Sequence record: MW812343.1
Length of the DNA stretch: 64,000 bases
Direction: 5' to 3' (one strand)
The notes under the pieces are model-generated. The model was not told where the DNA came from. It was given only the letters and a program-made list of their open reading frames with translations, and made no database searches. How positions within the stretch are numbered: the stretch's first letter is position 1; the number at the start of each line of letters is the position of its first letter. Of the stretch, positions 1 through 64,000 are shown in pieces. The position numbers were made by a program, and so were the translations under genes.

Positions 1-159
1 TTAGACTTAGCGAATTTCTGTTTGTTCTTCGCAAAAGACCAACTTTGATCGGATAACTCACCTACTGGAGCAACTGCACCTTCAGGAGCGTTATCGATTA
101 GTGCCGGTATTTCAATGAAGCCTTGTAAATTGAACATAAAAATAAACTCCGAGGTGAGC

Positions 160-648
160 ATGATAGCTGCAATTATTAAACTGCTTCCTTTTCTCCAACT
201 GCTTTTAGAAGCATTCAAACCGGGTGAAGGAGAAAAGGTAACCCGAGCCAATAAAATCACAGCACTCGCAATCGTTTTACTTCTGACGTATTCACTCTTT
301 GTGTCATACGCCTACGTTGACCAGTTTCATAAATTGGTTCAGATTCGAGAACACGACCAGTACATCGCTCGTCAAAACGACGAACGTGGGGAGACCATCA
401 AAACCCAGGCTGATGAGTTAAGAACGCTCTACAGCCGTATTTTCGAATGCTTGAGCAATCGACCATATGATGGCGCGAAGGGCGCAGCGGCGATTCCACC
501 CCCTGCCCCAGTAGCGGTGCCCCAGACACCGGTTCACACTGAAACCAAAGGATCTGACAACAAGCGTGAAGCTGCCGCGAAGCCGGTAGGTGTAGTAGAT
601 ATGAGTCAGTTCCGTCAAGAGCTACTCAGGAACTTAAACGAGGAGTGA
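160..648 (+). CDS. Single-pass membrane protein with coiled coil; putative inner-membrane spanin (or T4-T-like holin)
   Basis: RBS GAGGTG at 151-156 favours ATG 160 over 115; amphipathic N-terminus, one TM (ITALAIVLLLTYSLFVSYAYV), heptad-like segment, single Cys, Pro-rich linker; abuts a lipoprotein gene. Confidence 0.5.
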   Translation: MIAAIIKLLPFLQLLLEAFKPGEGEKVTRANKITALAIVLLLTYSLFVSYAYVDQFHKLVQIREHDQYIARQNDERGETIKTQADELRTLYSRIFECLSNRPYDGAKGAAAIPPPAPVAVPQTPVHTETKGSDNKREAAAKPVGVVDMSQFRQELLRNLNEE

Positions 649-650
649 AA

Positions 651-1118
651 ATGAGGGTCATGCTAATTTGCTTAACGCTGTTGCTCGCAGCGTGTAGCAG
701 CTGGGCACCCGTCAATAAACCGGCCCCTGTGAACACAGAGTGGTCGGTGCGTGAGCTTGGACCTCCCCCAACTTACCCACAGGGAGTGGTGAGTATGGAT
801 GACCCACGATATCGTTCGTGGGTAGCAGATGTTAATGCGTATGCTTACTACGTATTTGTGTATGCTCGTAATCTTAATGATTACGCCAAGGTTCACGGTT
901 GGCGGCCACCGCAAGTTGCGCCTATCTGTGAGAAGTTTGACCTGTGGGTGGTTCATCCCATCCCACAACGGATTACTTTGGACGAGCGTTCGCGTCGTCC
1001 TGAGGATATCTCACGCGATTTGGCAACGCAACTCAAGCGAATCCTATTGAACTACCGTGAAGATCGTAAGTCTTTCCAGAAAGCGTACGAAGCCCACCTT
1101 AGCACATGCCTTAACTAA
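651..1118 (+). CDS. Lipoprotein; putative outer-membrane spanin
   Basis: Signal peptide with lipobox LLLAA-C, Pro-rich mature N-terminus, two further Cys; RBS GAGGAG at 640-645 (alternative GTG start at 645). Confidence 0.55.
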   Translation: MRVMLICLTLLLAACSSWAPVNKPAPVNTEWSVRELGPPPTYPQGVVSMDDPRYRSWVADVNAYAYYVFVYARNLNDYAKVHGWRPPQVAPICEKFDLWVVHPIPQRITLDERSRRPEDISRDLATQLKRILLNYREDRKSFQKAYEAHLSTCLN

Positions 1119-1121
1119 ACA

Positions 1122-1161
1122 CGACACCTATTCCTTCGGGGGTAGGTGTCGCTTTATTTTT
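1122..1161 (+). terminator. Rho-independent terminator, UUCG loop
   Basis: CGACACCTATTCC-TTCG-GGGGTAGGTGTCG followed by CTTTATTTTT. Confidence 0.8.
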
Positions 1162-1205
1162 ACACGACCAACCCATCTAATGTATACCCACAGGAGAGTT
1201 TAACC

Positions 1206-1961
1206 ATGACCGAAGTCACCCCAACCAAACGCACACCGAACATCTTCGATGCGCCTGATATCCGTCTTCCTAACATCATCATTGGTGTGGATGCTGAAAC
1301 CAAATCAACCCGTGCAGACGCCTATGTCGTGGCCGTGGGTGCCGCCGCTTACGACGTAGCAACCATGCGCATGATTGCCTGCCATTATCAGACCATCGAT
1401 CCGAATGATGAGAAGGCGAAGGCCCTCTTCCATGAAGACCCTTACACGATGGCGTGGTGGCGTGGCGAAGGGGACAACCCAGACTATGCCCCATCGCGTG
1501 AAGCGTTTACTGAGGCGTTCTCAGGCACGATGAAAATGCCCGAAGCGCTCTGGGGTCTGCATAACTTCCTTGAGAAGTTCAAAACGCACAAGGTCGCCCT
1601 GTCTATGCGCGGGCCAGAGTTTGACCAGCCGATTCTGATGAACGCTTATGCGCAGTGTGATGTTCCGCAGGGCTTATTGAAGCGCTTCTCCATGCTGGAC
1701 TCTGACCGAACTGCCGAGCGTATTATGCACGCCTTTAACCTGACGCCAGATTACCGTGCGGAATCGCACAACTGGACACGCGGCAAAGATGCGTTCTTAC
1801 ACCACGCAGGTTTTGACTCGGCGCGGGAAGGTTACATTACTGCCCGTATTTACCACTTAGCAATGATTGCTCGTCTGCATGGTTTTGACCGTATGCTGGA
1901 AGCGCACAATCAGATGATGACCGGTGAGTACACGGCTGTGGATTATTTGAGAGAGGAATAA
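1206..1961 (+). CDS. DEDDh 3'-5' exonuclease/exoribonuclease (Rv2179c-like)
   Basis: ExoI IIGVDAET, ExoII RGPEFDQPIL, ExoIII HHAGFDS; RBS GGAGAG before ATG 1206. Confidence 0.75.
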   Translation: MTEVTPTKRTPNIFDAPDIRLPNIIIGVDAETKSTRADAYVVAVGAAAYDVATMRMIACHYQTIDPNDEKAKALFHEDPYTMAWWRGEGDNPDYAPSREAFTEAFSGTMKMPEALWGLHNFLEKFKTHKVALSMRGPEFDQPILMNAYAQCDVPQGLLKRFSMLDSDRTAERIMHAFNLTPDYRAESHNWTRGKDAFLHHAGFDSAREGYITARIYHLAMIARLHGFDRMLEAHNQMMTGEYTAVDYLREE

Positions 1962-3481
1962 TGGACGTTAAAGAGTATGATCATGTCGTCGTCTATACGG
2001 ACGGTAGTCGTGTCGGCCCCCCGGTAGGTACGGGGGGTGGTATTCACGGATACGCTTTCAACACCGGGGTGTTAAATGAGAACACACCTTACAGCTTACC
2101 GGACGTAGAGGAGTCTGTCACGACCAACGGGTACAAAAAGTTCCCGAAGGACATTAAGAAACCCACCGTACCCGAGACTGTCGATTTCTTCGACTGTGTA
2201 ATTCCTGTTCAGGCGGAATATTGGTCGGATGTGGCGGAATTGATGGCATTCATCAGTCTCTTTGAAAACTCCCCCATTCTCGCCAAGAACTATACCGTTT
2301 ACATCGATGCGTCTTACGTGGTTAATGCGTGGAACGAATGGATGGACGGTTGGCGTAAGCGTGGCTGGACGAAAGCAGACGGGACACCGATTGCTAACGT
2401 CAATCTTATCAAGAAGATGGATGAGATTAAAGCCCGCCTGCGTCAGGAAGGTCGTTCTATCCGTGTGATTAAAATCAAAGGTCACGCTGGGTTCTACGGC
2501 AACGAGCGTGCAGACACCATGGCGCGTAAAGCATCTGCGATGGTGGCGGCATCTCAAGGGGTGGAGTACCGTCCGTATTGGAGCGTCTCCGGTGAGTTAC
2601 CGTCCGAACCCGAATCGGAAGTCTTGGGTGGTGACGGGGGCTTACTGAATATGCCGAAGGTAACTAACACGAAGTTCTGTTATCCGTTGGTGAACGAAGA
2701 ACACCCGACCATGACCATTAACGGCGAAAGCTGGAAATATATGTTCGGTGGCAACCACGCAAAGAACAAGGAAGATATTGTGTTTATCGGGAAGATGATT
2801 CCTGATGCACAATTCGCCGTGTTCCTCAGCAAAGAGGGTTGGGACAACGTTTATCAGTTGATCAACAAACACAATGAGTTGGCATGGGACAGCGTACCGT
2901 TGATGAAACGGTACGATCCGATAGCGATTGTGTATAACGCCATGATTAAGCGTAAGAAGTTCCAAGATGCGGCGAAAGAAGGGTTGCCGGTCAATCTCAT
3001 GAAGTTCAGTGAGGATGGCAACCTGTGGATGTACGAAGACCTCGCGATTACGCGTGTCGTGCGTCCTGCACTGCTTTCTTACCGCGCGTTAGAAATCCGT
3101 GATGAGTTAGCGGCCTTCTTGCGTGACGGCGTTGAAGGTCGTGCCAGTGTGGTGTTGAACGACATCACCGATTTGCTGTTCGATGAGAAAGGGAAGCCGG
3201 TTAAGACGTTCTACCGTAACGTTGACGTCAGCTTTAACGTGAAAGTTAATTACCCTGAATCCGACAAGCAGATTCCTATCATCCTGACCCGTAATATCGA
3301 CATGCCGGATCGTACCGACATGAACCGTATCATGGAACCGGGGGGTAAGTGGTACGTGGCCTGTCGTCGTCCTCAGAAGCGTTGTGTGGAGTTTGCGGTG
3401 GTTTACGTGGGCAAAGAGTACCATGGTCTTTGGTGCGGCTACTACGCGAACAAACGCATCCTGAGAGAAGAGGAGTTGTAA
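1961..3481 (+). CDS. RNase HI-domain protein with long C-terminal extension (phiKZ gp155-like)
   Basis: VYTDGS, AELMA, YIDASYV, WRKRGW, KIKGHAGFYGNERADTMARKA are RNase HI motifs; ~300 aa extra C-terminal region. Confidence 0.85.
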   Translation: MDVKEYDHVVVYTDGSRVGPPVGTGGGIHGYAFNTGVLNENTPYSLPDVEESVTTNGYKKFPKDIKKPTVPETVDFFDCVIPVQAEYWSDVAELMAFISLFENSPILAKNYTVYIDASYVVNAWNEWMDGWRKRGWTKADGTPIANVNLIKKMDEIKARLRQEGRSIRVIKIKGHAGFYGNERADTMARKASAMVAASQGVEYRPYWSVSGELPSEPESEVLGGDGGLLNMPKVTNTKFCYPLVNEEHPTMTINGESWKYMFGGNHAKNKEDIVFIGKMIPDAQFAVFLSKEGWDNVYQLINKHNELAWDSVPLMKRYDPIAIVYNAMIKRKKFQDAAKEGLPVNLMKFSEDGNLWMYEDLAITRVVRPALLSYRALEIRDELAAFLRDGVEGRASVVLNDITDLLFDEKGKPVKTFYRNVDVSFNVKVNYPESDKQIPIILTRNIDMPDRTDMNRIMEPGGKWYVACRRPQKRCVEFAVVYVGKEYHGLWCGYYANKRILREEEL

Positions 3482-4236
3482 TGCGCAAGGTATTCAGTGA
3501 AATCTTAACGATGCACACGGATAGCCTGATGCGGGGGTTGTGTGATTACGCATACATGACCTACATCAAAGGGCGTGCCGAGGTGGGGATTGGTGACGCA
3601 GTACCGAATTTCGATTGCGCGACAATCAGTCGTAAAGCGATGGCGGAGGTGGTAGCCCAGTTATTGATAGATGCAATTGCTTCCATCAACGGTAACGCTG
3701 GATACGATTTCCATCAACGTTTGATGATTCCTCGTGTTCCAACTGCCAAATACAAAGCGTGGCGGGAATCAGGGAACTGCGGGATGTTCACCATCGAAGA
3801 GATGTTTGACGCCCACTGCCGTGAACTCCCTGCATCTGAGTTAGTTATCGGCGCAATGAAATGGTACACCACCCGCTTCGTGAATGAGATTTACAACCTC
3901 TTCGGTGGGGATGACCAAATCGGTTGGGAAGGCACGGCAGTTATCTTTACGCAACGCGATATGTTGGTGCAGCAGATACTGGATGACCGCGTTTGTCTGG
4001 CATTGTTGGAGCAAGGCGATTACGAGTTTGCTGCCGAGGTGGAGGACATTACAGACCTGCGTGATGAACTGTTCCAGTGGCCGTTCTCTTTTGTGATGCA
4101 GGACGACATTCGGGCGCTGCAAGAAAGTATCCCGACGTATATCCTGCCCGCAGAAGACCAAGACTCTGAGGAGAAACTGGGGGTCGAACTCTACGTCTTA
4201 AAACCGGGGGTTATTGATAAAATCAAAAAACTCTGA
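3481..4236 (+). CDS. Hypothetical protein (251 aa)
   Basis: ATG 3481 overlaps the RNase H stop (TAATG); upstream part of listed ORF 3349 overlaps RNase H. Confidence 0.7.
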   Translation: MRKVFSEILTMHTDSLMRGLCDYAYMTYIKGRAEVGIGDAVPNFDCATISRKAMAEVVAQLLIDAIASINGNAGYDFHQRLMIPRVPTAKYKAWRESGNCGMFTIEEMFDAHCRELPASELVIGAMKWYTTRFVNEIYNLFGGDDQIGWEGTAVIFTQRDMLVQQILDDRVCLALLEQGDYEFAAEVEDITDLRDELFQWPFSFVMQDDIRALQESIPTYILPAEDQDSEEKLGVELYVLKPGVIDKIKKL

Positions 4237-4257
4237 GATAGATATTATCTTGGTGAG
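4236..4257 (+). promoter_or_regulatory. Early-promoter-like motif (copy 1)
   Basis: AGATAGATATTATCTTGGTGAG, similar to motifs at 12974, 46078, 60262, 62038. Confidence 0.55.
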
Positions 4258-4278
4258 TAGTCTATAAGGAGTATCAAA

Positions 4279-5013
4279 ATGCTTCGTGTCAATACCCCCG
4301 AACTCCTGCTCTTTAACCCCTCGCTCGTCGAGGGGTTATTCGACAAGATGTGGGATAGGTACTTTCGTGAGGAGCTGCAATCCAATCCGTGGTGGGATAA
4401 ATACCGCGGTGATTTCTTTCTTGACTCGTCGCAAATCACGCTTGACGTATTCAGCCGCTGTGTTGAAGAAGTGGTGCAGGCTGCGAATCTGCGCAGACCA
4501 ATGGACTTTAGTTACATCACGTTTGATTTTTCATGGTACATGGACAATTACAATTACGAATGTGACTTAGGGATTGATGACCAAGAAAAGATTGAGAACA
4601 AAATGTTCGACTTCTTTCACTTCGCCATCAATCAACTGGTCTCCACTGAGTTCCTCGAAGCGGCACAAAAACGCTTGGAACCCACATGGGAAGCGTTGAC
4701 CGAACTTGTCGGTCAACGAAGCATTGTGGGATTCTGGTACGAGCCGGTGGAAGGGCAGATGAAAATGGACAGCGGACGCGACCACGTCTGGGCTGTGCAG
4801 GAAGGGGATTACGACTGCGAGCTGTATGCAGAATGGCAAGGTGCCCGCGCTGGCACACTCTTTTACCACGCCACTGTTGGCGATGGTAATGAATTTTATT
4901 TATTTAATGGATCGCTTATCCAAGACGGGCAATCACTTGACCATATCCCATACGGGGAGATGGTGACGTTGTGTCGCCTGACTGAACAAGCACAAACTAT
5001 CATTGACCTTTAA
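4279..5013 (+). CDS. Hypothetical acidic protein
   Basis: 244-aa ORF, RBS AAGGAG, downstream of promoter-like motif. Confidence 0.75.
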   Translation: MLRVNTPELLLFNPSLVEGLFDKMWDRYFREELQSNPWWDKYRGDFFLDSSQITLDVFSRCVEEVVQAANLRRPMDFSYITFDFSWYMDNYNYECDLGIDDQEKIENKMFDFFHFAINQLVSTEFLEAAQKRLEPTWEALTELVGQRSIVGFWYEPVEGQMKMDSGRDHVWAVQEGDYDCELYAEWQGARAGTLFYHATVGDGNEFYLFNGSLIQDGQSLDHIPYGEMVTLCRLTEQAQTIIDL

Positions 5014-5024
5014 GGAGAATCTAC

Positions 5025-5393
5025 ATGAAACTTGAACAAGCTATCCAGAATTATGTTACCCAGTTTGACCGTCACGGTCTGTTCCTGCTGCGTTTTACTA
5101 ACGAAGCACAACTGCTCGAGCATAACCCAAAAACCTTTGCGGTCGTGTACGAAAACGACGGCATCGGTGAAGCTGAGCGTAAGACCCTGCGTGAGCTGCG
5201 TCAGAACGCTATTGAAGCCAGCGTTGTGCACGTTCAACCGGTGGTTTGTGCCGAAGGTTGGCCGGGTAAGCTGGATACCGAAGCGGATGTGGTGTTAGAA
5301 GTCGTTCACACTGACGACACCCACCAACTGGTGCCAGTTAAATGGCGTGCACTCGACACCCTGCCAGCGCCGGTGGACTTTACGGAGCTGTAA
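5025..5393 (+). CDS. Hypothetical protein
   Basis: 122-aa ORF with RBS AAGGAG. Confidence 0.75.
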   Translation: MKLEQAIQNYVTQFDRHGLFLLRFTNEAQLLEHNPKTFAVVYENDGIGEAERKTLRELRQNAIEASVVHVQPVVCAEGWPGKLDTEADVVLEVVHTDDTHQLVPVKWRALDTLPAPVDFTEL

Positions 5394-5395
5394 GT

Positions 5396-6136
5396 ATGGA
5401 TATGCGTCCAGTAAGGTTATACCTGCTGACGGCGCTTCACGATCATTTGATGCGTCTCGGTGAGGCGCGTCATATCGCGAAGACAGCGTATCTGATGATT
5501 GCGCGAGAAATCGCGCGGTCAGACTTACGTAGCCGCCACACTTGGCTACTAAAGGACATTTGTGAACGTTTAAAGTTCCAAGTGTACGAAGGTGGCTCAC
5601 TTAACCACGCTCTGTCTTACGTCTGGGTATACGACGACGTTCGTGGGGAGATGTACAAGGATAACGCGGAACGTGTTGTGAAGCTAATCGAGCGGGTGAC
5701 TAACGATTACTACTCGACTATGGGTGGGTTGACAACTGAGATGAATATCCAAAGCACCATCTTGGATTCGCTTCATGAGACAGCCAGTCATATCGACGCC
5801 CCCATTCTTTTTTCTACCGACTACGACCTATTGCGTTTTCGCATCTGGTTCACCGGGGAAATGGATGATGTCGATATGCACGAATTGTGGTGTCACAACG
5901 TGCACAGCATGGATGAATGGGAGACGTTGCTTACCACCTATCCATCCGACAAGTATCTATGGCGACAGGATCATGAACCGATTATCCCAGAACGTTTGTT
6001 CGATGAAGGCTATGACATCGAAGCTTTCTGGAAAAACATCTCGATACTCAGTTTAGACAAACTCTACGTCATGGCGAGGGAGCGTCTTTGTTCCGAGGAT
6101 GATGACCGATGCGAACTGTACACAGCTACGCACTGA
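5396..6136 (+). CDS. Hypothetical protein
   Basis: ATG 5396 directly after preceding stop; ORF tiles the operon. Confidence 0.7.
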   Translation: MDMRPVRLYLLTALHDHLMRLGEARHIAKTAYLMIAREIARSDLRSRHTWLLKDICERLKFQVYEGGSLNHALSYVWVYDDVRGEMYKDNAERVVKLIERVTNDYYSTMGGLTTEMNIQSTILDSLHETASHIDAPILFSTDYDLLRFRIWFTGEMDDVDMHELWCHNVHSMDEWETLLTTYPSDKYLWRQDHEPIIPERLFDEGYDIEAFWKNISILSLDKLYVMARERLCSEDDDRCELYTATH

Positions 6137-6525
6137 TGATGTTCCAATCATGGTGGCCAAAGCTCACTGTGGGGGTGAACGGTATCTCCGGCTGGGAATA
6201 TGTGCTCGTGACCTCGTACTTGATTGAGTGTGCGAAGAACGGCCTTATTCTCCCCAGTGAACGACGGCAGATGATGCTTATGGAGAAACTTGATGCGATG
6301 TATCCCGCGGCGATGTACCATCACCGTAAGCATTTGTTTCATGCCGCATTAGCGGAGCTGGGTGAAGAACGTACCGCTATCATCGTAAAGAAAATACGCG
6401 ATGAGATGGTTAATGTGTCACGCGAACTTAATCTGGTTTGGGCGGGAGTGTCTTATACCCCGCTCGATGTGGTTCGTTGTCGTTACCAAGTTAATTTCGC
6501 AGCTACTACCCGAGGTGTTGCATGA
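6136..6525 (+). CDS. Hypothetical protein
   Basis: TGATG overlap with upstream gene. Confidence 0.65.
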   Translation: MMFQSWWPKLTVGVNGISGWEYVLVTSYLIECAKNGLILPSERRQMMLMEKLDAMYPAAMYHHRKHLFHAALAELGEERTAIIVKKIRDEMVNVSRELNLVWAGVSYTPLDVVRCRYQVNFAATTRGVA

Positions 6526-7061
6526 AAGTATTAATGGACTTCTCGTTGTCGGAATCGCGGGCAAAGCTCGACGCGATACTGTTAGCGATGAAGAAATCGT
6601 TGGAGTTTGAAGTCCACAACGCGCTTGCCGAATATGAGCGAACGTTAAAGGTGGAAACGGGCGATACCTATTGTCTGGTTGATGCGGAGGGGATTGTAAA
6701 AACCACCGTGGATGCGATGATTGATAAAGTCCGTGTTGTGCTCAGCACCCCGATACCTGTGATGGTCGCGCACTGGGACGATGGGGCGGATGTACTCGAC
6801 CTGATTCGTGACGCCTTTGAGAAAGGGTCAGCGAACATGGAAAATATGGCGCTGGGTGATGCCACCGAAGTGTACGTAACCGTCCCCATGAGGGAAGGCG
6901 GTAACAACTTTGAGATGGTGTCACTACATGAGGTACTGAACACCGCCAACGCACAAGCAATTGATAAGATACTGGATGATGCGTGCATGAAAGTGCGTGA
7001 CATCTGTATCAAAGAGATTGTTTACATCCAAGAAAAACTCTTGAAGGGAGCCGCCTGGTGA
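6522..7061 (+). CDS. Hypothetical acidic helical protein
   Basis: RBS GAGGTG, ATGA overlap. Confidence 0.75.
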   Translation: MKVLMDFSLSESRAKLDAILLAMKKSLEFEVHNALAEYERTLKVETGDTYCLVDAEGIVKTTVDAMIDKVRVVLSTPIPVMVAHWDDGADVLDLIRDAFEKGSANMENMALGDATEVYVTVPMREGGNNFEMVSLHEVLNTANAQAIDKILDDACMKVRDICIKEIVYIQEKLLKGAAW

Positions 7062-7660
7062 AACTCCACATTAACCTGACCCCCAGTAACTTCGAAAAGC
7101 ACTGGCCTGAAATGATGATGCAAATCCGTGAATCCATGGATGCGTTTATTCACGAGTTTACTGGCCTACCAGTGGAAGACAACAAGTTACTCACCCTACC
7201 GCTCTGGTCTGTCCTGTTTGATCCGATATCCCGGCTGTCTAACTCCATGCTGACGTTTGAATTCGACAAGACCGACGTTGAAGACAAACGCATCGAGAAG
7301 AACATCGAGATTATCACCCTCGATACCAAACTCGACAGCGTGTTAGAAGACATTCGTGATGCGGTCAACTATGAGCTGAATGAGTTCAAGACCGCTAAGG
7401 TGGTGAATGAGGCACTCGACGCGTGGTTAAAAGGGATGACTGACGAAACCCGTGGTAAGTTGCGGGATGAGTTGGTGGGGCTGGTACACCGCCACATCTC
7501 TACGCTGCTCGATGTGCTGTTTGCACAACTGACGGCCGAAATCATCGAAATCTCATTCCGTTTTCGTCCCCGTCCGGTAATGGTGGCAACGGACGGCGGT
7601 AAGCAGATGGTGGGGCGGATTTCGGATATGATTCAGGACGTACCTGACGAACCGGCCTAA
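7058..7660 (+). CDS. Hypothetical acidic helical protein
   Basis: RBS GGGAG, GTGA overlap. Confidence 0.75.
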   Translation: MKLHINLTPSNFEKHWPEMMMQIRESMDAFIHEFTGLPVEDNKLLTLPLWSVLFDPISRLSNSMLTFEFDKTDVEDKRIEKNIEIITLDTKLDSVLEDIRDAVNYELNEFKTAKVVNEALDAWLKGMTDETRGKLRDELVGLVHRHISTLLDVLFAQLTAEIIEISFRFRPRPVMVATDGGKQMVGRISDMIQDVPDEPA

Positions 7661-7662
7661 GC

Positions 7663-8142
7663 ATGAACGTTTATTTCGATTACAACGACAGCCATATCCG
7701 GCAGATGTGGGTTGATGCTTTCGACAGTATTCGTATCGACCTGCAAGAGTACCTGCGTGAACAAATGCGTAGTGACGACCACGTCCAGTCTGTCGTCCTT
7801 GCGCAAACGTTATTGCAGCCTACTTATCAGGTGTTCTACAAACAGCACGATACCGTGTTTCGTACAATCATCGAAAAGGATGATTTGGATGCGGCGGACT
7901 ATACTTTCGAGATTGACGATGAGGCGTACCGTAAACTTGTCAGCCAATCAATCGAAGAGTCAGTAGCAGAAACGAAAAAGGCATGGAACGTCAGGACGTT
8001 GCCGGTAGTTTTTGACCGTGATACAGTCTGTCAAAAAATCGAAGCCATCCTCTTTGAGCATTTGGATGAGTTTGTCATGGAGTTGATTGGGTACATGGAA
8101 GCCTTTGTCAACGAACAGATAGAACAGCGTCGAAATAAATAA
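7663..8142 (+). CDS. Hypothetical acidic helical protein
   Basis: 159-aa ORF ending at a bidirectional terminator. Confidence 0.75.
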   Translation: MNVYFDYNDSHIRQMWVDAFDSIRIDLQEYLREQMRSDDHVQSVVLAQTLLQPTYQVFYKQHDTVFRTIIEKDDLDAADYTFEIDDEAYRKLVSQSIEESVAETKKAWNVRTLPVVFDRDTVCQKIEAILFEHLDEFVMELIGYMEAFVNEQIEQRRNK

Positions 8143-8187
8143 AAAGACTACCTACTCCCGAAGGAGTAGGTAGCTTTATTTTTTTTA
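8141..8187. terminator. Bidirectional Rho-independent terminator
   Basis: AAAAA-GACTACCTACTCC-CGAA-GGAGTAGGTAGC-TTTATTTTTTTT between convergent genes; near-identical copy at 24876. Confidence 0.9.
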
Positions 8188-8940
8188 TTTTGAATTGGCC
8201 TTTAAGGCTTTCAAACGATCCCCGGTCTGGCTTAATGCTTGAATCAGCTCGTTGTTCTGTTTCATGAACAGACCAAACAACTCAACCCAATCTGAGGCCA
8301 TGTCCAGCATCTTGACAATCTCAGCGGCGCACTGCGGGTTAACCGGCGTTTCTGCTAAGTCATCGGTGCTGGCTGAAATACTGGCAATCAGTTTGTCGAC
8401 GTTGCGCTTGAGCTTTTCAGTAATCTCTTTGCTCAGTGCTTTGCTGCGGTTAAACGCCACATCAATCTCACCGGCACTGTGGAAGACCTTCTCGATCGGG
8501 CGCTGGTCAACGGACGTCGTGGTGTAGGAAGCTGCTAACTTCTTCACGAGGTCTTTGGGGTCGACGTTCTTGAGCGGGTACTTCAAATCTTTGAAGCGGA
8601 ACCCAACGGGTACAGTCAACATCCCTTTGTCGTGGGTAAACGCCGCCAGTTGACGGTTAACTGGTTCCAGCACACCATCAATCAGGTTATCCAGTACAGA
8701 CCAGACCGATTCCAGACGCTGGATATGGTCAATCATGTAGACGTTCAATCCCGGCGGTACGGTGACAAGCATTCCTGAGAAATGCAGGAACTTCTCTTGC
8801 TGCATCCATTTGGACATCGCAGACATGTCATCGTAGTTTGCCGGTTTAATTTCTTGTTCGCTTCCGTTGAACGATTTAGGAAGCACAGCCGTCACTTTCG
8901 AGGCAAAAGTAGAAAGCGCGGCAATCGGGTTCAGGTTCAT
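8185..8940 (-). CDS. Hypothetical protein, probably a late/virion protein
   Basis: ~251-aa helical ORF; RBS GAGGTG favours ATG 8940 (GTG 8946 alternative); TAGTATG motif upstream. Confidence 0.65.
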   Translation of the reverse strand: MNLNPIAALSTFASKVTAVLPKSFNGSEQEIKPANYDDMSAMSKWMQQEKFLHFSGMLVTVPPGLNVYMIDHIQRLESVWSVLDNLIDGVLEPVNRQLAAFTHDKGMLTVPVGFRFKDLKYPLKNVDPKDLVKKLAASYTTTSVDQRPIEKVFHSAGEIDVAFNRSKALSKEITEKLKRNVDKLIASISASTDDLAETPVNPQCAAEIVKMLDMASDWVELFGLFMKQNNELIQALSQTGDRLKALKANSK

Positions 8941-8966
8941 TTTCACCTCGGTGGAAGGATAGGCTA

Positions 8967-8973
8967 CATACTA
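8967..8973 (-). promoter_or_regulatory. Late-promoter-like TAGTATG
   Basis: CATACTA on + strand; same 7-mer precedes minus-strand genes at 25520 and 51304; phiKZ late promoters carry TATG at the start site. Confidence 0.45.
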
Positions 8974-9032
8974 AGTCTTTTTACGGTTAAGCCCTGTGTT
9001 ATGTAGACGACTAACCCCCTGAGGAATTCAAG

Positions 9033-9308
9033 ATGCAAATCAAAATGTTTACGCGTGCCTTGTCCGCGAAATTCGAACCTGAGATCTATTTTACCCCGCT
9101 GCGTAAAGACAACGAGGGCAATCGTCTGGTGGTTGGCCGCGTGCTTAAATCTGAAACGTTGGCAGACGGTAAGCGTCAGTTGACGATTGAAATTGACGAC
9201 CGTAACAAAAACCGTTTCAAGGACGTAGGCGAGGAAGCCTGGGTTGAACAACACTTCGAAATCAATAACAAGCGTCGTCTGATGCTGCCTACCAAAAAAC
9301 GCAGCTAA
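9033..9308 (+). CDS. Hypothetical basic protein
   Basis: 91-aa ORF, RBS GAGG, upstream of uvsX. Confidence 0.7.
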   Translation: MQIKMFTRALSAKFEPEIYFTPLRKDNEGNRLVVGRVLKSETLADGKRQLTIEIDDRNKNRFKDVGEEAWVEQHFEINNKRRLMLPTKKRS

Positions 9309-9320
9309 CGGAGCATCGAC

Positions 9321-10820
9321 ATGGCAGGTCCAGCAAAACAAGTTATGGGTGAAGTGATTCGCCCACGCTTTAACGTCTATACCATCATGGATCACGCACT
9401 CGGTACGTACGTGAAAGGTGAAGACGGTCTCTACTACCTGAACGGTGGTTTTGCCCACATCATGGGCTTTGCGGGTCGCGGTAACACCTTTAAGTCGACG
9501 CTGATGGATTTCTGTATCTTCCAGATGATGATACGCTACCGTGCTGCATGGGGGTCGAAGTTCGATACCGAAGTCTCCGCTGCGCTCGACCGTTTGGAAC
9601 AGGGTTATATCTCTGCCCAAAACGCTAACGGTATTCACGATGGGTCGTCTGTTCTGAGTCTTATCGAAGAAGAACGTTATAACCTCGTCGGTTCTGACGT
9701 GATGCCGGGTGAGGAGTATTACGCCAGTTATATCCGCGATGAAGTGGAAGGCCGCTTCAAAGCGTACATGGGCGGTAAGGGTGTGCGTGAAACGCCATTC
9801 CCTGATCCGGTGCGTAAACGCAATAAGACCATGAATGACCCGTGGTATTATTCCATCGACTCCCTGTCTGAGTGGCACTCGTCTAAGATTGAAGACAAGC
9901 ACTCTGAAACCAAGGTCGGTGACTCTGAGCAGAACGCCCTGAACATGCGTGACTCACTGGAGAAATCCAACATGATGTCTCGCTGGCCGTCTGCACTGGC
10001 GCGTGGTGGTTTCTTCTTAGCCTTCGTTGCACAGCTTGCCGATGATTCCGGTAAAGCGATGTCACAGGGTGGCAGCAAAGCGAAACCGGCTAACGCCAAA
10101 CTGCTGGATGATGCAGGTGACGATCTGAAATTCGCCGGTATCCCACGTCGTCAGATTTCCTTCCTGACCAACTCCCTGCTGGTAGCCACCAAGTCCGGCG
10201 AGCTGAAACATGAAGGTAGCTACGACGCGAAGACGGGCGTCAACGAAGAGTTGTACCCAACCAAACGTTCGAAAGCAATGAACGCGTCGGTGAACGACCT
10301 GAAAGAAATCGTCTTCACGCAGTATCGCGCGAAGGGCGGCCATACCGGTGTGAAATTCCGTATGGTGTTCTCTCAGGAGATGGGTCTGCTGTATCACCTG
10401 TCACTGTGGCATTACCTCGATAAGGTACTGAAAACCGAATACGGTTACACCAGTGCCGGTTCCGGTGGTGCGATTAAAGAACTGGCAATTCTGCCGGGTC
10501 TCAAGTTCGGCCGTACCACGGTTCGTGACCTGTGTGACGAGAACGTCCGTCTGCGTCGTGCGCTGGAAATTACAGCCGCGCTGGCGTACATGCAGAACAA
10601 CTACCATCGTCTGGAAATGAAGTACCACATCTCTCCTCAGGAATTGTATGAGAAGATCAACGAGAAGTGGGACTGGGACGAGATTCTGGATAACACCGTT
10701 GAGTATTGGATGTTCAAAGACCAGGAAGTCAAAGGTGGTAAACGCACACTGACAGCAATGAGCTTGCTGGCAATGGCGGTGGATGGTCTGGAACCGAAGT
10801 TCTTAACCAAGAAAAAGTAA
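9321..10820 (+). CDS. uvsX: UvsX/RecA-like recombinase (phiKZ gp152-like)
   Basis: Walker A GFAGRGNTFKST, Walker B YSIDSLS, RecA-type LAFVAQL; position next to vRNAP beta-C. Confidence 0.8.
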   Translation: MAGPAKQVMGEVIRPRFNVYTIMDHALGTYVKGEDGLYYLNGGFAHIMGFAGRGNTFKSTLMDFCIFQMMIRYRAAWGSKFDTEVSAALDRLEQGYISAQNANGIHDGSSVLSLIEEERYNLVGSDVMPGEEYYASYIRDEVEGRFKAYMGGKGVRETPFPDPVRKRNKTMNDPWYYSIDSLSEWHSSKIEDKHSETKVGDSEQNALNMRDSLEKSNMMSRWPSALARGGFFLAFVAQLADDSGKAMSQGGSKAKPANAKLLDDAGDDLKFAGIPRRQISFLTNSLLVATKSGELKHEGSYDAKTGVNEELYPTKRSKAMNASVNDLKEIVFTQYRAKGGHTGVKFRMVFSQEMGLLYHLSLWHYLDKVLKTEYGYTSAGSGGAIKELAILPGLKFGRTTVRDLCDENVRLRRALEITAALAYMQNNYHRLEMKYHISPQELYEKINEKWDWDEILDNTVEYWMFKDQEVKGGKRTLTAMSLLAMAVDGLEPKFLTKKK

Positions 10821-10826
10821 TCTGTT

Positions 10827-10846
10827 GTGGCGGGGAAACCCGCCAC
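10827..10846 (+). other. GC-rich GAAA-tetraloop hairpin without U-tract
   Basis: GTGGCGGG-GAAA-CCCGCCAC between uvsX stop and next RBS. Confidence 0.6.
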
Positions 10847-10860
10847 TTGAGGAGCAACCC

Positions 10861-11142
10861 ATGCGTTATCAAACTGATATTGTTGAGCGGTTGCGTCAAG
10901 GTATTGCAGCAGTCAATCGAGATGTGAGTAATCAGCTGGTTGTTGAGCTGAGTAAACCACACCATAATCTCACTGACTTTGCCAAGTGTACGAATCAATT
11001 CTACACGAAGCTGCTCGGTGCCAATGGCGCGAACCAAAGCACGTTCAGTATTCCTGAGAATACGGACGCCATCCCTTTCTGGATTGAAGATCTGGAATCC
11101 GCTGTACTCCCTGTCCTGCGTGTTGCGGGGGCAATGAAATGA
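10861..11142 (+). CDS. Hypothetical protein (93 aa)
   Basis: RBS GAGGAG before ATG 10861; ATGA overlap with next gene. Confidence 0.7.
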   Translation: MRYQTDIVERLRQGIAAVNRDVSNQLVVELSKPHHNLTDFAKCTNQFYTKLLGANGANQSTFSIPENTDAIPFWIEDLESAVLPVLRVAGAMK

Positions 11143-11807
11143 AATTAGATCCTGCACGCCGTAAGAAAGCCGAAGCATTTATTTATCAGCTATTAACACT
11201 CGTTGACCCGTCAGGGATTAATACCGCCGCCGCGAAAGCGTCGATTCCGGGGTTAAGCGATGAAGACTTTAATAAGCTGCGCCACGGCATTCCGATTTAT
11301 AACCCGGCGGGCAGTAAGGTGCAAATCGACCACATGCGTAACGTCGAAATTTGTCGTGCGCTCGGGTTAGAGTTGTGCCAGCGTCTGTACTTTACGGAAC
11401 CGAAGACGGGCTTATTGCACCGAACTCGTTGGCCGCATATTGTCGTACCGCTTCCGGTACGTCGACAGACGCAGATGCGAGAAAAGAAAATTGCTGTTGC
11501 GAAGAACGACCGTGTTCGCGACAAACTCTCTGGCCAAGTGGTCGGCCCATCCAAAGCGTCTGGGGTATCGTTCCCTGAGTCGTACATTATGTTCTCGGAT
11601 GGTCTGGACAATAGCTTGGAAGAGTTCTTGCATGCGCGTGGAGGTAATGAAGCACTGCAACGTGCGTTCTACCAATCCATCCGACAAACTGGCCAAGGCC
11701 GTATCAAGATACCCGGTGCCGAACGCACCTCCAGTAAAGCCACTCGTACGTGGAGTGCCTATTACAAAGCCATGGGTATCGGTAACAACATAGGTTCCCC
11801 GCAATGA
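11139..11807 (+). CDS. rpoB: Virion RNA polymerase beta subunit, C-terminal fragment (phiKZ gp149-like)
   Basis: PVRRQTQMREKKI...RDKLSGQVVGPSKASGVSFPE...EFLHARGG resembles the RpoB C-terminal clamp/switch region; synteny with uvsX. Confidence 0.8.
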   Translation: MKLDPARRKKAEAFIYQLLTLVDPSGINTAAAKASIPGLSDEDFNKLRHGIPIYNPAGSKVQIDHMRNVEICRALGLELCQRLYFTEPKTGLLHRTRWPHIVVPLPVRRQTQMREKKIAVAKNDRVRDKLSGQVVGPSKASGVSFPESYIMFSDGLDNSLEEFLHARGGNEALQRAFYQSIRQTGQGRIKIPGAERTSSKATRTWSAYYKAMGIGNNIGSPQ

Positions 11808-12532
11808 GAACAGGTCGTCGCTATCTGGTAGATATAGATACACTTTTCGATACCCGCTTAGGCTGGGCGAAGGTCATAGCACCTGAGGCGCTGGATAAGC
11901 TTGAGTTAGATGCTTTCCGTAAACGCCACACCGATATCTGGGCAGAAGCGATCGGCATCCAAAACTGGTCTGAACAACTCAAACAACGTGACAAGCGCGC
12001 GTTGTTCATGTCAGACCCGACAGAGTTCCTGTTGGGTTTGAAGAATCAGGTGCTCGTTGACTTGACCACATTAGTAATGTCGTCGCCCATTGACCGACCG
12101 ACTATTACGATTAACATGTGGCCTTACACCGACCTTACAGCCGAACAATCGGAAACGTTCATGCAGAACTTCCGTGGGTTGTACAACGAGGTCAAGGTGG
12201 ACATGGTCTATATCGATCACAAAGATCTCTCACCCGGACGTCTCGACAGTATGTGGGACATCTGGTACATGTTCGACTGGTTTAACTGGATTGCTATCCA
12301 TGCGGGAAATTTTGCGAAAAAAATACCCCAGTTTAAAATCCACCCGCCAGCGTTGCTGACGGAAGGACTTACCACTGAGGCGATTGAAGCGATAGAGCGC
12401 GATGCGGTTAACCCGTTCAGCGCTCTCACACGATTCATGGAAGAGTTGGTCACCGTCGATCCGGTGGATGCGCGGCTGTATTCTATTCTTCGTCCCCTGC
12501 AAGAGCAGGACGGGCAAACGCCGTCGCCATAA
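11804..12532 (+). CDS. Conserved hypothetical protein with HAD-like N-terminal motif
   Basis: YLVDIDTLFDT resembles HAD motif I (DxDxT); ATGA overlap. Confidence 0.6.
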   Translation: MRTGRRYLVDIDTLFDTRLGWAKVIAPEALDKLELDAFRKRHTDIWAEAIGIQNWSEQLKQRDKRALFMSDPTEFLLGLKNQVLVDLTTLVMSSPIDRPTITINMWPYTDLTAEQSETFMQNFRGLYNEVKVDMVYIDHKDLSPGRLDSMWDIWYMFDWFNWIAIHAGNFAKKIPQFKIHPPALLTEGLTTEAIEAIERDAVNPFSALTRFMEELVTVDPVDARLYSILRPLQEQDGQTPSP

Positions 12533-12947
12533 TCGCATTAACATCAATCTTTTCGCCAACGGGTGCCAGCTCGCCTTCTTTGTGTTCCTGTCTGGGAACG
12601 TTAGGAAGCGCGGGTTGGTACCCCGTATTTTCATCGGTGTTTTCGTCGTGACGTTGAATGCGCACACCCGGACGGCCCAGCACAACGGAGTTCAAGGCGT
12701 TAGCCACATCCTGTGCAGCACCTGCGGTTTTCTGTGCAGCTTCGGCGCGACGTTTACCGAGGATTTGCCTGTCGACACCCGACAGCATTTTCTCAAGGGA
12801 GTTAACAAGGTCTTTGTCTTTATGGACATTGTCATCTTCCATGATGAGGTTAGCCACGCGGATACGGGCTTGACGGGTTTGGCGGAGAAGCGACTCTTCG
12901 TCATCAACATCTCCGTCGAAGGCTTGGTACTTCACTTCTTCGCTCAT
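12483..12947 (-). CDS. Hypothetical protein
   Basis: 154-aa ORF, RBS GAGG, 50-bp convergent overlap with neighbour. Confidence 0.7.
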   Translation of the reverse strand: MSEEVKYQAFDGDVDDEESLLRQTRQARIRVANLIMEDDNVHKDKDLVNSLEKMLSGVDRQILGKRRAEAAQKTAGAAQDVANALNSVVLGRPGVRIQRHDENTDENTGYQPALPNVPRQEHKEGELAPVGEKIDVNAIMATAFARPALAGDEE

Positions 12948-12973
12948 GGGTATGCCTCTTTTAAAAAAGAACT

Positions 12974-12996
12974 CAGACAGATATTATCTTGATGAG
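12974..12996 (+). promoter_or_regulatory. Early-promoter-like motif (copy 2)
   Basis: CAGACAGATATTATCTTGATGAG in a divergent intergenic gap. Confidence 0.5.
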
Positions 12997-13020
12997 ATTA
13001 TCTCAACTAAGGATCAACTT

Positions 13021-13554
13021 ATGTTGTTCGAATGGCTCACGTTACCTTTAAAGCGCAACGCCCATAAGCGGCGTAGAAGCTATTTAGAGGCCGAGTTCCA
13101 TAAGAATACCCAGAATACTTATCAGAGGGTCCTAATAGGCTTAGCGTTGCTTACAGAACCTCTGGAGTATAAGGGTGACACTTACCTTGGTGTTGACCTG
13201 ATGGGTAATCTGGAACTCCGGTGTAAAAGCTACGATATCCTTCATCAGCGGTTTGCTTTTCTGCTGCGTGAATACGATCGTGTGCTGAACGCCACTGGGC
13301 GCAACCCAGACTGGAGTCCCTATCCGGCTGTCCTAGACCCACAGCAGGATAAACCGTTGATGCGATGGTTCGATGAGTATTTCGGTACCAGCAGCACGGA
13401 TGTCGTACGGCAGAAGTTACGTCGAACGTACGAATTGTTAGAGACTTATCGAGACGTGTATAGCAGTAAAACCAACCCAGAACAAGATGTGCTGTTTAAC
13501 CTAACACGCCATCTCGTTCGAGAGTTAGAGGCCATAGTGGAACACTATCTCTAA
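13021..13554 (+). CDS. Hypothetical protein (177 aa)
   Basis: RBS AAGGA before ATG 13021; listed start 12946 would run through the promoter motif. Confidence 0.7.
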   Translation: MLFEWLTLPLKRNAHKRRRSYLEAEFHKNTQNTYQRVLIGLALLTEPLEYKGDTYLGVDLMGNLELRCKSYDILHQRFAFLLREYDRVLNATGRNPDWSPYPAVLDPQQDKPLMRWFDEYFGTSSTDVVRQKLRRTYELLETYRDVYSSKTNPEQDVLFNLTRHLVRELEAIVEHYL

Positions 13555-13585
13555 TCCGTTCATCTCCTTGGAACAAGGGCGAACT

Positions 13586-14428
13586 ATGAGTAAGAAGAAT
13601 AGCAAACTGAAAAAGTTGCTGGCAGAGGGTGCCCCGGACGATACCCCGATTGGGATATACCTTCGAACAGCATACTGGAATATCGTGAAACACGAAATGC
13701 GTTTAGCTCCGGTGGACTGGATGGTGTTGTTGAAAGCGTACGTGGCAGATGATCGCTTCGTGGGTCGTTCAACAGCAGAGCCAAAGGAGCGTGAGAGTCG
13801 ACTGATTAACGCCTTAACCGGTGGTTCGGTAAGGGGTGTCAGTGTTGACTTCACTTGGGTGCGATTCATTGAAAGTTTGGTGATGTTGCGCATCGAAACG
13901 TTAACGTTAACCGCGAAAGCAACCCGTGGTAAGTTTGGGGCAACCAAGGTCGTACACGCGTCCTGTAATCCCAAACAAGAACTGCTGCGGATTGTGGATG
14001 GGGAAATGGACGAGGACTTGAAAGGGTCAGCGAGTCAAACGTTAAACGCGTTCTTCAAAGACCGGCAGCGTACTGCCTCGCAGGTCATGGAGCACATCTT
14101 ACTCAAAGTGTTGTGGGGTTTCTTTGTTGAATACAACATTGATGCAGAGATGTGGCGCAAACTGTCAACGGCTTATGTTAATAATCCGAAGAACTGTCCG
14201 GCACTGTCTAACCGACGTAATGATAAACGGCATAATCTGCAATCGGCGATTCGTTTCACGAAGAAGATTTCGTGGAAGAAGTTCCTTGAAGCGCTGAAAG
14301 CCATTGATGTCCGTGAGTTTCGTTGCGCGTTCTTGTGTACCAACGACAAGAACCAGTCCTTCGAGACAGAAATCGTCGTTGACCTAACCCAACTCGTTTT
14401 CTGGAGTAACCGCAATGAGTCTGAGTAA
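13586..14428 (+). CDS. Hypothetical basic protein with internal two-fold repeat
   Basis: Two related halves (W...L..AYV ... L.NAL ... F/ISW..F.E.L); RBS AAGGG. Confidence 0.7.
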   Translation: MSKKNSKLKKLLAEGAPDDTPIGIYLRTAYWNIVKHEMRLAPVDWMVLLKAYVADDRFVGRSTAEPKERESRLINALTGGSVRGVSVDFTWVRFIESLVMLRIETLTLTAKATRGKFGATKVVHASCNPKQELLRIVDGEMDEDLKGSASQTLNAFFKDRQRTASQVMEHILLKVLWGFFVEYNIDAEMWRKLSTAYVNNPKNCPALSNRRNDKRHNLQSAIRFTKKISWKKFLEALKAIDVREFRCAFLCTNDKNQSFETEIVVDLTQLVFWSNRNESE

Positions 14429-15698
14429 ATTAGACGGCTTTTCGAGCCGTATCAGCGACGTAGGCAATGCGGCCGATCGTGTTCAAAACGGGGTGGCTTC
14501 TGCCGCCAATCGTGTACAGGACACCGTAGATGGAGCTGAGCGCGGTATACAGAGCGCACAGAACCTCTATAATGACACCGTGGACAAAGCCGGGAAAGCG
14601 TATGACAGTCTGACCACTGGGGCCAGCACGATTACGAGCAAACTCGGTAACTTGTTCGGTGGTAGCGATTTGGCAACGTCCAACGCGATTAAAGCGCCGG
14701 GGTCGGCGGAGTCAGGAGCCTCGCCAAGCAGTCGTATCGCGGGCTTCTCAACCGATCCTAAAGACACGTTGCCGAGCATTAACCCGCTGAACCGTGAAGT
14801 GGCCGAACCGTTCAAACCCAAGAACGAAGCCGCCAACGGTGTGTTGGATTACCTGAAACCCGGCAAGGCAGGTAGCTTGCTGTCACAAGGGTTCAGTAAA
14901 TTGACCTCGCTGCGCGACAGTGCGTTGAGTGCTGTCGGGACGGACTATGCTTCGGTGAAGAAGCGCATCGAATCCACCATGCAAGTGGCGGGTCAGTTAG
15001 CGCGCTTACCGGGCGAAGTACAGCAAGAGATTAACTCGTATGTCTCTGCGGTCAACCAAGTCCGTAATGAAGTCACTGCCGTGATTGACGGCGCAACACA
15101 AACCTTCAAATCCTTCAAAGACTTCGATGACTATCTGGCAATTGACAGTTTCATTGAAAGCTTTAAGGGCAGTAACAGTCTGGCCAACTTTGACATTGGC
15201 ACAACGTCGGGTCTCATCTTTGGTATCTCCAGTAAGCTGTCTGAGTACGGCTTGCCAGAGAAAACCGTCTCTATGGTTGACGCTATCACCGATCCAGTGG
15301 CGAAGCGTGCGATGTATGGCGAATTGCTGGTTCAGGCCGCAAGCATCGGCAACATCGACACCGTGGAGTTCTATCTGACTAAACTCGAACCCGGTCAAGG
15401 GTTGGAGCTGTCTTCGGATGTTATCCAGAAATTGTTCGGGAGCCTGCAAGTGGATACAGGTGTGGGATTAAAGTCCTACGGTACTCGCTTGTTGAGCATC
15501 TGTAATTCACTCGATCCGAATTGGGACAAGACGAAAGTTGCCCCAGTACGTACCGAGTTGCTGAATTACACGTACTGCAATATTAACGCGTTGCAGGCAC
15601 TGTTAACGACCGCCAAGCGCAAGTATGTGTGTGCCGCAGGCAGTCGCCGTCTGCAACGTGCGGATGTGCTTGTTAACCAGTTCTTCCCGGCAGCCTGA
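14415..15698 (+). CDS. Probable virion structural protein with S/G/A/N-rich N-terminus
   Basis: 427 aa, low-complexity apolipoprotein-like N-terminal repeats then globular C-terminus. Confidence 0.55.
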   Translation: MSLSKLDGFSSRISDVGNAADRVQNGVASAANRVQDTVDGAERGIQSAQNLYNDTVDKAGKAYDSLTTGASTITSKLGNLFGGSDLATSNAIKAPGSAESGASPSSRIAGFSTDPKDTLPSINPLNREVAEPFKPKNEAANGVLDYLKPGKAGSLLSQGFSKLTSLRDSALSAVGTDYASVKKRIESTMQVAGQLARLPGEVQQEINSYVSAVNQVRNEVTAVIDGATQTFKSFKDFDDYLAIDSFIESFKGSNSLANFDIGTTSGLIFGISSKLSEYGLPEKTVSMVDAITDPVAKRAMYGELLVQAASIGNIDTVEFYLTKLEPGQGLELSSDVIQKLFGSLQVDTGVGLKSYGTRLLSICNSLDPNWDKTKVAPVRTELLNYTYCNINALQALLTTAKRKYVCAAGSRRLQRADVLVNQFFPAA

Positions 15699-15709
15699 AG
15701 GTAAAAAAT

Positions 15710-16744
15710 ATGACTAACGTTGAAATGAGAGAACTGCGTGACTTGATTGCCTCAGTGCGCGGTTCGGACTGGGAACCCGAAGTACGTGACCGCATTGTGG
15801 CTCGGTTAATACTGGCTCAGCTCCACGGGCCAAACTGGGTACATGCGTTCAATAAATCCCTGCCGTTGAATGAACGTGTGGCGGGGTTTGACTCAACCGC
15901 GATGGACAGAGTGTTAGGCTCAAGACTGGCGACCTCTTTAGGGTTGACCACAATTGAACGGCCGGGACATTTCGATCCTATCTGGTTTGATGGGGAGCTT
16001 TCCTACCTGTCTACTAACCCGCAGTTCCGTGAGAAGATTGTACGGCGTTTACGCTCAATCGGATACCGGAGCACGGCAGTGGACACGATACCGTCAACCG
16101 ACGGTCTCAACCATTACAACATTTACTCACAATCGAGCAACCCGGTAGGGCAATTGGCCAGTAACTTTGCCTCTAGCCCCGATGGGACATGCTTCGATAC
16201 ACCCCATGGCCCGTACCGTACGCTGGAAGGTTATTATCATGTCCTGCGTGTGCTGGATTACTTTCTGCACATTGATGCGGAAGAGGAGATTTCAGACTAT
16301 CCCCTCTATCAGTACAACAACGACCCCGTTCAACGTGACCTGTTTGTCTTAGAGTGCTTCAGCATGAAGTTCCCAGAGATTGATAGAATGCGTGAGGTCG
16401 ATGGTGCAGAAGGGATACGGGCTGGTCGGTTATTGAAGAAGGCCGTTTATGGGGGTTCACGTTACCGTCCGGGTGCGTTTTCTGAGCACGTCGAGCGCTG
16501 TTTTATGAAGGCGGTCGTGCACAAGTTGCATAAACTTAAACTGGATGGCGTGTGTCTTGGGAATATCATGGCGGAGATTCATCAGCAAGGTATTCCGTTT
16601 GAACACTACTACGTGATGAGCGGGAAGATTCACATTCCAAACCATGCGGACTGGTTACCCGGTCTGTATACGCGGATTGTGGAAAACATCGACCCGTATG
16701 CCGTGGACTTCGACCCAGAGGACGTCATCAAACAACTGGGGTAG
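15710..16744 (+). CDS. NADAR-family protein (T4 gp30.3/YbiA-like) with N-terminal extension
   Basis: NIYSQSSNPVGQLASNFA...HGPYRTLEGYYH and GAEGIRAGR match the SNFA...(L/S)E and G..A...GR NADAR motifs. Confidence 0.6.
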   Translation: MTNVEMRELRDLIASVRGSDWEPEVRDRIVARLILAQLHGPNWVHAFNKSLPLNERVAGFDSTAMDRVLGSRLATSLGLTTIERPGHFDPIWFDGELSYLSTNPQFREKIVRRLRSIGYRSTAVDTIPSTDGLNHYNIYSQSSNPVGQLASNFASSPDGTCFDTPHGPYRTLEGYYHVLRVLDYFLHIDAEEEISDYPLYQYNNDPVQRDLFVLECFSMKFPEIDRMREVDGAEGIRAGRLLKKAVYGGSRYRPGAFSEHVERCFMKAVVHKLHKLKLDGVCLGNIMAEIHQQGIPFEHYYVMSGKIHIPNHADWLPGLYTRIVENIDPYAVDFDPEDVIKQLG

Positions 16745-16750
16745 ATCGAT

Positions 16751-17410
16751 ATGTCATTTCTTGACACCATTGATGAACTGGAACGGGAAGGTGAAGAAAG
16801 TGTCATGAAAGTGGCACGGGAATCCATCTCTACCGAAACTGAGAAAGAGTATTGCCTTTGGGTGAAGCCGACGGCAGAAGGGTGGGAATGGTTACGTGAG
16901 CAGCAGGCATCGATGTATATTGATACTCTGATGCCCATTAACCGTGGCAAGCGTCGTGTGCGTATCACCGAAGACCATAAAGCGGTACTGACGGTGAAGC
17001 GCTTTGCGGAGGAAGGGTGTGTGGAAGAGAACTCGGACATCGGGTTTGACACCGCACTCACTTTCTACCAAGACGACTTTGTGTCCCATCTGGTGAGCCG
17101 CATTCATTTGCCTGCGGGTGAGCTGGAAGCGAAAGGGGGTAAGCACTGGGACATCGATATCTTCTATCGTGCCGGTGGCCACCCTCAATTGCTGAACACT
17201 GACGACTTTGACAGTCTGCTCAACACCATGAAGCAAGGTAGCTCGTATGCCGAGTGGGTGAAAGTTGAGTTGGAAGTGGAACGGTTTGCGATGGAATCAA
17301 TTCGCGAACATATCCCGTTTGCGGTTGAAGACATCATACCGTCACGCCCGACGAAACCCGAAGACCAGGAGTTCATCAGGAACTTTTGGGACGTGGATAC
17401 ACGTCTGTAA
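16751..17410 (+). CDS. CYTH/triphosphate tunnel metalloenzyme-like protein
   Basis: ETEKEY (ExExK), RRVRI, LTVKR, VEEN, WDIDIF, KVELEV follow CYTH motif order. Confidence 0.6.
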   Translation: MSFLDTIDELEREGEESVMKVARESISTETEKEYCLWVKPTAEGWEWLREQQASMYIDTLMPINRGKRRVRITEDHKAVLTVKRFAEEGCVEENSDIGFDTALTFYQDDFVSHLVSRIHLPAGELEAKGGKHWDIDIFYRAGGHPQLLNTDDFDSLLNTMKQGSSYAEWVKVELEVERFAMESIREHIPFAVEDIIPSRPTKPEDQEFIRNFWDVDTRL

Positions 17411-17415
17411 TGAAC

Positions 17416-17450
17416 AACCACTCCTTCGGGAGTGGTTTTCTTTTTTCTTT
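17416..17450 (+). terminator. Rho-independent terminator, UUCG loop
   Basis: AACCACTCC-TTCG-GGAGTGGTT plus T-tract. Confidence 0.85.
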
Positions 17451-17497
17451 TTACGCCATGATGGCTAACTATGTAAAACTCCTAGGGAATAACTAAA

Positions 17498-17926
17498 ATG
17501 AATACACTGGCATTTGAATCGGGTAAAGGGTTGAGCGTTAACGGACATCTGGTTCCGGACACCAATAACCACCATTTTGAAAAACTGTACCGTCGCATCG
17601 GCGTCGGTCGTAAGGTTAACATCAAAGTCACTAATGAGATTGCCCTAAATGGCAACGTAGAAGCACTGGGGCCGATGTTCGGCTTCCGTCCTAGTCAGGA
17701 TGCGGCAGCAGCGCTACTGCGCCACGGAGAGTGTTCTAGCGGCGTGTACGCGTTTCGTTTACTCGGTTCGCTTCGTCGTATCTCCGATAAGCACTTCGGG
17801 CAGGGCATGACACCGTCGGTGTTGAACACCGGTGAAATCATTATCCTTATTTACTCCAACCACGAACACGCATCGGGTTTGGATTTCATGATTAGCTACT
17901 CAGAAGTGGAGAGCGCAGATGTCTGA
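17498..17926 (+). CDS. Hypothetical protein
   Basis: 142-aa ORF overlapping next gene. Confidence 0.7.
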   Translation: MNTLAFESGKGLSVNGHLVPDTNNHHFEKLYRRIGVGRKVNIKVTNEIALNGNVEALGPMFGFRPSQDAAAALLRHGECSSGVYAFRLLGSLRRISDKHFGQGMTPSVLNTGEIIILIYSNHEHASGLDFMISYSEVESADV

Positions 17927-18782
17927 TGTACAATACCCGGTGTTAAAGAACTTTGAACGTGTCGTGGAATGGAATACCAATTCTGACATTTATCGCCACG
18001 GCAACGTACACCAACAATCACTGAAGATGTACCGCCATCTTGGTGAACTGTGTGAAGGTGTGCAAAAAATGAAACAGCTGGATGTCGCGGCTGCAATGGG
18101 TAAGTTTGCCGTTGCACTGGTTGGTGTGGCGTCTTTTGCTGGCGTCGATCCTGATGAGCTGAGCGAGCTGTACAGCTACAGTGGAAGAAAAGCAACACCA
18201 TGTACACCTTCAGAAGCGGCGTGTAATCTGGTGCGTTCTACGACCTCTATGGTTAACGATATCAACCAGTGGCTGTCACCTGCCGGTACACAGATGGCGA
18301 GAGCCATTGCCACATCTTCCATTTGCGAAGTTTTCTGTCTGTTGAAGCAGAACGCTTCAATCAATGCGGTTGTTTTAGACCGCACCATTGAGAACGCCAC
18401 TAATGCCCTTTGTGCGAAAAGGGGCAAGATGGATGAATTTGGCATTTTCCATCCCGAAGAAGCTAAGTTTGTGGGCCGGTCTTCCGGAGAGTGGGCTTAC
18501 CTTGCCATTAGCAAAGGGCTGGAATCACGCTTTGCTGAACTCAATGCGCGCTTTCAGTACGAAAGCCTAACTGGCGACCTCACCGAAGTTATCGGCCAGG
18601 AAATGAATAACAAACTCAACGAATTGTTGGAAAAACATGTTCGAATGAAGACCGAGTTAAAGCATCATCTCACTGGTCTCAATCCATCTGTTGAGGTGAC
18701 TCGAAATGCCGGTGTGGTCAATATCGTAATGAACAGCGATCTGTACCAATTACTTGCTGTATTAGGAAAGGTAAAAGACTGA
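17919..18782 (+). CDS. Degenerate MazG-like (NTP-PPase) protein with C-terminal extension
   Basis: RVVEW...[16 protein letters not shown]...[10 protein letters not shown] and [14 protein letters not shown] parallel the 22241 protein but lack its acidic metal ligands. Confidence 0.5.
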
Positions 18783-19837
18783 TGAAACAGTATTTAGAGT
18801 TAATCCATACGGTGTTGAATGAAGGTCATGAGAAGGCTGACCGTACCGGAACTGGCACCATCTCTATCTTCGGCCACCAGATGCGTTTTGACCTGCGCAA
18901 AGGTTTCCCGCTGGTCACAACGAAGAAAGTGCATCTGCGCTCGATTATCCACGAACTGCTGTGGTTCCTCCAAGGCGATACCAACATCCAATATCTGAAA
19001 GACAACAATGTCAGTATCTGGGATGAGTGGGCGGATGAAAACGGCGACCTTGGCCCGGTCTATGGTAAACAGTGGCGTGAGTGGAACGCGGACAAAATGG
19101 TGTCGATTGACGACATTAACCTTCGCCAGCATCTGGAAGATGAAGGGTACGTTGAGCGCGACATGATGTGTGTCGAGGGCGAACACTATTTCCTGTACAC
19201 CAAAGTCATTGACCAGATTCAAACGGTTATCGACCAACTGCGTAACGACCCCGACAGCCGCCGCATTATCGTCAGTGCATGGAACGTGGGGGAGCTTGAC
19301 CAGATGGCTTTAGCCCCTTGTCATTCCTTCTTCCAGTTCTACACGCGGGCGCTCAATTATAAAGAGCGTCTGCAATGGGTGAAAGACAATTGCTCAGAGG
19401 CGTTGGACGCATGGCATGAAACGACGAACGAACAGATTGCCATGAAAGATATCGATCACGACGAAGCCAGTCAGCAACTGGTAGAGTGGGTTGAGGATAT
19501 CGCACCGGAGCGCATTTTGTCTTGTCAGCTGTATCAGCGCAGTGCAGACGTCTTCCTCGGTGTACCGTTCAACATCGCTTCCTACGCGTTACTGGTTCAC
19601 ATGGTGGCACAGCAGGTCGGTATGGCTGTGGGAGATTTCATCTGGACGGGTGGTGATACCCATCTGTACACCAATCATCTGGAACAGGCCACATTGCAAC
19701 TCTCTCGCGTACCGCATGACTTGCCGAAACTTGTCATCAACCGCACACCGGCCTCTATCTTCGACTACAAGTTTGAAGATTTCGAAATCGTGGGGTATGA
19801 ATCACATCCAGCGATTAAGGCCCCAGTCGCCATTTAA
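18782..19837 (+). CDS. thyA: Thymidylate synthase ThyA with two in-frame insertions
   Basis: [56 protein letters not shown]. Confidence 0.97.
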
Positions 19838-19846
19838 GGAGGCTGT

Positions 19847-20341
19847 ATGGGAGACAACGTTCTGAAGTTTCCCGGTAACCCTAACCCGCCTATCGTTCAA
19901 CCCCGTCGTGACGTAGCACACTTCCCATTGCCTCAACGGGATGGGAAGGTGAACGCGTTTACAGTACCTGTCTCTGATATGTATTGGTGGGTAGCGATTT
20001 ACGAAAAGGTTGCCGAGCATAACCCGTATTTCGAAAACCTGTTTTACTTTTATTCCGAACCTTACGGTTGGCAGAATCAGTCGTACGCTAAACGACGCAC
20101 ATCCTGCGAACTGACTATCGATCGGGCGTCGATGTTGGAGTTACTGAAAGTGGTGTCGTATACCCACATCATGTCTCTCGACAGTCACCTGAACGATGAA
20201 GATTACGAACTCGTGCACGATAACGCCATGATGGTGTTAGGTGACGATTTGGAAATCGATTACTCAATGGGGATATTCATGTCCCCAACCACAGACCCTA
20301 ACCGGTTTATACTCAACTTTGTGGAATGCCATAATGACTGA
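19847..20341 (+). CDS. Hypothetical protein
   Basis: 164-aa ORF, RBS AAGGAGG. Confidence 0.75.
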   Translation: MGDNVLKFPGNPNPPIVQPRRDVAHFPLPQRDGKVNAFTVPVSDMYWWVAIYEKVAEHNPYFENLFYFYSEPYGWQNQSYAKRRTSCELTIDRASMLELLKVVSYTHIMSLDSHLNDEDYELVHDNAMMVLGDDLEIDYSMGIFMSPTTDPNRFILNFVECHND

Positions 20342-21209
20342 CAAGCAAAATACCCTGTACTTCTTCTCTGACCGTTTCTACACCATGCCTGGCGACAACT
20401 ACAGCTTTGGTATCGTCGCAGCGAAAGACACCGCCGAAGCCAAACTGATGCTGGGTACTGAAATGGTCGACGGTCTGCCGGTGGGCAAGACGGATGCAAC
20501 GGGTCAGATTCTGTGTGCGGAAACCATTCGCAATATCGACCCGCGTACCGACACCGTAACTAAAAAGGTTACCGCTGAGCTGTGGAAGCTGAACGACGGG
20601 GTAGACGTTACTGCCCGTGTTCAATACCTGCGCGACACCATTTCGAAAATGCAGGGTATCGATTGTAGCAATCTGGAAGTTGACTTCACACGCTGCCTGC
20701 GTATTCCAGGTGGTTGCACCAGCACCGGTAAAGATCTGTGGCGTGTCATGGTGAAGCACCCAGACTTCCCGAACACCGTACCGATCATGCTGTCCGCAGA
20801 AGGTGACGGTTCTATCACCGGCGACGACGATGTGAACTTCACGCGTCTCGGTGAAACCGAAGAATACAGCTACAACGAAAGCGTTGACCGTGTATTAACG
20901 CCTGAGTGGCTGATGCTGGACTTGCTGGAACAACATGGCCTGACCCCAGAAGACTGGTACGTTATCGCCGGTACGGCGCGTGCAGCAGCGTATAGCGCCA
21001 CTCCTGTTGATGGTTGGGAAGAAGTGGACGAAGTGTACGGGCAGAACGAAAGCGCGCACGTCATTCGCTTCTGGCTGAACCCAGACTGGCAGAACCTGAT
21101 TGTGGCTGCGGTGGCAAAAGTGGTTGAATCCATGCCGAAAGAACCGCTGCCAGAAAACCTCGCTGAAGAACTGGCGGGATCTGAATCTGCGGACGAAGCC
21201 GCAGAGTAA
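20334..21209 (+). CDS. Hypothetical acidic protein
   Basis: ATG 20334 overlaps upstream stop; strong preferred-codon usage. Confidence 0.7.
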   Translation: MTDKQNTLYFFSDRFYTMPGDNYSFGIVAAKDTAEAKLMLGTEMVDGLPVGKTDATGQILCAETIRNIDPRTDTVTKKVTAELWKLNDGVDVTARVQYLRDTISKMQGIDCSNLEVDFTRCLRIPGGCTSTGKDLWRVMVKHPDFPNTVPIMLSAEGDGSITGDDDVNFTRLGETEEYSYNESVDRVLTPEWLMLDLLEQHGLTPEDWYVIAGTARAAAYSATPVDGWEEVDEVYGQNESAHVIRFWLNPDWQNLIVAAVAKVVESMPKEPLPENLAEELAGSESADEAAE

Positions 21210-21231
21210 CTTAACGATAAAGGTGAATAAA

Positions 21232-21684
21232 GTGTCTAAGACTCTAATCAACTATGATTTAGTAGTGCAAGAACTCTCCAAAGGACTGGTTGCGTTAGAC
21301 AGCAGAACTGCTATTGATTGCCACATGTTACCCCATATCGCACTAAGCGAGTTCCGCACTATCCGTTATGGAGCGGGGCGGCAAAAAGGCGTAACGGAAA
21401 CTGCCGCGCAGCTGGCAGGGAAGCATAACGGTCCTGCTTTGGTGCTCACACACGCAGTCGTGCTACGGGATAGCTTCATTGCACGCTACGCAGAAAGGTT
21501 CCCTGGTAAGAGCAACGCAACCGTTCATTGTGGTTATTTGCCTGAGAACTGGCGAACTGAAAAGTTTAGTCTCGTCGTTGTTGATGAAGCGGGTTTCTTT
21601 TTCAAGAAATTTGGATACGACAAAATCTATCGGTCTCTGGTACCAGTGGTGACTGACGACGTGGTAATTCACCTTATTAACTGA
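21232..21684 (+). CDS. Small P-loop NTPase-like protein
   Basis: RTIRYGAGRQKGVT (Walker A-like) and LVVVDEA (Walker B); GTG start after AAGGTG. Confidence 0.5.
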   Translation: MSKTLINYDLVVQELSKGLVALDSRTAIDCHMLPHIALSEFRTIRYGAGRQKGVTETAAQLAGKHNGPALVLTHAVVLRDSFIARYAERFPGKSNATVHCGYLPENWRTEKFSLVVVDEAGFFFKKFGYDKIYRSLVPVVTDDVVIHLIN

Positions 21685-21692
21685 GGTTGCTG

Positions 21693-22022
21693 ATGCGTCA
21701 AATTGAAAACTTTGGGCGCGGTGAACCCACGCCTGCGCCGTGGGACGGTGAGGGACTTCCACCAGTTAACGAAATGGTGATGGTTTCAGCCAACCAAGGT
21801 TACACATGGTTCCCAATTTGCTTATTGTGGATTGGCGAGAAATCTTTTGTCTGGCGTAATATGCAGAGTGTGGCTCATGATGGGAATGAAATCTTCCACC
21901 AAGCCCACTACTCATGTTGGCTGTATCGTCCGTTCGTGGACGGTATGGAACGCCGTTCGTATCACCGTATTGAGGAAACAGACGATGTCTGGAAAAGATT
22001 TAAGTTCACATCTGAAGCCTGA
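21693..22022 (+). CDS. Hypothetical Trp-rich protein
   Basis: RBS GAGG before ATG 21693. Confidence 0.65.
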   Translation: MRQIENFGRGEPTPAPWDGEGLPPVNEMVMVSANQGYTWFPICLLWIGEKSFVWRNMQSVAHDGNEIFHQAHYSCWLYRPFVDGMERRSYHRIEETDDVWKRFKFTSEA

Positions 22023-22185
22023 GGGCGCACTGTCAGAAACCATCGCAGAACATAACCGTCAGGTTGATGAGATGGATTTGTTTAACGGTGACGTGCCGGG
22101 CGTTGGCGATGATGTGTTTGTCGAAGGCGGCGCTGATGTAGGTGCCGAAGACGACAACTGTGCAGGTGGTGCCTGCAAAATTTAA
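21985..22185 (+). CDS. 66-aa acidic peptide ending in NrdA-like redox tail (DDNCAGGACKI)
   Basis: RBS GAGGA at 21972-21976, ATG 21985, followed by terminator; C-terminus matches class Ia RNR alpha tail (E. coli DDGCESGACKI). Confidence 0.6.
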   Translation: MSGKDLSSHLKPEGALSETIAEHNRQVDEMDLFNGDVPGVGDDVFVEGGADVGAEDDNCAGGACKI

Positions 22186-22192
22186 CAAGAGC

Positions 22193-22225
22193 GGGTGTCC
22201 TTATGGACACCCCTATTTCATTTTT
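22193..22225 (+). terminator. Rho-independent terminator
   Basis: GGGTGTCC-TTAT-GGACACCC then CTATTTCATTTTT. Confidence 0.65.
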
Positions 22226-22240
22226 TAAGGACTATCAGAA

Positions 22241-23074
22241 ATGTCACAAGTTTTCGAATTACCGATTGAGCACAAGTCTATCATTCTGAACGGTGCGATT
22301 CTGGACTTCGTTCTACCTCAGTTGGCAGTCATCGGTAAACGTATGTCACGTATCACGCGTCTGGCACTCAGCACCGAGTCTCCGATGACGCTGGTTAACG
22401 GCTATACGTTTGAAGGTGAACCGGCAGAATTCCACGCGCCGTTGCGTTACCACACCAATCTCGAATTCCACAAAGAACCGGTCTTCCACAACCGTATCGT
22501 TCCATTGTACCGTGTGTCTCAGTGTGTGGCGAAAGTTATCGGCTGGTCGACTGACCGTGGTATTCTGGAGAACGGTCGTTGGGACTCTCAGGGTACCAAA
22601 CTGTATGAAGAAGACGGTGAAGCAGCGACCGGTGTCGGTAAAAACAAAAAGCGTCTGATCATCGACGGTATCGGTGATGCGTTGGTTGTGCTGGTTAACG
22701 TGTTGGAACTGACGAGCATCGACTCTGCGGAAATCACCCACATCTACCAGCTGGTGCGCGACACCAAAACTGTAGTGGATAACCCACACTACCATTTCCA
22801 CAAAATGCGTAAGAACCTGACCGAAGTGGTGGATGTGGTTTACGAATGCGAAGCCATCGATTCACCGAAGAAAGTTGCCCTCGGTCTGTTAACCCATGAC
22901 GAACGTCAGCAGATGCTGGGTCATGCACAGCAGGCGATTCATCACGCCAACCAACTGGCCCGCCACTACGAATACTCGTTGGACGAGTGTTTCTCTCTGG
23001 CGTGGGATGAAATCAAAGACCGTAAAGGTTTCCTGAACGCTGACGGTGTGTTCATTAAAGAAACCGACGCTTAA
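22241..23074 (+). CDS. MazG-like nucleotide pyrophosphohydrolase
   Basis: KVIGWSTDRGI...QGTKLYEEDGEA...IIDGIGDALVVL and WDEIKDRKG...DGVFIKE. Confidence 0.75.
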   Translation: MSQVFELPIEHKSIILNGAILDFVLPQLAVIGKRMSRITRLALSTESPMTLVNGYTFEGEPAEFHAPLRYHTNLEFHKEPVFHNRIVPLYRVSQCVAKVIGWSTDRGILENGRWDSQGTKLYEEDGEAATGVGKNKKRLIIDGIGDALVVLVNVLELTSIDSAEITHIYQLVRDTKTVVDNPHYHFHKMRKNLTEVVDVVYECEAIDSPKKVALGLLTHDERQQMLGHAQQAIHHANQLARHYEYSLDECFSLAWDEIKDRKGFLNADGVFIKETDA

Positions 23075-23106
23075 TTCACGTCCACTAACAATGCAGGAGT
23101 AGGACA

Positions 23107-23961
23107 ATGGAATACCAATTATTTCTCATCACGAACGACTTCACGAAATCCTTTGTGGATGAGTCGTTTCATGCCACGGTAGTCGCACCAACAGAAGCGG
23201 CTGCTCGTTGGATTGTTGCCCAGCAATGCACAGACCTCGCGATGAGTGAAGTGCAAGCTGCGGTAGCTTTTGCAGTGGGTAAGATTGAAGCCCCTGCCGA
23301 GGGAATAATTTCGTTCGAGTATGGGAAACGTAATCGCTTCCCGGTGCTCAATCTCGATGCGTACAAGCGTCGTGAAGAGTTTGTTGAGATTGAGCTACAC
23401 GGCGGTATTCAGCCGACGCACGACATCCATCCACCGGTTCCCGGTGCTGTTGTCAAATGCTTCGCCAGTAAAGAACATTCACGTATCGTTCTGATTCGTA
23501 GCACCCTCACGACCAAACTTCCAACGGCCATTGAAGAAGTGGGTGTCACGAACGAAGCGACCTCGGTTCAGCTCTACACCGTACACTCTCCATCGGCTTA
23601 CACCGAAGTTCCGAAAGGTGAAGTCTTCACCACCGAATACATTAACCTGTTTGGTTGTGAAGATGTGCTGCTGTTCCGTTCGCTGATTATCCGTAATACG
23701 GAACTGGCGTACCAGAACAAACGCACAGATGCGTTGTTGCGCGAGCTGCAATCTTTCTTCACCGAAGGTGGTGACCGCAATAGCATGAGCGCGGGTATCA
23801 GCTATTATCCGGGGCAGAAACTGTCAATTACCGATGCCAGCAAACTGGTGTTGTGGGTCATGTCGCTTCCACAGGTGATCACACTCGACCGCATTATTGC
23901 AGAAGAGGATCTGAAACCTATCGCGGGAACGAACTGCCACACGCTCGGAAAAGGAGAGTGA
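23107..23961 (+). CDS. Hypothetical protein
   Basis: 284-aa ORF, RBS GGAG/AGGA. Confidence 0.75.
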   Translation: MEYQLFLITNDFTKSFVDESFHATVVAPTEAAARWIVAQQCTDLAMSEVQAAVAFAVGKIEAPAEGIISFEYGKRNRFPVLNLDAYKRREEFVEIELHGGIQPTHDIHPPVPGAVVKCFASKEHSRIVLIRSTLTTKLPTAIEEVGVTNEATSVQLYTVHSPSAYTEVPKGEVFTTEYINLFGCEDVLLFRSLIIRNTELAYQNKRTDALLRELQSFFTEGGDRNSMSAGISYYPGQKLSITDASKLVLWVMSLPQVITLDRIIAEEDLKPIAGTNCHTLGKGE

Positions 23962-23962
23962 T

Positions 23963-24460
23963 ATGTTCGACGTGGACATCGTCCCCCATGGGGACGCGTT
24001 CGCAGTACAGATAAATGGCACGACCATCACTGTCTGCGATGAGCAACGTGCAAACTTTTGGCGTTGTTGTACGGCACCGGATAAAGTCTTTGTCAGCTGT
24101 GACCTCGGTATTTCATTTGGTGAAGAACCTTTGCGCCTGTGTAAGTTCCGTATCACTGAGGCCGAGATGCGGGCTTTCCTCGGGCAAGTGCTTTACACCT
24201 ACGACCATTGTGATCATCAGAACCACGTCGGTTGGGTTGAAATTGACCCAACTATCGTGCGGACGTTGCGTCAAGGGGCGGAAGAGATCGTTGAGTCGCA
24301 GAGCATGTGGCTTGACGAGGATGACACGTATCCGAAAGACACGCCGTTCATTCTCATTCACCCTGACCGCAACACTAAAACCGGGGAAACGTTTATCGAA
24401 CTGATGTTCATTGAAATGGAGAAGTGTGATGTCGAAGAAGAAAAACCGGCTGACGTTTAA
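23963..24460 (+). CDS. Hypothetical protein
   Basis: 165-aa ORF, RBS AAGGAG. Confidence 0.75.
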   Translation: MFDVDIVPHGDAFAVQINGTTITVCDEQRANFWRCCTAPDKVFVSCDLGISFGEEPLRLCKFRITEAEMRAFLGQVLYTYDHCDHQNHVGWVEIDPTIVRTLRQGAEEIVESQSMWLDEDDTYPKDTPFILIHPDRNTKTGETFIELMFIEMEKCDVEEEKPADV

Positions 24461-24872
24461 TACGGACAGTCAGACCATCAGTGTCAACGGCAAGAACTGG
24501 GGTAATCTCGGTTTAGCGGCGTGGGTACTGGAACGTCTGGCTAACCGTTCGGCACGGTTCGATGGGCTCGATTTTGTTGTCATCGACACGCCCATTACGT
24601 ACGGTGCGTGGCAAGACTTCCACGCCATTGAAATGTACAGCGCCATTCCGAACATGATTGTGGCGAAAGTATTGGGTGATGAGAACTACCGTGGTGGGTT
24701 TACAAACCATCACTTCGCATTGACGTCCAGTCAGAAGTATGGCACGGCTGTACCGCTGCTGAACAAAGTCCCGGAGGACATCGGTGAAGATGCGTTAGTC
24801 TTCTTCTTCTCGTATGACCACGCGGAACCGAACAGTGAGTTCCAGTGGACGATGCTCCATCAGATACGTTAA
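24429..24872 (+). CDS. Hypothetical protein
   Basis: RBS GGAG before ATG 24429; ends at terminator. Confidence 0.7.
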   Translation: MSKKKNRLTFNTDSQTISVNGKNWGNLGLAAWVLERLANRSARFDGLDFVVIDTPITYGAWQDFHAIEMYSAIPNMIVAKVLGDENYRGGFTNHHFALTSSQKYGTAVPLLNKVPEDIGEDALVFFFSYDHAEPNSEFQWTMLHQIR

Positions 24873-24875
24873 ATA

Positions 24876-24922
24876 AAAAAGACTACCTACTCCCGAAGGA
24901 GTAGGTAGCTTTATTTTTTTTT
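24876..24922. terminator. Bidirectional Rho-independent terminator (near-identical to 8141)
   Basis: AAAAA-GACTACCTACTCC-CGAA-GGAGTAGGTAGC-TTTATTTTTTTTT between convergent genes. Confidence 0.9.
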
Positions 24923-25478
24923 ACTGGGCAGAAGTTACGTCGGTCTGGGACTCTTCGTAGGATAAACCATCGAGAGATGTGGTTTTGATAACCTGCGTCA
25001 GATCGGATGTGTTTTCATTCATGTCCGTTAAGAACACTTTGAGACTACCAATCCATGCCAGTGAGCTGCCGTTAAAAGTAAGCGTGGCACTTTCACCGCT
25101 TACAGCACTACTACGAACGTCCGATGCCGGGATAACGATACCGTATTTTTCTTGCAGAAGGGGTAGCAAGTCTAGTGTACTGTTTGCCTTATAACCATCA
25201 ACAGAAACGACACGCCCTGCGAAAAGGTGGTCGATATAGATTCGACGATACTTCAACTCAACAGTACCAATAACATTTTTATCGGTTACGCCGGATACTT
25301 CAAGGTACGTATTCAGACGCCCATACGTTTCTTCGTCGGTCGTATCAGAATCGGCGATGTGTGCAGGCGTACCAAATATCACCTTATCAATGGTCACGTT
25401 GAGTTTGGTCATCAACGGGTTCTTTGCGACAATCAGGTCGTAAACCATCTCATTTGGAGACTTCCCAAAAAGACTCAT
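24921..25478 (-). CDS. Probable virion/tail protein
   Basis: 185-aa beta-rich ORF downstream of tail/baseplate genes; TAGTATG motif upstream. Confidence 0.55.
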   Translation of the reverse strand: MSLFGKSPNEMVYDLIVAKNPLMTKLNVTIDKVIFGTPAHIADSDTTDEETYGRLNTYLEVSGVTDKNVIGTVELKYRRIYIDHLFAGRVVSVDGYKANSTLDLLPLLQEKYGIVIPASDVRSSAVSGESATLTFNGSSLAWIGSLKVFLTDMNENTSDLTQVIKTTSLDGLSYEESQTDVTSAQ

Positions 25479-25519
25479 TTTAAATCCCTCTTTTTTGTCA
25501 ACGTGTCGAAGCTAGACAC

Positions 25520-25526
25520 CATACTA
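25520..25526 (-). promoter_or_regulatory. Late-promoter-like TAGTATG
   Basis: CATACTA on + strand, 42 nt upstream of the 25478 start. Confidence 0.45.
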
Positions 25527-25584
25527 TTTGTGCGGAAACCGAGCTAAAATAAAAGCGCCACCTGCCGAGACAGGTGGATGTACT

Positions 25585-27774
25585 TTATAAATCGCCTCGT
25601 GCCGTACCGGTGAACGCCGTGAAGACGTTCGCCACCATACGTGCTGGCGGGAGGTCAAAGAACTTGTTCACAATCGCACCCTGCGAGAAGGCAGACTTCC
25701 ATGACTGGAACTGCACGTTCGCATTCTGCGTGGCCTTCGCCCAACCACTGGTACGCTGGTGCAGCGTCGCGGAGCCCAGCACTGCCATGAAGTCGGAGAA
25801 CTTGTTATCGTCATCCCACACGCCGGTATCGGTTACGATAGGCATGTACATGGTGCGTGACATGTCACGAATCGTAACGTTAATGTCACATGACAGTGGC
25901 ACACCGTCCGTACGCCAACCCAACCCACCGACACCGAAGTTCAGACTCACGTTCGTCACCATGGCATTACGCATCGAGTAGCGACCTCGTGAGTATGCTT
26001 CCAGATAGAACGGGTGTGTGAACGACTGTTTACCGGTGGCTAATGGACAGACGGCGGCTAACCAGAATGCCACTGGGAGAATCAGGTCTTGGAAGACGTC
26101 TAAGTCCCCGCCTGACCAACAACGGCACGGAATCGTGAAGGAGATGTCGTCACCTGATGTGTCCGATGAATCCCACACTTCGGGGAAATCAATCACCGAT
26201 GAGTTATACAGCGACATAATCCCCGATAGGTGCAGGAAGTCCAATGCACCGGCGAAGGCAGATTTCAATCCGGTAATTAAACCATCCACACCATCGATAC
26301 CCGTTTTCCCGCCTGCCAGACTCACTTCCAACGAACGGGCTTTCTGGGTTGCGGAGTTCACCGTACCGGAAATCTCCGGCTCTTTGGTGGAGTTACTGAA
26401 CGTACGAGTCGTGGTATCTCGACCGTTAATTTTCCATGTCACCCATTGTGAACCGTTGCTGAGTTCATCACCGGCCTGCTGTACCAACCCGTCGGTAATC
26501 TTCGAGAAGTCGCCGAACATTGTTCCGAAGGTACTCTTCTCCCCTTCCCGCATCCAGTTCTCAATCTTACCGGTGTCTTTTGCCAGCGCTTCCCCGTTGT
26601 CATCCCCGCCATTGTTGTTAGCCATGGTCTGGGCTTGAAGTTGCTGTTGGGCGATATCGGCAGATTTTAAGAACTGTTGCTCGCCACCCCCAGCGTTATC
26701 GGCGTCAGCAAACTTCGCGGTCATGTTATCCAACACTTGGTCTTCATTCATGTCCGGGTTTTCAACGCCCTTGTACCCGTCGCTGGTACGGGCTAACGCC
26801 TCGAGGGTGGAAAGCGAGACTTCAAACGACGCCGCTTTATCCAGATACTGGCGACTGTACGTCATGGTCTTGTAGAACGACTGTATCTTCGTGGCCATTT
26901 CCGCTTCGGTGTTGGAAGTGGCTTTGATTTCTGCAATCGTCTTCGCCTGGAAGTTTGCCAACGTTTGATAACGGTTAATCATTCGATAGATATCGAACTC
27001 TCCGTTAGACTTCCAGATATCCGGCAGACCGGCATAGATGTCTTCTTTGTTGGCGGTAAAGTTTTTGTTTTTGTCTTCATCGTTTTTGGCTAACCCGAAT
27101 GAGGAAAGAATCCCCGTGGGTACCAGACGACGATAAAGTAACTGCGTGTTGACGATGTTCTGCACGGCACGCAAGTACAGGTGCATCGTAGGCTTCACGT
27201 AGTAATACTTGGATGACTGCTTATCCAGCACCGCTTTCATGATACGTGGAGTAATCAGGATAAGCGCGAAGGCGACTGTACCGACCGTTGCCCAAATGGC
27301 TGCTGCTGCGGTATAAGACGCAAGCGAGCGAACCACACCCGGATAATCACCTGTACGGGCAAGGTAAGCCAACTTCGAATCGTACATATTGGCAAAGAAC
27401 GCAGCTACGCCAAGGTAACGCGGTTTACCAAAACGACAGTGCAGATAGAAGGCGTTCTGCTCAATTGACTCGTAGTAGTACGCGCCTAAGCGATACGACC
27501 CTTGAGCGGAGAACGACTCAAACCACCGGCGGTTACTCTGCGGGCCGGGGGAATCTTTGGGTACCGCTAACGCGCCGGTAATTGGCGGGTCAGCAAAGAA
27601 CGTGAATTGGGGTGGTGCGTTTAACGCGGCGTTACCCCCGACCGTGGTGTCACTGAAGGACAACAGGGCATCGGAGTACGTGCGTGTGTTGTAGAAACGG
27701 GTATCCCGTGGCAACTTCATACTGCCAAACAATCCGTTCACCCACGTTGTGTCGTTGAGCGATCGTGTATCCAC
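25585..27774 (-). CDS. Baseplate/tail hub-type structural protein (phiKZ gp182-like)
   Basis: 729 aa; downstream of gp181-like gene; C-terminal beta-rich tube/hub-like segment (NAMVTNVSLNFG...LSCDINVTIRDM). Confidence 0.6.
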   Translation of the reverse strand: MDTRSLNDTTWVNGLFGSMKLPRDTRFYNTRTYSDALLSFSDTTVGGNAALNAPPQFTFFADPPITGALAVPKDSPGPQSNRRWFESFSAQGSYRLGAYYYESIEQNAFYLHCRFGKPRYLGVAAFFANMYDSKLAYLARTGDYPGVVRSLASYTAAAAIWATVGTVAFALILITPRIMKAVLDKQSSKYYYVKPTMHLYLRAVQNIVNTQLLYRRLVPTGILSSFGLAKNDEDKNKNFTANKEDIYAGLPDIWKSNGEFDIYRMINRYQTLANFQAKTIAEIKATSNTEAEMATKIQSFYKTMTYSRQYLDKAASFEVSLSTLEALARTSDGYKGVENPDMNEDQVLDNMTAKFADADNAGGGEQQFLKSADIAQQQLQAQTMANNNGGDDNGEALAKDTGKIENWMREGEKSTFGTMFGDFSKITDGLVQQAGDELSNGSQWVTWKINGRDTTTRTFSNSTKEPEISGTVNSATQKARSLEVSLAGGKTGIDGVDGLITGLKSAFAGALDFLHLSGIMSLYNSSVIDFPEVWDSSDTSGDDISFTIPCRCWSGGDLDVFQDLILPVAFWLAAVCPLATGKQSFTHPFYLEAYSRGRYSMRNAMVTNVSLNFGVGGLGWRTDGVPLSCDINVTIRDMSRTMYMPIVTDTGVWDDDNKFSDFMAVLGSATLHQRTSGWAKATQNANVQFQSWKSAFSQGAIVNKFFDLPPARMVANVFTAFTGTARGDL

Positions 27775-27795
27775 GTTAACCTCACTTATGGAAAT

Positions 27796-27815
27796 GGGGG
27801 AGGTTTCCCTCCCCC
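27796..27815 (-). other. GC-rich hairpin without U-tract
   Basis: GGGGGAGG-TTTC-CCTCCCCC between the gp181-like and gp182-like genes. Confidence 0.55.
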
Positions 27816-27819
27816 GTTG

Positions 27820-30800
27820 TTAGCCCGTCTTACGTGAGACGTTCAGACTTGGGGCTGGTTGAGTGTATGTCTGGGATGCTTTCGCAGGCGCAGGACTCGT
27901 TGAGCCAGATGGCCCCATCGGTGCCCCGTTCTGCATCAGTTTCCGCATGTCTTCCAGAATCTGTTTGATGTCTTTCGTGACTTGCAGTTGCTGATCCGCA
28001 ACCGTGGCGTTAGAGAAACCGCCAGCGGATGGTGAAACATCCGACGCGACCGACACAGGAGTCGCATTGGCTTGTCCTGTCCGTTGTGCGGCACCCGATT
28101 TCACTTTCTCCACATCCTTCGGCGAAAGTCCATCGGCGGCAGCTTGCTTCGCTACCTCGTCGGCAACGTTTGACATATCGGAACTGCTCGACGCTGTACC
28201 TCCCGGCATAGCAGGCCCGCTTGACATGGAGGCGACGGCGCTGTCCGCAGCCATTGCCCCTTTCGTCTCCAAGGCCCCATCACGACGGTTCTCGTTATCG
28301 GCAGGCAGGTTTTGACCACCTCCCGCTGCGGTACCCGACATGGATGGATCGTTTGCAGCAGCTCCCGCAGCAGCCGCAGGGCTTGATGAAGATGGTGCAT
28401 CAGGAGACAATCCACTGATAGCTTGTTTTGTCTTCGATGGATCACTCTCCACCTCGTTTGCGGTCACTGACCCCATACGGCCATTCAGTTCACGAATGAC
28501 CTCATCCAGTGTGCGAAGTCTTCCTTGTTTGGTATAAAACACACTCTTGTTACCGGCCAACACTTTCTGCGTTACAGGCGGTGCGGCGGTAGCTGGTGCA
28601 TTCGGGTTCTTCGCCCATGCTTGCATGAACTGACGACCTCCACCTGGACCTAAGAAGTGGTAAAGGTAGGCCACCGCAGGCGGTGGTGCCTTCCCACCCA
28701 AGTCCTTCTGCGCTTTCATGATGTTATCACGAATGAACTGAACGCCCAGAATGGTGTTAGCGTGTGGGTCGAATTGCCCCCCGGCACTGGCCATTAACTG
28801 GCCAGGTATACCAAATTGTCGTCCATACTGCCCCAACTGGGAATCCCATGTGGAGTTGATGAACTGGAAGAGACCAGCGGCAGAAGCATACGGGTTTTTC
28901 GCCTTGTAGTTAAACTTCGACTCGGCGTACGCCATCCCCAATGCCACACTTGGTGGCACACCCATCGATTTGGCGACATCAGAAATCATCTGCTTGATGC
29001 GCGCTTCACTGTTCAGTGAATTGATGGGGTATTTCTCTGCCAACTGTTTATAACTACCCGGTTCCACATCGCCGAGTTTAATCCCGACACTCCCTGTGGA
29101 GAACGCAGCATAGTTTCTCGCACCCCCCATCGCATCTACAGCTTGGTTAATATCGGTCGGTGTTCCCGTGAAGGTTCCCCCGCCGAATGCACCGGCTGCT
29201 TTTGCGGCCTTGTGGTCTTCCGCCGTAAACGACGTTGACTCACCTTCATCCTTGGATTGGTAGAAGCTGGTGTTGGTGTTTTTGTCTGCCCATTTCGCGC
29301 GTTTACCCATCGGCTTTTTGTCGTTGAGTAAATTACGCACCGCAAGGTCCGCTTCTTTCGAGAGCACCTTCAAGGTTTCCAGTTCTTTCGAAACCGAACT
29401 AGGGTCCATGTTAGGGTCTTGACCGAACGGGTTGATGGCCACTTCCCAGACAGACTGACGGACATCGGCTTTCATGTTGTAAGCGCGGCTGACTAACAGA
29501 CCCAACTCAAACAGATAACCGCCCGTCAGTTTCAGGTTCAGCGGATCGCCCGTCGGGACGAAGCGGTGATAGCCACATACGTAGAACATGAAGGTCGGCA
29601 GGAAACGACTGGTGAACCACAGGCGCAGTTTGTCTGCACGGTGTGGGTCTTTCCAACCTTGAGGTTCGATGACATCCATCGCCTCAGTCCATTTACCTTT
29701 ATACGTCGCATTTTTGATGTCGATGTTTGGCAACACAAACCGTTCCAGCATTTTCAGCTGGCCGACGATTGCCGGGTCAAGCTCTTTCAAACCGTACGTT
29801 TTGAAACGAATCGATTCGAGGGCATCCACATCTTTCTGATTCAAGACCGCAAAGTTATCGACCTGAATCTGAATCTGCTCCGTACCATCTTCCCACCCGT
29901 TTGGACGTGGGGCGTTCTCACGGGTTTCTTTGTCGTTGGCGGCCAGTGCGGTAAAGGCTTCCTTCACACCAGACTCTTCAATACCACGGGCTTCCATTGC
30001 GCCTTTGTTGAACTTCCTGTTCTTCTTGTCTTCCATACGGCGGTTAATGCCGCGCAGGACATCTTCCTGAATGTCCATGACGTCATCAGCATCGAGTAAG
30101 TCAGGTGAGGTAAAGGTCACCGCATCCTTGAACTTCTGCCACAAACTCCGGTCGACATTACGAGGGTCAGTCAGCGCACGCAGATGTGGGGCATCTTTGG
30201 TGAGCTGAACTTTGTTGAAGATAGACTTCATCTCGTCTTTGCTGACTTTGTTTGCGTTACCGACATCCGCTAATTGGATATCACGCTCCTGACTGTAGAG
30301 CGCAGACAACCAACGCAGATAAATCGGAATGAAGCGCTGGAGCATCATCGCTTGGAATGCGAGCATACCGGACTTGTCGTCCTCGGCCACACCGAACCCA
30401 ACGGCTAACTCCTGCACCTCTCTCGCGCCTAAACCGCGACAAGTGGCTTGTCCCGTTTCATTGAAGCTCACGTATTGCTTCAACTGCTTCTCAAGGTAGC
30501 GGGCTTTCGCACCGTCATCCGATGACCACTTATCGTAGTCTTGGAAACCGTACTGCGCCAGACGTAACGTGTCGAGGTATTCGGTGTAGGTTGTGGTGGC
30601 AATCTTAAACGCCGCCCATGTCAGCCCCGCCACCGCTGCCACACCCAGAATCACCGGCCAACCGACCGCAGTCACCACCGCGCCTGCTGCTGTCGCAACC
30701 GGCATGATGAGTCCACGCATCGCAGCCCCGCCCAACATACGTGCACCACCCTTCGCTAACCACCATGCACCCTGACCTAACAGTTTCGCTGGTTTCATGA

Positions 30801-33800
30801 TACCCCATTTTGCAATGGTGCCCATTACCGACGCTACCGTGCCCAGAATGCTGACCAACGGCCCGATGATCGGGATGGATTTGAACAGATCCATAATCCC
30901 TTTCACTTTCCCGCCTGAACGTCCGCCACCTGAGGCAGTAGCCCCTTCATGGTCAGTGCGCTTACGACGGAACCATTGGAGGTAGTCGCGTTTCTCACCC
31001 CCCTCTTTGAACTTCATGCGACGAGAGAACTTGGCGTACATGCCGCGGATAAACCCTTCTTGGGCACCGTTCTCTTCTAACGACGAGCGCATGGTGTTGA
31101 ACCAGTTAATTTCTTGCAGGTTCACCATTCGGTTCATGCGGTCTAAGAGTTTCGACCCGATAGACTGGGCTTTGCCTTTGGCCGCATTCAGCGCTTCTGC
31201 ACCCGCCTCACCGGCGGAGGCGATATCGTCGTGGATCGCATCTTTGAACTTGTTCCGGCTGAACTTGCCTTTGCGGTGTAAACGACTGCGGTAGAAATCA
31301 GCCGTCTCGTCATCACGTCCCGCTAAGCGACGTTCCACTTCGTACCGGGTACCGATGTCGTGTTCAGATTCACGCATGGAATCGCTGAAATTATTAAAGC
31401 GGTCACGAACCCCGCCAGCCCACCCCATGATACCATCGCGTTTGCCCCGGAACCAATCGGAAACAGACGCACGACCATTGCGGAACCGGCGACCCCAGCG
31501 ACGGTTCATACGGGCTTTGACACCCCGACCGAAACGTTGTGCGGATTTGAGTGCATCTTTCACACCCTTACCGCCCCCAATTCCTTTTTCCATTTCCTCA
31601 GTCCAACCTTCATCCTCTGGCTCCCCCGGCATACGGCGGTTCAAGAGTTTGTAGATACGGATAAGGATATGGTTGGTTTTCTTGCCAGTGGTGTTCAAGC
31701 CACCGAACAGGGAATTGTTGCTGAAGAAGTCTCCTCCCCCTTTCCCTTTAAACCAATTGGCGATAGGGTTGTTCGTCGCCAGATGTTTCAGTTTCCCCAT
31801 GCCCTTACGAAGCATATCGGGGATACCCATGATAAGGTTCTTACCACGCGACAGCAGCCCGCCCACACGGCCGATGATACGTTGGAGTGGTGATTTAACT
31901 TCACGTCCCCATTTGTCCACCAGTTTGAAGTCGGGATTCTGCATCTCTTCCGCCGTGATGATGTCATTACCAGCTTCGTCGATAATTGGCCCTGTGATAT
32001 CCTTCGCTTTGAATACCGGGGTCTTTGTCGCTTTCAGCAGGTATTTCCCTTGACGCATCAGCATGGCAGTCATGCGTGGAACCGTTTCCCCCTTCACGTA
32101 AATGTCAGGCGTTGTGGTGAACCATTCTTTAACCGACTTCACGCTAGGGGCCATGCGATCAAGTAGACGCTTCGGTGCACCAATCGCATTACGGATGAGA
32201 TTACCCGATTTGTGGGACATGGCTTTGAACAACGACTGGAGTTTCCCGCCTTTGTAGTAACTGAGTTTACCCGCTGCTGCTAAATCCGCCGCAGAGAGAA
32301 TCACGTTACCGGCGTTGTCAAGGATATCCATCCCCAACTTAATCTCGTCCAGCGTTTTCGGGTTGTGTAAGTGGTTGCCGTCTTCGCTTAACTGCCAGTA
32401 TTCACCAGCTTCTAAACGCTTGCCTTGCAACACCACCTTGCCACGTTCGTCGTAAACATCCCGGACGCCGAGCAAACCCTTCCCGAACTCTACCGCGGAA
32501 CCAAAGGCACCTGAAATACCGCCGGTCGCCAGCCCTTTGAGTTTGGAGAAAATTCCCGGACCGTCGCCCGCGGAGAACTTGCTTTTCGCCCAACTGCCGA
32601 ACTTACCTAAACGGTCTTTGGCACCCATGACACCACGTTTGGCCAGATTGAAACCACCGGAAGCCGTGTCGAACAGAATTCCACCCCAACGGCGTAACAG
32701 GCCGGATTCACCCAACACGATACGACGGCGGCGAGGTCCACCGCCGCGTGGGGTAGGGCCATCGCCGTCACCACCGCCTGTACCGGCACCGTCGGGGCCA
32801 CCACCTTCAAGTGATGCTAACAGAACACCCTGTTCATCCATGTTTTTGACATGTTTGAGGATGTCTTGTACGAAAGTGGTTACGTTCGTTGCGCGGATAG
32901 CCTCTATAAGCCTGTCAGTCTCTCCTGACGCGTTTTTACGGTCTTGGCCACCTAACAGGTCGACTAAGTTCGTCTCGGTCTCTCCGTAGAGCACACGCGC
33001 CATCTGACGGGCTGTGATTCCACCACCATAACGACCCTTATCACCACCCAACCCTTTCGCCGGATCACCGGCAGATAAGGTGTCTTCAACACCGCCCTCT
33101 TCACCAAACTTCCGACGAATATAATCGGCGGTTGCGGAACCGTTCTGGAGTTTGCGTTGCAACTCCTGTTCACGGGTGAGGGCACGACCGGAACGGGTTT
33201 TCCCCATCCGTGTGTCATTGAACATGGTGTACGGGTCGGTGAAGTCTTTATCCACGCCAAAGACATTGTTCTTCTTGTCGTAGTTAAAGATACCGGCATC
33301 ACGCAGGATACGTTCCCCGTAGATAGTCGCTGCTTGGTCTACCGCTTCCTGACGACGTTTGTAATGCACCTGCACCGAAGAGATACGATCGTGCAGTTCA
33401 TTCGACAGGCCCCAGTTTTCACCCGCTGTACCCGCAGCAACATGTTTCAGTGCATCCACCACCTTACGGGCGGTGTTTCCCCCCATGTAGCGGAACAGCT
33501 GAGACTGGTCTTTGATGATGGCATCCACATCCATGGACTTACCGGTCGCTGCACGCGACTCGATGTAATCAGCCAGTTGTTGGCGCTCTTTTGGTTCGAG
33601 CGTTTTCTTCTGGTCAATGAAGTCCACAACCCCGTTGATAGACTCTTGGGTTTTCTGACGACCTCTGTCATCTGCCAGACCTTTACGGACACGGTCAGCC
33701 AAGTCACGACGACTGGTGATACCGCGCGTGGTCATGTCGTATTCAACATCAGCGTGCTCGCCGTAGCCACGACGAATCGATTTGTTGATTTCGGACAGTA

Positions 33801-35202
33801 ATGCCGGTAAGGATTCGACAACAGTCAGATAGAACTTGCGGTCGAATTTCGCTGAACGGTTTAGGTTCTCAACGTTACGTTCGTCGAGGAAGACGTTTTC
33901 TCGTTTGAGTGGGTCAACGATGCCCAGCGTGTTCCCCATGCGGAACATATTCGCCAGAAATCCTTCGCGCTCTCCAGCGATGGCGGAGTTGGCTATCGAA
34001 CCATCTGTCGCACCACGGGCAAGGAACTTCGCCCGCTCAATCGCGGACATTGCCTGTGGGTTCTCTTCCAGATACGCTTTAGATTTCGCCTGCCCTTTCT
34101 CAACCAACGGCCCCAGCAGCTTTTTAGCCAGGAACTTGGTTGCCCAACCTGTTGCTTTGTCCCTGCCGTTTTTCTTACGAGCGTCAGGGGACAGTGATGA
34201 GCTGTCTTCCATGCCGAAGTCATCTTCGACACCCATCCCCATTAACGTTTCAAGAATCCCACGACCATCCGAGAAGGCACCGGAGATTTTCTTCGTCGCT
34301 TTCTGACGAATGCTATCCATGAACCCTTCGGCATAACGCAGGGGGTTCATCCAGTCTGCCGCTTGACGGCGTACGTGTGCCCAACGTACCTCAGAGAAGT
34401 CCTCTTTGGCGTAGTCAGGCAGTGCGGTGTTTTTGACAATCGCTTCGAGTGCCGGGGTATTACGGTCAAACTGGGTCTGGCTCAGTTTGGATAAATCTTG
34501 CAGTGCAAACAGTGTGCGGTATTGCAGCTCAAGCTGTTTACGTTCAACGTTCAACAACACACCGCGTGTTAAGGCAGCGGTAGAGTTGGTGTCACGGGCA
34601 ATGCTCAGTACAGCGTTGAGCATCGCATCGGACTTCATGTCCTTCACGCCATCACGAATACGATCTTCGGTGGCTTGCTGTTGTGCATCGCGTTGCTCTT
34701 GCGCGGTCATCGGGGCGTCGCCGCCACTACCCTGACCGTTAAAGACCTCCGCCATCATGCGGTCTAAACCAGCCTGCTCAGGGTCATAACGTCCACCCTG
34801 AATCTCGTCACTGCGTGCCCATTTATCTACACGACGCGTAATCGCATCGGGTAAATATTTCTTCATTGTTGGGCCAAGTTGACGGGCTTGGTTCTTAATT
34901 ACACGCTCAGTCTTGACCAGCTCGTCTTTGGTATGAGCGTAAACATCTTTTGCGACCGATTTGGCGTCCTGATAGCCTTTGTACGCATCGGTAGCAGAAT
35001 CGGGCATACCTTTTAAAATGACCTGGTCGCGTTTGCCTTCTGGCCAAATTGCTGACAGCGCGGAACGCTTAATCGTGCGACCGGTCTCCAAGATTGGGTT
35101 ACGTTTTTTGTCTTTGTTCCGAGGCGGCTCGTCAAAGTCATTCCAATCAAGATCAAGGTTGTCGAGATTAAAATCATCGACACCATTTTTCTTTTTTGCC
35201 AT
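27820..35202 (-). CDS. Giant tail protein (tape-measure-like) with C-terminal lytic transglycosylase domain (phiKZ gp181-like)
   Basis: 2460 aa from MAKKK; SLT motifs AYAESKFN, SAAGLFQFINSTW, YLYHFLGPGG; central hydrophobic segment; adjacent to vRNAP genes. Confidence 0.85.
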   Translation of the reverse strand: MAKKKNGVDDFNLDNLDLDWNDFDEPPRNKDKKRNPILETGRTIKRSALSAIWPEGKRDQVILKGMPDSATDAYKGYQDAKSVAKDVYAHTKDELVKTERVIKNQARQLGPTMKKYLPDAITRRVDKWARSDEIQGGRYDPEQAGLDRMMAEVFNGQGSGGDAPMTAQEQRDAQQQATEDRIRDGVKDMKSDAMLNAVLSIARDTNSTAALTRGVLLNVERKQLELQYRTLFALQDLSKLSQTQFDRNTPALEAIVKNTALPDYAKEDFSEVRWAHVRRQAADWMNPLRYAEGFMDSIRQKATKKISGAFSDGRGILETLMGMGVEDDFGMEDSSSLSPDARKKNGRDKATGWATKFLAKKLLGPLVEKGQAKSKAYLEENPQAMSAIERAKFLARGATDGSIANSAIAGEREGFLANMFRMGNTLGIVDPLKRENVFLDERNVENLNRSAKFDRKFYLTVVESLPALLSEINKSIRRGYGEHADVEYDMTTRGITSRRDLADRVRKGLADDRGRQKTQESINGVVDFIDQKKTLEPKERQQLADYIESRAATGKSMDVDAIIKDQSQLFRYMGGNTARKVVDALKHVAAGTAGENWGLSNELHDRISSVQVHYKRRQEAVDQAATIYGERILRDAGIFNYDKKNNVFGVDKDFTDPYTMFNDTRMGKTRSGRALTREQELQRKLQNGSATADYIRRKFGEEGGVEDTLSAGDPAKGLGGDKGRYGGGITARQMARVLYGETETNLVDLLGGQDRKNASGETDRLIEAIRATNVTTFVQDILKHVKNMDEQGVLLASLEGGGPDGAGTGGGDGDGPTPRGGGPRRRRIVLGESGLLRRWGGILFDTASGGFNLAKRGVMGAKDRLGKFGSWAKSKFSAGDGPGIFSKLKGLATGGISGAFGSAVEFGKGLLGVRDVYDERGKVVLQGKRLEAGEYWQLSEDGNHLHNPKTLDEIKLGMDILDNAGNVILSAADLAAAGKLSYYKGGKLQSLFKAMSHKSGNLIRNAIGAPKRLLDRMAPSVKSVKEWFTTTPDIYVKGETVPRMTAMLMRQGKYLLKATKTPVFKAKDITGPIIDEAGNDIITAEEMQNPDFKLVDKWGREVKSPLQRIIGRVGGLLSRGKNLIMGIPDMLRKGMGKLKHLATNNPIANWFKGKGGGDFFSNNSLFGGLNTTGKKTNHILIRIYKLLNRRMPGEPEDEGWTEEMEKGIGGGKGVKDALKSAQRFGRGVKARMNRRWGRRFRNGRASVSDWFRGKRDGIMGWAGGVRDRFNNFSDSMRESEHDIGTRYEVERRLAGRDDETADFYRSRLHRKGKFSRNKFKDAIHDDIASAGEAGAEALNAAKGKAQSIGSKLLDRMNRMVNLQEINWFNTMRSSLEENGAQEGFIRGMYAKFSRRMKFKEGGEKRDYLQWFRRKRTDHEGATASGGGRSGGKVKGIMDLFKSIPIIGPLVSILGTVASVMGTIAKWGIMKPAKLLGQGAWWLAKGGARMLGGAAMRGLIMPVATAAGAVVTAVGWPVILGVAAVAGLTWAAFKIATTTYTEYLDTLRLAQYGFQDYDKWSSDDGAKARYLEKQLKQYVSFNETGQATCRGLGAREVQELAVGFGVAEDDKSGMLAFQAMMLQRFIPIYLRWLSALYSQERDIQLADVGNANKVSKDEMKSIFNKVQLTKDAPHLRALTDPRNVDRSLWQKFKDAVTFTSPDLLDADDVMDIQEDVLRGINRRMEDKKNRKFNKGAMEARGIEESGVKEAFTALAANDKETRENAPRPNGWEDGTEQIQIQVDNFAVLNQKDVDALESIRFKTYGLKELDPAIVGQLKMLERFVLPNIDIKNATYKGKWTEAMDVIEPQGWKDPHRADKLRLWFTSRFLPTFMFYVCGYHRFVPTGDPLNLKLTGGYLFELGLLVSRAYNMKADVRQSVWEVAINPFGQDPNMDPSSVSKELETLKVLSKEADLAVRNLLNDKKPMGKRAKWADKNTNTSFYQSKDEGESTSFTAEDHKAAKAAGAFGGGTFTGTPTDINQAVDAMGGARNYAAFSTGSVGIKLGDVEPGSYKQLAEKYPINSLNSEARIKQMISDVAKSMGVPPSVALGMAYAESKFNYKAKNPYASAAGLFQFINSTWDSQLGQYGRQFGIPGQLMASAGGQFDPHANTILGVQFIRDNIMKAQKDLGGKAPPPAVAYLYHFLGPGGGRQFMQAWAKNPNAPATAAPPVTQKVLAGNKSVFYTKQGRLRTLDEVIRELNGRMGSVTANEVESDPSKTKQAISGLSPDAPSSSSPAAAAGAAANDPSMSGTAAGGGQNLPADNENRRDGALETKGAMAADSAVASMSSGPAMPGGTASSSSDMSNVADEVAKQAAADGLSPKDVEKVKSGAAQRTGQANATPVSVASDVSPSAGGFSNATVADQQLQVTKDIKQILEDMRKLMQNGAPMGPSGSTSPAPAKASQTYTQPAPSLNVSRKTG

Positions 35203-35231
35203 TGTATTTACTTCCAATTCAGGAGCTTAAC

Positions 35232-36845
35232 GTGAAGAAGCTAAACTGGGTTGACATTTACTTGTTAAACGTCAACAAGTCCCTGGTGTCTCAGCTAAGA
35301 CAAATTACTACTACCGACACGTTCCAGGGCATGACGAAAAACTTCCACCCGGAAGGACTTTACTCAACCGAAATATTCGGCCTGACAGGTAGCGAGCAAC
35401 GTGACGCAAGCTGGGCATACATCGATGTTAAATTAGACATCATTTCTCCAACGGTTTGCTTAGGACTGTTTGGTCTCAAGAAACTCTATGAGGACATTTG
35501 CGCAGGCAAACGTTTTGCGGTCTGGAATGAGAAAGAAAAAGATTTTGAACCGGCCCTGCCCAGTGATAAAGGCGCAGACACCGGTTATAATTTCTTCTTG
35601 TCCCACTACATGGAACTGGCCCCCGCCCGTAACGAATCGTTACGCCGTGATGACTCACTGGACTTCTTCTTTAAGTTTCGCGACGTCAGTCTCAGCCGCT
35701 TTGTGCTGGTACTGCCCGCAGGTCTGCGTGACCTGATTGTCCGCGAGGACGGTCGTGACCAAGAAGAAGAGATTGGGGGGATGTATCGCCGACTCATTTC
35801 GTTGGCGCGTGCAGTCCCTGACCGCAACGTCCGTACCGAATTGACTGACCCGGTTCGCTGGAAACTCCAGCAAGCGTACAACGACATCTGGATGTACTTC
35901 TTTAACATCCTCGATGGGAAAGGCGGCTTTGCACGACGCAAGGTCACCTCTCGTAAGTTGCAGAACGGCACACGTAACGTGTTGTCCTCGTTCTCGACCG
36001 GGTCGAAGGTCATGGGTCGTGAAGACCAAGTGCGTGCAACAGACACCCGTGTCGGTTTGTACCAAGGTTTGAAATCACTCTTGCCGGTGGCGCAGTATAA
36101 CATTCGCGAACGTTATCTGTCCCAAATCCGAGCAGGCGATGGCAACCTGTATGGTATCAACACCAAAACTCTCAAACGCGAACTCCTCGAAGTGCGCGGT
36201 AAGGTCTATGACCTGTTTACTACCGATGATGGTATTGAGAAGTTGATTAACCGACTGGAAGTGACTGAGGCGCGCCACCAACCGCTGATGATTGACAAAG
36301 ACCACTACGTTGCACTGATTTATCAGGACAACAAACACTTCAAAGTGTTCTTTGACATCGGCGACTTACCAGAAGCCTTCGACCGTAAAAACGTTCGGGG
36401 CATCAGTTTAGGTGAACTGCTATACCTGTCAGGGTATGACCTCTGGAATGACTACTTCATGTTCGTTACGCGCTATCCGATTATCGGGCGCGGTTCGACG
36501 TACTCCTCGACCATAAGATTGGAGACCACCATCTCTTCCCTCTATATCCATGAGCTGGAGGACGACTGGTTAACGCCCAAGAAGAAAGGGGCAATCTCCT
36601 TCCCCGACAACCGCGTTGCGACGTGGGTCGAATCTATGGCACCACACCCTTCACGACTGAAAGGGTTGAACGGGGACTACGACGGCGATATGGGTTCAGG
36701 CAACGTGCCGTTCTCAATTGAAGCATTAGAGGAAAACCGTCGTTGGGTTAACTCCAAGAACTATTGGTTCTCGACGGATGGCAGTTTTAAAGTACAGCCT
36801 ATAAATGACGTGATAGAACGGTCGATTAACGCGCTGTTATTGTAA
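35232..36845 (+). CDS. rpoC: Virion RNA polymerase beta' subunit, N-terminal/catalytic fragment (phiKZ gp180-like)
   Basis: GLYSTEIFG, LVLPAGLRD, DGKGGFAR, TRYP, catalytic GLNGDYDGD; RBS AGGAG before GTG 35232. Confidence 0.9.
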   Translation: MKKLNWVDIYLLNVNKSLVSQLRQITTTDTFQGMTKNFHPEGLYSTEIFGLTGSEQRDASWAYIDVKLDIISPTVCLGLFGLKKLYEDICAGKRFAVWNEKEKDFEPALPSDKGADTGYNFFLSHYMELAPARNESLRRDDSLDFFFKFRDVSLSRFVLVLPAGLRDLIVREDGRDQEEEIGGMYRRLISLARAVPDRNVRTELTDPVRWKLQQAYNDIWMYFFNILDGKGGFARRKVTSRKLQNGTRNVLSSFSTGSKVMGREDQVRATDTRVGLYQGLKSLLPVAQYNIRERYLSQIRAGDGNLYGINTKTLKRELLEVRGKVYDLFTTDDGIEKLINRLEVTEARHQPLMIDKDHYVALIYQDNKHFKVFFDIGDLPEAFDRKNVRGISLGELLYLSGYDLWNDYFMFVTRYPIIGRGSTYSSTIRLETTISSLYIHELEDDWLTPKKKGAISFPDNRVATWVESMAPHPSRLKGLNGDYDGDMGSGNVPFSIEALEENRRWVNSKNYWFSTDGSFKVQPINDVIERSINALLL

Positions 36846-36865
36846 CGTCTCTTTAAGGACTACCA

Positions 36866-39800
36866 ATGCTTCTCATTAAACAATTCAACCAGCGTTTCTC
36901 TGTGCGCCGCACGGATGAGTTCGGGAAACCGCGCATCATCCCGCTTGAGAAACTCCAGATCCCGCGTGGATCTGTTTTCCACACGGTCGACCTCGACCAA
37001 GTGGTACTGGCACCCCCGGTGACCACACCGTATTTCCAAGAACTGGAGAAGCCCGCACAGATTCGCCACCACTATCGTCTGCCGGAAGATGGGATTTCCG
37101 GTAAACCGATTCCGGTACCGGTACAAGGTCAGGAACGTCAGATTCTGGCTTACCACCGTGCGAACCGCCGCTTCCGTCGTCTGACCGATGACACCTTAGT
37201 ACGCCGCGACCCGAAAGTGCTGCTCATCGAGAACTATACGCCGATGCTGCCACACTACCGTTACCCTGACACCCTGCTGTCGTGGTACGACCGTCTGCGT
37301 AACATTCAGGTGTTGATGGCGAACCAGTTCAAGTACGATACTGCGGAGTATCTGCGTCAGAACTACATCATCGTCAACCTCGGCTCTACTTTACCGTCGT
37401 TTGATAAATTCAAGACCACCTACAACAACCGTATTAAGAACAAACTGGAACACTTCCAGTCTATCGAGCTGCTGTGGCTGCTTGACTTGTTCGGTTGGGC
37501 GCGCGGGGATCAGAAAGATACCCTGTTTGCTGGGATGGACATGACGCAACTTTCTCGCATGAACTTCATCTTCACCCACAACAGCGGCTTCACGTCGATG
37601 AACATGGGTGTGGTGGAGCGTATGCGTAAATCCGCCGGTGGACGTTTGACTGACGATGTCATGTCACGTCACTTCTACCGTACCTTGATTCAGGTGATGA
37701 CTACCCAACCGTCTGACAAATTCGAAACTGAGTTTGTCACACCGGAAGGCGAAGATCAGACTGTCATGCACGATGTCGAGAACGACGATATCGTTGAAGG
37801 GTCCGACGACATTACCGACGAAGATATCCACAATGACGAACCGGTTGTGAATGATGACGACGTGGACTTTGACACCAATGAAGACTTGGTGATTGAAGCC
37901 CCGAAAGAAGACATCAAACCGACCACCATCGTTGTTGAGAAAACCATTGATCACGCGGCAGTGATTAAGCAAGAAGTCGAGAAGTTAGCCGAGGCAGGAC
38001 GTGTCACTGCGAAAGCGTACAAGTTCCTGAACGAATCTAACCAACGCTTCAACCAATTGCCGAACCCGTACAACCCGAAAGAGACGTACGAGCAAGCGTT
38101 AACGTATTCGGTGAAAGACATTGAAGTCAAGCCGAAGAAAACGCTGGTTAAACCGCTGGTAACGACCGAAGACTGGACGCAGTCAACTGTTGATGCCATC
38201 GACAAGCAGTACAACAGCGTCGTGTTGCCGAAAGACATCCTGTCTGCTGTTGCGTCTTCCCAGCGTTTAGGGATGGCGATTCATGACCACAAAGTGGAGA
38301 AAGAAGTTTCCGTTACCGGGAATATCGAGCACCACACGGTACGTCTTCAACCAATCGGCGGGGAGCCAGTAACGGTCCGTTTCCAGACTCCTGCATTGAC
38401 CGAAGATGGAACGTGGATTGCGAATGGTACTGAATACACCATGCGCCGTCAACGTGTTGATTTACCGATTCGTAAAGTTGATTTCGACACGGTCGCTTTA
38501 ACCACTGCCTACGGTAAAAACTTTGTAAGGCGTAGCGATAAGGTTGCAAACGACTACGGTCGTTGGTTGACCAACGCGATTATCGTGCAGGCGGTTGACC
38601 CGAAAAACACCAGCGTCACCGATGCTAAATTGGCAAACGTGTTCGACCCGCTCAATACCCTACCGCGACAATACACCATGGTTGCGCGTCGTGTGTCGAG
38701 TTTCAACGCCATGGGTTATCAGTGGAACTTCGATTCGAAGAAACTCAATGAGTTCTTCGGCGAAGAGGGCGTGAAGAACCTGGAAGCGAAAGAACTGTTG
38801 CCAGTCGCGAAGATGCGTGGGAATAAGTTTATCGGGATGGATGAGAACTCGCAACTCTATAAAGTCGACGGTGACAAGATGGAACCGCAGGGTGACCTGG
38901 CCGACTTCTTAGGGGTGGATGCGTCGAAATCTCCACGCGAGATGACCGAGCTGTCACTGATGGGCACATCGTTGACGCTGGGCTTTATCTTCTCCTACTA
39001 CCTCGGGTTAACCGGGATGCTCAAACACTTCGGGATTCGTTACGAGGTGTTACCACCGGGCAACCGCATCGATAAAACGCTGTACGATTCTGTTATTCGT
39101 TTAGCAGACTCGAAGATTGTTGTGATTTGTGACAATGACAAACAACGGATGATTGTCAATGGTCTGGATAAGTATCTCAAACTCCTGACCACCTACACGG
39201 AATCGGAAGTCGATCGTGAAGACATTTACCTGAACCTGATTCGGGATGCAGATGGCCTGACACCACGGTACATCAATGAGCTTCGATTAATGCGGACCGC
39301 GTTCGTCGATGACATGCACGCTCGTATCCTCAGGAAGATGGGGGAACCGGAAACCTTTATCGGGTTGTTAGAACGCGCGAACGAAATGCTGCTGACTGAC
39401 TACACGAAACCGGAAATCAACGGCGATGAAATGATGTTCGTCGGCAACCAACGTATTGCGTATCACGTCTACACGGCGATGGTGCGGGCAATGCGTAACT
39501 ATCAAAACGCACCGGGCAGTAACCGTCGCTTTGAATTGAGTCAGGATATGGTGTGGGGCGCTATTAACTCTGACCCAAGTGTGCTACTGGCACCGGGTGC
39601 AAACCCAGTTCAGTGCACCAAAGAAAAAGACGTTGTTACCATGGGCGGGACAGGTGGTCGTAACCGTAAAACGATGGTGTACCATACGCGTGAGTTCCAG
39701 GAATCTGATCTGGGTATCGTGTCGGGTAACACAGTCGATAACGGGGACGTAGGTATTACTGCCTTCCTGACCAACAACCCACGCTTTGATACGGTTGACG

Positions 39801-41053
39801 GCACCACCTTCATTCGCAGTAAAGAGGGTGAAGATCACAAGCCGGGTGAAGTGCTGTCGTTCATCGACGGTCTCGTACCGGACACGCTGATGGATGATGC
39901 GAAGCGTCAAAACTTCGTGGGCATCCAATACGGTTCGACCACCACGGTCGTGGGGGCGATGGTGCCACCTTATCGTACTGAACAGGAGAAAGCGGCTGCA
40001 CATCGTACGTCTGTGAAGCACGCCCGCGGTATCGATAAGCCGGGTAAAATCGTAATGAAGACGGATGAGTTTATCCGTATCAAATACGAAGACGGGGAAG
40101 AAGAGACGTTCCCACTGGGTCGCTGGTATGGGGCACACGAGGGTACGTATTACCCGCACACGGTTATCAGTAAATGGAAGCAGGGGGATAAACTTCCTGC
40201 GGGGTCTATCATCACCTTCAACGGTGATCACTTCGAGCCGGATCTCTACGATCCTACTCAGGTCTGTTTGAAAGAATCTATTCTGGCTAACGTCGCGTTG
40301 ATTGAAGCGGAAGAGGTAATTGAAGACTCGAATGCAATTAGTGAGCGGTTCGCTACGAAAGCACAGTCTGATGTCACCAAAATCAAAGAAGTCACGATTG
40401 GCTTTAACCAGAACATGATGGAAATGGTGAAAGAGGGCGACCACGTCGATGTGGAGTCAATTCTATGCACCTTTAGCGACAACCTGAACGACGATATGAG
40501 CGGCTTCAGTAAAGAGGCAGCCCAAACCCTGTACGAACTCAGTTCGTTCTCACCGCAAGCCGGTGTGCGGGGACACGTCGACAAAATCGAAGTGGTTTAC
40601 CATGGTGATCCAGAAGACCTGACGCCGACACTGAAAACCTTAGTGAATGGGAAAGACCGTCAACGTCGTAAACTGGCAAACGCGCTGGGTAAGGATATTC
40701 CAACATCCGGTAGCGTGAATGGGGATTACCGTGTCGACGGTGTGCCGCTGGCCTACAATACGCTGTGTGTGAAGTTCTATATCACTCACCGTGTAGACAT
40801 GGCGGCTGCGGACAAAATGGTTATCGCTAACCAGTTGAAAACAACGGTACAAGAATTGATGCGTGGCGAAAACTACACTGAACGTGGAGAGGAGCTGGAC
40901 ATCATCTTTGGCCGTAACTCGGTAGATGCCCGTATCGTTGGTTCACTGATGCGTATCGGAACATGTAACGCCACCGGTTTCCACGGTGGTCTTTGTGTCG
41001 GGAAGATTTTAGACGGTGAGGCCGTTCCTGAACTCCCTGCTAAAATCAAATAA
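36866..41053 (+). CDS. rpoB: Virion RNA polymerase beta subunit, N-terminal part (phiKZ gp178-like)
   Basis: 1395 aa; NGTEYTMRRQ, TVDNGDVG, DDAKRQNF, EDSNAIS, DKMVIANQLK; follows the beta' fragment. Confidence 0.88.
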   Translation: MLLIKQFNQRFSVRRTDEFGKPRIIPLEKLQIPRGSVFHTVDLDQVVLAPPVTTPYFQELEKPAQIRHHYRLPEDGISGKPIPVPVQGQERQILAYHRANRRFRRLTDDTLVRRDPKVLLIENYTPMLPHYRYPDTLLSWYDRLRNIQVLMANQFKYDTAEYLRQNYIIVNLGSTLPSFDKFKTTYNNRIKNKLEHFQSIELLWLLDLFGWARGDQKDTLFAGMDMTQLSRMNFIFTHNSGFTSMNMGVVERMRKSAGGRLTDDVMSRHFYRTLIQVMTTQPSDKFETEFVTPEGEDQTVMHDVENDDIVEGSDDITDEDIHNDEPVVNDDDVDFDTNEDLVIEAPKEDIKPTTIVVEKTIDHAAVIKQEVEKLAEAGRVTAKAYKFLNESNQRFNQLPNPYNPKETYEQALTYSVKDIEVKPKKTLVKPLVTTEDWTQSTVDAIDKQYNSVVLPKDILSAVASSQRLGMAIHDHKVEKEVSVTGNIEHHTVRLQPIGGEPVTVRFQTPALTEDGTWIANGTEYTMRRQRVDLPIRKVDFDTVALTTAYGKNFVRRSDKVANDYGRWLTNAIIVQAVDPKNTSVTDAKLANVFDPLNTLPRQYTMVARRVSSFNAMGYQWNFDSKKLNEFFGEEGVKNLEAKELLPVAKMRGNKFIGMDENSQLYKVDGDKMEPQGDLADFLGVDASKSPREMTELSLMGTSLTLGFIFSYYLGLTGMLKHFGIRYEVLPPGNRIDKTLYDSVIRLADSKIVVICDNDKQRMIVNGLDKYLKLLTTYTESEVDREDIYLNLIRDADGLTPRYINELRLMRTAFVDDMHARILRKMGEPETFIGLLERANEMLLTDYTKPEINGDEMMFVGNQRIAYHVYTAMVRAMRNYQNAPGSNRRFELSQDMVWGAINSDPSVLLAPGANPVQCTKEKDVVTMGGTGGRNRKTMVYHTREFQESDLGIVSGNTVDNGDVGITAFLTNNPRFDTVDGTTFIRSKEGEDHKPGEVLSFIDGLVPDTLMDDAKRQNFVGIQYGSTTTVVGAMVPPYRTEQEKAAAHRTSVKHARGIDKPGKIVMKTDEFIRIKYEDGEEETFPLGRWYGAHEGTYYPHTVISKWKQGDKLPAGSIITFNGDHFEPDLYDPTQVCLKESILANVALIEAEEVIEDSNAISERFATKAQSDVTKIKEVTIGFNQNMMEMVKEGDHVDVESILCTFSDNLNDDMSGFSKEAAQTLYELSSFSPQAGVRGHVDKIEVVYHGDPEDLTPTLKTLVNGKDRQRRKLANALGKDIPTSGSVNGDYRVDGVPLAYNTLCVKFYITHRVDMAAADKMVIANQLKTTVQELMRGENYTERGEELDIIFGRNSVDARIVGSLMRIGTCNATGFHGGLCVGKILDGEAVPELPAKIK

Positions 41054-41057
41054 CACT

Positions 41058-41080
41058 CTGGGCGGGTCGCTACCGCCCAG
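41058..41080 (+). other. GC-rich hairpin without U-tract
   Basis: CTGGGCGG-GTCGCTA-CCGCCCAG right after the beta-N stop. Confidence 0.55.
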
Positions 41081-41099
41081 TCAAACTCCGGAGTAAGGT

Positions 41100-41393
41100 A
41101 TGTCAATTTTAGATGAAATCCGCATGCGTCACAATTTGCCGACGCCCGGCAATGTGCAATCGCAAGAAACGGACAGTTTCTCCCCGGTGCAGCGCATGAA
41201 TGCGATTACACTGGCCAATGCGGTGGAACTGACCACGGAAGTTATCCACGGGTTAATGCGTGGGAATAACGGTTTGGATGGCCACATGGGTGACCAGCGT
41301 TTACTCAAGCGCGACATCGCTGACATGGTCGGTGGTCGTCTGGCAGGTCGTGTGCAGGATGTTATCAGCACCGAGAAGGGGAACAAACAATGA
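41100..41393 (+). CDS. Hypothetical protein in vRNAP/head operon
   Basis: 97-aa ORF, RBS GGAG/AAGG, ATGA overlap with next gene. Confidence 0.7.
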   Translation: MSILDEIRMRHNLPTPGNVQSQETDSFSPVQRMNAITLANAVELTTEVIHGLMRGNNGLDGHMGDQRLLKRDIADMVGGRLAGRVQDVISTEKGNKQ

Positions 41394-42853
41394 TCAATCT
41401 GTACTCTGTTAACGCAACCACGAATGCGATGCGTCTGCTGAAACAGGCGAATATGCGTCTGAGCGCAGATGAAGGCTCGCCGATTGCGTTGCTGAACAAA
41501 GCAACCAACCAAGGTTCGGTATTGGACTCTGCCATCACCGATGAGCAGTTCTTCCAGACCTTACCGCAAATCACTGCGCTGCGTCAACCTGCCCATGGCA
41601 CGGGTGAAGACAACGTGGTCGTCGATACTGCTGCCGGTGCAGAGTCCATTCGCGTGGAAGACCACGAACCGACGCTGTACGAACTCAAGCGCATGATCAG
41701 CCAGCGCTGTGCGGGGATGCTGGACTTCTCCCGTAACGTTATTCAGCCGTTCGTTCAGGACGTGCTGAAGAATAACCAGATTGTCCCGGTCAGCGAAGTC
41801 AAAGAAGACTGGCAACTGGTGCCGGTGGATACCGATCCGTGCATCAATGAACCGATTGTGCAGGCGCTGATTAACAAACTCGACAACCCAACCGGTATGG
41901 GCTTCACGCATGAACCGCTGGAGTTGAGTGTACCGGACGTGATTGACGTGCCGGAAACAGGCCGTAAGTCCTTCGACCAGTTGGTGAACAACCTGCTGAC
42001 TGAACTGGGTCTGTCCATGTCTGAAGCCGTGCGTACCATGTGTGCCGGTAATTCGGTAGTGCCGAACTCGGCACAAGCGCCGCACTACATGAAGCAGAAC
42101 GTGTTGTTCCTGCTGCTCAGTGCGTATTTCTTGGAAAACCCGTGGGCGAACTCTGGCGTCAGCATTGACCGCTGGAAAACCCTGCTGACCAAAACCCACT
42201 ACAGCTACTGCGGTTGGGTTTACCTGTATGCCGAAGCCGTTGTGGTGCGCACCAAACTCGGTAACATCGTTTACTCTTACGATGCCAACGACAAGAAGGT
42301 GTACATCTGTCAGGAAGCGCTGGACAGCTACCTGAACGATAACGGTACGGTGGAAGCGCTGCTGGGTGCTCTGTACTTGCTGGACGACGGTGACACCAAA
42401 GCATCGACCAACAAAGCCTCGCTGTTGGAAAAACACGATGCGTATGTGGCCGCATGGGATCGTCGCAGTTCTATTCGCCGTATGGCGGCAGACACCGACT
42501 GGTTGACCACTAACCGTCAGTCAATGAAGACCGCGTTCAATCTGTCCATCGATACCCTCGATCCGGATTACCTGTCGTCTATCGGCGAGAATAAGAAGCT
42601 GACTCCGCAGGAAGCGAAGCTGGCGTGTGCATCGTCTATCGATCACCTGTTCAACCGCAGCACCACGGACATCACCGCATTCATTATCCGTACTGCGTGC
42701 TGTGAAGTCTTCGGTGAGTATGAACTCTCCAATCTGATGCTCTCTATTCACGAGGGTATGATTGAAGGTCAGAAACCGGATGCGGTCGCCTCAACGTGGA
42801 TCACCAACTATGTGCTGGATTGGTTACTGCAAGGTATTCTGATCGAAGCATAA
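41390..42853 (+). CDS. Probable virion head protein (phiKZ gp177-like)
   Basis: 487 aa, preferred-codon usage, between vRNAP beta-N and beta'-C. Confidence 0.6.
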   Translation: MINLYSVNATTNAMRLLKQANMRLSADEGSPIALLNKATNQGSVLDSAITDEQFFQTLPQITALRQPAHGTGEDNVVVDTAAGAESIRVEDHEPTLYELKRMISQRCAGMLDFSRNVIQPFVQDVLKNNQIVPVSEVKEDWQLVPVDTDPCINEPIVQALINKLDNPTGMGFTHEPLELSVPDVIDVPETGRKSFDQLVNNLLTELGLSMSEAVRTMCAGNSVVPNSAQAPHYMKQNVLFLLLSAYFLENPWANSGVSIDRWKTLLTKTHYSYCGWVYLYAEAVVVRTKLGNIVYSYDANDKKVYICQEALDSYLNDNGTVEALLGALYLLDDGDTKASTNKASLLEKHDAYVAAWDRRSSIRRMAADTDWLTTNRQSMKTAFNLSIDTLDPDYLSSIGENKKLTPQEAKLACASSIDHLFNRSTTDITAFIIRTACCEVFGEYELSNLMLSIHEGMIEGQKPDAVASTWITNYVLDWLLQGILIEA

Positions 42854-42865
42854 CGGAGGTGTGGC

Positions 42866-43588
42866 ATGAGTGCCATTGAAACCGCACGCCGTGATCCGAG
42901 AAAGGTACATGCCGATTTGGTTGACGAGGGTACTGCCACCATTACCAAAGGGGGGTGTTATCTTTACATCCCCGTTGGGTATACCTCGAAAGAACTGGCG
43001 TTCATTTCGTCTACGATTGAAATCGTGGGAATGTTCGCCATTTCGACTGACCGAAAAACGTATGGTGTATCGAACGTTACGACGTTCATTGAGATTACGC
43101 CGTCCTCGTTTGAAGAAGTGGATGTTGCAGGCGAGCCTTACTACGAGTTCCGCTTTGACCCCGGTACGGTTGTGTTCCCGAACCGTATGTTGCAAGTGGT
43201 TTCCAACCCGGTGTACAACATCGCCTCGTATGTGTACGACTTTGGTAACCGACCATTTTGGTTTACCATCGTAGACGATGCGGAGCTGTTGTCTGATGCA
43301 CCGCTATGGAATGGTTTTCGGGTCTTTGCTGACCAGATTACCGCAGACTGTTATGCGGCACACACCCAACGCAAGAAAGGTGACCCGCGTACGTTCTTCC
43401 GTTATACGCTGAAAAAAGACAGCGATATGTTTGGTCCCGTCCAGTACATCCCTCTTCGAGATGGTTCGCTTAACAAAACCTCTCGATTGGCGAAGCTTGC
43501 AGACGTTGAACTGAAACGCGGGATTCGTTCTGCGCTCAGTGTCGATCCGGTGCGTGCTGAACCACTTGAGGATCTCTTCATGAGATAA
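42866..43588 (+). CDS. rpoC: Virion RNA polymerase beta' C-terminal fragment (phiKZ gp176-like)
   Basis: KTSRLAKLADVELKRGIRSAL...EPLEDL resembles the RpoC C-terminus; 240 aa; immediately before the protease. Confidence 0.65.
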   Translation: MSAIETARRDPRKVHADLVDEGTATITKGGCYLYIPVGYTSKELAFISSTIEIVGMFAISTDRKTYGVSNVTTFIEITPSSFEEVDVAGEPYYEFRFDPGTVVFPNRMLQVVSNPVYNIASYVYDFGNRPFWFTIVDDAELLSDAPLWNGFRVFADQITADCYAAHTQRKKGDPRTFFRYTLKKDSDMFGPVQYIPLRDGSLNKTSRLAKLADVELKRGIRSALSVDPVRAEPLEDLFMR

Positions 43589-43643
43589 TGGGTAGCGGCA
43601 TCTGCCGGTGCCGTTATTCACTGACAATTAACTGGGGTAAACA

Positions 43644-44450
43644 ATGGATTCGAATTTAACCATGCGTTACAACTGCGTAGCGCTTGCGGGGATCAACAAA
43701 GGGCAGACGCTCCAGAAAGACGCAGACGGGTATTACTACGTCCTGCTGGGTGCGTTGAATATCTTCAACTCGGAAGGTATCTTCTACGCGTTTAACGAAT
43801 CGAAGCATGTCTTTGATCGTTCAAGCGTGTTCATGCGTAAGGTACAAGCCGGTAACCTGTTTGGTGAAGAAGACCACCCGCCGTTTGAGCCGGGTATGTC
43901 AGAAGCCCAATGGATTGAACGTAACGAATGGATTGAAACCAAGAACGTTGCCATGCACATTCGTGAAGTTGAGCTGAAGCCAACTGACCAAGTGTGTAAC
44001 GGTATGCCGGTGGTGGAAATCTGGGGCTGGATTAAACCGAACCGCGACCGCGGTCCTTATCTGGCTGAAGCGCTGGAGAACCCACATCAGAACGTGTGCT
44101 TCTCTCTGCGTGCTATCGTGCGTGAAGGTCGTATCGGTGGTACCCTGTGTCGTCGTATTGACCGTATGGTCACCTTCGACTGGGTTATCGAAGACGGCCT
44201 GCAAATCTGTAACAAATACTCCGCGATTGAACGCGGCAGTAAAGTGGCCCGTGAAAGTACCCGCACGTTTGTTGACCGTCCTATCCATCGTCGTACGCTG
44301 GAAGAGATGGCCTTCAACCCGCAGGCGACGTCTAAAATCGCGACAGAGTCCCGTCGTGGTGCAGCGCGTCAGATTGCACGCGAGTACCTGAACTACTCGG
44401 AAGCTCGCCCACATACCCGTATCGTTGGCTTGGGTAAAGGGAGCTGGTAA
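43644..44450 (+). CDS. Prohead protease (phiKZ gp175-like, S21-type)
   Basis: FGEEDHP (His), HIREV, VCFSLRA (Ser), TFDWVIE (Asp); C-terminal AxE repeats. Confidence 0.85.
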   Translation: MDSNLTMRYNCVALAGINKGQTLQKDADGYYYVLLGALNIFNSEGIFYAFNESKHVFDRSSVFMRKVQAGNLFGEEDHPPFEPGMSEAQWIERNEWIETKNVAMHIREVELKPTDQVCNGMPVVEIWGWIKPNRDRGPYLAEALENPHQNVCFSLRAIVREGRIGGTLCRRIDRMVTFDWVIEDGLQICNKYSAIERGSKVARESTRTFVDRPIHRRTLEEMAFNPQATSKIATESRRGAARQIAREYLNYSEARPHTRIVGLGKGSW

Positions 44451-45065
44451 ATGGCTGAACATGATGCTTCCTTAGATAAATGGTTTCTTAACCAGTTACC
44501 TCGTGTCGCGAAGAAACTCACGATAAAAGGGATAGAGACGCCACCACTTCACATCGGTGGACAGGTGCGTGTCTTTACGCCGCGATTGCCAAACAATCCG
44601 GCACCTGGGGAAGATCAGACCATTCCACGCGTCTGCTGTTCATTGACAGTCAAGAACTGTTGTGTGGGTGCTCGCCACAACTTTCAGTTCGCAAACGAAA
44701 ACCCTCGGTTGTTCATTTATGCGTTCGATGAACGCAGCATTGTCCAGCCGTCCGTTGAGGTCACAAAGGAACCGAACCGGGCAGGGGAAGTTTGGATTGT
44801 TCCACACCGTATGGCTAACTGGGAAATCAAGCCTCGTGTGATTGGTGAGATGCGGTTGGCCAATATGGCAAAGGATTACACCGAACTGGACTATGTCCTG
44901 ATGGTGTCCGAACCCACGGTATGGGAAAATGGCACAACGCTGAAACCTGACACGGCTTACCATTTTAAAGTGGTCTGGTCGCCAGAGTTTCGCTTCACAG
45001 AACCCAAGGTGGTGCCTGTGGCCGTTTATCATGATGCATTGAACGCATATACCGTCAGCCGGTAA
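44451..45065 (+). CDS. Hypothetical protein, possible ADP-ribosyltransferase-like fold
   Basis: LHIG...FTPRLP...EDQTIPRVCCSLTV...LFIY...GEVWI in ART-like motif order. Confidence 0.4.
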   Translation: MAEHDASLDKWFLNQLPRVAKKLTIKGIETPPLHIGGQVRVFTPRLPNNPAPGEDQTIPRVCCSLTVKNCCVGARHNFQFANENPRLFIYAFDERSIVQPSVEVTKEPNRAGEVWIVPHRMANWEIKPRVIGEMRLANMAKDYTELDYVLMVSEPTVWENGTTLKPDTAYHFKVVWSPEFRFTEPKVVPVAVYHDALNAYTVSR

Positions 45066-45115
45066 GAGTAAGTTCGTGGTCTGCAAATCACACTTACTTT
45101 ATTGGAGGCAGTAAC

Positions 45116-45412
45116 ATGAAAGCGGTAAACATTGTGATACCTCCTAGCCTTAACATGTTTTCCCCAGAAGAGTTGAGGGCGGTCGCCCTTAATGCGATTC
45201 AGGGAAGAGTGGGTAAAAACGTCATAGCCGAAGTGTTGTCTGTGCGGTTGGATACGAAGCGGAAGATCAATAATGTCATCGCCGCTATCCCGCAGCAAGA
45301 CCTCACGAATTTCTATCTCGACCTGCAAACAGCCGGTGCGACGATTGACTATAGCCGGACGTTCTTCTTACACACCGAGCTATACCGCCGTATTGTTACT
45401 GTGAAGCAGTAA
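45116..45412 (+). CDS. Hypothetical protein
   Basis: 98-aa ORF, RBS GGAGG. Confidence 0.7.
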   Translation: MKAVNIVIPPSLNMFSPEELRAVALNAIQGRVGKNVIAEVLSVRLDTKRKINNVIAAIPQQDLTNFYLDLQTAGATIDYSRTFFLHTELYRRIVTVKQ

Positions 45413-45469
45413 TAGAAAAAATACAGCATTACATGTTTTTGTGCGGGGAACTTTTAAGGATAACACGAA

Positions 45470-46027
45470 ATGATTTATTTGGATAGCGATGGCGTGTTCG
45501 CCGGTTGGCGTAAGTACGCACTGCCCAAATACTTTCCGACGATGACTTCACACGAGTTTAACAAACTACCAGAACTCAAGCGCCGGGGGTTGATGCGCGA
45601 CATGTATCAACAGGAGCCTAACCTCTTCTACAACCTCCCACCAAGTAAAGAGATGATTCAAGTTCTTGAATTCATTGAAAAAGAGTGCTTATCGTGGTCC
45701 ATTCTTACCTCCGGGTCAGAAGATCACTTTGACCATGATTTGGTGGTAGACTGCAAAGAGCGTTGGTTTGATAAACACTTTGGTGTTCCAGCAGACAAAA
45801 TCATCGTGACTGAAAACTCAGGAGCGAAGGCAGCGTATGCGGGACGAGGGAAACTGCTTGTTGACGATTACGGACGAAATTGTCGCGAGTGGGCACTCAA
45901 AGGTGGAACAGCATATTGGGTTCACACTGATGAACCGAATGTGCGAGATCTTATTCGCCACATTGGTGCTTTTGCAGAAGAACCTAATCTGCTCTGCGGG
46001 TCTATCCTACAGATACAGCCGGGTTAG
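45470..46027 (+). CDS. HAD-family 5'(3')-deoxyribonucleotidase-like protein
   Basis: IYLDSDGVF (motif I), ILTS (II), K...LLVDDY...N..EW (III/IV). Confidence 0.8.
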   Translation: MIYLDSDGVFAGWRKYALPKYFPTMTSHEFNKLPELKRRGLMRDMYQQEPNLFYNLPPSKEMIQVLEFIEKECLSWSILTSGSEDHFDHDLVVDCKERWFDKHFGVPADKIIVTENSGAKAAYAGRGKLLVDDYGRNCREWALKGGTAYWVHTDEPNVRDLIRHIGAFAEEPNLLCGSILQIQPG

Positions 46028-46034
46028 GTATTAA

Positions 46035-46077
46035 GTGGCCATCCCTCAAAAGGTGGCCACGTATTCTATATTTTTTT
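46035..46077 (+). terminator. Probable Rho-independent terminator
   Basis: GTGGCCA...TGGCCAC stem then TATATTTTTTT. Confidence 0.55.
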
Positions 46078-46099
46078 GGATATATATTACCTAGGTGAA
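46078..46099 (+). promoter_or_regulatory. phiKZ-type early promoter (TATATTAC) (copy 3)
   Basis: GGATATATATTACCTAGGTGAA; identical 19-nt core at 62039. Confidence 0.75.
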
Positions 46100-46142
46100 C
46101 TTGCATCTGTAAGTTTTTCAATCGACTATCAAGGGGTATCTC

Positions 46143-46334
46143 ATGAGTGAATTATTACGTAGCTTTCTGAAGTTGCACGACGGTTCTAAAGAAGCTTGCG
46201 ATGCCTTTGAATCACAGGCCAAGATGGATGAACGTGCGGTGTTGGTCAGGAAACTGGCTGTTGCTGTCAATGACAAAGACACCGTTCGTGAAGCTGAAAT
46301 CCGCAAACAACTTTTTGGGACTATCAAAAAATGA
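46143..46334 (+). CDS. Hypothetical small protein
   Basis: 63 aa, RBS AAGGGG, ATGA overlap with HD gene. Confidence 0.65.
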   Translation: MSELLRSFLKLHDGSKEACDAFESQAKMDERAVLVRKLAVAVNDKDTVREAEIRKQLFGTIKK

Positions 46335-47008
46335 ATCCACAAGACGTACGTAAACTGACCGAACAAGTTATCCGCCACTTCTACGACTTCTATCGTTACA
46401 CGGATAGCGCACACCGCATTGACCACATTCGCTCTGTCATCAGTAACGTGATTCGTATCTGTTACACGAACGGGTGGCAGGAACACCTGAAGCTGGCTAT
46501 CATCGCAGCAGGCGCACACGACATCTTCTCAACAAAAGAGTTGCGTGCAGAACACCACATCAAAGGCTTCACTTGGGTGTTGGATAACAAGCCCTTGCTG
46601 ATGCGTAAGTATAAGCTGACCTCGGATGAGTGCTACACCATTGCGTATGCCGTGATGGAACACCGGGGCAGTTTCAAAGGGAACTACAACAGCATTGTCT
46701 CCGAGATTGTGGCGGCAGCTGACCGTGGGATTCCGTCTAAGGATGATGTGACCAACTACATCAGTCGCAGTTACTTGTATGCCCGCGACAACTTAGAGAA
46801 AAGTATTTCGAATGCGAAGTTCCACGCTGTGGCTCACATTCAAGATAAGTTTGGACGTAACGCTTACGCGAAAGTTCCAGACTGGTACCATTCGATGTTC
46901 GCCAAAGAACTGGCTGAACGTCGTGACATCATCGACATGCTCGATATCGACTTCTTTACACCAGACTTGGTGGAAGACTTAGAACGTAAACTCAATAACA
47001 ACCCGTAA
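46331..47008 (+). CDS. HD-domain metal-dependent phosphohydrolase
   Basis: AHRIDH...AAGAHD...VMEH...VAAAD. Confidence 0.85.
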   Translation: MNPQDVRKLTEQVIRHFYDFYRYTDSAHRIDHIRSVISNVIRICYTNGWQEHLKLAIIAAGAHDIFSTKELRAEHHIKGFTWVLDNKPLLMRKYKLTSDECYTIAYAVMEHRGSFKGNYNSIVSEIVAAADRGIPSKDDVTNYISRSYLYARDNLEKSISNAKFHAVAHIQDKFGRNAYAKVPDWYHSMFAKELAERRDIIDMLDIDFFTPDLVEDLERKLNNNP

Positions 47009-47020
47009 GGATTATCAAAG

Positions 47021-47521
47021 ATGGCCAAGATGACTTCTGTTAAAGACCTGATCGCAGACCTGAACGCTGGCGCTACCACTGAGCTGGTAGAACGTCGTTT
47101 GACTGACGACTCCGTGACCAATCTGGTGCGCGGCTTTGAAGCGATGGCACCGTCCATCAAAGTCACCCCGAACGAAAAGGGTGAGCATAAGCTGACCATC
47201 GCGGACATGGACACCATGGACCAATACCGCGCCAACTTCCACGAAGCGTTCGGTTCTATCACCAAAGATCTGATTGGTGAAGAAGCGCGTAAAGACCCAG
47301 AGCTGGGTGCGATGGAAGTGACGCTGGATATCGGTAAGACCACCTTCTCCACCGCGTTCGCACGCCCAACCGGCGATAACCCATCCCAGAAAGAATGGGC
47401 TGCGTCTATCGGCTTCGGCTACAGCACGCCAAAGAACAAAGCACTGGAAGGCGCACTGCGTCGTGACTTCGCCAAAGGCTTCCTCGAAGTTGAAGAAGAA
47501 GAGGATGAAGACGAAGAGTAA
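47021..47521 (+). CDS. Hypothetical protein with poly-acidic C-terminus
   Basis: 166 aa, strong preferred-codon usage, ends EVEEEEDEDEE. Confidence 0.8.
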   Translation: MAKMTSVKDLIADLNAGATTELVERRLTDDSVTNLVRGFEAMAPSIKVTPNEKGEHKLTIADMDTMDQYRANFHEAFGSITKDLIGEEARKDPELGAMEVTLDIGKTTFSTAFARPTGDNPSQKEWAASIGFGYSTPKNKALEGALRRDFAKGFLEVEEEEDEDEE

Positions 47522-47694
47522 TGGTCAAGATAGTTATCGACCATCACCCTAACGTTATTCCATTCACGGCAATCCGAAAAGATGGCACTATTGCCTCGCC
47601 CGATGAAGTCGGTGTGACGGTGCGTGTTGTCCGGTCGCCAACACCAAAGCCGTTGGATGGTGTAGCAAAACTCTATCGTCGGAAACGGCGGTAG
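47521..47694 (+). CDS. Small basic hypothetical protein (57 aa), absent from the ORF track
   Basis: TAATG overlap; manual translation MVKIVIDHHPNVIPFTAIRKDG...AKLYRRKRR*. Confidence 0.5.
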   Translation: MVKIVIDHHPNVIPFTAIRKDGTIASPDEVGVTVRVVRSPTPKPLDGVAKLYRRKRR

Positions 47695-47754
47695 GGTTAC
47701 AGAAGAGAGCTGTCTTATGACAGCTTTCTTTTTTTTGATCTTGAGAGAAACTTT

Positions 47755-48294
47755 ATGAACGAAATGACGAGTCAATTGGTTAACGGGTCACTACCATGCA
47801 CACTCTCTCGTGAAGAGATTATTGCCCGCATCGGTTTACTGGCCGACATCCACCTGCGTGGTATGTTGTCTTCGATGTCCATGCCGGAATTTGCAGAGGT
47901 TGCTGAATTCCCCGTAGAAATCATGACCTGCACCGCGAACGGGTATCAACGTTTCTTATCGGAAACCACCGCAACGATTGTTCAAAAGGTGACTGGTTTC
48001 ATCCTGCGATACAAAGCGGCACTGATTTACGAATTTGGCAAAGAAGTCATCACTGCGATTGAGCGCGAACATATCACCCTGAACGGTACCGACGTGGCCA
48101 AACTCGAAGGAGGTGACAAGAACCTCCTGACCCTGTGGAGTGTTGCCAACCCTACTCTAACCGATGTGGCACCGTCTTCACGCTTTGACGTCATTGCTAC
48201 CTATCTGTTTATCAGTCACGCCAAGTGGTTGGTGATTCGTATGGAGTCAGAAGGTAAAGAACCGCCTGCGGCAGCTGAGCAAAAGAAAAAATAA
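47755..48294 (+). CDS. Hypothetical protein
   Basis: 179-aa ORF ending at terminator. Confidence 0.7.
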   Translation: MNEMTSQLVNGSLPCTLSREEIIARIGLLADIHLRGMLSSMSMPEFAEVAEFPVEIMTCTANGYQRFLSETTATIVQKVTGFILRYKAALIYEFGKEVITAIEREHITLNGTDVAKLEGGDKNLLTLWSVANPTLTDVAPSSRFDVIATYLFISHAKWLVIRMESEGKEPPAAAEQKKK

Positions 48295-48339
48295 AAAGCC
48301 ACCCACTCCCGAAGGAGTGGGTAAGCTTCTCTTTTTTTT
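48293..48339. terminator. Bidirectional Rho-independent terminator
   Basis: AAAAAGCC-ACCCACTCC-CGAA-GGAGTGGGT-AAGCTTCTCTTTTTTTT between convergent genes. Confidence 0.85.
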
Positions 48340-48342
48340 GCT

Positions 48343-49218
48343 TTAGGCCAACTGGTTCGCTTTCTGTTCTTCGGAAACAGAGTTGAAACCACCCGCCGTC
48401 GCTTGGACGTCTGGGTTGATACCATCGTACTGCTGAGACGGAGTCAGCCACAGCTTACGCGTCATAGGACGCAGGCCGTAGAGCTTCATACGTTCCAGTT
48501 CAGACTGAGCGGCCTGCATCGGACCCCAACCCGTCCATTGCTGGCTGGTGAAGGTGATGGACAGTTCGTTCGTCTGAGGACCGGCGTTCGGATCACGCTC
48601 ACCGGTATCCTGACCAGCAGTCTCAGGAATCATGTTGGTCAACCACCAGGCGTTCTGCGCTTTACGCTGATACGCATCCGGTTCGATGTACAGCACAGTC
48701 AGGCTATACATATCCGGCAGGTGGTCTGGCACGTTCGGGTTGATTGCCACAATGCCCGGATGGCCGGTTTGTGGGTCACAGATCCCGTAGACCAGCCACG
48801 CAGCCAGCATGTTCTGGAACACTTTACCGTACTTATCTGGACTGGTGTGGGTCACAGAGGACTGTGCTTCCGTTACCAGACCGGCTTCGTACTGAATACG
48901 GTTGTTACGACCCTGTTGGGTCTGAACCGCTTCGTGGCTCAGTGTTTTATCCAGACCGGTGATGGTGGTGTGGACTTCGATGAAGGACTTAATAGCCTGA
49001 CGCCACAGGGACGGGTTAGGCATGTAGTCCACCCAGCGCGGGAATTCCATGACGCGGGCGATGACGTTACGACGCAGGCGGTGGGCGTTCGTGACGAACT
49101 TACCGACCTGTCCGACCGGGCCGTTCTGGCCCGATGCGAATGGGTTAACCATGTCGTAAGTACCACCGTCAAAGTGGAACCCCTGGTTGGGTTGAATCAA
49201 ACGATCTTTGATAGCCAT
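48343..49218 (-). CDS. Tail tube protein (phiKZ gp30-like)
   Basis: 291 aa directly after the sheath gene; beta-rich (YSLTVLYIEPD...AWWLTNMIP...ELSITFT). Confidence 0.8.
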   Translation of the reverse strand: MAIKDRLIQPNQGFHFDGGTYDMVNPFASGQNGPVGQVGKFVTNAHRLRRNVIARVMEFPRWVDYMPNPSLWRQAIKSFIEVHTTITGLDKTLSHEAVQTQQGRNNRIQYEAGLVTEAQSSVTHTSPDKYGKVFQNMLAAWLVYGICDPQTGHPGIVAINPNVPDHLPDMYSLTVLYIEPDAYQRKAQNAWWLTNMIPETAGQDTGERDPNAGPQTNELSITFTSQQWTGWGPMQAAQSELERMKLYGLRPMTRKLWLTPSQQYDGINPDVQATAGGFNSVSEEQKANQLA

Positions 49219-49221
49219 TTA

Positions 49222-51264
49222 TCAGCTCTCCCGACGGTAGACTTTGATTGTGGTGTTGACCTGAGTCAGCAGCACGCCACCGTAAGCAAGCAGATCCAGC
49301 GTTACAGAGTAACCGTTCGATTTGTCTTCTGCGGTGAAGTACGCTTTAGGTACAATATCCGCGATACCGTCCAGACGACCTTCCAGCTTCTCGATGATCT
49401 TATCTTCCAGCATCTTCGCGCGTTCCGCATCGGTCATGCGGTCTTCACCAGACATTTCCGCCCACACACGGTCAGAGACACGGTAGACGTAGGCCATGAT
49501 GAAGTTGAACATCGCGTTGTTCAGGACGGAACGATCTTCGTTGTAGATGGACTGAATCGCCGGGATGAAGTCACGGTAGTAGTCGTAGCTACGCGCAGTG
49601 ATCAGGGACACGTCCCAGTCAGAAGCGTACACGTCCATACCTTTCCACGGCATACTCAGGTCAGTCAGGTCAGTGATAATGGTGAGTTCGCCACGACCGA
49701 AACGTTTCTCCGGTTTAGCGTAACCATTGCCTGCACCCAGATATTGCGAGAACATATTCGCCAGGGTGTAGTTCATCGGCACCGGCTTCTTGTAAGAGGA
49801 GCCGCGGATGAAAGCAGATTGACCGGTGACCATACCACGCGCAGCTGGAGTACCGTATTTCACGGATTCCGGCACGGAGGTGATCATCTCGATCAGGGCA
49901 ACCTTCGCACTCTCCTCCGTTTGGAGGTCGTTGCGGCCTTCGTTGTAAACGTGGGTCGCCAGAGTGAGGAAGGTGTTACGTGACTTACCGATAAAGTTCA
50001 CGCACGCCGATTTGGTATCGAAGCTGAAACCGGAGTCCCAGAAACAACCCAGTGAGTATTTCAGTTCGTTGTCGTAACGAACTTGGCCACCATCTGGGAA
50101 CAGCAGCATTTCACGACGAACAAGTTCATCGTAAACGTCGTTGTTCATGATGCCGTCAGCACCACCTTGCAGGTAGTGAATGTTGTTGCTACCGAATACC
50201 GCTTTACCGGTTTCAGTGGCTGGGTTCACTTGCAGACCGTCGTACGGCTGACCGATCAGATCCAGACCGCCGAAAATATCGATGAGATATTTATCGGTAG
50301 GCGCGTTAACCATGCTACCCGCAGCCAGATCAAGAACGGCTTCAAGTTGGTCATGGTAAACGTGGAACGTTTTGAACGGACCGTAGTTTGGCAGCTCGCC
50401 AACATCCGGGCTAACCTTACGGTAAGCATCGGCAACAACCACTTCGAAGTCCAGCTGCGTTCTCATCGGCTGATAGTATGCGTCAGGTAAGAAACTGAAG
50501 TTCACACTTGACATACTGTTCAGAGTTTTCCAGATGACCGCAGACGAGACACCCGCCAAGGTTTCGAACCATTGGAGGTTGTAGACACGTCCGCCGACTT
50601 TTGACTGGTAAGCTGAACCCAGCGCCGGAGAAGATTTTTCGCTCAGCGGAATCAGTTTGAAACCGAAGCCGTTCGGATCAGCACCCGCGTAAGGCGCTTC
50701 AATATCGAACAGTGGGTACATCTTCGACTTCGCGCCGCCGTCACCGGTCAGCGTACCGTCGATAGGTACCGCGGCACCGACTGCCGGAACAGTGTCGTCG
50801 ATAACAACACTACGCAGAACAACCAGCAGACCATCGACCATGGATTCGACTTTCGCCTTACCGGTATTGTCGTACTGCACGGTACCGCCAGCATCGCGTA
50901 CGTACTTCGGCACTTTCGTGACGAGCACATCCGCGTAGAAACGGATGGCGGCCGTTTTCGCGTCATTAGGGATAAGGCGCTGGTACATACACTCGTTGGC
51001 GTTGGCATTGAACATCGCCTGGTACGGTGTGTTGAACGTCGCGTATGGGCCGCGGAGATCGAAGATGCCTCGGCCCATTAAGTCGAGGGCGTTGTCGCCA
51101 CTCAACGGGAACGCTTCGTCACCAACGCAGCGTGCGCCAAAGGTGAAGATCAGCGGCTTATGAATCGGGTCACCCGTAGGTGCCCTCACAAGGTCAGGTA
51201 CAGAGTTATCCTGCATCCCTTCCTTGTAGTTCACGGGCGCGCCGTTACGTGGAATATAGCTCAT
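49222..51264 (-). CDS. Contractile tail sheath protein (phiKZ gp29-like)
   Basis: 680 aa; YLQGGADG, FWDSGF, KYGTPAARG and sheath-type C-terminus; sheath-tube order; divergent from terminase operon. Confidence 0.85.
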   Translation of the reverse strand: MSYIPRNGAPVNYKEGMQDNSVPDLVRAPTGDPIHKPLIFTFGARCVGDEAFPLSGDNALDLMGRGIFDLRGPYATFNTPYQAMFNANANECMYQRLIPNDAKTAAIRFYADVLVTKVPKYVRDAGGTVQYDNTGKAKVESMVDGLLVVLRSVVIDDTVPAVGAAVPIDGTLTGDGGAKSKMYPLFDIEAPYAGADPNGFGFKLIPLSEKSSPALGSAYQSKVGGRVYNLQWFETLAGVSSAVIWKTLNSMSSVNFSFLPDAYYQPMRTQLDFEVVVADAYRKVSPDVGELPNYGPFKTFHVYHDQLEAVLDLAAGSMVNAPTDKYLIDIFGGLDLIGQPYDGLQVNPATETGKAVFGSNNIHYLQGGADGIMNNDVYDELVRREMLLFPDGGQVRYDNELKYSLGCFWDSGFSFDTKSACVNFIGKSRNTFLTLATHVYNEGRNDLQTEESAKVALIEMITSVPESVKYGTPAARGMVTGQSAFIRGSSYKKPVPMNYTLANMFSQYLGAGNGYAKPEKRFGRGELTIITDLTDLSMPWKGMDVYASDWDVSLITARSYDYYRDFIPAIQSIYNEDRSVLNNAMFNFIMAYVYRVSDRVWAEMSGEDRMTDAERAKMLEDKIIEKLEGRLDGIADIVPKAYFTAEDKSNGYSVTLDLLAYGGVLLTQVNTTIKVYRRES

Positions 51265-51303
51265 GGAACATCTCCATAAATTCGTCTTTTAAGACCAAAC
51301 GGT

Positions 51304-51310
51304 CATACTA
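51304..51310 (-). promoter_or_regulatory. Late-promoter-like TAGTATG
   Basis: CATACTA on + strand, 40 nt upstream of the sheath start. Confidence 0.5.
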
Positions 51311-51322
51311 AGGTATCAACTC

Positions 51323-52231
51323 ATGGCACTTGAAAACGCTTACACAGGCAACGTCTTCCGTAGCTTTGACCTGAATTCACTCGCAGCCAACATCGAGTTG
51401 GCACGTAAACTCAACCAAACTGTCGCACAATCTGACGAGGTTCACTACGTTGTTGAGACAGCCGATGTAAAATCGTTTCCTTTACCGATTGTTATCGGCG
51501 ACGACGTGTATGTAGATGCACGCACGTTTACCTCATTGGACAGAAACAATGAGCTAAAAATTCGAAACCCAATCGAACACGCATTGCGTCTCGATCAGGC
51601 TCGTTGGGAATTAGTGTGGAAACGAAACAATAGTCGGCTCGGTGCTTTGATGGCACAGCTTCCATACCACCATGAGATTTATAGTAAGTGGGTAGGCGAT
51701 GCAATTACCCACGCGTACGCACTCACTCCATATCAAAGCGGGCAAATCCGTGCAGCGGCTGCTTTGTTCTCTGTGGGTCAGTTCTACAACAACTTCGAAG
51801 ACGAGATGAAGATGCTGCGTTTGCAGCAAGAACTCTCCCGTCAACTGGGTACGCCGTTTGAGATGTTCGAGGCCATTACTGGTCATACCGAGTACCTCTT
51901 CCCGCGTAACGTCGAGGAGTTTGTGGAGATGGTGAAGCTTGCAGACATCACCCCACGTCTGAATGATTTCAGCGTGTTGTCGTTGCAGCAAATGCTCAAC
52001 ACCAGTTTCTTCGGGGTTAGCTATGAGAAGCAGTTGTGTACCAGTGCGCTGGAATACCCGCCTTCTCTGCTGGTCATGATTCGGGCATCGCTTGAGAACA
52101 ACATGTTCAACCGTTCTCGCCTCGGTGGTACCATCAAGAAATCTGACACCGCGAAGAAGAAAGACAAGTTCTTGTTCACGTACGAACTCATCATGAACCA
52201 GAACACCAAACCCACTAACATCAAAGGTTAA
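51323..52231 (+). CDS. Virion structural protein (phiKZ gp28-like)
   Basis: 302 aa, first gene of the operon ending in terminase (recalled synteny). Confidence 0.6.
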   Translation: MALENAYTGNVFRSFDLNSLAANIELARKLNQTVAQSDEVHYVVETADVKSFPLPIVIGDDVYVDARTFTSLDRNNELKIRNPIEHALRLDQARWELVWKRNNSRLGALMAQLPYHHEIYSKWVGDAITHAYALTPYQSGQIRAAAALFSVGQFYNNFEDEMKMLRLQQELSRQLGTPFEMFEAITGHTEYLFPRNVEEFVEMVKLADITPRLNDFSVLSLQQMLNTSFFGVSYEKQLCTSALEYPPSLLVMIRASLENNMFNRSRLGGTIKKSDTAKKKDKFLFTYELIMNQNTKPTNIKG

Positions 52232-52242
52232 GAGGTTCCATT

Positions 52243-54768
52243 ATGGAGAACTGGCTGGTCGCCCACGCGGTTGACAACGCTTGGCAGCGTCCGAACCTTG
52301 ATCGGGCACTGATTATTGAACCGTATCGTATCACGCCAAAAACCGGCGCGACCGGCTTTGTCCGTAACGGGCCTGCGTCTGTTTCTTTACCAGACACGGG
52401 TTGGTGGCACGCATACGTGGTGGATAAACTCCACATGAACTGGGGGAACCTCAATATCCCCCCTAACCGTTGGAAGCGGGTATCCGCGTGTGTGAACGCG
52501 TTCAGTACCTTCATGCAGCTGTACAACGAAAACGGGAAAACCTTCCCGGTCACGAATGCGTTTGTGATGCGACGCGATACCGGGGAAATCCTGTTGGCGT
52601 TACCGCAAACCGAGCGGTACAAGTGGCTGGACACCGATGACCTTTACTGGCGCATCTTCCCCGGCTACACGGGCAGTATCGTAGTGAATCAAAATCGCCC
52701 CACGTTTGTGGAGTTCTTTGATACACCGAATGCCAACAAAATCAAAGATGCGGTTGACCGTTACAACACACTGGTTGGCCAGAAGAACGGCTATGTCAGC
52801 TTCTGGGTAAACGGCTCACTGGTTATCAACCCGACACCGGCAGACATCTCGACATGGGATGATGTTGAAATCGTGGTGGATGGTCGTGGGATTCGTGTGG
52901 TGGATTTCCGTTGTGGGGACTTACCGACGTTTCAATCGACGCTTGATGGGAAGCGTAAGTATCTGCTGCACTTCCCAAAGACGTCCGACATGCGCTGGAT
53001 TTTCAACAACGATGTCGAGATTCAAATCCTGAACGGTCGCGAAGGGCGTTATTACCACCGACACCGCCATCTGGCGATGCGTCAGGTCACGTTTAACGAC
53101 ATCAGTATTCCGACCGAAAGACTGAGTCAGCTGCGCAACGCGTTCAGCAAACCGGTCAACGATTTGGATGATGTGATTATCCGTGTCGTGATTCGTGAAG
53201 ACTATCTGGCGCTTGCGCCGTTATTCAACGCAAGCCACACCCACGACCTGTATCGGATGCCAGACAGTGACATCATCGCCGCGATGGTTGGTGCGAACGC
53301 AACAGTGCCCGAATGGACGGCGAAGGTGTTGGAGAATGCCGCCTTTAACAAAGTGGCCGCAGCCAAGATGGCAAACATCACACGCGACCTGACCACCGCC
53401 GCATACGGGTATAACGCGGTGACGCGCTACTCTGCGGATACACCTCAGAAGTTGACACTCGACAACGGGAAGTGGACAGCTACGCTACCTGACCTTTTGG
53501 CATCGCGCTCAGTGATCTACGAGTACGATTCCAGCGGGAAACTGTTGGGCAATTACACCAACCGCGACAATGCGGTCTACAGTGCGAAGAACGCCACTGC
53601 CCGTTACATCGAGGGGATTGCTGGGGATGTTGACACCGCGATGAATATCACGGATAACGCACCCGACTTCACCATTGCGGAAGGGGAAAACGTTGCGCTG
53701 TGGATTCGTAAGGTCGTCAGCGGTGTGGGGACAAACGAATACACCGAAGCGGTCGAAGGCACAGACTACAAACGTGAGGGTAACGCCATTCGTTGGAGTG
53801 TTGACCGGACACGTCGGTGGCCGACTGTGGTTCGGGATGATCGCCACCTGTTCTTCAGCGACACGATAAAAGTCACCGAGGGACAACTGCGGATTCCGAT
53901 TCTGGGCCGTTCTAACAGTGAACCGATTCGGACATTGTGGACGCCGATGGAAACCGTGGAGGTGTGGTTAAACAAACGTCCGCTGGTCTTTGGCATCGAC
54001 TACGTCGTCGTTTGGCCAGAGATTGTGATCGTCTGTAAGGTGTGGGCAAGCGACACTGACACCAACGTGGTGGATGTGCGTGCACGCGGCGTAACCGGTA
54101 AGATTCACGTACCGAAGACTGGTTTCGTTTCCAGCGGGTTACTGTCAAACAACAGCCATTTCGATGTGCGTGACGACAAGGTCATCCGTATCGTGGCCGG
54201 GGGTCGTGTACTGACCCGCAATGAGGTGGTGTTCCGTGAGGACAACACAGTAGGAACGGATATTGTACCGGACGGCTTCCCGTTCTCGGTCGATGACCCG
54301 ACTATCCCGCTGCGGACACTGGTCAGTGGTGACACCTACGCCCTGCGCGATGCGTCCCGTGACATCGATGCCCGTACCGAGGATTACCTGTCCGCGTGGT
54401 ATCCGACGCCACCGCCGGTGAACCCGGTGCCGTTAAAAAGCTGGTATCATCTCTACAGCCCCCTGTTGAACAAAGTGCTGTGGGATTACAAGCAAGGGTT
54501 CCTCCATTTGGTAGAGGACGATCCAGAGTACCGGATTTCGACCACTCAGCTGGACATCGTGATGGAGGGGTACGTTGACCTGCTTAACTTTGACCCGGCA
54601 TTCATTGGCTACGATAAAGCCTTTGTGCGTGTGCACCCGCATTCGCAATACCAGGTTGTAGAGGTTGATGAATTGGGCTTTGCTTTCTTGGACCGTGTGA
54701 ATCAGCGGTATTTGAAAGGTGAAGTGCAACTTAACCAGTATCTGAAAATCAAAGGTTCTAAAGCATGA
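52243..54768 (+). CDS. Virion structural/baseplate protein (phiKZ gp27-like)
   Basis: 841 aa, beta-rich; recalled synteny. Confidence 0.6.
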   Translation: MENWLVAHAVDNAWQRPNLDRALIIEPYRITPKTGATGFVRNGPASVSLPDTGWWHAYVVDKLHMNWGNLNIPPNRWKRVSACVNAFSTFMQLYNENGKTFPVTNAFVMRRDTGEILLALPQTERYKWLDTDDLYWRIFPGYTGSIVVNQNRPTFVEFFDTPNANKIKDAVDRYNTLVGQKNGYVSFWVNGSLVINPTPADISTWDDVEIVVDGRGIRVVDFRCGDLPTFQSTLDGKRKYLLHFPKTSDMRWIFNNDVEIQILNGREGRYYHRHRHLAMRQVTFNDISIPTERLSQLRNAFSKPVNDLDDVIIRVVIREDYLALAPLFNASHTHDLYRMPDSDIIAAMVGANATVPEWTAKVLENAAFNKVAAAKMANITRDLTTAAYGYNAVTRYSADTPQKLTLDNGKWTATLPDLLASRSVIYEYDSSGKLLGNYTNRDNAVYSAKNATARYIEGIAGDVDTAMNITDNAPDFTIAEGENVALWIRKVVSGVGTNEYTEAVEGTDYKREGNAIRWSVDRTRRWPTVVRDDRHLFFSDTIKVTEGQLRIPILGRSNSEPIRTLWTPMETVEVWLNKRPLVFGIDYVVVWPEIVIVCKVWASDTDTNVVDVRARGVTGKIHVPKTGFVSSGLLSNNSHFDVRDDKVIRIVAGGRVLTRNEVVFREDNTVGTDIVPDGFPFSVDDPTIPLRTLVSGDTYALRDASRDIDARTEDYLSAWYPTPPPVNPVPLKSWYHLYSPLLNKVLWDYKQGFLHLVEDDPEYRISTTQLDIVMEGYVDLLNFDPAFIGYDKAFVRVHPHSQYQVVEVDELGFAFLDRVNQRYLKGEVQLNQYLKIKGSKA

Positions 54769-56405
54769 CCACTTTATTGACTGATCTGATTGATAAAGAC
54801 CGCGGCTTTCGCGTCTGGGGGGAAGGTGACCTCTATGACGAAACGAAAGGTACGGGCTTTGTCCCCAATCCAAAAGACTGGATTGCGCACGACAACAACA
54901 TCGTTGAGCGTGTTTTAACGGTAAACTACGCCGTCCCTTCGTGGACGGTGGAAGTGATTAACGCCATCCCGGTGACGAACACGGACAAAATCAACGGGGG
55001 TCACTATCCACTCCGTTCTGACAAATACCGTATCTATTTCGACACCACCAAAAACCCGGCAACGATGGTGATGGATAACAACATCACGTTCAACGGGCCG
55101 GACGTGGATGGGATTCGTATCTTCCGTGGGTCAGACATTTCGGACAACGGGGAAATCTTGTCGGGCTTCTACAAGAACGGACGTCTTGACAAGAACTACC
55201 TGCCGATGCAGACCATTTCGAAAGATGGTGTTGACACTGTGGTGAAATCACCGCTGCCCGGTAGTCTGCTGGCCCCGGTGGAACACGGCGAAATGTTCAG
55301 CTTTGTGGTTTACGCGGACTCCGGGGATATCATCGAAATCGGTACCGGGTATTTCATTAAGACGAACCTCGTGATGCCGCAAGACACCGCGAGTCGTCAG
55401 GTGCTGGATATCAAACTGGTCTCGCCTTTTATCGTGGATGATAACGGTACGGTGTTAACGTTGCCGATTAACATCCCGCTGGATTCTATCCCGCTGTCGG
55501 TAGTGGTGAAATACTCTGACGGTGAGAAGACGATGGCTATCGACGGTTCGCGTGTTATCCTGAACGGGATTCGTAACGCCGGTTCGCACGACACCTATTA
55601 CCTGTCAACCAACGCCGGTAACGAACTTCCACTGACGCTGAGCTACCTGCTGGCGAAAGGGGAAACCTATGTCGGTGAGAACCTCATCAACGGGACAATC
55701 TTCAAAGATTATACCGCGGTGACGGAAACCGTGGACGGGGCGTACTCGATGAAACTGTTTGTGGTGCCGAAGTGGTTAAACGCCAACCAAGGTTACCGCC
55801 TCCAGTATTACCTGTACAACCTGACGCGTGGGCAGGTTTATGACGCGACGGCAGCCTGTACCTTAACGGGTGGGCAGGCATTTGACCCGATGCTCTATGG
55901 CGTCAAACAGCGTCTGAATGTTCAGTGTGATATCTCTAAGGTCGATTCGAAGTTCCGGGCGTTTATCCAAGCTCAGTCCTTCTCCATCACCTTGGTGAAT
56001 CCGGGTACCGAGTTGAACACCAACTACTTCCTCGAATATCTGCCTGATGGGTTGAAGTACGGGGACGGTATTTGGGCGACGTTCAAATACTCGAACGTCA
56101 ACTACTCGGAAATCGATGTTCGTTGCGGTAAAGCCACTAAAGCTGAATGGCTGGCTGCGCTCTACGACCCGTCGTATCCGCTGTATGACCGTCGTAATGA
56201 ATCCGGCCCTCTGGAGCCGACCCACTTCGAAATCCACGTTGGTGGGCAGGTAGTGACCGCTGCGGTAGATGACTGGATGAGTGCGAAAGTCGTCAACTAC
56301 AAAGTGGGGCTGGATGACACGCTGGTGATTCGCTGGTTACGTCGTACACCGACGGACACCCTGCAACTCGCTTGCTCTCCGATGTTGGCGCACAACATCA
56401 GCTAA
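54765..56405 (+). CDS. Virion structural protein (phiKZ gp26-like)
   Basis: 546 aa, beta-rich, ATGA overlap; precedes terminase. Confidence 0.6.
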   Translation: MTTLLTDLIDKDRGFRVWGEGDLYDETKGTGFVPNPKDWIAHDNNIVERVLTVNYAVPSWTVEVINAIPVTNTDKINGGHYPLRSDKYRIYFDTTKNPATMVMDNNITFNGPDVDGIRIFRGSDISDNGEILSGFYKNGRLDKNYLPMQTISKDGVDTVVKSPLPGSLLAPVEHGEMFSFVVYADSGDIIEIGTGYFIKTNLVMPQDTASRQVLDIKLVSPFIVDDNGTVLTLPINIPLDSIPLSVVVKYSDGEKTMAIDGSRVILNGIRNAGSHDTYYLSTNAGNELPLTLSYLLAKGETYVGENLINGTIFKDYTAVTETVDGAYSMKLFVVPKWLNANQGYRLQYYLYNLTRGQVYDATAACTLTGGQAFDPMLYGVKQRLNVQCDISKVDSKFRAFIQAQSFSITLVNPGTELNTNYFLEYLPDGLKYGDGIWATFKYSNVNYSEIDVRCGKATKAEWLAALYDPSYPLYDRRNESGPLEPTHFEIHVGGQVVTAAVDDWMSAKVVNYKVGLDDTLVIRWLRRTPTDTLQLACSPMLAHNIS

Positions 56406-56409
56406 CACC

Positions 56410-56445
56410 TTCCTCCTCCCCGGTTGGGGAGGAGGCTAGGAGGAA
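56410..56445 (+). promoter_or_regulatory. Hairpin plus anti-SD element upstream of terminase
   Basis: CCTCCTCCCC-GGTT-GGGGAGGAGG; the 5' arm TTCCTCCT is also complementary to the RBS AGGAGGAA (56438-56445). Confidence 0.45.
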
Positions 56446-56447
56446 CC

Positions 56448-58559
56448 ATGATTTTACGTGAACGTGATTGGGGTTATTATCCGGGCTCTCTGGCGGACGA
56501 TACCACCAAGAACAAACACTTTATGTATTTCGCCGACACCTTAAAAGGGCTCGGTGTAAAGCACTGGTATTTGCATCTTGCACTTCTCGACCCGGAACTG
56601 CAAGGGGTAGATCCGCACGACCCACATTTGACTGTTGAACAACAGGCGCGTGTGATTGCAGAATGTGCACGTAACCCGTGGTACTACATCCGTGAATGTC
56701 TACGCGTCCCTGCCGATGGTACGGACGGGGTACCGTTCAAGATTGACCGCGGTAACTTCGCGATGTTTTGGATCTTCTTCAACAACATCGACGTGGCCAT
56801 CGAATTCCTCCGTCAGCACGGTAAAACAGTCGGGATGTGCTCGCTGTTAAGTTGGTTACTTCGCTTCCTTGAGAAGTCACGTACGATTCTGGTCACCAAA
56901 GGACCGGTGCTGCGTGAAGAAACCATCACCAAACTGAAAGAGCTGCGTAACTGTCTGCCGAAGTATCTGTGGCCTATCCACCCAGATGACCCAGACAACA
57001 AAGAAGCCTTTGCGTGTATGGCGCAGGGCAACAAACTGATTACCGCGATTGGTCAGAACGATGAACAATCTGCAAACGGTGTGGGCCGTGGTTTAACCGC
57101 CGGTCGTCTGTTCTCGGATGAGGGCCCCTTCACCAACAACATCCACATCATCCTACCTGCGGCACTGGCATCCGGTACCGCTGCACGTAACATTAACGAA
57201 GCCTCTGGCGTACCTTACGGTAACGTGTTCGCAACAACCCCTGGGGATTTGGCGACACCAGAAGGTCAGTACATGTACGAGCTGATGACGTCCGGCATCA
57301 ACTGGGATGAGCGCTACATTGACATCGCGACGCGTCAGCAACTGATTGACATGATTCGACACAACTCCACGTCGAAGATGCCACGTATCATGTTCTACGC
57401 GAAATTCAACCACCGCCAACTGGGCACCACCGATGAGAAGCTCGCAGACATGATTGCGAACGCCACGGGTAGTCCAGACCAAATCCGTCGTGACTTCGGG
57501 GGTGAGTGGACGACTGGGGGCTTTAACAAACCCTTCTCTGGTGACGATGCTCGCCGTATGAACGGGTCACGCGCCCGCGCGACGTACAAAGATATCAGCC
57601 CGGCTAACTACATCACCGATTGGTATTACACCGAGATGGAAATGTCGACGAAACTTCACGACCGCCACATCATCGGTCTGGATACCTCGGAGGCAGTCGG
57701 GCGCGATGCCATCGCGATGTCTATCGTGAACTCCGTCACGGCAGAGTATGCTGGGAAAATGACCGTCAACGAAACCAACGTCATCGGGTTTGCGATTCAC
57801 CTCGCTGACTTCATGGAGCGGTTCCCGAACACGGTGTTAATCCTTGAACGTAAGTCAACCGGTTCCTCGGTAGCGGATGCGATTATCCTTCAGTTGCAAT
57901 CTCGTGTACGTGACTTGCACCGTCGTCTGTATGTCCGTATTACAGACAGCTACAGTCGTAACGACGAATTGTATAAGGAGTATGCTCGTGGGCCTGCTGG
58001 CGGTAACGCTGAGCGGTTCTGGGACAAATTCCGTAAATACATCGGCTTTACTACGGATGGTGATAAACGTCGGAAATTATATGGTGAGGTCTTCACCATG
58101 GCTCTCCGTTTATCAGCCCACTTACTTCGTAGTGGTGAACTCATAGACCAAATCCTTGGTCTGGTAGAGCGCAACGGACGCATCGACCACCAGAAGTCAG
58201 GTCACGATGACTTGGTTATCTCATGGTTGTTAGCAATGTGGCTGCTTTTGTTTGGTAAGAACCTGAACCATTACGGAATTACCAACAACCGGCTAATGAT
58301 TCGCAATCGCAATATCCTTGTAGGTGGAGACGTATCTGGAGACGAGGACGCGATGGTCGAAGAGGAGGAGAAGCAACAGCAACTGATGGGTGAGATTGAA
58401 GAGGTGATGAAGCAGAGTATGGGTGTAACCTGTCCTGTGCGCCAAATGACCCTGCGCAATCGACTCCAATCCCTCATCGCTCAACTCAACACTGATATGC
58501 GCAACGTCGCATCGATGGAAAGCTTGAAAGAGCTTATCCAGCGCCAGAGGATGAAGTAA
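56448..58559 (+). CDS. terL: Terminase large subunit
   Basis: RNPWYYIRE, Walker A LRQHGKT, Walker B LFSDEG, nuclease IIGLDTS and HDDLVISW; RBS AGGAGG before ATG 56448. Confidence 0.93.
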   Translation: MILRERDWGYYPGSLADDTTKNKHFMYFADTLKGLGVKHWYLHLALLDPELQGVDPHDPHLTVEQQARVIAECARNPWYYIRECLRVPADGTDGVPFKIDRGNFAMFWIFFNNIDVAIEFLRQHGKTVGMCSLLSWLLRFLEKSRTILVTKGPVLREETITKLKELRNCLPKYLWPIHPDDPDNKEAFACMAQGNKLITAIGQNDEQSANGVGRGLTAGRLFSDEGPFTNNIHIILPAALASGTAARNINEASGVPYGNVFATTPGDLATPEGQYMYELMTSGINWDERYIDIATRQQLIDMIRHNSTSKMPRIMFYAKFNHRQLGTTDEKLADMIANATGSPDQIRRDFGGEWTTGGFNKPFSGDDARRMNGSRARATYKDISPANYITDWYYTEMEMSTKLHDRHIIGLDTSEAVGRDAIAMSIVNSVTAEYAGKMTVNETNVIGFAIHLADFMERFPNTVLILERKSTGSSVADAIILQLQSRVRDLHRRLYVRITDSYSRNDELYKEYARGPAGGNAERFWDKFRKYIGFTTDGDKRRKLYGEVFTMALRLSAHLLRSGELIDQILGLVERNGRIDHQKSGHDDLVISWLLAMWLLLFGKNLNHYGITNNRLMIRNRNILVGGDVSGDEDAMVEEEEKQQQLMGEIEEVMKQSMGVTCPVRQMTLRNRLQSLIAQLNTDMRNVASMESLKELIQRQRMK

Positions 58560-58786
58560 TGACTCAACTCTTTTATCTAGCGGTAGCAATAGTTTGGATC
58601 GCCATGTTTGTGTCCATACACCACATTCACGGCGTTGTTAAACAACATGCCATTCAGAACAATCTCTCGACGATGGTCTTGCTTCGATCGCAAGCCTTCG
58701 CCATTACCGGAATGATTGTGCTGGGTGCCATCGCGACATCAGGGATGCATTACGTTTATACACTACACCAACTCTCGGTTCTGTAA
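58559..58786 (+). CDS. Small two-TM membrane protein
   Basis: TAATG overlap with terL; two hydrophobic segments. Confidence 0.6.
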   Translation: MTQLFYLAVAIVWIAMFVSIHHIHGVVKQHAIQNNLSTMVLLRSQAFAITGMIVLGAIATSGMHYVYTLHQLSVL

Positions 58787-58804
58787 ACCCGTCTGCTGGC
58801 ACGG

Positions 58805-58860
58805 TAAAAAAGAATAGGCACCTACCCCCAAAAGGAGTAGGTGCCGTTCTTTTATTTTTT
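58805..58860. terminator. Bidirectional Rho-independent terminator
   Basis: AAAAAAGAATA-GGCACCTAC...GTAGGTGCC-GTTCTTTTATTTTTT between convergent genes. Confidence 0.8.
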
Positions 58861-60239
58861 TAGCTGGCAATCGCCCGCACGAGGAAGTAAAGCAACAACG
58901 CATTACGCACCGCAGCTAACGCCGCCGTGTGAGTTAAGTGTGTTTCTTTCTTCACCAGTTTCTCTAAGCGGTCACGCAACGACAACACGTATTCGTTAGT
59001 GGACTTCGAGGATTGGTACAACGCCCGCATCCGGTTTAGCAGGAAAGCCACGTCTTTGAAGTTGATGCGATTTGTCACAATCAAATCAAAGGCGTGGGCT
59101 AAAGCGTCGTTCATGATGCTCTCAACTTCCGCACGCTGTTTACCCAGAGGCAATGAAGCGATGTAGAACAGCACCGTCTTCATGGCAACCGGGGACGCTT
59201 TCGGCACCATCTCGAGTGCCACACGGGCCAACTCTTCTTTGTAGAAGTTGTTGATGTCGTAAGACGAATCAATCAGTGTTTGCTTTGCCGTGTTCAGTGC
59301 CGTGACCTTATCACGAATAATCGATTCGCCATCCAAATCAATGCGTGAGGTCTGACTTAACACACGGGCATTCGAACGTCGTACGGCGTCCAGTACCGCG
59401 TAGTAGTCTTTTACGGTTTGTTTGGTACGGGTGTTCAAGTCCGTGATAAAACGGATAAGCAGATCAGGATGATTGAACGCCTTGACCTCGTTATAATGCG
59501 GACACTCTTTAGACACAAAGTATTCCGCACGGTCGGTCATGTGCAAACCCCAGTTCCCCATGCGACGAATGTCGAACTTGAGGGACAGCATGGAGTAGGC
59601 TGCTTCTGCCGCAGGCAGGTCAACCGGTTTCGGGAAGAAGTGATAGTAGATACTCGAGTAGAACTTGAACTGGAGCAGCTTCACCAAATCAACGGCCGCG
59701 CCGTAAATCTCTTTGTCGGAGAATTTCGGGTACATGGCGTGAATCATGTACGCGATGGTCAGGTTGAAGGTGTTCCCCGCAACGGCCCAATCCGCGTTAA
59801 TGGTTTTGGTCTGCGCGATTTCTGCTTCGAGTAAATCCTCATCCACTTCCAACACTTCGTCGAACAGGCGGTTACGGTCGCTGTCGTAGAAACGAATGGT
59901 GTGCACACCCAGTAGGTTTGAGCCGAACCACTCCACATTCCCTTCGCGGTTGAAAACACCCGAGACGTACAGACGGATTTTGGTCGCCAGCCGACGGTCG
60001 ATGGTAACATTCTTAAAGACGCCATCAAACGCTTTGCGCAGGGCTTCGGTTTTAACGGCTTCCGAGGCCACAATCTGGCCCGCGGGGATATACCCGCCTA
60101 AACCGTAGTCGTAAATCAACCCGTTATCCAGAGGAATGTCCCACTCATCTGGAATGCGATTACGAGACGATTCGCCGACCGCTAATTCTTTTCCATCACG
60201 ATAACACCCCGTCGTGAAGTCAAAAATAAGTTCGGACAT
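58860..60239 (-). CDS. Conserved protein, probably a virion component
   Basis: 459 aa helical ORF, RBS GAGGA; N-terminal leader contains VGE/ASE/KTE motifs resembling protease sites. Confidence 0.55.
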   Translation of the reverse strand: MSELIFDFTTGCYRDGKELAVGESSRNRIPDEWDIPLDNGLIYDYGLGGYIPAGQIVASEAVKTEALRKAFDGVFKNVTIDRRLATKIRLYVSGVFNREGNVEWFGSNLLGVHTIRFYDSDRNRLFDEVLEVDEDLLEAEIAQTKTINADWAVAGNTFNLTIAYMIHAMYPKFSDKEIYGAAVDLVKLLQFKFYSSIYYHFFPKPVDLPAAEAAYSMLSLKFDIRRMGNWGLHMTDRAEYFVSKECPHYNEVKAFNHPDLLIRFITDLNTRTKQTVKDYYAVLDAVRRSNARVLSQTSRIDLDGESIIRDKVTALNTAKQTLIDSSYDINNFYKEELARVALEMVPKASPVAMKTVLFYIASLPLGKQRAEVESIMNDALAHAFDLIVTNRINFKDVAFLLNRMRALYQSSKSTNEYVLSLRDRLEKLVKKETHLTHTAALAAVRNALLLYFLVRAIAS

Positions 60240-60261
60240 AACGATTCCTCTAAAATTTTAC

Positions 60262-60282
60262 GGATAGATATTATCATTTTGA
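60262..60282 (+). promoter_or_regulatory. Early-promoter-like motif (copy 4)
   Basis: GGATAGATATTATCATTTTGA in a divergent gap. Confidence 0.45.
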
Positions 60283-60307
60283 TAATACCATAAGGAGTTT
60301 TTAAACC

Positions 60308-61438
60308 ATGAAAAAATTACTGAGAAAACAAGACTGGAATCATAAGTACCATTCCCCAGAGTTCGACAAATCCACACCGGTGATTGTCTGGAAACTCGAC
60401 CACGGCTGTCTGTGTACCTTACGTACCGTAGGCGGAATGGTCGTTATTGAAAATGGCACGTATTCTGCCGCCAACACCCTACTGGCTCGCTTACTGACGG
60501 AAGCGGGTATTACAGGCGACATCACGATTCATACCACGGCACTCATTCCTCAGAATGTGTCGCGTTGGTTGACGTGGTGGTTGTCAACGGAACCGGAAGA
60601 GGACGACCCGCATCTGCGGACACTCACTATCTCTACCATGGGGCAGATTCCCACCAAGAAGCTGCCATTCCAAGTGAACGTTATTAAACCCGCGACAATG
60701 GAAGCGAACGAAGTGCTTGACTACGTTCGTCAAAGTTCTCGCAATCCTTCGGTTTCACAATTCCTCGTGGAGCACGGAGAACAGGTATATCGTCTGGAAC
60801 CAGAACGTCGGACGGAAGCAAAGATTGTCGACTGTACGTCACGCGGATATGTTTTACGTACCCAGTCCAATCACGTCTTCCTCACGAACATGGTCTCGAG
60901 ACGAATACAGGCGCAACTCAAGGCTAAGAACTTGAGGCCCGAAAACCTCATTGGTGCCACCGTGAGGGTAGAATACACAATGTTTACTGACGGGAACCGT
61001 CTGTGTAACTATAAGTCACCCATTGTGTATCGCTGTACCGATTTGGACACATTGTGTCCAGATGCCATCCCCCCATACGATGGTCCCTTCATGTTCCTTA
61101 GTAACCAGCCATCCAACAACGCGCTGTTGACAGCCACCCGATGTGGACGGGCCAGGATTACACAAAACGGGGATTCTATCATTGGGTGCGATGGGGAGTC
61201 CGATCTGCAACTGTTCCGCTTCACCAGGGGCGTCGAGGATGGCTGCTATGCAGCTACCCTTGAACGGCAAGGGCAGTCGGAGGATTGGCGTTTCGAATCT
61301 GATTTAGCGACAGATGCTCTCGATCCCGAGGCATTCGTCCGATGCGTAGAGAGCCATCTCTTTCATTCAACCGGTTATCTCTTGCGGGGAATCAGACTCA
61401 AATACGTTGATAGGACAAACACCCCAACGATGACATAG
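60308..61438 (+). CDS. Hypothetical protein, degenerate ATP-dependent DNA ligase-like fold
   Basis: VWKLDHG resembles motif I KxDG; LIGATVRVEYTMFTDGN...SPIVYR resembles the ligase OB domain/motif VI; RBS AAGGAG. Confidence 0.4.
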   Translation: MKKLLRKQDWNHKYHSPEFDKSTPVIVWKLDHGCLCTLRTVGGMVVIENGTYSAANTLLARLLTEAGITGDITIHTTALIPQNVSRWLTWWLSTEPEEDDPHLRTLTISTMGQIPTKKLPFQVNVIKPATMEANEVLDYVRQSSRNPSVSQFLVEHGEQVYRLEPERRTEAKIVDCTSRGYVLRTQSNHVFLTNMVSRRIQAQLKAKNLRPENLIGATVRVEYTMFTDGNRLCNYKSPIVYRCTDLDTLCPDAIPPYDGPFMFLSNQPSNNALLTATRCGRARITQNGDSIIGCDGESDLQLFRFTRGVEDGCYAATLERQGQSEDWRFESDLATDALDPEAFVRCVESHLFHSTGYLLRGIRLKYVDRTNTPTMT

Positions 61439-61449
61439 GAGTAAACGAT

Positions 61450-61971
61450 ATGCTTGCTACACCTGCCTATAGTGCCCAACACGTTAATGGTTTGCGTGTA
61501 GTTTGTCAGGACAACCGACTGGCAAATCTATGTGATGAAGGTATCATCACCGCCATGATTAACTACAACCCCTTGGGCGATTACGCTCGACGAAACCCCA
61601 CCGAACTGCTGGCGATAGCAGCGGTACTCAAGCGCATCTTCGGTAGCCTCACGGTTGCTGAACTTAGTCGCTTCATCGACAGCCGAGACGATATCTCGGT
61701 CGGTTTCTTAGCCCTGCTGCAAGACGGTGCAGCCTCTTTTGAAGTGGGCTTAGGTAACTTCCTTGACTTTGAGTCAGGATTCGAAAACGGGGTGTTCTTC
61801 GTAAGTCGAGAACGTTACAACGGGGTGTGGGAGTTCCTGGCTAGATCAGGCGTCCAAATACCGCCCAGTATCCGCAATATGCAGCTGTATGACATCAACC
61901 TTTTCGGGGAACCGGGGTTGTGGGTCAAACCTGTGTATTTGGGAACAGACGGTTCAAGTATCCGATCGTAA
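61450..61971 (+). CDS. Hypothetical protein
   Basis: 173 aa, RBS AGGAG. Confidence 0.75.
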   Translation: MLATPAYSAQHVNGLRVVCQDNRLANLCDEGIITAMINYNPLGDYARRNPTELLAIAAVLKRIFGSLTVAELSRFIDSRDDISVGFLALLQDGAASFEVGLGNFLDFESGFENGVFFVSRERYNGVWEFLARSGVQIPPSIRNMQLYDINLFGEPGLWVKPVYLGTDGSSIRS

Positions 61972-61975
61972 CACC

Positions 61976-62014
61976 AGACTGTACTGCCTTCGGGTAGTAC
62001 AGTCTATTTTTTTG
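61976..62014 (+). terminator. Rho-independent terminator, UUCG loop
   Basis: AGACTGTACTGCC-TTCG-GGTAGTACAGTCT plus T-tract. Confidence 0.9.
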
Positions 62015-62037
62015 TTTGTTTGAATAAAAACAATCTC

Positions 62038-62059
62038 AGATATATATTACCTAGGTGAG
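62038..62059 (+). promoter_or_regulatory. phiKZ-type early promoter (TATATTAC) (copy 5)
   Basis: AGATATATATTACCTAGGTGAG. Confidence 0.75.
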
Positions 62060-62109
62060 ATTGGCCTATCAATCTTAACTCAACCCATTGACTATCGAGG
62101 AAGAAACTC

Positions 62110-62754
62110 ATGACTGATTTTATTCGCGTCCCAACACTGAAAACCCTCCTGCCGGAAAACGCCGATTTGGATTTTCACTACGCCATTAACACGGTGGAGA
62201 AGTCCGCCAGCGAATCAGCTATCGTCACCAGTTGGACGATGATGAAGGAAGGTCATCCTGAGAAGGTCGCTATGGCTGTACAGGAAGGCCACTGCGTGAC
62301 TTTTCCGTTCTTCCTGAACGTAACCCTACCTGAGATGGAAAACATCGCCAAAATGGCGTACAGCGACGTTAAGGTCATTAACGTGTTTTCCAAAGACCAA
62401 CTCCCAACCGCAGAAGGGTGGACGATGTTCACCTGTAACTACAAACCCACCAAAGCCCTCTCCGTGAGTGGTGAGTATTCTTTCGAGCCGCGTGAGGTTG
62501 CAGGCTTGGCGGATATCCACACCTGTCACGGTAGCGCACTGGTTGCGATTGCGCCGGGGTGTTCTGCCCTCATCCTGAAAGACGAAGCACGCAGCGCGCC
62601 ACTCTGGAAGTTGATTGAGGAAATTGCAGCAGTGTCGTATGCCGAAGGCCGTGAGTTTTCGATACAGGCCATGTCGGCGGATTGGGGGATGGCGTTGGAT
62701 GACAACCCTAACTTCGAACTGCACAATGTAACCCTGACGAAAATGTTAGGGTAA
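62110..62754 (+). CDS. Hypothetical early protein, possible GNAT-like C-terminal half
   Basis: 214 aa, RBS GAGG; monocistronic between early promoter and terminator. Confidence 0.7.
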   Translation: MTDFIRVPTLKTLLPENADLDFHYAINTVEKSASESAIVTSWTMMKEGHPEKVAMAVQEGHCVTFPFFLNVTLPEMENIAKMAYSDVKVINVFSKDQLPTAEGWTMFTCNYKPTKALSVSGEYSFEPREVAGLADIHTCHGSALVAIAPGCSALILKDEARSAPLWKLIEEIAAVSYAEGREFSIQAMSADWGMALDDNPNFELHNVTLTKMLG

Positions 62755-62761
62755 GAAAATC

Positions 62762-62790
62762 GGGGAGCTTCGGCTCCCTGTTTTTTTTTG
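62762..62790 (+). terminator. Rho-independent terminator, UUCG loop
   Basis: GGGAGC-TTCG-GCTCCC plus T9. Confidence 0.9.
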
Positions 62791-63790
62791 TTTTTTGTTG
62801 TCCTGTCGTGACTACTCGAGCAAAGTTGTTCACTTTTTAACCATGGGGTAAATTCGCTCTCAAACGGTTTTTGAGATGGGGTTCTACCGACCCAGTACAC
62901 TTGGGTTCCAGATACCCAGTTCGTTAAGCAGAGAGTCGCACAGCGCGAATTTGAGCCGGTTGCAAATCGATTTCCGGGCGAGGGTCGTCGCCGAGCGCCG
63001 CCGATGCCGATCAAACGTTGGGGTGCGCTTGCGCGTTTTCAGGATCAAATTCAGGAATTCTGGACAAACGAATCTTCGTGAGTTTGTCTGAATTTGGTTG
63101 TTTTTTAACCGACTAAACTCCCCGGCCTCTAGCCGGGATCGAGATCGGCTTAATTTAAAAATTTTTATTTTAAAAACAAGCACTTAGGTGAGATCTTATC
63201 CCCGATCCTGAACCCCCTCCGGGGTTCAGGTAAAAAGTCCTTTCATTATACGCGTGCACGCGCACGCCATTTCCTACAGGATCTTTTAAAAGAATAATAA
63301 TTATTATTAAATATATATATCCCGTAGGGATAATATTTAATTATTAAAATATATAAACCCGTAGGGTTTTAAATAACTATCGCGCGTGATCCTTATTACG
63401 AGATCTGATCCGGGAAACGGGGATCGGAGGGAAATCGAATTACAAGTTTTCCCAGTTCTATGCACGACGAACCAAACGCTTGCCCGAATCATCCTCGGGC
63501 CTTTTTCGAGAATCCACGATGCGGGTTCTGGACAAAGCCACCGGGACAGCCTAACACTTCCCAACGCGTTTCAGGTTCCGGTCAGAGACTCGGTGGTTGC
63601 CATCGACGAGACCGGTACCGTGGTAGCCCCGTGTACACCGGAGTAATCTCCAACGGGAGGTTGATCCACATCTTGGCGGCTCGGAAAGACGAGAGGGGGA
63701 TGTCCTCACGCTGTGAAGCGCTGGGATGTCGCTGAATCGGATTTTTTACAAACTTGGGTGTTCCTGTGTTCAAACCCAATCACCAGTACC
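62791..63790. other. ~1-kb non-coding region, candidate replication origin/control locus
   Basis: No credible gene; 11 GATC in 63009-63425, AT-rich core 63284-63380, multiple inverted repeats. Confidence 0.5.
63304..63369. repeat. Two AT-rich direct repeats, each with a CCC-GTA-GGG hairpin (37-bp period)
   Basis: TTATTAAATATATATATCCCGTAGGGATA and TTATTAAAATATATAAACCCGTAGGGTTT. Confidence 0.8.
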
Positions 63791-63802
63791 AGGGAAATCA
63801 TC

Positions 63803-63985
63803 ATGACTCCAGAACAACGTCGCCGCCGCGACGAGGAAGAACGCTGTCGTCGTCAGTCCTCACAACGCGGTTACACGCCGGGTTATAACCCGGTCGATGA
63901 TTCGCCGTACTACGGCGGAGATGATTCGTCACCTTCGGGTTGCGATTCCGGTTCTGACAGTGGCGGCTCTTGCGGCTGCGACTAA
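63803..63985 (+). CDS. Small protein with Arg/Glu N-terminus and Ser/Gly/Asp/Cys tail
   Basis: RBS AGGGA before ATG 63803; 60 aa; next gene starts at 63998 with RBS GAGG. Confidence 0.65.
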   Translation: MTPEQRRRRDEEERCRRQSSQRGYTPGYNPVDDSPYYGGDDSSPSGCDSGSDSGGSCGCD

Positions 63986-64000
63986 GCGAGGTAAACCATG

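What the first reader, a model, noticed from the sequence alone, without database searches (positions are those of the whole stretch)
21985..22185. Free-standing ribonucleotide-reductase redox tail peptide
A 66-aa acidic ORF with its own RBS and terminator ends in AEDDNCAGGACKI, closely matching the class Ia NrdA C-terminal Cys pair (E. coli DDGCESGACKI). That pair shuttles electrons from thioredoxin/glutaredoxin to the active site. No nrdA body lies upstream. The peptide could act in trans as an electron shuttle, a decoy for host Trx/Grx, or a re-reductant for a tail-less phage RNR elsewhere. It sits among dNTP-metabolism genes.
Basis: partly seen in the sequence, partly recalled or inferred. 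Interest (0 to 1): 0.65.

Follow-up and report, generated by a model that had tools for sequence, protein, structure and literature searches.

The report
Free-standing ribonucleotide reductase tail peptide
A giant Erwinia phage with no ribonucleotide reductase of its own encodes a 66-residue acidic peptide whose end copies the electron-shuttling tail of the host enzyme. It belongs to a large unnamed family found in reductase-less phages and in Neisseria and Moraxella, so it is probably a way to act on the cell's DNA-precursor supply.

Summary
The window is Erwinia jumbo phage pEa_SNUABM_6. ORF 21985-22185 is an annotated 66-aa hypothetical gene with a GAGGA ribosome-binding site and a terminator hairpin. 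Its last 11 residues match the E. coli NrdA C-terminus at 8 of 11 positions.

It is not an isolated case. A profile search found 54 significant relatives, nearly all 40-120 aa acidic proteins that end in the same Cys-x4-Cys-Lys-Ile/Leu tail. A profile-profile comparison with true NrdA tails gave E 1.4e-10. PHROGs holds the family as phrog_14561, function unknown.

Members occur in at least seven phage lineages and in about half of the sampled Neisseriaceae, plus Moraxella.

None of 41 viral records carrying a free or fused tail, nor this phage or Parshik, has an NrdA body. One group of ~60-kb phages (portal and terminase identified) carries an orphan NrdB plus the peptide. On two contigs, a deoxynucleotidase carrying this tail sits directly upstream of an NrdA that has lost its own Cys-pair tail.

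Best reading (about 0.5): a tail acting in trans that feeds reducing equivalents to host NrdA. An inhibitor or decoy role is not excluded. No experiment or complex prediction could be run. I found no prior description.

The parts
21972..21976 (+). Shine-Dalgarno-like GAGGA, 8 nt upstream of the ATG
   Evidence: Read directly from the sequence.
21985..22185 (+). 66-aa acidic peptide gene (pEaSNUABM6_00249), a free-standing homologue of the NrdA C-terminal tail and a member of phrog_14561
   Evidence: PHROG match E 6.7e-17. The Atlas model has mean pLDDT 0.33, so the peptide is predicted disordered.
21985..22059 (+). Variable N-terminal ~25 codons, not shared with Parshik, Huxley or Machina. The first 38 nt overlap the end of the upstream ORF 00248.
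   Evidence: DNA alignment A4; annotations.
22120..22137 (+). VEGGAD motif (V46-D51), the family hallmark just upstream of the tail
   Evidence: Invariant in alignment A1 and nearly invariant in A2.
22144..22182 (+). NrdA-like redox tail AEDDNCAGGACKI, with Cys59 at 22159-22161 and Cys64 at 22174-22176
   Evidence: Both Cys, one Gly and the Lys are invariant in all 28 aligned members.
22193..22226 (+). Intrinsic-terminator-like hairpin (22193-22212) plus a T-rich run. It is invariant at the DNA level across the Machinavirus relatives.
22241..23074 (+). Downstream neighbour: MazG-like nucleotide pyrophosphohydrolase
   Evidence: phrog_7855, E 1.6e-115; weak Pfam MazG match.
20334..21209 (+). 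phrog_10453 protein of unknown function (00246). In a related 237-kb phage its homologue is fused directly to the tail peptide.
   Evidence: The fold was not identified.
18782..19837 (+). Thymidylate synthase, part of the nucleotide-metabolism context
   Evidence: PF00303, E 2.9e-119.

Best explanation
The ORF is a real, conserved gene for an intrinsically disordered, strongly acidic peptide. Its last ~13-20 residues are homologous to the flexible C-terminal redox tail of class Ia ribonucleotide reductase alpha (NrdA). In NrdA that tail's Cys pair carries electrons from thioredoxin or glutaredoxin to the active-site disulfide after each turnover (established knowledge). The phage has no RNR and no redoxin, so the peptide must work on the host system. 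Most likely it is reduced by host Trx/Grx and re-reduces the active site of host NrdA in trans. That would add shuttle capacity and raise dNDP output for a 240-kb genome. Shown here: the homology, the family, its distribution, the absence of an RNR in carriers, and one natural tail-less NrdA beside a tail-bearing protein. Inferred: binding to NrdA and Trx/Grx, the direction of the effect (boost), and expression.
For: 1. Tail homology is significant: hhalign E 1.4e-10, and 11 of 11 identity between some family members and bona fide NrdA tails.
2. Both Cys are invariant in 28 of 28 aligned members, and the motif is always at the extreme C-terminus, including in fusions. A full thiol-disulfide cycle would need this.
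3. On L095/L096, a 5'-deoxynucleotidase carrying the family's tail lies directly upstream of nrdA-nrdB. That NrdA ends ...NTRDGSGDQL with no Cys pair, and only 46 nt separate it from nrdB. The cis tail appears to have become dispensable where a trans tail exists.
4. None of 41 viral records with a free or fused tail (28 of them at least 90% complete), nor either of 2 GenBank genomes, has PF02867. The positive control found it in 4 of 4 records.
5. Six of seven ~60-kb phages of one group (portal and terminase identified) carry an intact host-like orphan NrdB plus the peptide but no NrdA. These phages plainly want host NrdA active.
6. Other fusion partners and the neighbours are nucleotide-metabolism enzymes: a MazG-like pyrophosphohydrolase, ThyA and DHFR.
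7. The last residue co-varies with the resident NrdA: Leu in Moraxella, Ile in Neisseriaceae.
8. Selection acts at the protein level: 122 small-ORF instances are encoded by 67 different 27-nt tail sequences.
Against: Host NrdA has its own tail, which sits at a very high local concentration, so a free peptide would need high abundance or a docking site to add much. Neisseriaceae and Moraxella keep a tailed NrdA alongside the peptide, so the peptide is not simply a replacement part. The tail-less NrdA case is one lineage seen in two samples, and a metagenome scan found no second example. The absence of RNR in carriers covers only about 7-10 independent lineages, and only 18.7% of phage genomes have an RNR at all (PMC3653736), so this is suggestive rather than statistically strong. 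The conserved VEGGxD motif and the acidic N-terminal motif have no explained role.
Confidence: 0.5

Rival explanations
1. Competitive inhibitor or decoy. The peptide occupies the place on NrdA where the enzyme's own tail works, or it soaks up reduced thioredoxin or glutaredoxin. Either would lower host RNR activity or redirect host redox power, in the way yeast Sml1 interferes with the R1 C-terminal domain.
For: It is a tail mimic by sequence. It co-exists with fully tailed NrdA in bacteria, which suits a regulator. It is disordered and acidic like known small RNR inhibitors (own knowledge). The Sml1 precedent is the paper listed as reference b16 in PMC4078304; that paper could not be read here.
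Against: Phages without an RNR depend on host RNR for most of their dNTPs (inference). The ~60-kb phages add an intact NrdB alongside the peptide, which makes little sense if the peptide blocks NrdA. The tail-less NrdA beside a tail-bearing protein needs a productive tail, not an inhibitory one. Both Cys are strictly kept.
Confidence: 0.2
2. Docking module. The tail is mainly an address tag that tethers phage nucleotide-metabolism proteins to host NrdA or to Trx/Grx, building a dNTP-synthesising complex. In this reading the free peptide binds a phage partner through its N-terminal half.
For: The tail is found fused to a deoxynucleotidase, to a MazG-like pyrophosphohydrolase, and to the phrog_10453 protein, whose gene lies two genes upstream in this window. 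The jumbo-phage members share their own conserved N-terminal motif, IPG-L/V-D.
Against: There is no evidence of binding. The fold of phrog_10453 is unknown. Many members are only ~42 aa, with little beyond the tail and one short acidic motif. This reading overlaps with the best explanation rather than excluding it.
Confidence: 0.15
3. A role unrelated to RNR. The Cys pair plus the acidic peptide binds iron or an Fe-S cluster, or acts on the ISC machinery. Alternatively, the peptide is a precursor of a modified peptide (RiPP).
For: In Neisseria and Eikenella the gene lies between iscS and iscU. One database protein joins an IscU N-terminus to the peptide (P0041). An Atlas feature hit at 0.84 points to a putative FxLD lanthipeptide cluster, which is a lead only.
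Against: The tail matches NrdA tails specifically. There are fusions and neighbours in dNTP metabolism and next to nrdAB. No maturase genes lie nearby. Ser/Thr are not conserved in the supposed core. The bacterial context varies: aroE and an acyl-CoA dehydrogenase in Moraxella, pspC and tag elsewhere.
Confidence: 0.07
4. A decaying, functionless remnant of a deleted nrdA 3' end.
For: The last ~20 residues are most simply derived from an nrdA 3' end.
Against: The gene has its own start codon, ribosome-binding site and terminator. It is conserved across Machinavirus, Seoulvirus and other jumbo phages, which also lack nrdA. The family has its own conserved non-NrdA motif, VEGGxD. 67 different DNA versions encode the same tail. 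It is present in 59 of 121 sampled Neisseriaceae genomes.
Confidence: 0.03

Closest known systems
C-terminal redox tail of class Ia RNR alpha (E. coli NrdA residues ~737-761, Cys754/Cys759)
   Same: The sequence pattern is shared: acidic run, Asp-Asp-x-Cys-x-x-Gly-Ala-Cys-Lys-Ile at the free C-terminus. Both are predicted disordered. The isolated 25-residue NrdA tail exists as PDB chain 1qfn_B. From my own knowledge, that entry is its mixed disulfide with glutaredoxin 1.
   Different: The peptide is not attached to any RNR catalytic body. It is encoded as its own gene, or is fused to other enzymes. It carries a family-specific VEGGxD motif and an acidic N-terminal segment in place of the NrdA ...YYxNTRDG... 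barrel end.
Yeast Sml1 and fission-yeast Spd1 (small disordered RNR regulators)
   Same: They are small, disordered proteins that act on the large RNR subunit. Sml1 interferes with the function of the R1 C-terminal tail, according to the title of reference b16 in PMC4078304 and my own knowledge.
   Different: No sequence relationship was seen. Those proteins are inhibitors and are not copies of the tail. The direction of the effect here is unknown and is more likely positive.
Split or partial phage RNR gene sets (intron/intein-split nrdA; phages with only nrdB)
   Same: Phages often carry fragments or subsets of RNR genes. Two phages with nrdB alone were noted by Dwivedi et al. 2013 (PMC3653736). 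Split NrdA C-terminal fragments ending in the same tail were seen here (166-484 aa).
   Different: Those fragments still contain part of the catalytic barrel. Here only the last ~20 residues of NrdA are represented, and the genome has no other nrdA piece.
phrog_14561, phrog_38753 and phrog_24014 (PHROGs families of unknown function)
   Same: The window peptide matches all three, at E 6.7e-17, 1.1e-7 and 3.3e-7.
   Different: PHROGs gives no function and no link to RNR. The link is made in this report.

Membership tests
Class Ia RNR alpha subunit (NrdA) | Catalytic ten-stranded barrel (Pfam PF02867) with the active-site cysteines | tested here: not met
   The peptide has no Pfam hit. PF02867 is absent from the whole phage genome.
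Class Ia RNR alpha subunit (NrdA) | C-terminal Cys-x4-Cys pair in an acidic, flexible tail ending in Lys-Ile/Leu | tested here: met
   hhalign E 1.4e-10.
Class Ia RNR alpha subunit (NrdA) | The tail is reduced by Trx/Grx and re-reduces the active-site disulfide | not testable with these tools
   This needs biochemistry.
Free-standing NrdA-tail peptide family (phrog_14561 and bacterial relatives; unnamed) | 40-120 aa, acidic, with VEGGxD followed by (D/E)D-x-C-x-G-G-A-C-K-(I/L) at the C-terminus | tested here: met
   Profile search E 8.8e-16 for the window peptide; PHROG E 6.7e-17; alignments A1 and A2.
Free-standing NrdA-tail peptide family (phrog_14561 and bacterial relatives; unnamed) | The carrier phage lacks an NrdA body | tested here: met
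   Absent in all 41 viral records and both GenBank genomes; control positive in 4 of 4.
NrdB C-terminal tail mimic (alpha-binding peptide) | The N-terminal acidic motif resembles the NrdB C-terminal decapeptide beyond what composition alone gives | tested here: not met
   For the window peptide, the PSSM score was reached by 1180 of 3000 composition-preserving shuffles. Most family members scored similarly.
Lanthipeptide / RiPP precursor | Adjacent maturase genes and conserved Ser/Thr plus Cys in the core peptide | tested here: not met
   No such neighbours were found. Ser/Thr are not conserved. The only support is an Atlas lead at 0.84.
Sml1/Spd1-type RNR inhibitors | Sequence homology to Sml1 or Spd1, and inhibition of R1 | not tested
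   No homology surfaced in the Pfam, PDB or profile searches. Inhibition cannot be tested here.

The most novel reading that the evidence does not exclude
There is a widespread, unrecognised class of stand-alone RNR alpha-tail peptides. RNR-less phages, from 40-kb phages to 320-kb jumbo phages, would use them to plug into and drive the host's NrdA, sometimes together with an orphan NrdB. Neisseriaceae and Moraxella would use them as an extra soluble electron relay or regulator of their own RNR. In at least one phage lineage, the enzyme's own tail has been lost in favour of the trans copy.
Probability: 0.45. Interest if true: 0.85.

Novelty: new variant of a known kind. Interest (0 to 1): 0.74.

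Why it matters
RNR is the only de novo route to DNA precursors. It is a drug target, and Neisseria gonorrhoeae RNR is one such target (own knowledge). Recent work also reports that phage-driven RNR activity is sensed by bacterial defence systems (bioRxiv 10.64898/2026.10.27.754916).

A tail encoded as a separate ~45-aa gene would show that the last step of the RNR cycle, re-reduction, can be supplied in trans in nature. It would give a minimal way for a virus to tune a host enzyme that it does not encode. It would also reveal an unannotated RNR-linked small protein in human-associated Neisseria and Moraxella.

The idea is directly testable with a synthetic peptide and tail-mutant NrdA. Even if the peptide proves to be an inhibitor, it would be, to my knowledge, the first bacterial or phage counterpart of the eukaryotic small RNR regulators.

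Tried and rejected
- Tail-less phage RNR elsewhere in the genome: rejected. There is no NrdA, NrdB or NrdD, and no Trx or Grx.
- Peptide as a replacement for a tail-less NrdA in bacteria: rejected. All five Neisseriaceae and Moraxella genomes checked have fully tailed NrdA.
- N-terminal acidic motif as a mimic of the NrdB C-terminal tail: not supported beyond composition.
- phmmer of the peptide against PDB sequences: only chance-level hits.
- Pfam and NCBIfam: no family.
- Fold of the fusion partner and neighbour phrog_10453: AlphaFold model with pLDDT 82. No Foldseek match at E 0.001 or better, and best VIA Z 4.8. The fold is unidentified.
- BLASTP between the MazG-like part of P0054 and the window's MazG-like gene: no similarity. 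They belong to different PHROGs.
- Relatives of the deoxynucleotidase-tail fusion in IMG/VR: none.
- Metagenome scan for more tail-less NrdA next to tails: none among 44 loci.
- Literature: no paper holds the tail string, and none describes a free-standing tail. The Zhang et al. 2007 paper on the R1 C-terminus and Sml1 could not be read.
No verdict.
It was re-run from the files in /data.

Full report
**Identity of the window and the ORF.**
- Megablast places the window at 100% identity in Erwinia phage pEa_SNUABM_6 (MW812343.1, Machinavirus, 240,164 bp).
- ORF 21985-22185 (+) is the annotated CDS pEaSNUABM6_00249, a hypothetical protein.
- It codes 66 aa with pI 4.05, 15 acidic and 4 basic residues. 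GAGGA lies 8 nt before the ATG.
- An 8-bp, GC-rich hairpin at 22193-22212 followed by a T-rich run comes after the stop codon.
- The first 38 nt overlap the end of the upstream ORF 00248.
- In Parshik, Huxley and Machina that upstream ORF is absent. Their peptide is 56 aa with a different N-terminus and the same final 13 residues.
- Across these ~83%-identical relatives, the last 13 codons, the terminator and the start region of the next gene are almost invariant even at the DNA level.

**Comparison with NrdA.**
- The E. coli K-12 NrdA C-terminus, read from NC_000913.3, ends ...IQDDGCESGACKI. The phage peptide ends ...AEDDNCAGGACKI. That is 8 of 11 identities, at the free C-terminus in both.
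- A scan of bacterial genomes returned small ORFs and true NrdA ends side by side. NrdA of Brenneria, Gilliamella and Thalassotalea ends in DDGCEGGACKI (Marinobacterium and Psychrobacter in ...KL), the same residues as the small proteins of Neisseria and Moraxella.
- A profile-profile comparison of 28 peptides with 10 NrdA C-termini gave probability 96.9% and E 1.4e-10 over the last 13 columns.
- The resemblance is homology or very tight mimicry, not chance.

**A large, unnamed family.**
- A word-indexed search found eight small relatives.
- An exhaustive profile search of 1.84 billion representatives found 54 proteins at E of 0.001 or better. Nearly all are 40-120 aa and carry the match at their C-terminus. 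None is of NrdA length.
- The consensus is an acidic segment, then VEGGxD, a few acidic residues, and Cys-x-Gly-Gly-Ala-Cys-Lys-Ile/Leu.
- Both Cys, one Gly and the Lys are invariant in 28 of 28 aligned members.
- Pfam and NCBIfam have no model. PHROGs has it as phrog_14561, phrog_38753 and phrog_24014, all of unknown function.
- The ESM Atlas model of the window peptide has mean pLDDT 0.33, so the peptide is predicted disordered.
- Across all loci fetched, 122 small-ORF instances use 67 different 27-nt sequences for the tail, so conservation is at the protein level.

**Where the family occurs.**
- A degenerate DNA pattern for Cys-x-Gly-Gly-Ala-Cys-Lys-Ile-stop hit 89 stretches in IMG/VR.
  - About 50 are small free ORFs with at least six different acidic N-terminal types.
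  - About 28 are true NrdA ends or split NrdA C-terminal fragments.
  - A few are fusions of 124-356 aa.
- In ~60-kb phages the peptide gene follows the portal gene, downstream of the large terminase.
- In bacteria it is a chromosomal small ORF in many Neisseria, Kingella, Eikenella, Bergeriella and Moraxella.
  - It was found in 59 of 121 sampled genomes of the Neisseria family.
  - In N. polysaccharea and Eikenella it lies between iscS and iscU. In another Neisseria, nrdA lies about 3 kb downstream. In Moraxella it lies between aroE and an acyl-CoA dehydrogenase gene. Another contig has pspC and tag as neighbours.

**Relation to RNR genes.**
- The window phage and Parshik have no NrdA, NrdB, NrdD, thioredoxin or glutaredoxin.
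- None of 41 IMG/VR records carrying a free or fused tail has PF02867, and 28 of those records are at least 90% complete. The same search found NrdA in 4 of 4 control records.
- Six of seven ~60-kb phages of that group encode an intact, host-like NrdB with a normal alpha-binding C-terminus, but no NrdA.
- Dwivedi et al. noted only two phages with nrdB alone, and RNR genes in 18.7% of phage genomes (PMC3653736).
- Because the carriers fall into roughly 7-10 lineages, the absence of NrdA is suggestive rather than statistically decisive.
- The five Neisseriaceae and Moraxella genomes checked all have NrdA with an intact tail. The final residue matches between NrdA and peptide: Leu in Moraxella, Ile in Neisseriaceae.

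**The most informative case.**
- P0057 is a 224-aa protein. Its N-terminal part matches the PHROG for 5'-3' deoxyribonucleotidase (E 3.4e-15), and its C-terminus is a family tail (phrog_14561, E 1e-8).
- On two contigs from different samples it lies next to DHFR and directly upstream of nrdA (1008 aa, with an intein) and nrdB.
- That NrdA ends ...YYHNTRDGSGDQL with no Cys pair, and nrdB starts 46 nt later.
- It was the only tail-less NrdA among all loci examined.
- The simplest reading is that the trans tail serves this NrdA and the cis tail was lost.

**Other fusions.**
- One joins the tail to a nucleotide pyrophosphohydrolase (P0054; phrog_671, E 1.7e-30).
- Another, in a 237-kb relative, joins it to the homologue of window gene 20334-21209 (phrog_10453).
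- That protein modelled well (pLDDT 82) but matched no known fold.

**Mechanism.**
- From established RNR biochemistry, the alpha tail's Cys pair re-reduces the active-site disulfide and is itself reduced by Trx or Grx. PDB chain 1qfn_B is the isolated 25-residue E. coli tail.
- I infer that the phage peptide is a substrate of host Trx/Grx and a reductant of host NrdA in trans, adding re-reduction capacity for a phage that must make about 240 kb of DNA per progeny without its own RNR.
- The orphan NrdB plus peptide combination and the tail-less NrdA case favour a productive role over an inhibitory one.
- A decoy or inhibitor, a tethering tag, or an Fe-S-related role remain possible.
- The idea that the acidic N-terminal motif copies the NrdB tail failed a shuffle test.
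- No complex prediction or read-level expression check could be run.

**Novelty.**
- Full-text searches found no description of a free-standing RNR tail. Reviews of RNR extensions discuss only tails attached to the enzyme (PMC9669993).
I did not test that. It suggests a wider habit of re-using host protein fragments.

Noticed in passing
L189 (G004:C1:38091-41963), ORF 1366-2478 (-); also G013, G020, G021, G023, G024: ~60-kb phages (portal and terminase identified) that carry the tail peptide after the portal gene also encode an intact, host-like class Ia NrdB with a normal C-terminal alpha-binding tail. They have no NrdA.
   Followed up: partly
L095:1215-6180 and L096:1130-6095: A phage-like nucleotide-metabolism cluster: DHFR, a deoxynucleotidase fused to the tail, an intein-containing NrdA that lacks the C-terminal Cys pair, and NrdB.
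   Followed up: partly
L100:9137-10201 (IMGVR_UViG_3300011862_000001, 236,909 bp): In this jumbo phage, the homologue of window gene 20334-21209 (phrog_10453, unknown fold) is fused in frame to the tail peptide.
   Followed up: partly
L022:4196-6527, L014:3709-6117, L023:3714-7335: In Neisseria and Eikenella the small peptide gene sits inside the isc cluster, between iscS and iscU. One Neisseria also has a Fic-domain gene inserted there, with hscB and nrdA downstream.
   Followed up: partly
L004:2776-3198 (Salmonella phage SPFM8, LR535906.1): The SPN3US-type peptide appears here in permuted pieces. An unannotated frame ends in the Cys-pair tail at 3039, and the next annotated ORF (3061-3198) holds the IPGLDP...VEGGVD part. 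This may be a rearrangement or an assembly artefact.
   Followed up: no
window 21693-22022 (+): ORF 00248 (109 aa, phrog_22315) is present in pEa_SNUABM_6 and _10 but absent from Parshik, Huxley and Machina. Its presence goes with a replaced N-terminus of the peptide and a 38-nt gene overlap.
   Followed up: partly
window 22144-22240 (+): The last 13 codons of the peptide, the terminator hairpin and the leader of the MazG-like gene are nearly invariant at the DNA level among relatives that are only ~83% identical overall. This may indicate an added RNA-level or regulatory constraint, or recent recombination.
   Followed up: no
window 17919-18782 and 22241-23074 (+): Two divergent MazG-like pyrophosphohydrolase genes bracket the thymidylate synthase and peptide cluster.
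   Followed up: no
L206, L217, L218, L215, L208, L202, L203 (metagenome contigs): A further group of small ORFs has an N-terminal NENQ...DDFDDLDNLF segment and the same tail. It has no NrdA or NrdB within 8 kb, and its host was not identified.
   Followed up: no

Follow-up and report, generated by a model that had tools for sequence, protein, structure and literature searches.

The DNA analysed here (the window) comprises the final 64 kb of the Erwinia phage pEa_SNUABM_6 record (MW812343.1): positions 62700-64000 are 100% identical to the end of that record, and a window position is the record position minus 176,164. The phage, whose host is Erwinia amylovora, is an SPN3US-like jumbo phage of the genus Machinavirus with a genome of 240,164 bp, which was assembled whole from four annotated stretches and the window, the overlap being identical. 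All 282 features in the annotation of MW812343.1 are either hypothetical or tRNA. According to the annotation tables, the genome's largest gap between annotated coding sequences is the CDS-free interval 62755-63802 (1049 bp), which contains a dense cluster of GATC sites around an AT-rich core, referred to here as the island (Table 1). The original prediction had described this interval as the only gene-free stretch of about 1 kb; it does hold up as the largest inter-CDS gap, but it also harbors a candidate structured RNA, and small genes occur there in relatives. The ~210 bp that follow the terminator of CDS 00281 are conserved only within Machinavirus. Comparison with relatives revealed no frame in 62790-63100 that is both open and conserved, arguing that no hidden protein gene lies left of the island. 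The gp277 annotation of phage Huxley is unsupported by the frame comparison across the same interval.

Table 1. Coordinates (window numbering) of the island, its component features and its neighbors
Feature	Position	Strand	Remarks
Large terminase subunit (TerL)	56448-58559	+	Annotated as hypothetical; PHROG 2, E 1e-62
CDS 00279	60308-61438	+	Fold resembling ATP-dependent DNA ligases; early promoter presumed at 60264
Intrinsic terminator of CDS 00281	62761-62790	+	Left end of the non-coding stretch
GATC island	63009-63425		11 sites, 7 of them before and 4 after the AT core; flanking bases heterogeneous
Small conserved hairpin GCGC-TT-GCGC	63025-63034		Compensatory changes across genera (alignment pairs 61-64 with 69-72)
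Hairpin GACAAAC...GTTTGTC	63063-63088		Stem differs yet is paired in Erskinevirus, Seoulvirus and Wellington (read off alignments)
Hairpin CCCGGC-CTCTA-GCCGGG	63121-63137		Compensatory changes (alignment pairs 167-170 with 176-179)
Motif TTTTAAAAACA-N3-ACTTA	63168-63186	+	Cross-genus conservation; unique in the genome
Perfect 10-bp hairpin CCTGAACCCC-CTCC-GGGGTTCAGG	63207-63230		Foot overlapped by GATC 63204
GC-rich alternating purine-pyrimidine tract TATACGCGTGCACGCGCACGC	63247-63267		Left of core; Z-DNA-prone, GC clamp
Inverted pair, left arm AGGATC	63278-63283		Part of motif TCCTnCAGGATCTTTT
AT-rich core	63284-63380		97 bp; candidate DNA-unwinding or cleavage core
Core hairpin/dyad 1	63318-63332		TATCCC-GTA-GGGATA
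Core hairpin/dyad 2	63355-63369		AAACCC-GTA-GGGTTT
Shorter counterpart tract CGCGCGTGAT	63381-63390		Right of core; longer in other genera
Inverted pair, right arm GATCCT	63388-63393		Part of GTGATCCTTATTACGAGATC
Promoter-like TTACAAG-N12-TATG	63440-63462	+	Variant of TTTTTACAR-N13-TATG
Candidate structured RNA	~63462-63747	+	Either a free RNA or a long leader; begins a little beyond the right end of the island
Promoter-like motif TTTTTACAA-N13-TGTG	63743-63768	+	Ahead of CDS 00282 (63803-63985)

The gene for TerL lies 4.4 kb upstream of the island on the same strand, with five genes between them; we estimate the chance of finding TerL this close within 240 kb at ~0.04. No small terminase was identified among the intervening genes, whose PHROGs are of unknown function. 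With the model of CDS 00279 (pLDDT 87.6), Foldseek retrieved the Chlorella virus, T4 and T7 ligases (E 2e-7 to 5e-6), and this gene adjoins the region in all relatives examined; a ligase-like product, as the model predicts, would not discriminate a replication origin from a packaging (pac) site. The predicted structure of CDS 00280 was too poor for use (pLDDT 55). The gene immediately upstream of the island differs between genera.

All 11 GATC sites of the island were confirmed (63009, 63043, 63137, 63143, 63192, 63204, 63280, 63388, 63402, 63407 and 63422), as were the three GAGATC copies, at 63141, 63190 and 63400; the right-hand array places four GATCs inside 38 bp. Across the whole genome GATC is, under a second-order Markov model, the most depleted of the 256 tetramers (observed/expected 0.34), level with CTAG, and the window itself holds 135 sites against 262 expected from dinucleotide shuffles. 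The enrichment originally proposed is real, but the figure of ~1.6 sites expected per 417 bp was too high: because the genome carries only one GATC per 566 bp (424 sites in 240,164 bp), 0.74 is the appropriate expectation. The island is the densest GATC cluster genome-wide, with 11 sites per 417 bp against five for the runner-up. Random placement of 424 sites reached this density in 0 of 2000 trials, and an analytic estimate from the Poisson tail gives a genome-wide p of ~3e-6. In order, the hexamer contexts are CGATCA, GGATCA, GGATCG, AGATCG, AGATCT, CGATCC, GGATCT, TGATCC, AGATCT, TGATCC and GGATCG; flanks this heterogeneous suit a factor that recognizes GATC, or its state of methylation, rather than a longer word.

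The central segment had been described as almost pure A/T, which overstates its composition, as it is 83.5% A+T and contains two CCCGTAGGG hairpin cores. No other 100 bp of the 240-kb genome are as AT-rich (83/100 A+T), and by nearest-neighbor calculation it is also the least stable 100-bp duplex genome-wide (dG -102 kcal/mol versus a mean of -142.4, sd 6.1), lying ~6.6 sd under the genome mean, with the next lowest 100 bp at -112.7. Such low stability is expected of an unwinding element. The symmetry of dyad 1 is kept in other genera with other stems (AATATCT/AGATATT and AATACCT/AGGTATT, read off the alignment), and the stem of dyad 2 becomes ACTC/GAGT in phages Caitlin and SNU9. The AGGATC/GATCCT inverted pair directly brackets the core; the GATC of the left-hand motif is kept in 15/15 relatives (alignment column 292) and that of the right-hand motif is present in 13/15 (alignment column 427). 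Outside this pair, the left-hand tract is the genome's longest GC-rich alternating purine-pyrimidine tract, and together with its right-hand counterpart it would confine melting to the core. A longer inverted repeat, 62960-62975 with 63430-63445, was rejected after inspection of the alignment by eye, as it is not conserved in Huxley.

To the left of the core, the leftmost invariant site is CGATCA at 63008-63013 (GATC at 63009). The four left-hand hairpins vary in stem sequence among genera and retain their pairing. A T-run (63100-63107) comes after the second of them, and the GATC at 63137 overlaps the 3' end of the third. The conserved motifs of the island are each found nowhere else in the genome. 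One of them, TTTTAAAAACA-N3-ACTTA, might act as a promoter directed toward the core.

Conservation was assessed in 15 genomes or contigs, comprising Machinavirus (SNU6, SNU10, Huxley, pSal-SNUABM-04 and SNU43), one metagenomic relative, Caitlin, ChrisDB and SNU9, Erskinevirus (Asesino, phiEaH2 and one UViG), Seoulvirus (SPFM4), and Wellington with one UViG. In 12 of the 15, the homologous ~480 bp carry 7-11 GATC sites, with one per 390-1194 bp in the flanks, so that the enrichment persists among relatives, where its loss would have spoken against the original prediction. The layout is single-copy and is retained across at least three genera (Machinavirus, Erskinevirus, Seoulvirus and the Wellington lineage). 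Only two GATC sites are invariant and another occurs in 13/15, and counting every lineage a GATC is found at 20 alignment positions; GATC density itself thus appears to be selected. The subclade of Caitlin, ChrisDB and SNU9 keeps dam with only 2-4 sites, and most GATC sites are therefore dispensable. A scan of IMG/VR with a 16-base core motif returned mostly chance matches, and true relatives only among contigs of ~240 kb.

These data bear on whether the cluster has a function at all. GATC is itself palindromic, the region is rich in inverted repeats and one subclade has lost most of its sites, all of which would suit a cluster arising by chance, or as a neutral by-product of palindromic, hairpin-rich non-coding DNA with relaxed GATC avoidance. 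Relaxed selection, however, predicts ~1.6 sites per 417 bp rather than 11, the genome-wide probability given above speaks against it, hairpin stems are touched by no more than three of the 11, and density is kept in several genera at non-homologous positions. On the alignments, a neutral origin is contradicted by the conservation pattern, and we regard it as very improbable.

The phage encodes a candidate for the enzyme that would mark these sites. A tblastn search with E. coli dam from MG1655 found a homologue at record positions 100132-100953 that has 40% identity with E. coli Dam across residues 5-267 (E 3e-63) and matches Pfam PF02086, the D12 class of N6-adenine methyltransferases (E 1e-52). 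In the alignment, the DPPY motif and the NR(H/Y)GYNGLCRYN block are conserved. We take this block to hold GATC-contacting residues in the EcoDam structure, and the residues presumed to make these contacts (Lys-9, Tyr-119, Asn-120, Leu-122, Arg-124 and Pro-134) are conserved in the phage homologue. With the D12 domain, DPPY and the GATC-contact residues all present in its sequence, the gene qualifies as a predicted Dam. Its orthologues are syntenic in all SPN3US-like phages, the Caitlin subclade included. A presumed early promoter (record position 98133) lies three genes upstream of dam, which appears to belong to an early operon. Searches of the phage with phmmer and tblastn detected no SeqA or MutH homologue by sequence. 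The island is most likely marked by the phage's own Dam methylase, and we infer on solid grounds that it is a selected, single-copy, cis-acting DNA element tied to that enzyme.

What such an element does depends in part on the transcription signals around it. A 12-mer, ATA[GT]ATATTA[TC]C, followed by t.GGTGAg, occurs in 25 copies, always on the + strand and ahead of genes. Jumbo phages that have virion RNA polymerases are reported to carry AT-rich early-promoter motifs (PMC7598289), and the 25 copies fit presumed early promoters of this kind. The remaining AT-rich, low-stability peaks of the genome coincide with these 25 sites. No copy of the motif is present in the island, where the best matrix scores are 7.9 (minus strand, 63340) and 6.0 (plus strand, 63311) versus 23-58 at real sites. 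A second motif, TTTTTACAR-N13-T[AG]TG, has 10 copies genome-wide, 9 of them on the + strand; one of the copies lies at 63743, ahead of CDS 00282. From a variant of this motif at 63440, transcription is predicted to start near 63462, ~40-74 nt downstream of the right-hand GATCs and 37 nt past the end of the last one; in phiKZ, late promoters have TATG where transcription begins (PMC7598289). Promoter-like motifs flank the core on both sides.

These signals raise the possibility that the core consists of unusual promoters or bidirectional terminators between the early gene 00281 and the structured RNA/tRNA region, with the GATCs forming a Dam-sensitive switch as at pap, agn43 and Mu mom. Every other AT-rich, low-stability peak is a presumed early promoter, the two matrix scores, which overlie core hairpin 1, lie above the 99.99th genome percentile and are the highest of the region, and terminator prediction finds the core hairpins terminator-like on both strands. 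The position of the right-hand GATCs upstream of the RNA's predicted start and the crowding of covarying hairpins also favor such a role. The matrix scores are nevertheless far below those of real sites, and high A+T inflates such scores; the hairpin stems are weak for terminators (6 bp, 3 G-C), and with all genes here on one strand there is no evident need for a bidirectional terminator. GATC arrays are missing from all other promoter copies of the genome. Known Dam switches have 2-4 GATCs within one protein-binding site, and the island, with 11 over 417 bp, goes beyond them. Taken together, we consider a regulatory hub of this type unlikely.

A packaging role draws on a different parallel. 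Phage P1 encodes its own Dam, and pac sites usually lie inside the small-terminase gene. The P1 pac site spans 161 bp, with seven GATC hexamers flanking an IHF site and a central cleavage site, and methylation controls its cleavage (PMC10028697). By analogy, terminase and a specificity factor would bind the methylated GATC arrays of the island, bend the AT core and make the first cut there, with processive headful packaging following; methylation written by Dam would select which concatemer copies are cut. The original prediction had named a packaging site as an alternative, and it has gained support from the phage-encoded Dam, from a ~100-bp core flanked left and right by GATC arrays as in P1, and from TerL 4.4 kb upstream on the same strand. 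Headful packaging, a further feature in common with P1, is assumed for the SPN3US-like group (PMC6256631, PMC5694885) and likewise favors this reading. In addition, base 1 of the SPN3US record apparently falls inside the island, ~96 nt upstream of TCCTCCAGGATC, a weak pointer that may be arbitrary, since base 1 of public records is a convention (PMC6256631).

The hexamer uniformity and the IHF site of P1, on the other hand, are absent. The seven copies in P1 are of one hexamer, TGATCA/G, and lie within pacA, whereas the 11 sites of the island are intergenic and differ in their flanks at almost every site; the island is also 417 bp in length as opposed to 161 bp, and the IHF consensus WATCAANNNNTTR is not present in the region. 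A small terminase is not known in the group, with no hint of one in the genes that separate the island from TerL. In the SPN3US literature, packaging is taken to be T4-like and independent of sequence (PMC5694885), and an apparently early dam would be unlike a late gating enzyme. We regard a pac site at the island as unlikely, to the same degree as the regulatory hub, yet as a serious rival to the reading that follows.

The reading that we rank first, tentatively and with well under even confidence, takes the island to be the primary origin of replication of the phage. It is placed first because the core is GC-clamped and prone to unwinding, because GATC is dense without a longer shared word, and also because of the early dam, the T4-like replication proteins and the adjacent promoter-like motifs. 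T4 origins combine a promoter with an unwinding element, and the phage nucleus of the Chimalliviridae probably excludes host factors. In the mechanism that we propose, the core would open under negative supercoiling, and the phage Dam would write N6-methyladenine in the flanking GATCs inside the phage nucleus, from which host Dam is probably shut out. This modification would lower duplex stability or recruit a phage reader, and transcription from the adjoining promoter-like motifs may aid the entry of T4-like replication proteins; a T4-type polymerase and UvsX are found in SPN3US-like phages (PMC5694885). The need for methylation would parallel oriC and P1 oriR, and the help from transcription would parallel T4 oriF/oriG and the T7 primary origin.

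Such an origin would not be of the DnaA/SeqA type. E. coli oriC has 11 GATCs in 245 bp, and the island shares with it dense GATC beside an AT-rich unwinding element, a Dam-positive setting, heterogeneous flanks, and one GATC that opens an AT tract (GATCTTTTAAAAG) in the manner of the oriC 13-mers. It differs in having one such GATC-led tract, not three, in its symmetry about a central core, in a methylase that is phage-encoded and in lacking both DnaA boxes and a phage SeqA homologue. No exact DnaA box (TTWTNCACA) occurs in 62755-63810, matches with up to two mismatches number 5 versus 4.2 expected, and no iterons were found in the region. With neither DnaA boxes nor IHF sites nor iterons present, the island is, as judged from sequence, not a member of the oriC family. 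Of the oriC-like origin first envisaged, the conserved GATC excess and the least stable core remain, but not the DnaA boxes, SeqA/MutH or a skew signal: across the assembled genome GC and AT skew track gene orientation only, and the cumulative GC skew, which had been suggested as a check, merely mirrors it.

The other origins to which the island can be likened each match it in part. In P1 oriR, repeats containing GATC are clustered within an AT-rich part of the origin, which fires only when its DNA is methylated; the GATC cluster at an AT-rich segment is held in common, but oriR also has DnaA boxes and RepA iterons, neither of which was found in the island. With T4 oriF/oriG and the T7 primary origin the shared elements are T4-like replication proteins and an AT unwinding stretch beside promoter-like motifs. 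These origins are not known to have a GATC array or to depend on methylation, and the motif pointing into the core of the island is, by comparison, only a putative promoter.

Several considerations weigh against an origin. As all other AT-rich peaks of the genome are presumed promoters, the base rate is on the side of a transcription element. Phages of the T4-like kind are able to replicate from several origins and in a recombination-dependent manner, and oriC-style sequestration is of little gain to a lytic phage. Slightly less probable than the origin as such is the fuller proposal that this would be the first identifiable origin of a nucleus-forming (chimalliviral) jumbo phage, licensed epigenetically by its own Dam, with GATC stripped elsewhere and one methylated island kept around the core to be read by a phage factor inside the phage nucleus. 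For functions beyond origin, packaging, transcription and neutrality we reserve a share smaller than that of either packaging or transcription, though well above that of neutrality.

In the literature searched, no mapped origin and no pac site or termini were found for phiKZ- or SPN3US-like phages, in agreement with the original prediction as regards phiKZ-like origins, nor was there any earlier mention of the GATC island. Cis sites with clustered GATC and Dam dependence are known from oriC, P1 oriR and P1 pac; what is new is the jumbo-phage setting. The locus offers one precise, conserved, single-copy candidate of ~450 bp for an origin or pac site, with the phage Dam as a trans-acting partner amenable to knock-out. 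If either reading is true, mapping the origin or pac site would explain why a nucleus-shielded phage has its own GATC methylase, and would provide a handle for replicating or packageable jumbo-phage vectors for use in laboratory strains.

The candidate structured RNA to the right of the island is nearly invariant among machinaviruses and shows compensatory changes. In its 3' hairpin (63696-63733), standard pairs are formed in 98% of cells versus 87% in shuffles, none of 500 of which reached the observed value; seven pairs change on both sides, and slid controls were 33-50% paired. The G-U pairs of this hairpin would be A-C on the opposite strand, and the RNA is therefore of the + strand. No Rfam family was assigned to it in scans covering the window and four relatives, which otherwise returned only one tRNA and a sub-threshold int-alpA match in Wellington. 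The sequence of ~63462-63747 differs from that of Huxley by a 139-nt deletion and, because this indel is not a multiple of three, the segment is not coding-like; the gp278 annotated there in Huxley is unsupported for the same reason. The RNA may be a leader. In some relatives it runs into a small CDS, and in Wellington an HNH-like ORF lies inside it.

The sequence immediately right of the GATC island carries a candidate structured RNA, in which the 3' hairpin (window 63696-63733) has strong covariation support and different genera share the conserved motifs CTTTTTCGAGAAT, CGACAAAGC, CCTAACAC and GGCTCGGAAAGACGAGAGGGG; no matching Rfam family was found for this RNA. In several relatives it enters a small CDS, and the RNA may for this reason be a long leader. 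Two annotated CDSs of the related Machinavirus phage Huxley, gp277 and gp278 (3126-3326 and 3706-4119), are unsupported, as their frames are interrupted or unconserved in close relatives, and gp278 sits on top of the structured RNA.

Comparison with other Machinavirus genomes reveals that 139 nt of the RNA region, present in Huxley, pSal-SNUABM-04, SNU10 and SNU43, are absent from SNU6, and the small gene that follows the region (Huxley gp279) is missing from both SNU6 and SNU43. The homologue of the RNA region in Erwinia phage Wellington is the insertion point of a 169-aa ORF, which may encode a homing endonuclease; its HNH_3 score of 24.6 bits falls just under the cut-off of 24.8.

Coordinates of the features (window positions unless stated)
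Feature	Position	Strand	Remarks
Large terminase subunit	56448-58559	+	PHROG 2, E 1e-62; annotated hypothetical
CDS 00279	60308-61438	+	ATP-dependent DNA-ligase-like fold: nucleotidyltransferase and OB domains
Candidate structured RNA	63462-63747	+	Covariation, cross-genus motifs
139-nt deletion	63606-63612 vs Huxley (L002) about 3870-4010		One TAGCCCC repeat on each side
169-aa ORF	Wellington (L021) 12464-12973	+	HNH_3 match, E 2e-5
Presumed early-promoter motif	4238, 12977, 46080, 60264, 62040	+	20 further sites elsewhere in genome
TTTTTACAR-N13-T[AG]TG motif	63743, 63440	+	Promoter-like
TTTTTACAR-N13-T[AG]TG motif	Record 3637, 19539, 61801, 96449, 103373, 157521, 157673, 160903
Dam-family DNA adenine methyltransferase	Record MW812343.1 100132-100953, outside window	+	40% identity to E. 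coli Dam

The Dam-family gene is labelled merely hypothetical in the record, and its synteny holds in all SPN3US-like phages. The subclade of Caitlin, ChrisDB and SNU9 retains dam, the AT core and both invariant GATCs; the accessory GATCs are mostly lost, leaving 2-4 sites, and these phages offer a natural comparison group for experiments. The SPN3US record (positions 1-113) apparently begins within the GATC island: some 96 nt separate its base 1 from the conserved core motif downstream. For the BYU phages, base 1 was determined by alignment to the family (PMC6256631).

On the left of the island, the stop codon of the large terminase gene is overlapped by a 75-aa ORF (58559-58786). The catalytic activity of the ligase-like CDS 00279 is uncertain, since no KxDG motif was seen in its consensus. 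The motif cAGATA[GT]ATATTA[TC]C-t.GGTGAg, presumed to be the early (virion RNA polymerase) promoter, occurs 25 times in the whole genome, every copy being on the + strand and having a matrix score unmatched by any other genome site. A second promoter-like motif, TTTTTACAR-N13-T[AG]TG (nine of ten copies on the + strand), resembles the TATG motif found at the start sites of phiKZ late promoters. Across the whole genome the most depleted tetramers are GATC and CTAG, followed by CATA (0.55) and TATG (0.66), and depletion of the latter two would fit the avoidance of stray TATG start sites.

Follow-up and report, generated by a model that had tools for sequence, protein, structure and literature searches.

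The two C-GTA-G hairpins near the end of the window, h1 and h2, are best read as dyads in the core of a candidate replication origin of SPN3US-like nucleus-forming phages, an interpretation to which we assign a probability of roughly 0.45. The window, the whole 64,000-nucleotide stretch analysed, is identical in sequence to the final 64 kb of the 240,164-bp genome of Erwinia phage pEa_SNUABM_6 (MW812343.1); adding 176,164 to a window coordinate gives the coordinate in that record. pEa_SNUABM_6, of the genus Machinavirus, is an SPN3US-like/phiKZ-like Erwinia jumbo phage and a giant nucleus-forming phage, and encodes a PhiKZ-type major capsid protein, a divergent family B polymerase, and pieces of a multisubunit RNA polymerase. 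The hairpins are located in a gap between gp281 and gp282, and a syntenic gap of 1–1.7 kb was present in Machina-, Erskine-, Seoul-, and Wellingtonviruses. The features of the locus are as follows, in window coordinates.

62761–62790: strong terminator after gp281
62791–63802, unstranded: gap of approximately 1.05 kb without annotated genes, from the gp281 terminator to gp282 (which starts at 63803)
63137–63425, unstranded: GATC cluster, five sites to the left and four to the right of a 108-bp GATC-free core
63160–63186, + strand: P-box, an A/T box ending AACA-N6-TA, conserved in most relatives
63247–63267, unstranded: alternating purine-pyrimidine tract of 21 nt (67% GC), unmatched in length elsewhere in the genome
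63272–63281, unstranded: box0, palindrome TCCT-NN-AGGA with the letters TCCTACAGGA, overlapping the invariant AGGATCTTTT
63281–63380, unstranded: AT-rich core, candidate unwinding element; no other 100 bp of the 240-kb genome are richer in A/T
63282–63308, unstranded: two more palindromes within the AT core: TCTTTTAAAAGA, then an A/T palindrome of 16 bp
63318–63332, unstranded: h1, TATCCC-GTA-GGGATA, 6-bp stem, GTA loop on the + strand
63355–63369, unstranded: h2, AAACCC-GTA-GGGTTT, 6-bp stem, GTA loop on the + strand
63381–63411, unstranded: conserved right boundary box (CGCGCGTGATCCTTATTACGAGATC...)
63438–63506, + strand: promoter-like AATTACA-N14-TATG (predicted start 63462), followed by an intrinsic terminator at 63482–63506

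Three genome-wide extremes coincide in this gap: the AT-richest 100 bp, the densest GATC cluster, and the longest alternating purine-pyrimidine tract. The GC fraction of the core was 0.17, the genome minimum, versus a genome mean of 0.506, and its A/T richness was kept in all relatives while the sequence varied. The GATC cluster, the top one genome-wide, contained 9 sites in 300 bp versus about 0.5 expected from the genome's own rate; over the whole genome, GATC occurred at 45% of expectation (424 observed versus 937 expected). In the Caitlin/pEa9 clade, the cluster was down to 1–2 sites. Alternating purine-pyrimidine tracts are prone to Z-DNA, and a similar tract was found in all relatives. 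In addition, the phage encodes a Dam-like adenine methylase outside the window (100132–100953 of MW812343.1), a full-length homologue of E. coli Dam (2g1p; E = 1.6e-61). Every boxed motif of the locus was single-copy in the genome. Box0 was kept in all relatives with a varying centre (AC, CC, or TC), the TCTTTTAAAAGA palindrome was kept in most of them, and Huxley-type phages carried a different 16-bp palindrome at the second A/T palindrome site. The locus thus bears the classical signature of a single-copy cis-acting site, which could be either an origin containing an unwinding element or a pac site that, as in P1, depends on Dam.

The hairpins h1 and h2 and the TCCTACAGGA box had been reported by the first-pass annotation, the box as a degenerate inverted copy, and all three were recovered with exactly the same positions and letters. 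h1 extends into an imperfect 42-nt palindrome (63303–63344). When both strands were searched for C-GNA-G triloop hairpins with a perfect stem of at least 6 bp, only three were found in the 240-kb genome, two of which were h1 and h2, located 37 bp apart; simulated genomes yielded a mean of 1.7 such hairpins genome-wide. The pattern WWWCCC-N3-GGGWWW occurred nowhere else in the genome. The DNA fold z-scores were −1.9 to −2.5, with energies of −3.4 to −4.2 kcal/mol, and when the AT core was dinucleotide-shuffled, a 6-bp stem appeared at the same position in 11% of cases (P = 0.11). The evidence for the hairpins from this single genome is therefore only modestly above chance. The GC-cored dyads box0, h1, and h2 were spaced 48 and 37 bp apart, and h2 is probably a tandem duplicate, of about 37 bp, of h1; hence, the two copies are not independent. 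The computed cost of extruding h1 was about +11 kcal/mol for the 15-bp core and +24 kcal/mol for the 42-bp form, and the relief estimated at a sigma of −0.06 was about −11 and −31 kcal/mol, respectively, in a rough balance that ignores the junction cost and any GNA loop bonus. According to this balance, h1 could extrude only if unconstrained supercoiling were high or the A/T flanks had opened first.

Comparison with relatives was more informative. The module was carried by the Machinaviruses Huxley, pEa10, pEa43, pSal-04, Caitlin, pEa9, and pEa4, the Seoulviruses SPN3US, SPFM4, SPAsTU, and pEa29, the Erskineviruses Asesino and phiEaH2, and the Wellingtonviruses Kwan and pEa11. It was also present in two 222-kb circular "plasmids", one of Enterobacter ludwigii (NZ_CP134650.1, 85693–88817) and one of an E. 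coli isolate (NZ_CP173450.1), which are probably jumbo-phage genomes kept or assembled as episomes. The E. ludwigii isolate came from a gull and the E. coli isolate from urine, and both plasmids carry the SPN3US-type h1. At cross-genus distance, blastn retained only this non-coding stretch of a 1.3-kb query. The left half of the module consists of the A/T box AACA-N6-TA, a variable hairpin, and the alternating purine-pyrimidine tract, in this order, and the right half of TCCT-NN-AGGATCTTTT, the A/T core with its dyads, and a CGCG...GTGATCCTTATTA box.

A dyad was located 40–48 bp to the right of the conserved AGGATCTTTT box in the four genera and the two 222-kb plasmids. Its letters differed among lineages, and the forms at the h1 and h2 positions were as follows.

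h1, Machinavirus, SPAsTU, and pEa29: TATCCC-GTA-GGGATA
h1, SPN3US group and E. ludwigii episome: ATAATACC-TTTA-GGTATTAT
h1, Erskinevirus: TAATATC-TTTA-GATATTA
h1, Wellingtonvirus: TAATTATA-TTTA-TATAATTA
h2, most Machinaviruses: AAACCC-TAC-GGGTTT
h2, Caitlin/pEa9 clade: AACTC-TAC/TTT-GAGTT
h2 position, SPAsTU and pEa29: perfect 20–22-bp palindrome
h2 position, Erskinevirus: second copy of h1
h2 position, SPN3US group: A/T-only palindromes

A positional dyad test on six lineages gave per-lineage P values of 0.009–0.15, and their Fisher combination, calculated by hand, was about 3e-4, a value that is indicative only because the lineages are related. Since the MAFFT alignment of all h1 copies set the groups with 3-nt and 4-nt loops out of register, base pairs were counted per group and by script. 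In the TTTA-loop genera, 95% of the h1 cells were paired and both sides had changed in five of the eight pairs; this level of covariation was reached by none of 500 shuffles, and slid registers paired at 22–62%. Within Machinavirus, h2 showed one compensatory pair (C-G to T-A), which was not significant. Covariation across relatives, put forward in the first-pass annotation as a check, is thus real for h1 among the TTTA-loop genera and amounts to that single non-significant pair for h2. Judged by sequence comparison, the hairpin dyads are real and have been maintained in evolution, and it is the comparison, not the single genome, that shows their non-randomness.

The loops behaved differently from the stems: those of the relatives were TAC, TTT, TTTA, or none. 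The first-pass annotation had argued for selection on structure from a loop retained between stems of differing sequence. Selection of dyad symmetry was borne out by the relatives, whereas retention of the loop was true only of this lineage. The conserved feature is therefore dyad symmetry, with the C-GTA-G loop as a lineage-specific detail, and for the narrower hairpin claim our result is corrective in this respect. The GTA loop of h2 in the window is not a sequence error, because two metagenomic relatives (approximately 98% identical) share it; these two showed no substitutions in 63239–63405, versus about 2% elsewhere. GTA and TAC at h2 represent an exact loop inversion inside an unchanged stem, for which fold-back, template switching, or conversion from h1 would be the simplest explanations. 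Minute loop inversions occur at hairpins in chloroplast non-coding DNA, where, as here, the loop differs between close relatives by its exact reverse complement while the stem is unchanged. The present setting differs in being a phage and in offering conversion from the neighbouring h1 as an alternative route.

Promoter-like elements were also compared. An early-promoter-like motif, consisting of GATAGATATTATC (or GATATATATTACC) and then TNGGTGAG (...GGTGAG), occurred in about 26 copies genome-wide, all on the + strand and usually after a terminator and a T-run; copies in the window include those at 4237, 12976, 46079, 60263, and 62039. It agrees with the AT-rich early motif that PMC7598289 describes for virion polymerases of jumbo phages. 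A canonical early promoter at the locus was rejected, as all of these copies were elsewhere. A second promoter-like class, TTTTTAC(A/G)-N14-TATG, was found at, for example, window positions 1157, 8978, and 17448 and resembles the middle (−24 A/T motif) and late (TATG) elements of phiKZ. Its variants at 63438–63462 and 63743–63768 pointed away from the core, and from the former, together with the terminator that follows, an outward-directed RNA of about 45 nt is predicted. The P-box resembles the AR9 late promoter consensus (PMC7598289) and may be a promoter directed inwards, to the core; because it does not recur in the genome, it was rejected as a member of a recurrent promoter class.

Going beyond the observed composition extremes, uniqueness, synteny, dyad conservation, and Dam homologue, we infer the following mechanism for an origin. 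The row of dyad-symmetric elements (box0, the two A/T palindromes, h1, and h2) fills the AT-rich core, and the A/T core of approximately 100 bp would serve as the unwinding element. Breathing of the A/T flanks would let the GC-cored dyads form hairpins or a cruciform, unless they instead serve as binding sites for a dimeric initiator; in either case, the dyads would keep the core from closing and expose single-stranded signals. Opening might be modulated by the Z-prone tract and by the GATC sites on both sides of the core, which the Dam-like enzyme of the phage would methylate. Since no primase was recognisable, the primer could be a transcript started at a flanking promoter, or an RNA polymerase could make it on the opened strand; a related jumbo-phage RNA polymerase can start on single-stranded DNA (PMC7598289). 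Pfam six-frame searches of the genome gave no match for the DnaG zinc ribbon, Toprim_2, Prim-Pol, or DnaB_C, a negative that weighs little for the primase because the same approach also missed DnaB_C, Helicase_C, and Terminase_6C, although a terminase must exist.

The origin is favoured because the relatives keep the A/T richness of the core but not its sequence, compensatory changes preserve the dyads, and promoter-like boxes flank the core in a genome without a recognisable primase. T7 and T4 oriF/oriG are promoter-plus-A/T origins, and the present locus is alike in that promoter-like boxes flank its candidate unwinding element, in a genome in which no primase is recognisable. It is also similar to E. 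coli oriC and P1 oriR in its extreme A/T core, GATC-rich flanks, and available Dam enzyme, and its left border begins with GATCT followed by T/A-rich sequence. In contrast to these two origins, it has no DnaA boxes or iterons, its GATC cluster is not universal in the family, and replication takes place inside the phage nucleus. Blastn against E. coli chromosomes or oriC detected no similarity, the 222-kb phage-like episomes being the only matches. Neither classical direct-repeat iterons at the locus nor a known initiator gene near it were found, and the cumulative GC skew had no inflection at the locus and followed gene orientation, a weak criterion for phages. Several further points count against the origin: the shrinkage of the GATC cluster in the Caitlin/pEa9 clade, the ease with which A/T-only palindromes arise by chance, and the weak statistics of h2. 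Furthermore, T4-like and giant phages may largely use recombination-dependent replication, and a phage Dam with flanking GATC clusters would fit a P1-type pac site equally well.

In the literature searched on SPN3US-like phages, we found no origin, pac site, or description of this region, and in that on phiKZ/SPN3US-type nucleus-forming phages no replication origin or pac site was found named. The locus offers a short, precisely bounded, single-copy target in which the stems, loops, GATC sites, and Z-prone tract are separately mutable. It makes testable where replication or packaging starts in the phage nucleus, as well as control by secondary structure or methylation, and it could be useful for replicons or vector engineering in these therapeutic-candidate phages.

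Alternatively, the locus may be a headful pac site, at which terminase would recognise the GATC flanks in a methylation-dependent manner and cut the A/T core, the dyads being bending or recognition elements; we consider this unlikely. In phage P1, the pac site has GATC hexamers flanking the cleavage zone and is Dam-dependent. The locus resembles it in having two GATC clusters around a central zone of approximately 100 bp and in the presence of the phage's own Dam-like methylase, and differs from it in the contexts of its GATC sites, which are not the P1 hexamer, and in not lying within a terminase gene; no known terminase gene was found beside it. That the locus is single-copy also favours a pac site. 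The near loss of the GATC cluster in the Caitlin/pEa9 clade also speaks against packaging. These phages are permuted headful packagers (PMC5690319, PMC6614189), and several independent records, namely those of SPN3US, EC001, Lh1B, JN03, SPFM2, and SPFM16, begin or end inside the locus. However, assembly failure in extreme A/T palindromes would explain such breaks equally well, base pair 1 of the Utah Erwinia phage genomes was copied from SPN3US (PMC5690319), and two metagenome contigs cross the locus unbroken. The record ends are thus ambiguous between an assembly artefact of A/T palindromes and a hint of physical ends. The SPFM9 record was scrambled or rearranged exactly within the locus (797–1100 of the stretch examined), which points to assembly trouble.

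Another explanation, to our judgement quite improbable, is that the dyads are operator-like sites, not hairpins, for a dimeric phage DNA-binding protein regulating the flanking promoter-like elements and small RNAs. It would account for the half-site (A/T)TCC(Y) or TAYC shared by box0, h1, and h2 with a 4–5-bp centre, and for the conserved arms and variable 2-nt centre of box0, which are typical of protein sites; promoter-like elements do flank the core. On the other hand, the h2 half-sites diverge freely between relatives (AACTC, the 20-bp perfect palindrome, and the A/T-only forms), the centre spacing shifts among 3, 4, and 0 nt, and the nearest predicted start site is 90–190 bp away from the sites. 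Nor would this reading account for the extremes in A/T content, GATC density, and purine-pyrimidine alternation.

A bolder version of the origin proposal, which we regard with considerable doubt, would make this the first origin mapped in a nucleus-forming jumbo phage, with h1 and h2 as single-strand signals that direct bidirectional primer synthesis. The Dam-marked A/T core would open, h1 and h2 would fold into mini-hairpins, and primers would be made by the phage multisubunit RNA polymerase or by an unrecognised primase. If true, replication inside the phage nucleus would start in an ssi-like, primase-independent manner. The oriV of RSF1010 has paired ssi signals, ssiA and ssiB. The locus is similar to it in its two small hairpins beside an A/T segment, with favoured loops on opposite strands in most relatives; unlike RSF1010, no RepB'-type primase or iterons were found here, and both favoured loops are on the same strand in this genome.

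It is very unlikely that the C-GTA-G hairpin itself is read by an RNA polymerase or primase as a supercoil-extruded promoter or priming signal in the manner of phage N4. N4 early promoters are extruded with a stem of 5–7 bp, a 3-nt loop with 5'G and 3'A, and a closing C:G pair, and such small hairpins extrude at physiological supercoiling (PMC4496689). On the + strand, both h1 and h2 conform to these published extrusion rules (PMC4496689), so that the loop chemistry pointed out in the first-pass annotation was correct, and the A/T flanks would favour extrusion. In addition, AR9 nvRNAP can use single-stranded templates (PMC7598289). In the arrangement that is commoner among the relatives, the + strand carries the GNA loop at h1 and the − strand the one at h2; this opposite-strand arrangement, probably the older one, resembles the paired ssi signals of RSF1010 oriV. 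The N4 virion RNA polymerase contacts a purine at −11 (the loop centre), G at −8, and C at +1 (PMC4496689), whereas h1 and h2 have the pyrimidine T at the loop centre. When we transferred the published numbering to these hairpins, −8 fell on a C, and +1, counted 11 nt from the loop centre in the 5' direction, fell on a T in h1 (63314) and on an A in h2 (63351). At h1, the GNA loop was missing from Erskine-, Seoul- (SPN3US), and Wellingtonviruses; at h2, most relatives lacked it. A six-frame search with PF00940 (T7/N4-type RNA polymerase) gave no match, although control genomes gave no signal either, and no single-subunit N4/T7-like RNA polymerase was found in seven of the eight largest ORFs. 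Furthermore, the element is not upstream of early genes, it belongs to a unique A/T island and not to a promoter set, and the early promoters of this phage have a different motif. The N4-like promoter suggested by the first-pass annotation is therefore not supported, and its fallback, a recognition signal for the replication machinery, would fit the origin-like context.

The least probable explanation is that h1 and h2 act at the RNA level, as weak terminators or another RNA structure, or that they arose neutrally in A/T-rich DNA prone to slippage: a terminator scan flagged both hairpins on both strands, TTTT follows h2, and two-letter sequence is often palindromic, as the shuffles of this genome alone indicate, but the T-run follows h2 alone and is not conserved, each stem has only three G-C pairs and is far weaker than the real terminators of the phage, no Rfam match was obtained, and a neutral explanation is made less likely by the fixed position and the compensatory changes seen across genera. 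An intrinsic terminator was rejected, as there was no GC-rich stem with a conserved T-run.

The surroundings of the core were also inspected. An Rfam search at a permissive threshold returned chance matches only, no tRNA was found in the 64-kb window, and no known function was found for the proteins neighbouring the locus. A repeated box ending TTTTTAACC was observed at 62823–62842, upstream of an ORF-like stretch, and again at 63091–63110, upstream of the P-box. The ORF at 62876–63091, encoding 71 amino acids, is annotated in Huxley and pEa10 and had no family match; its 11 substitutions in two close relatives fell on four third, three first, and four second codon positions, and this even spread suggests that it may not be coding. 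At 63386–63735, two different reading frames matched the two ends of phrog_27350 (gp278 in Huxley), and pEa_SNUABM_6 is without approximately 130 bp within this region. The same region holds the promoter-like box, the terminator at 63482–63506, and the predicted RNA of about 45 nt, and it is more likely to represent a non-coding RNA than a gene.
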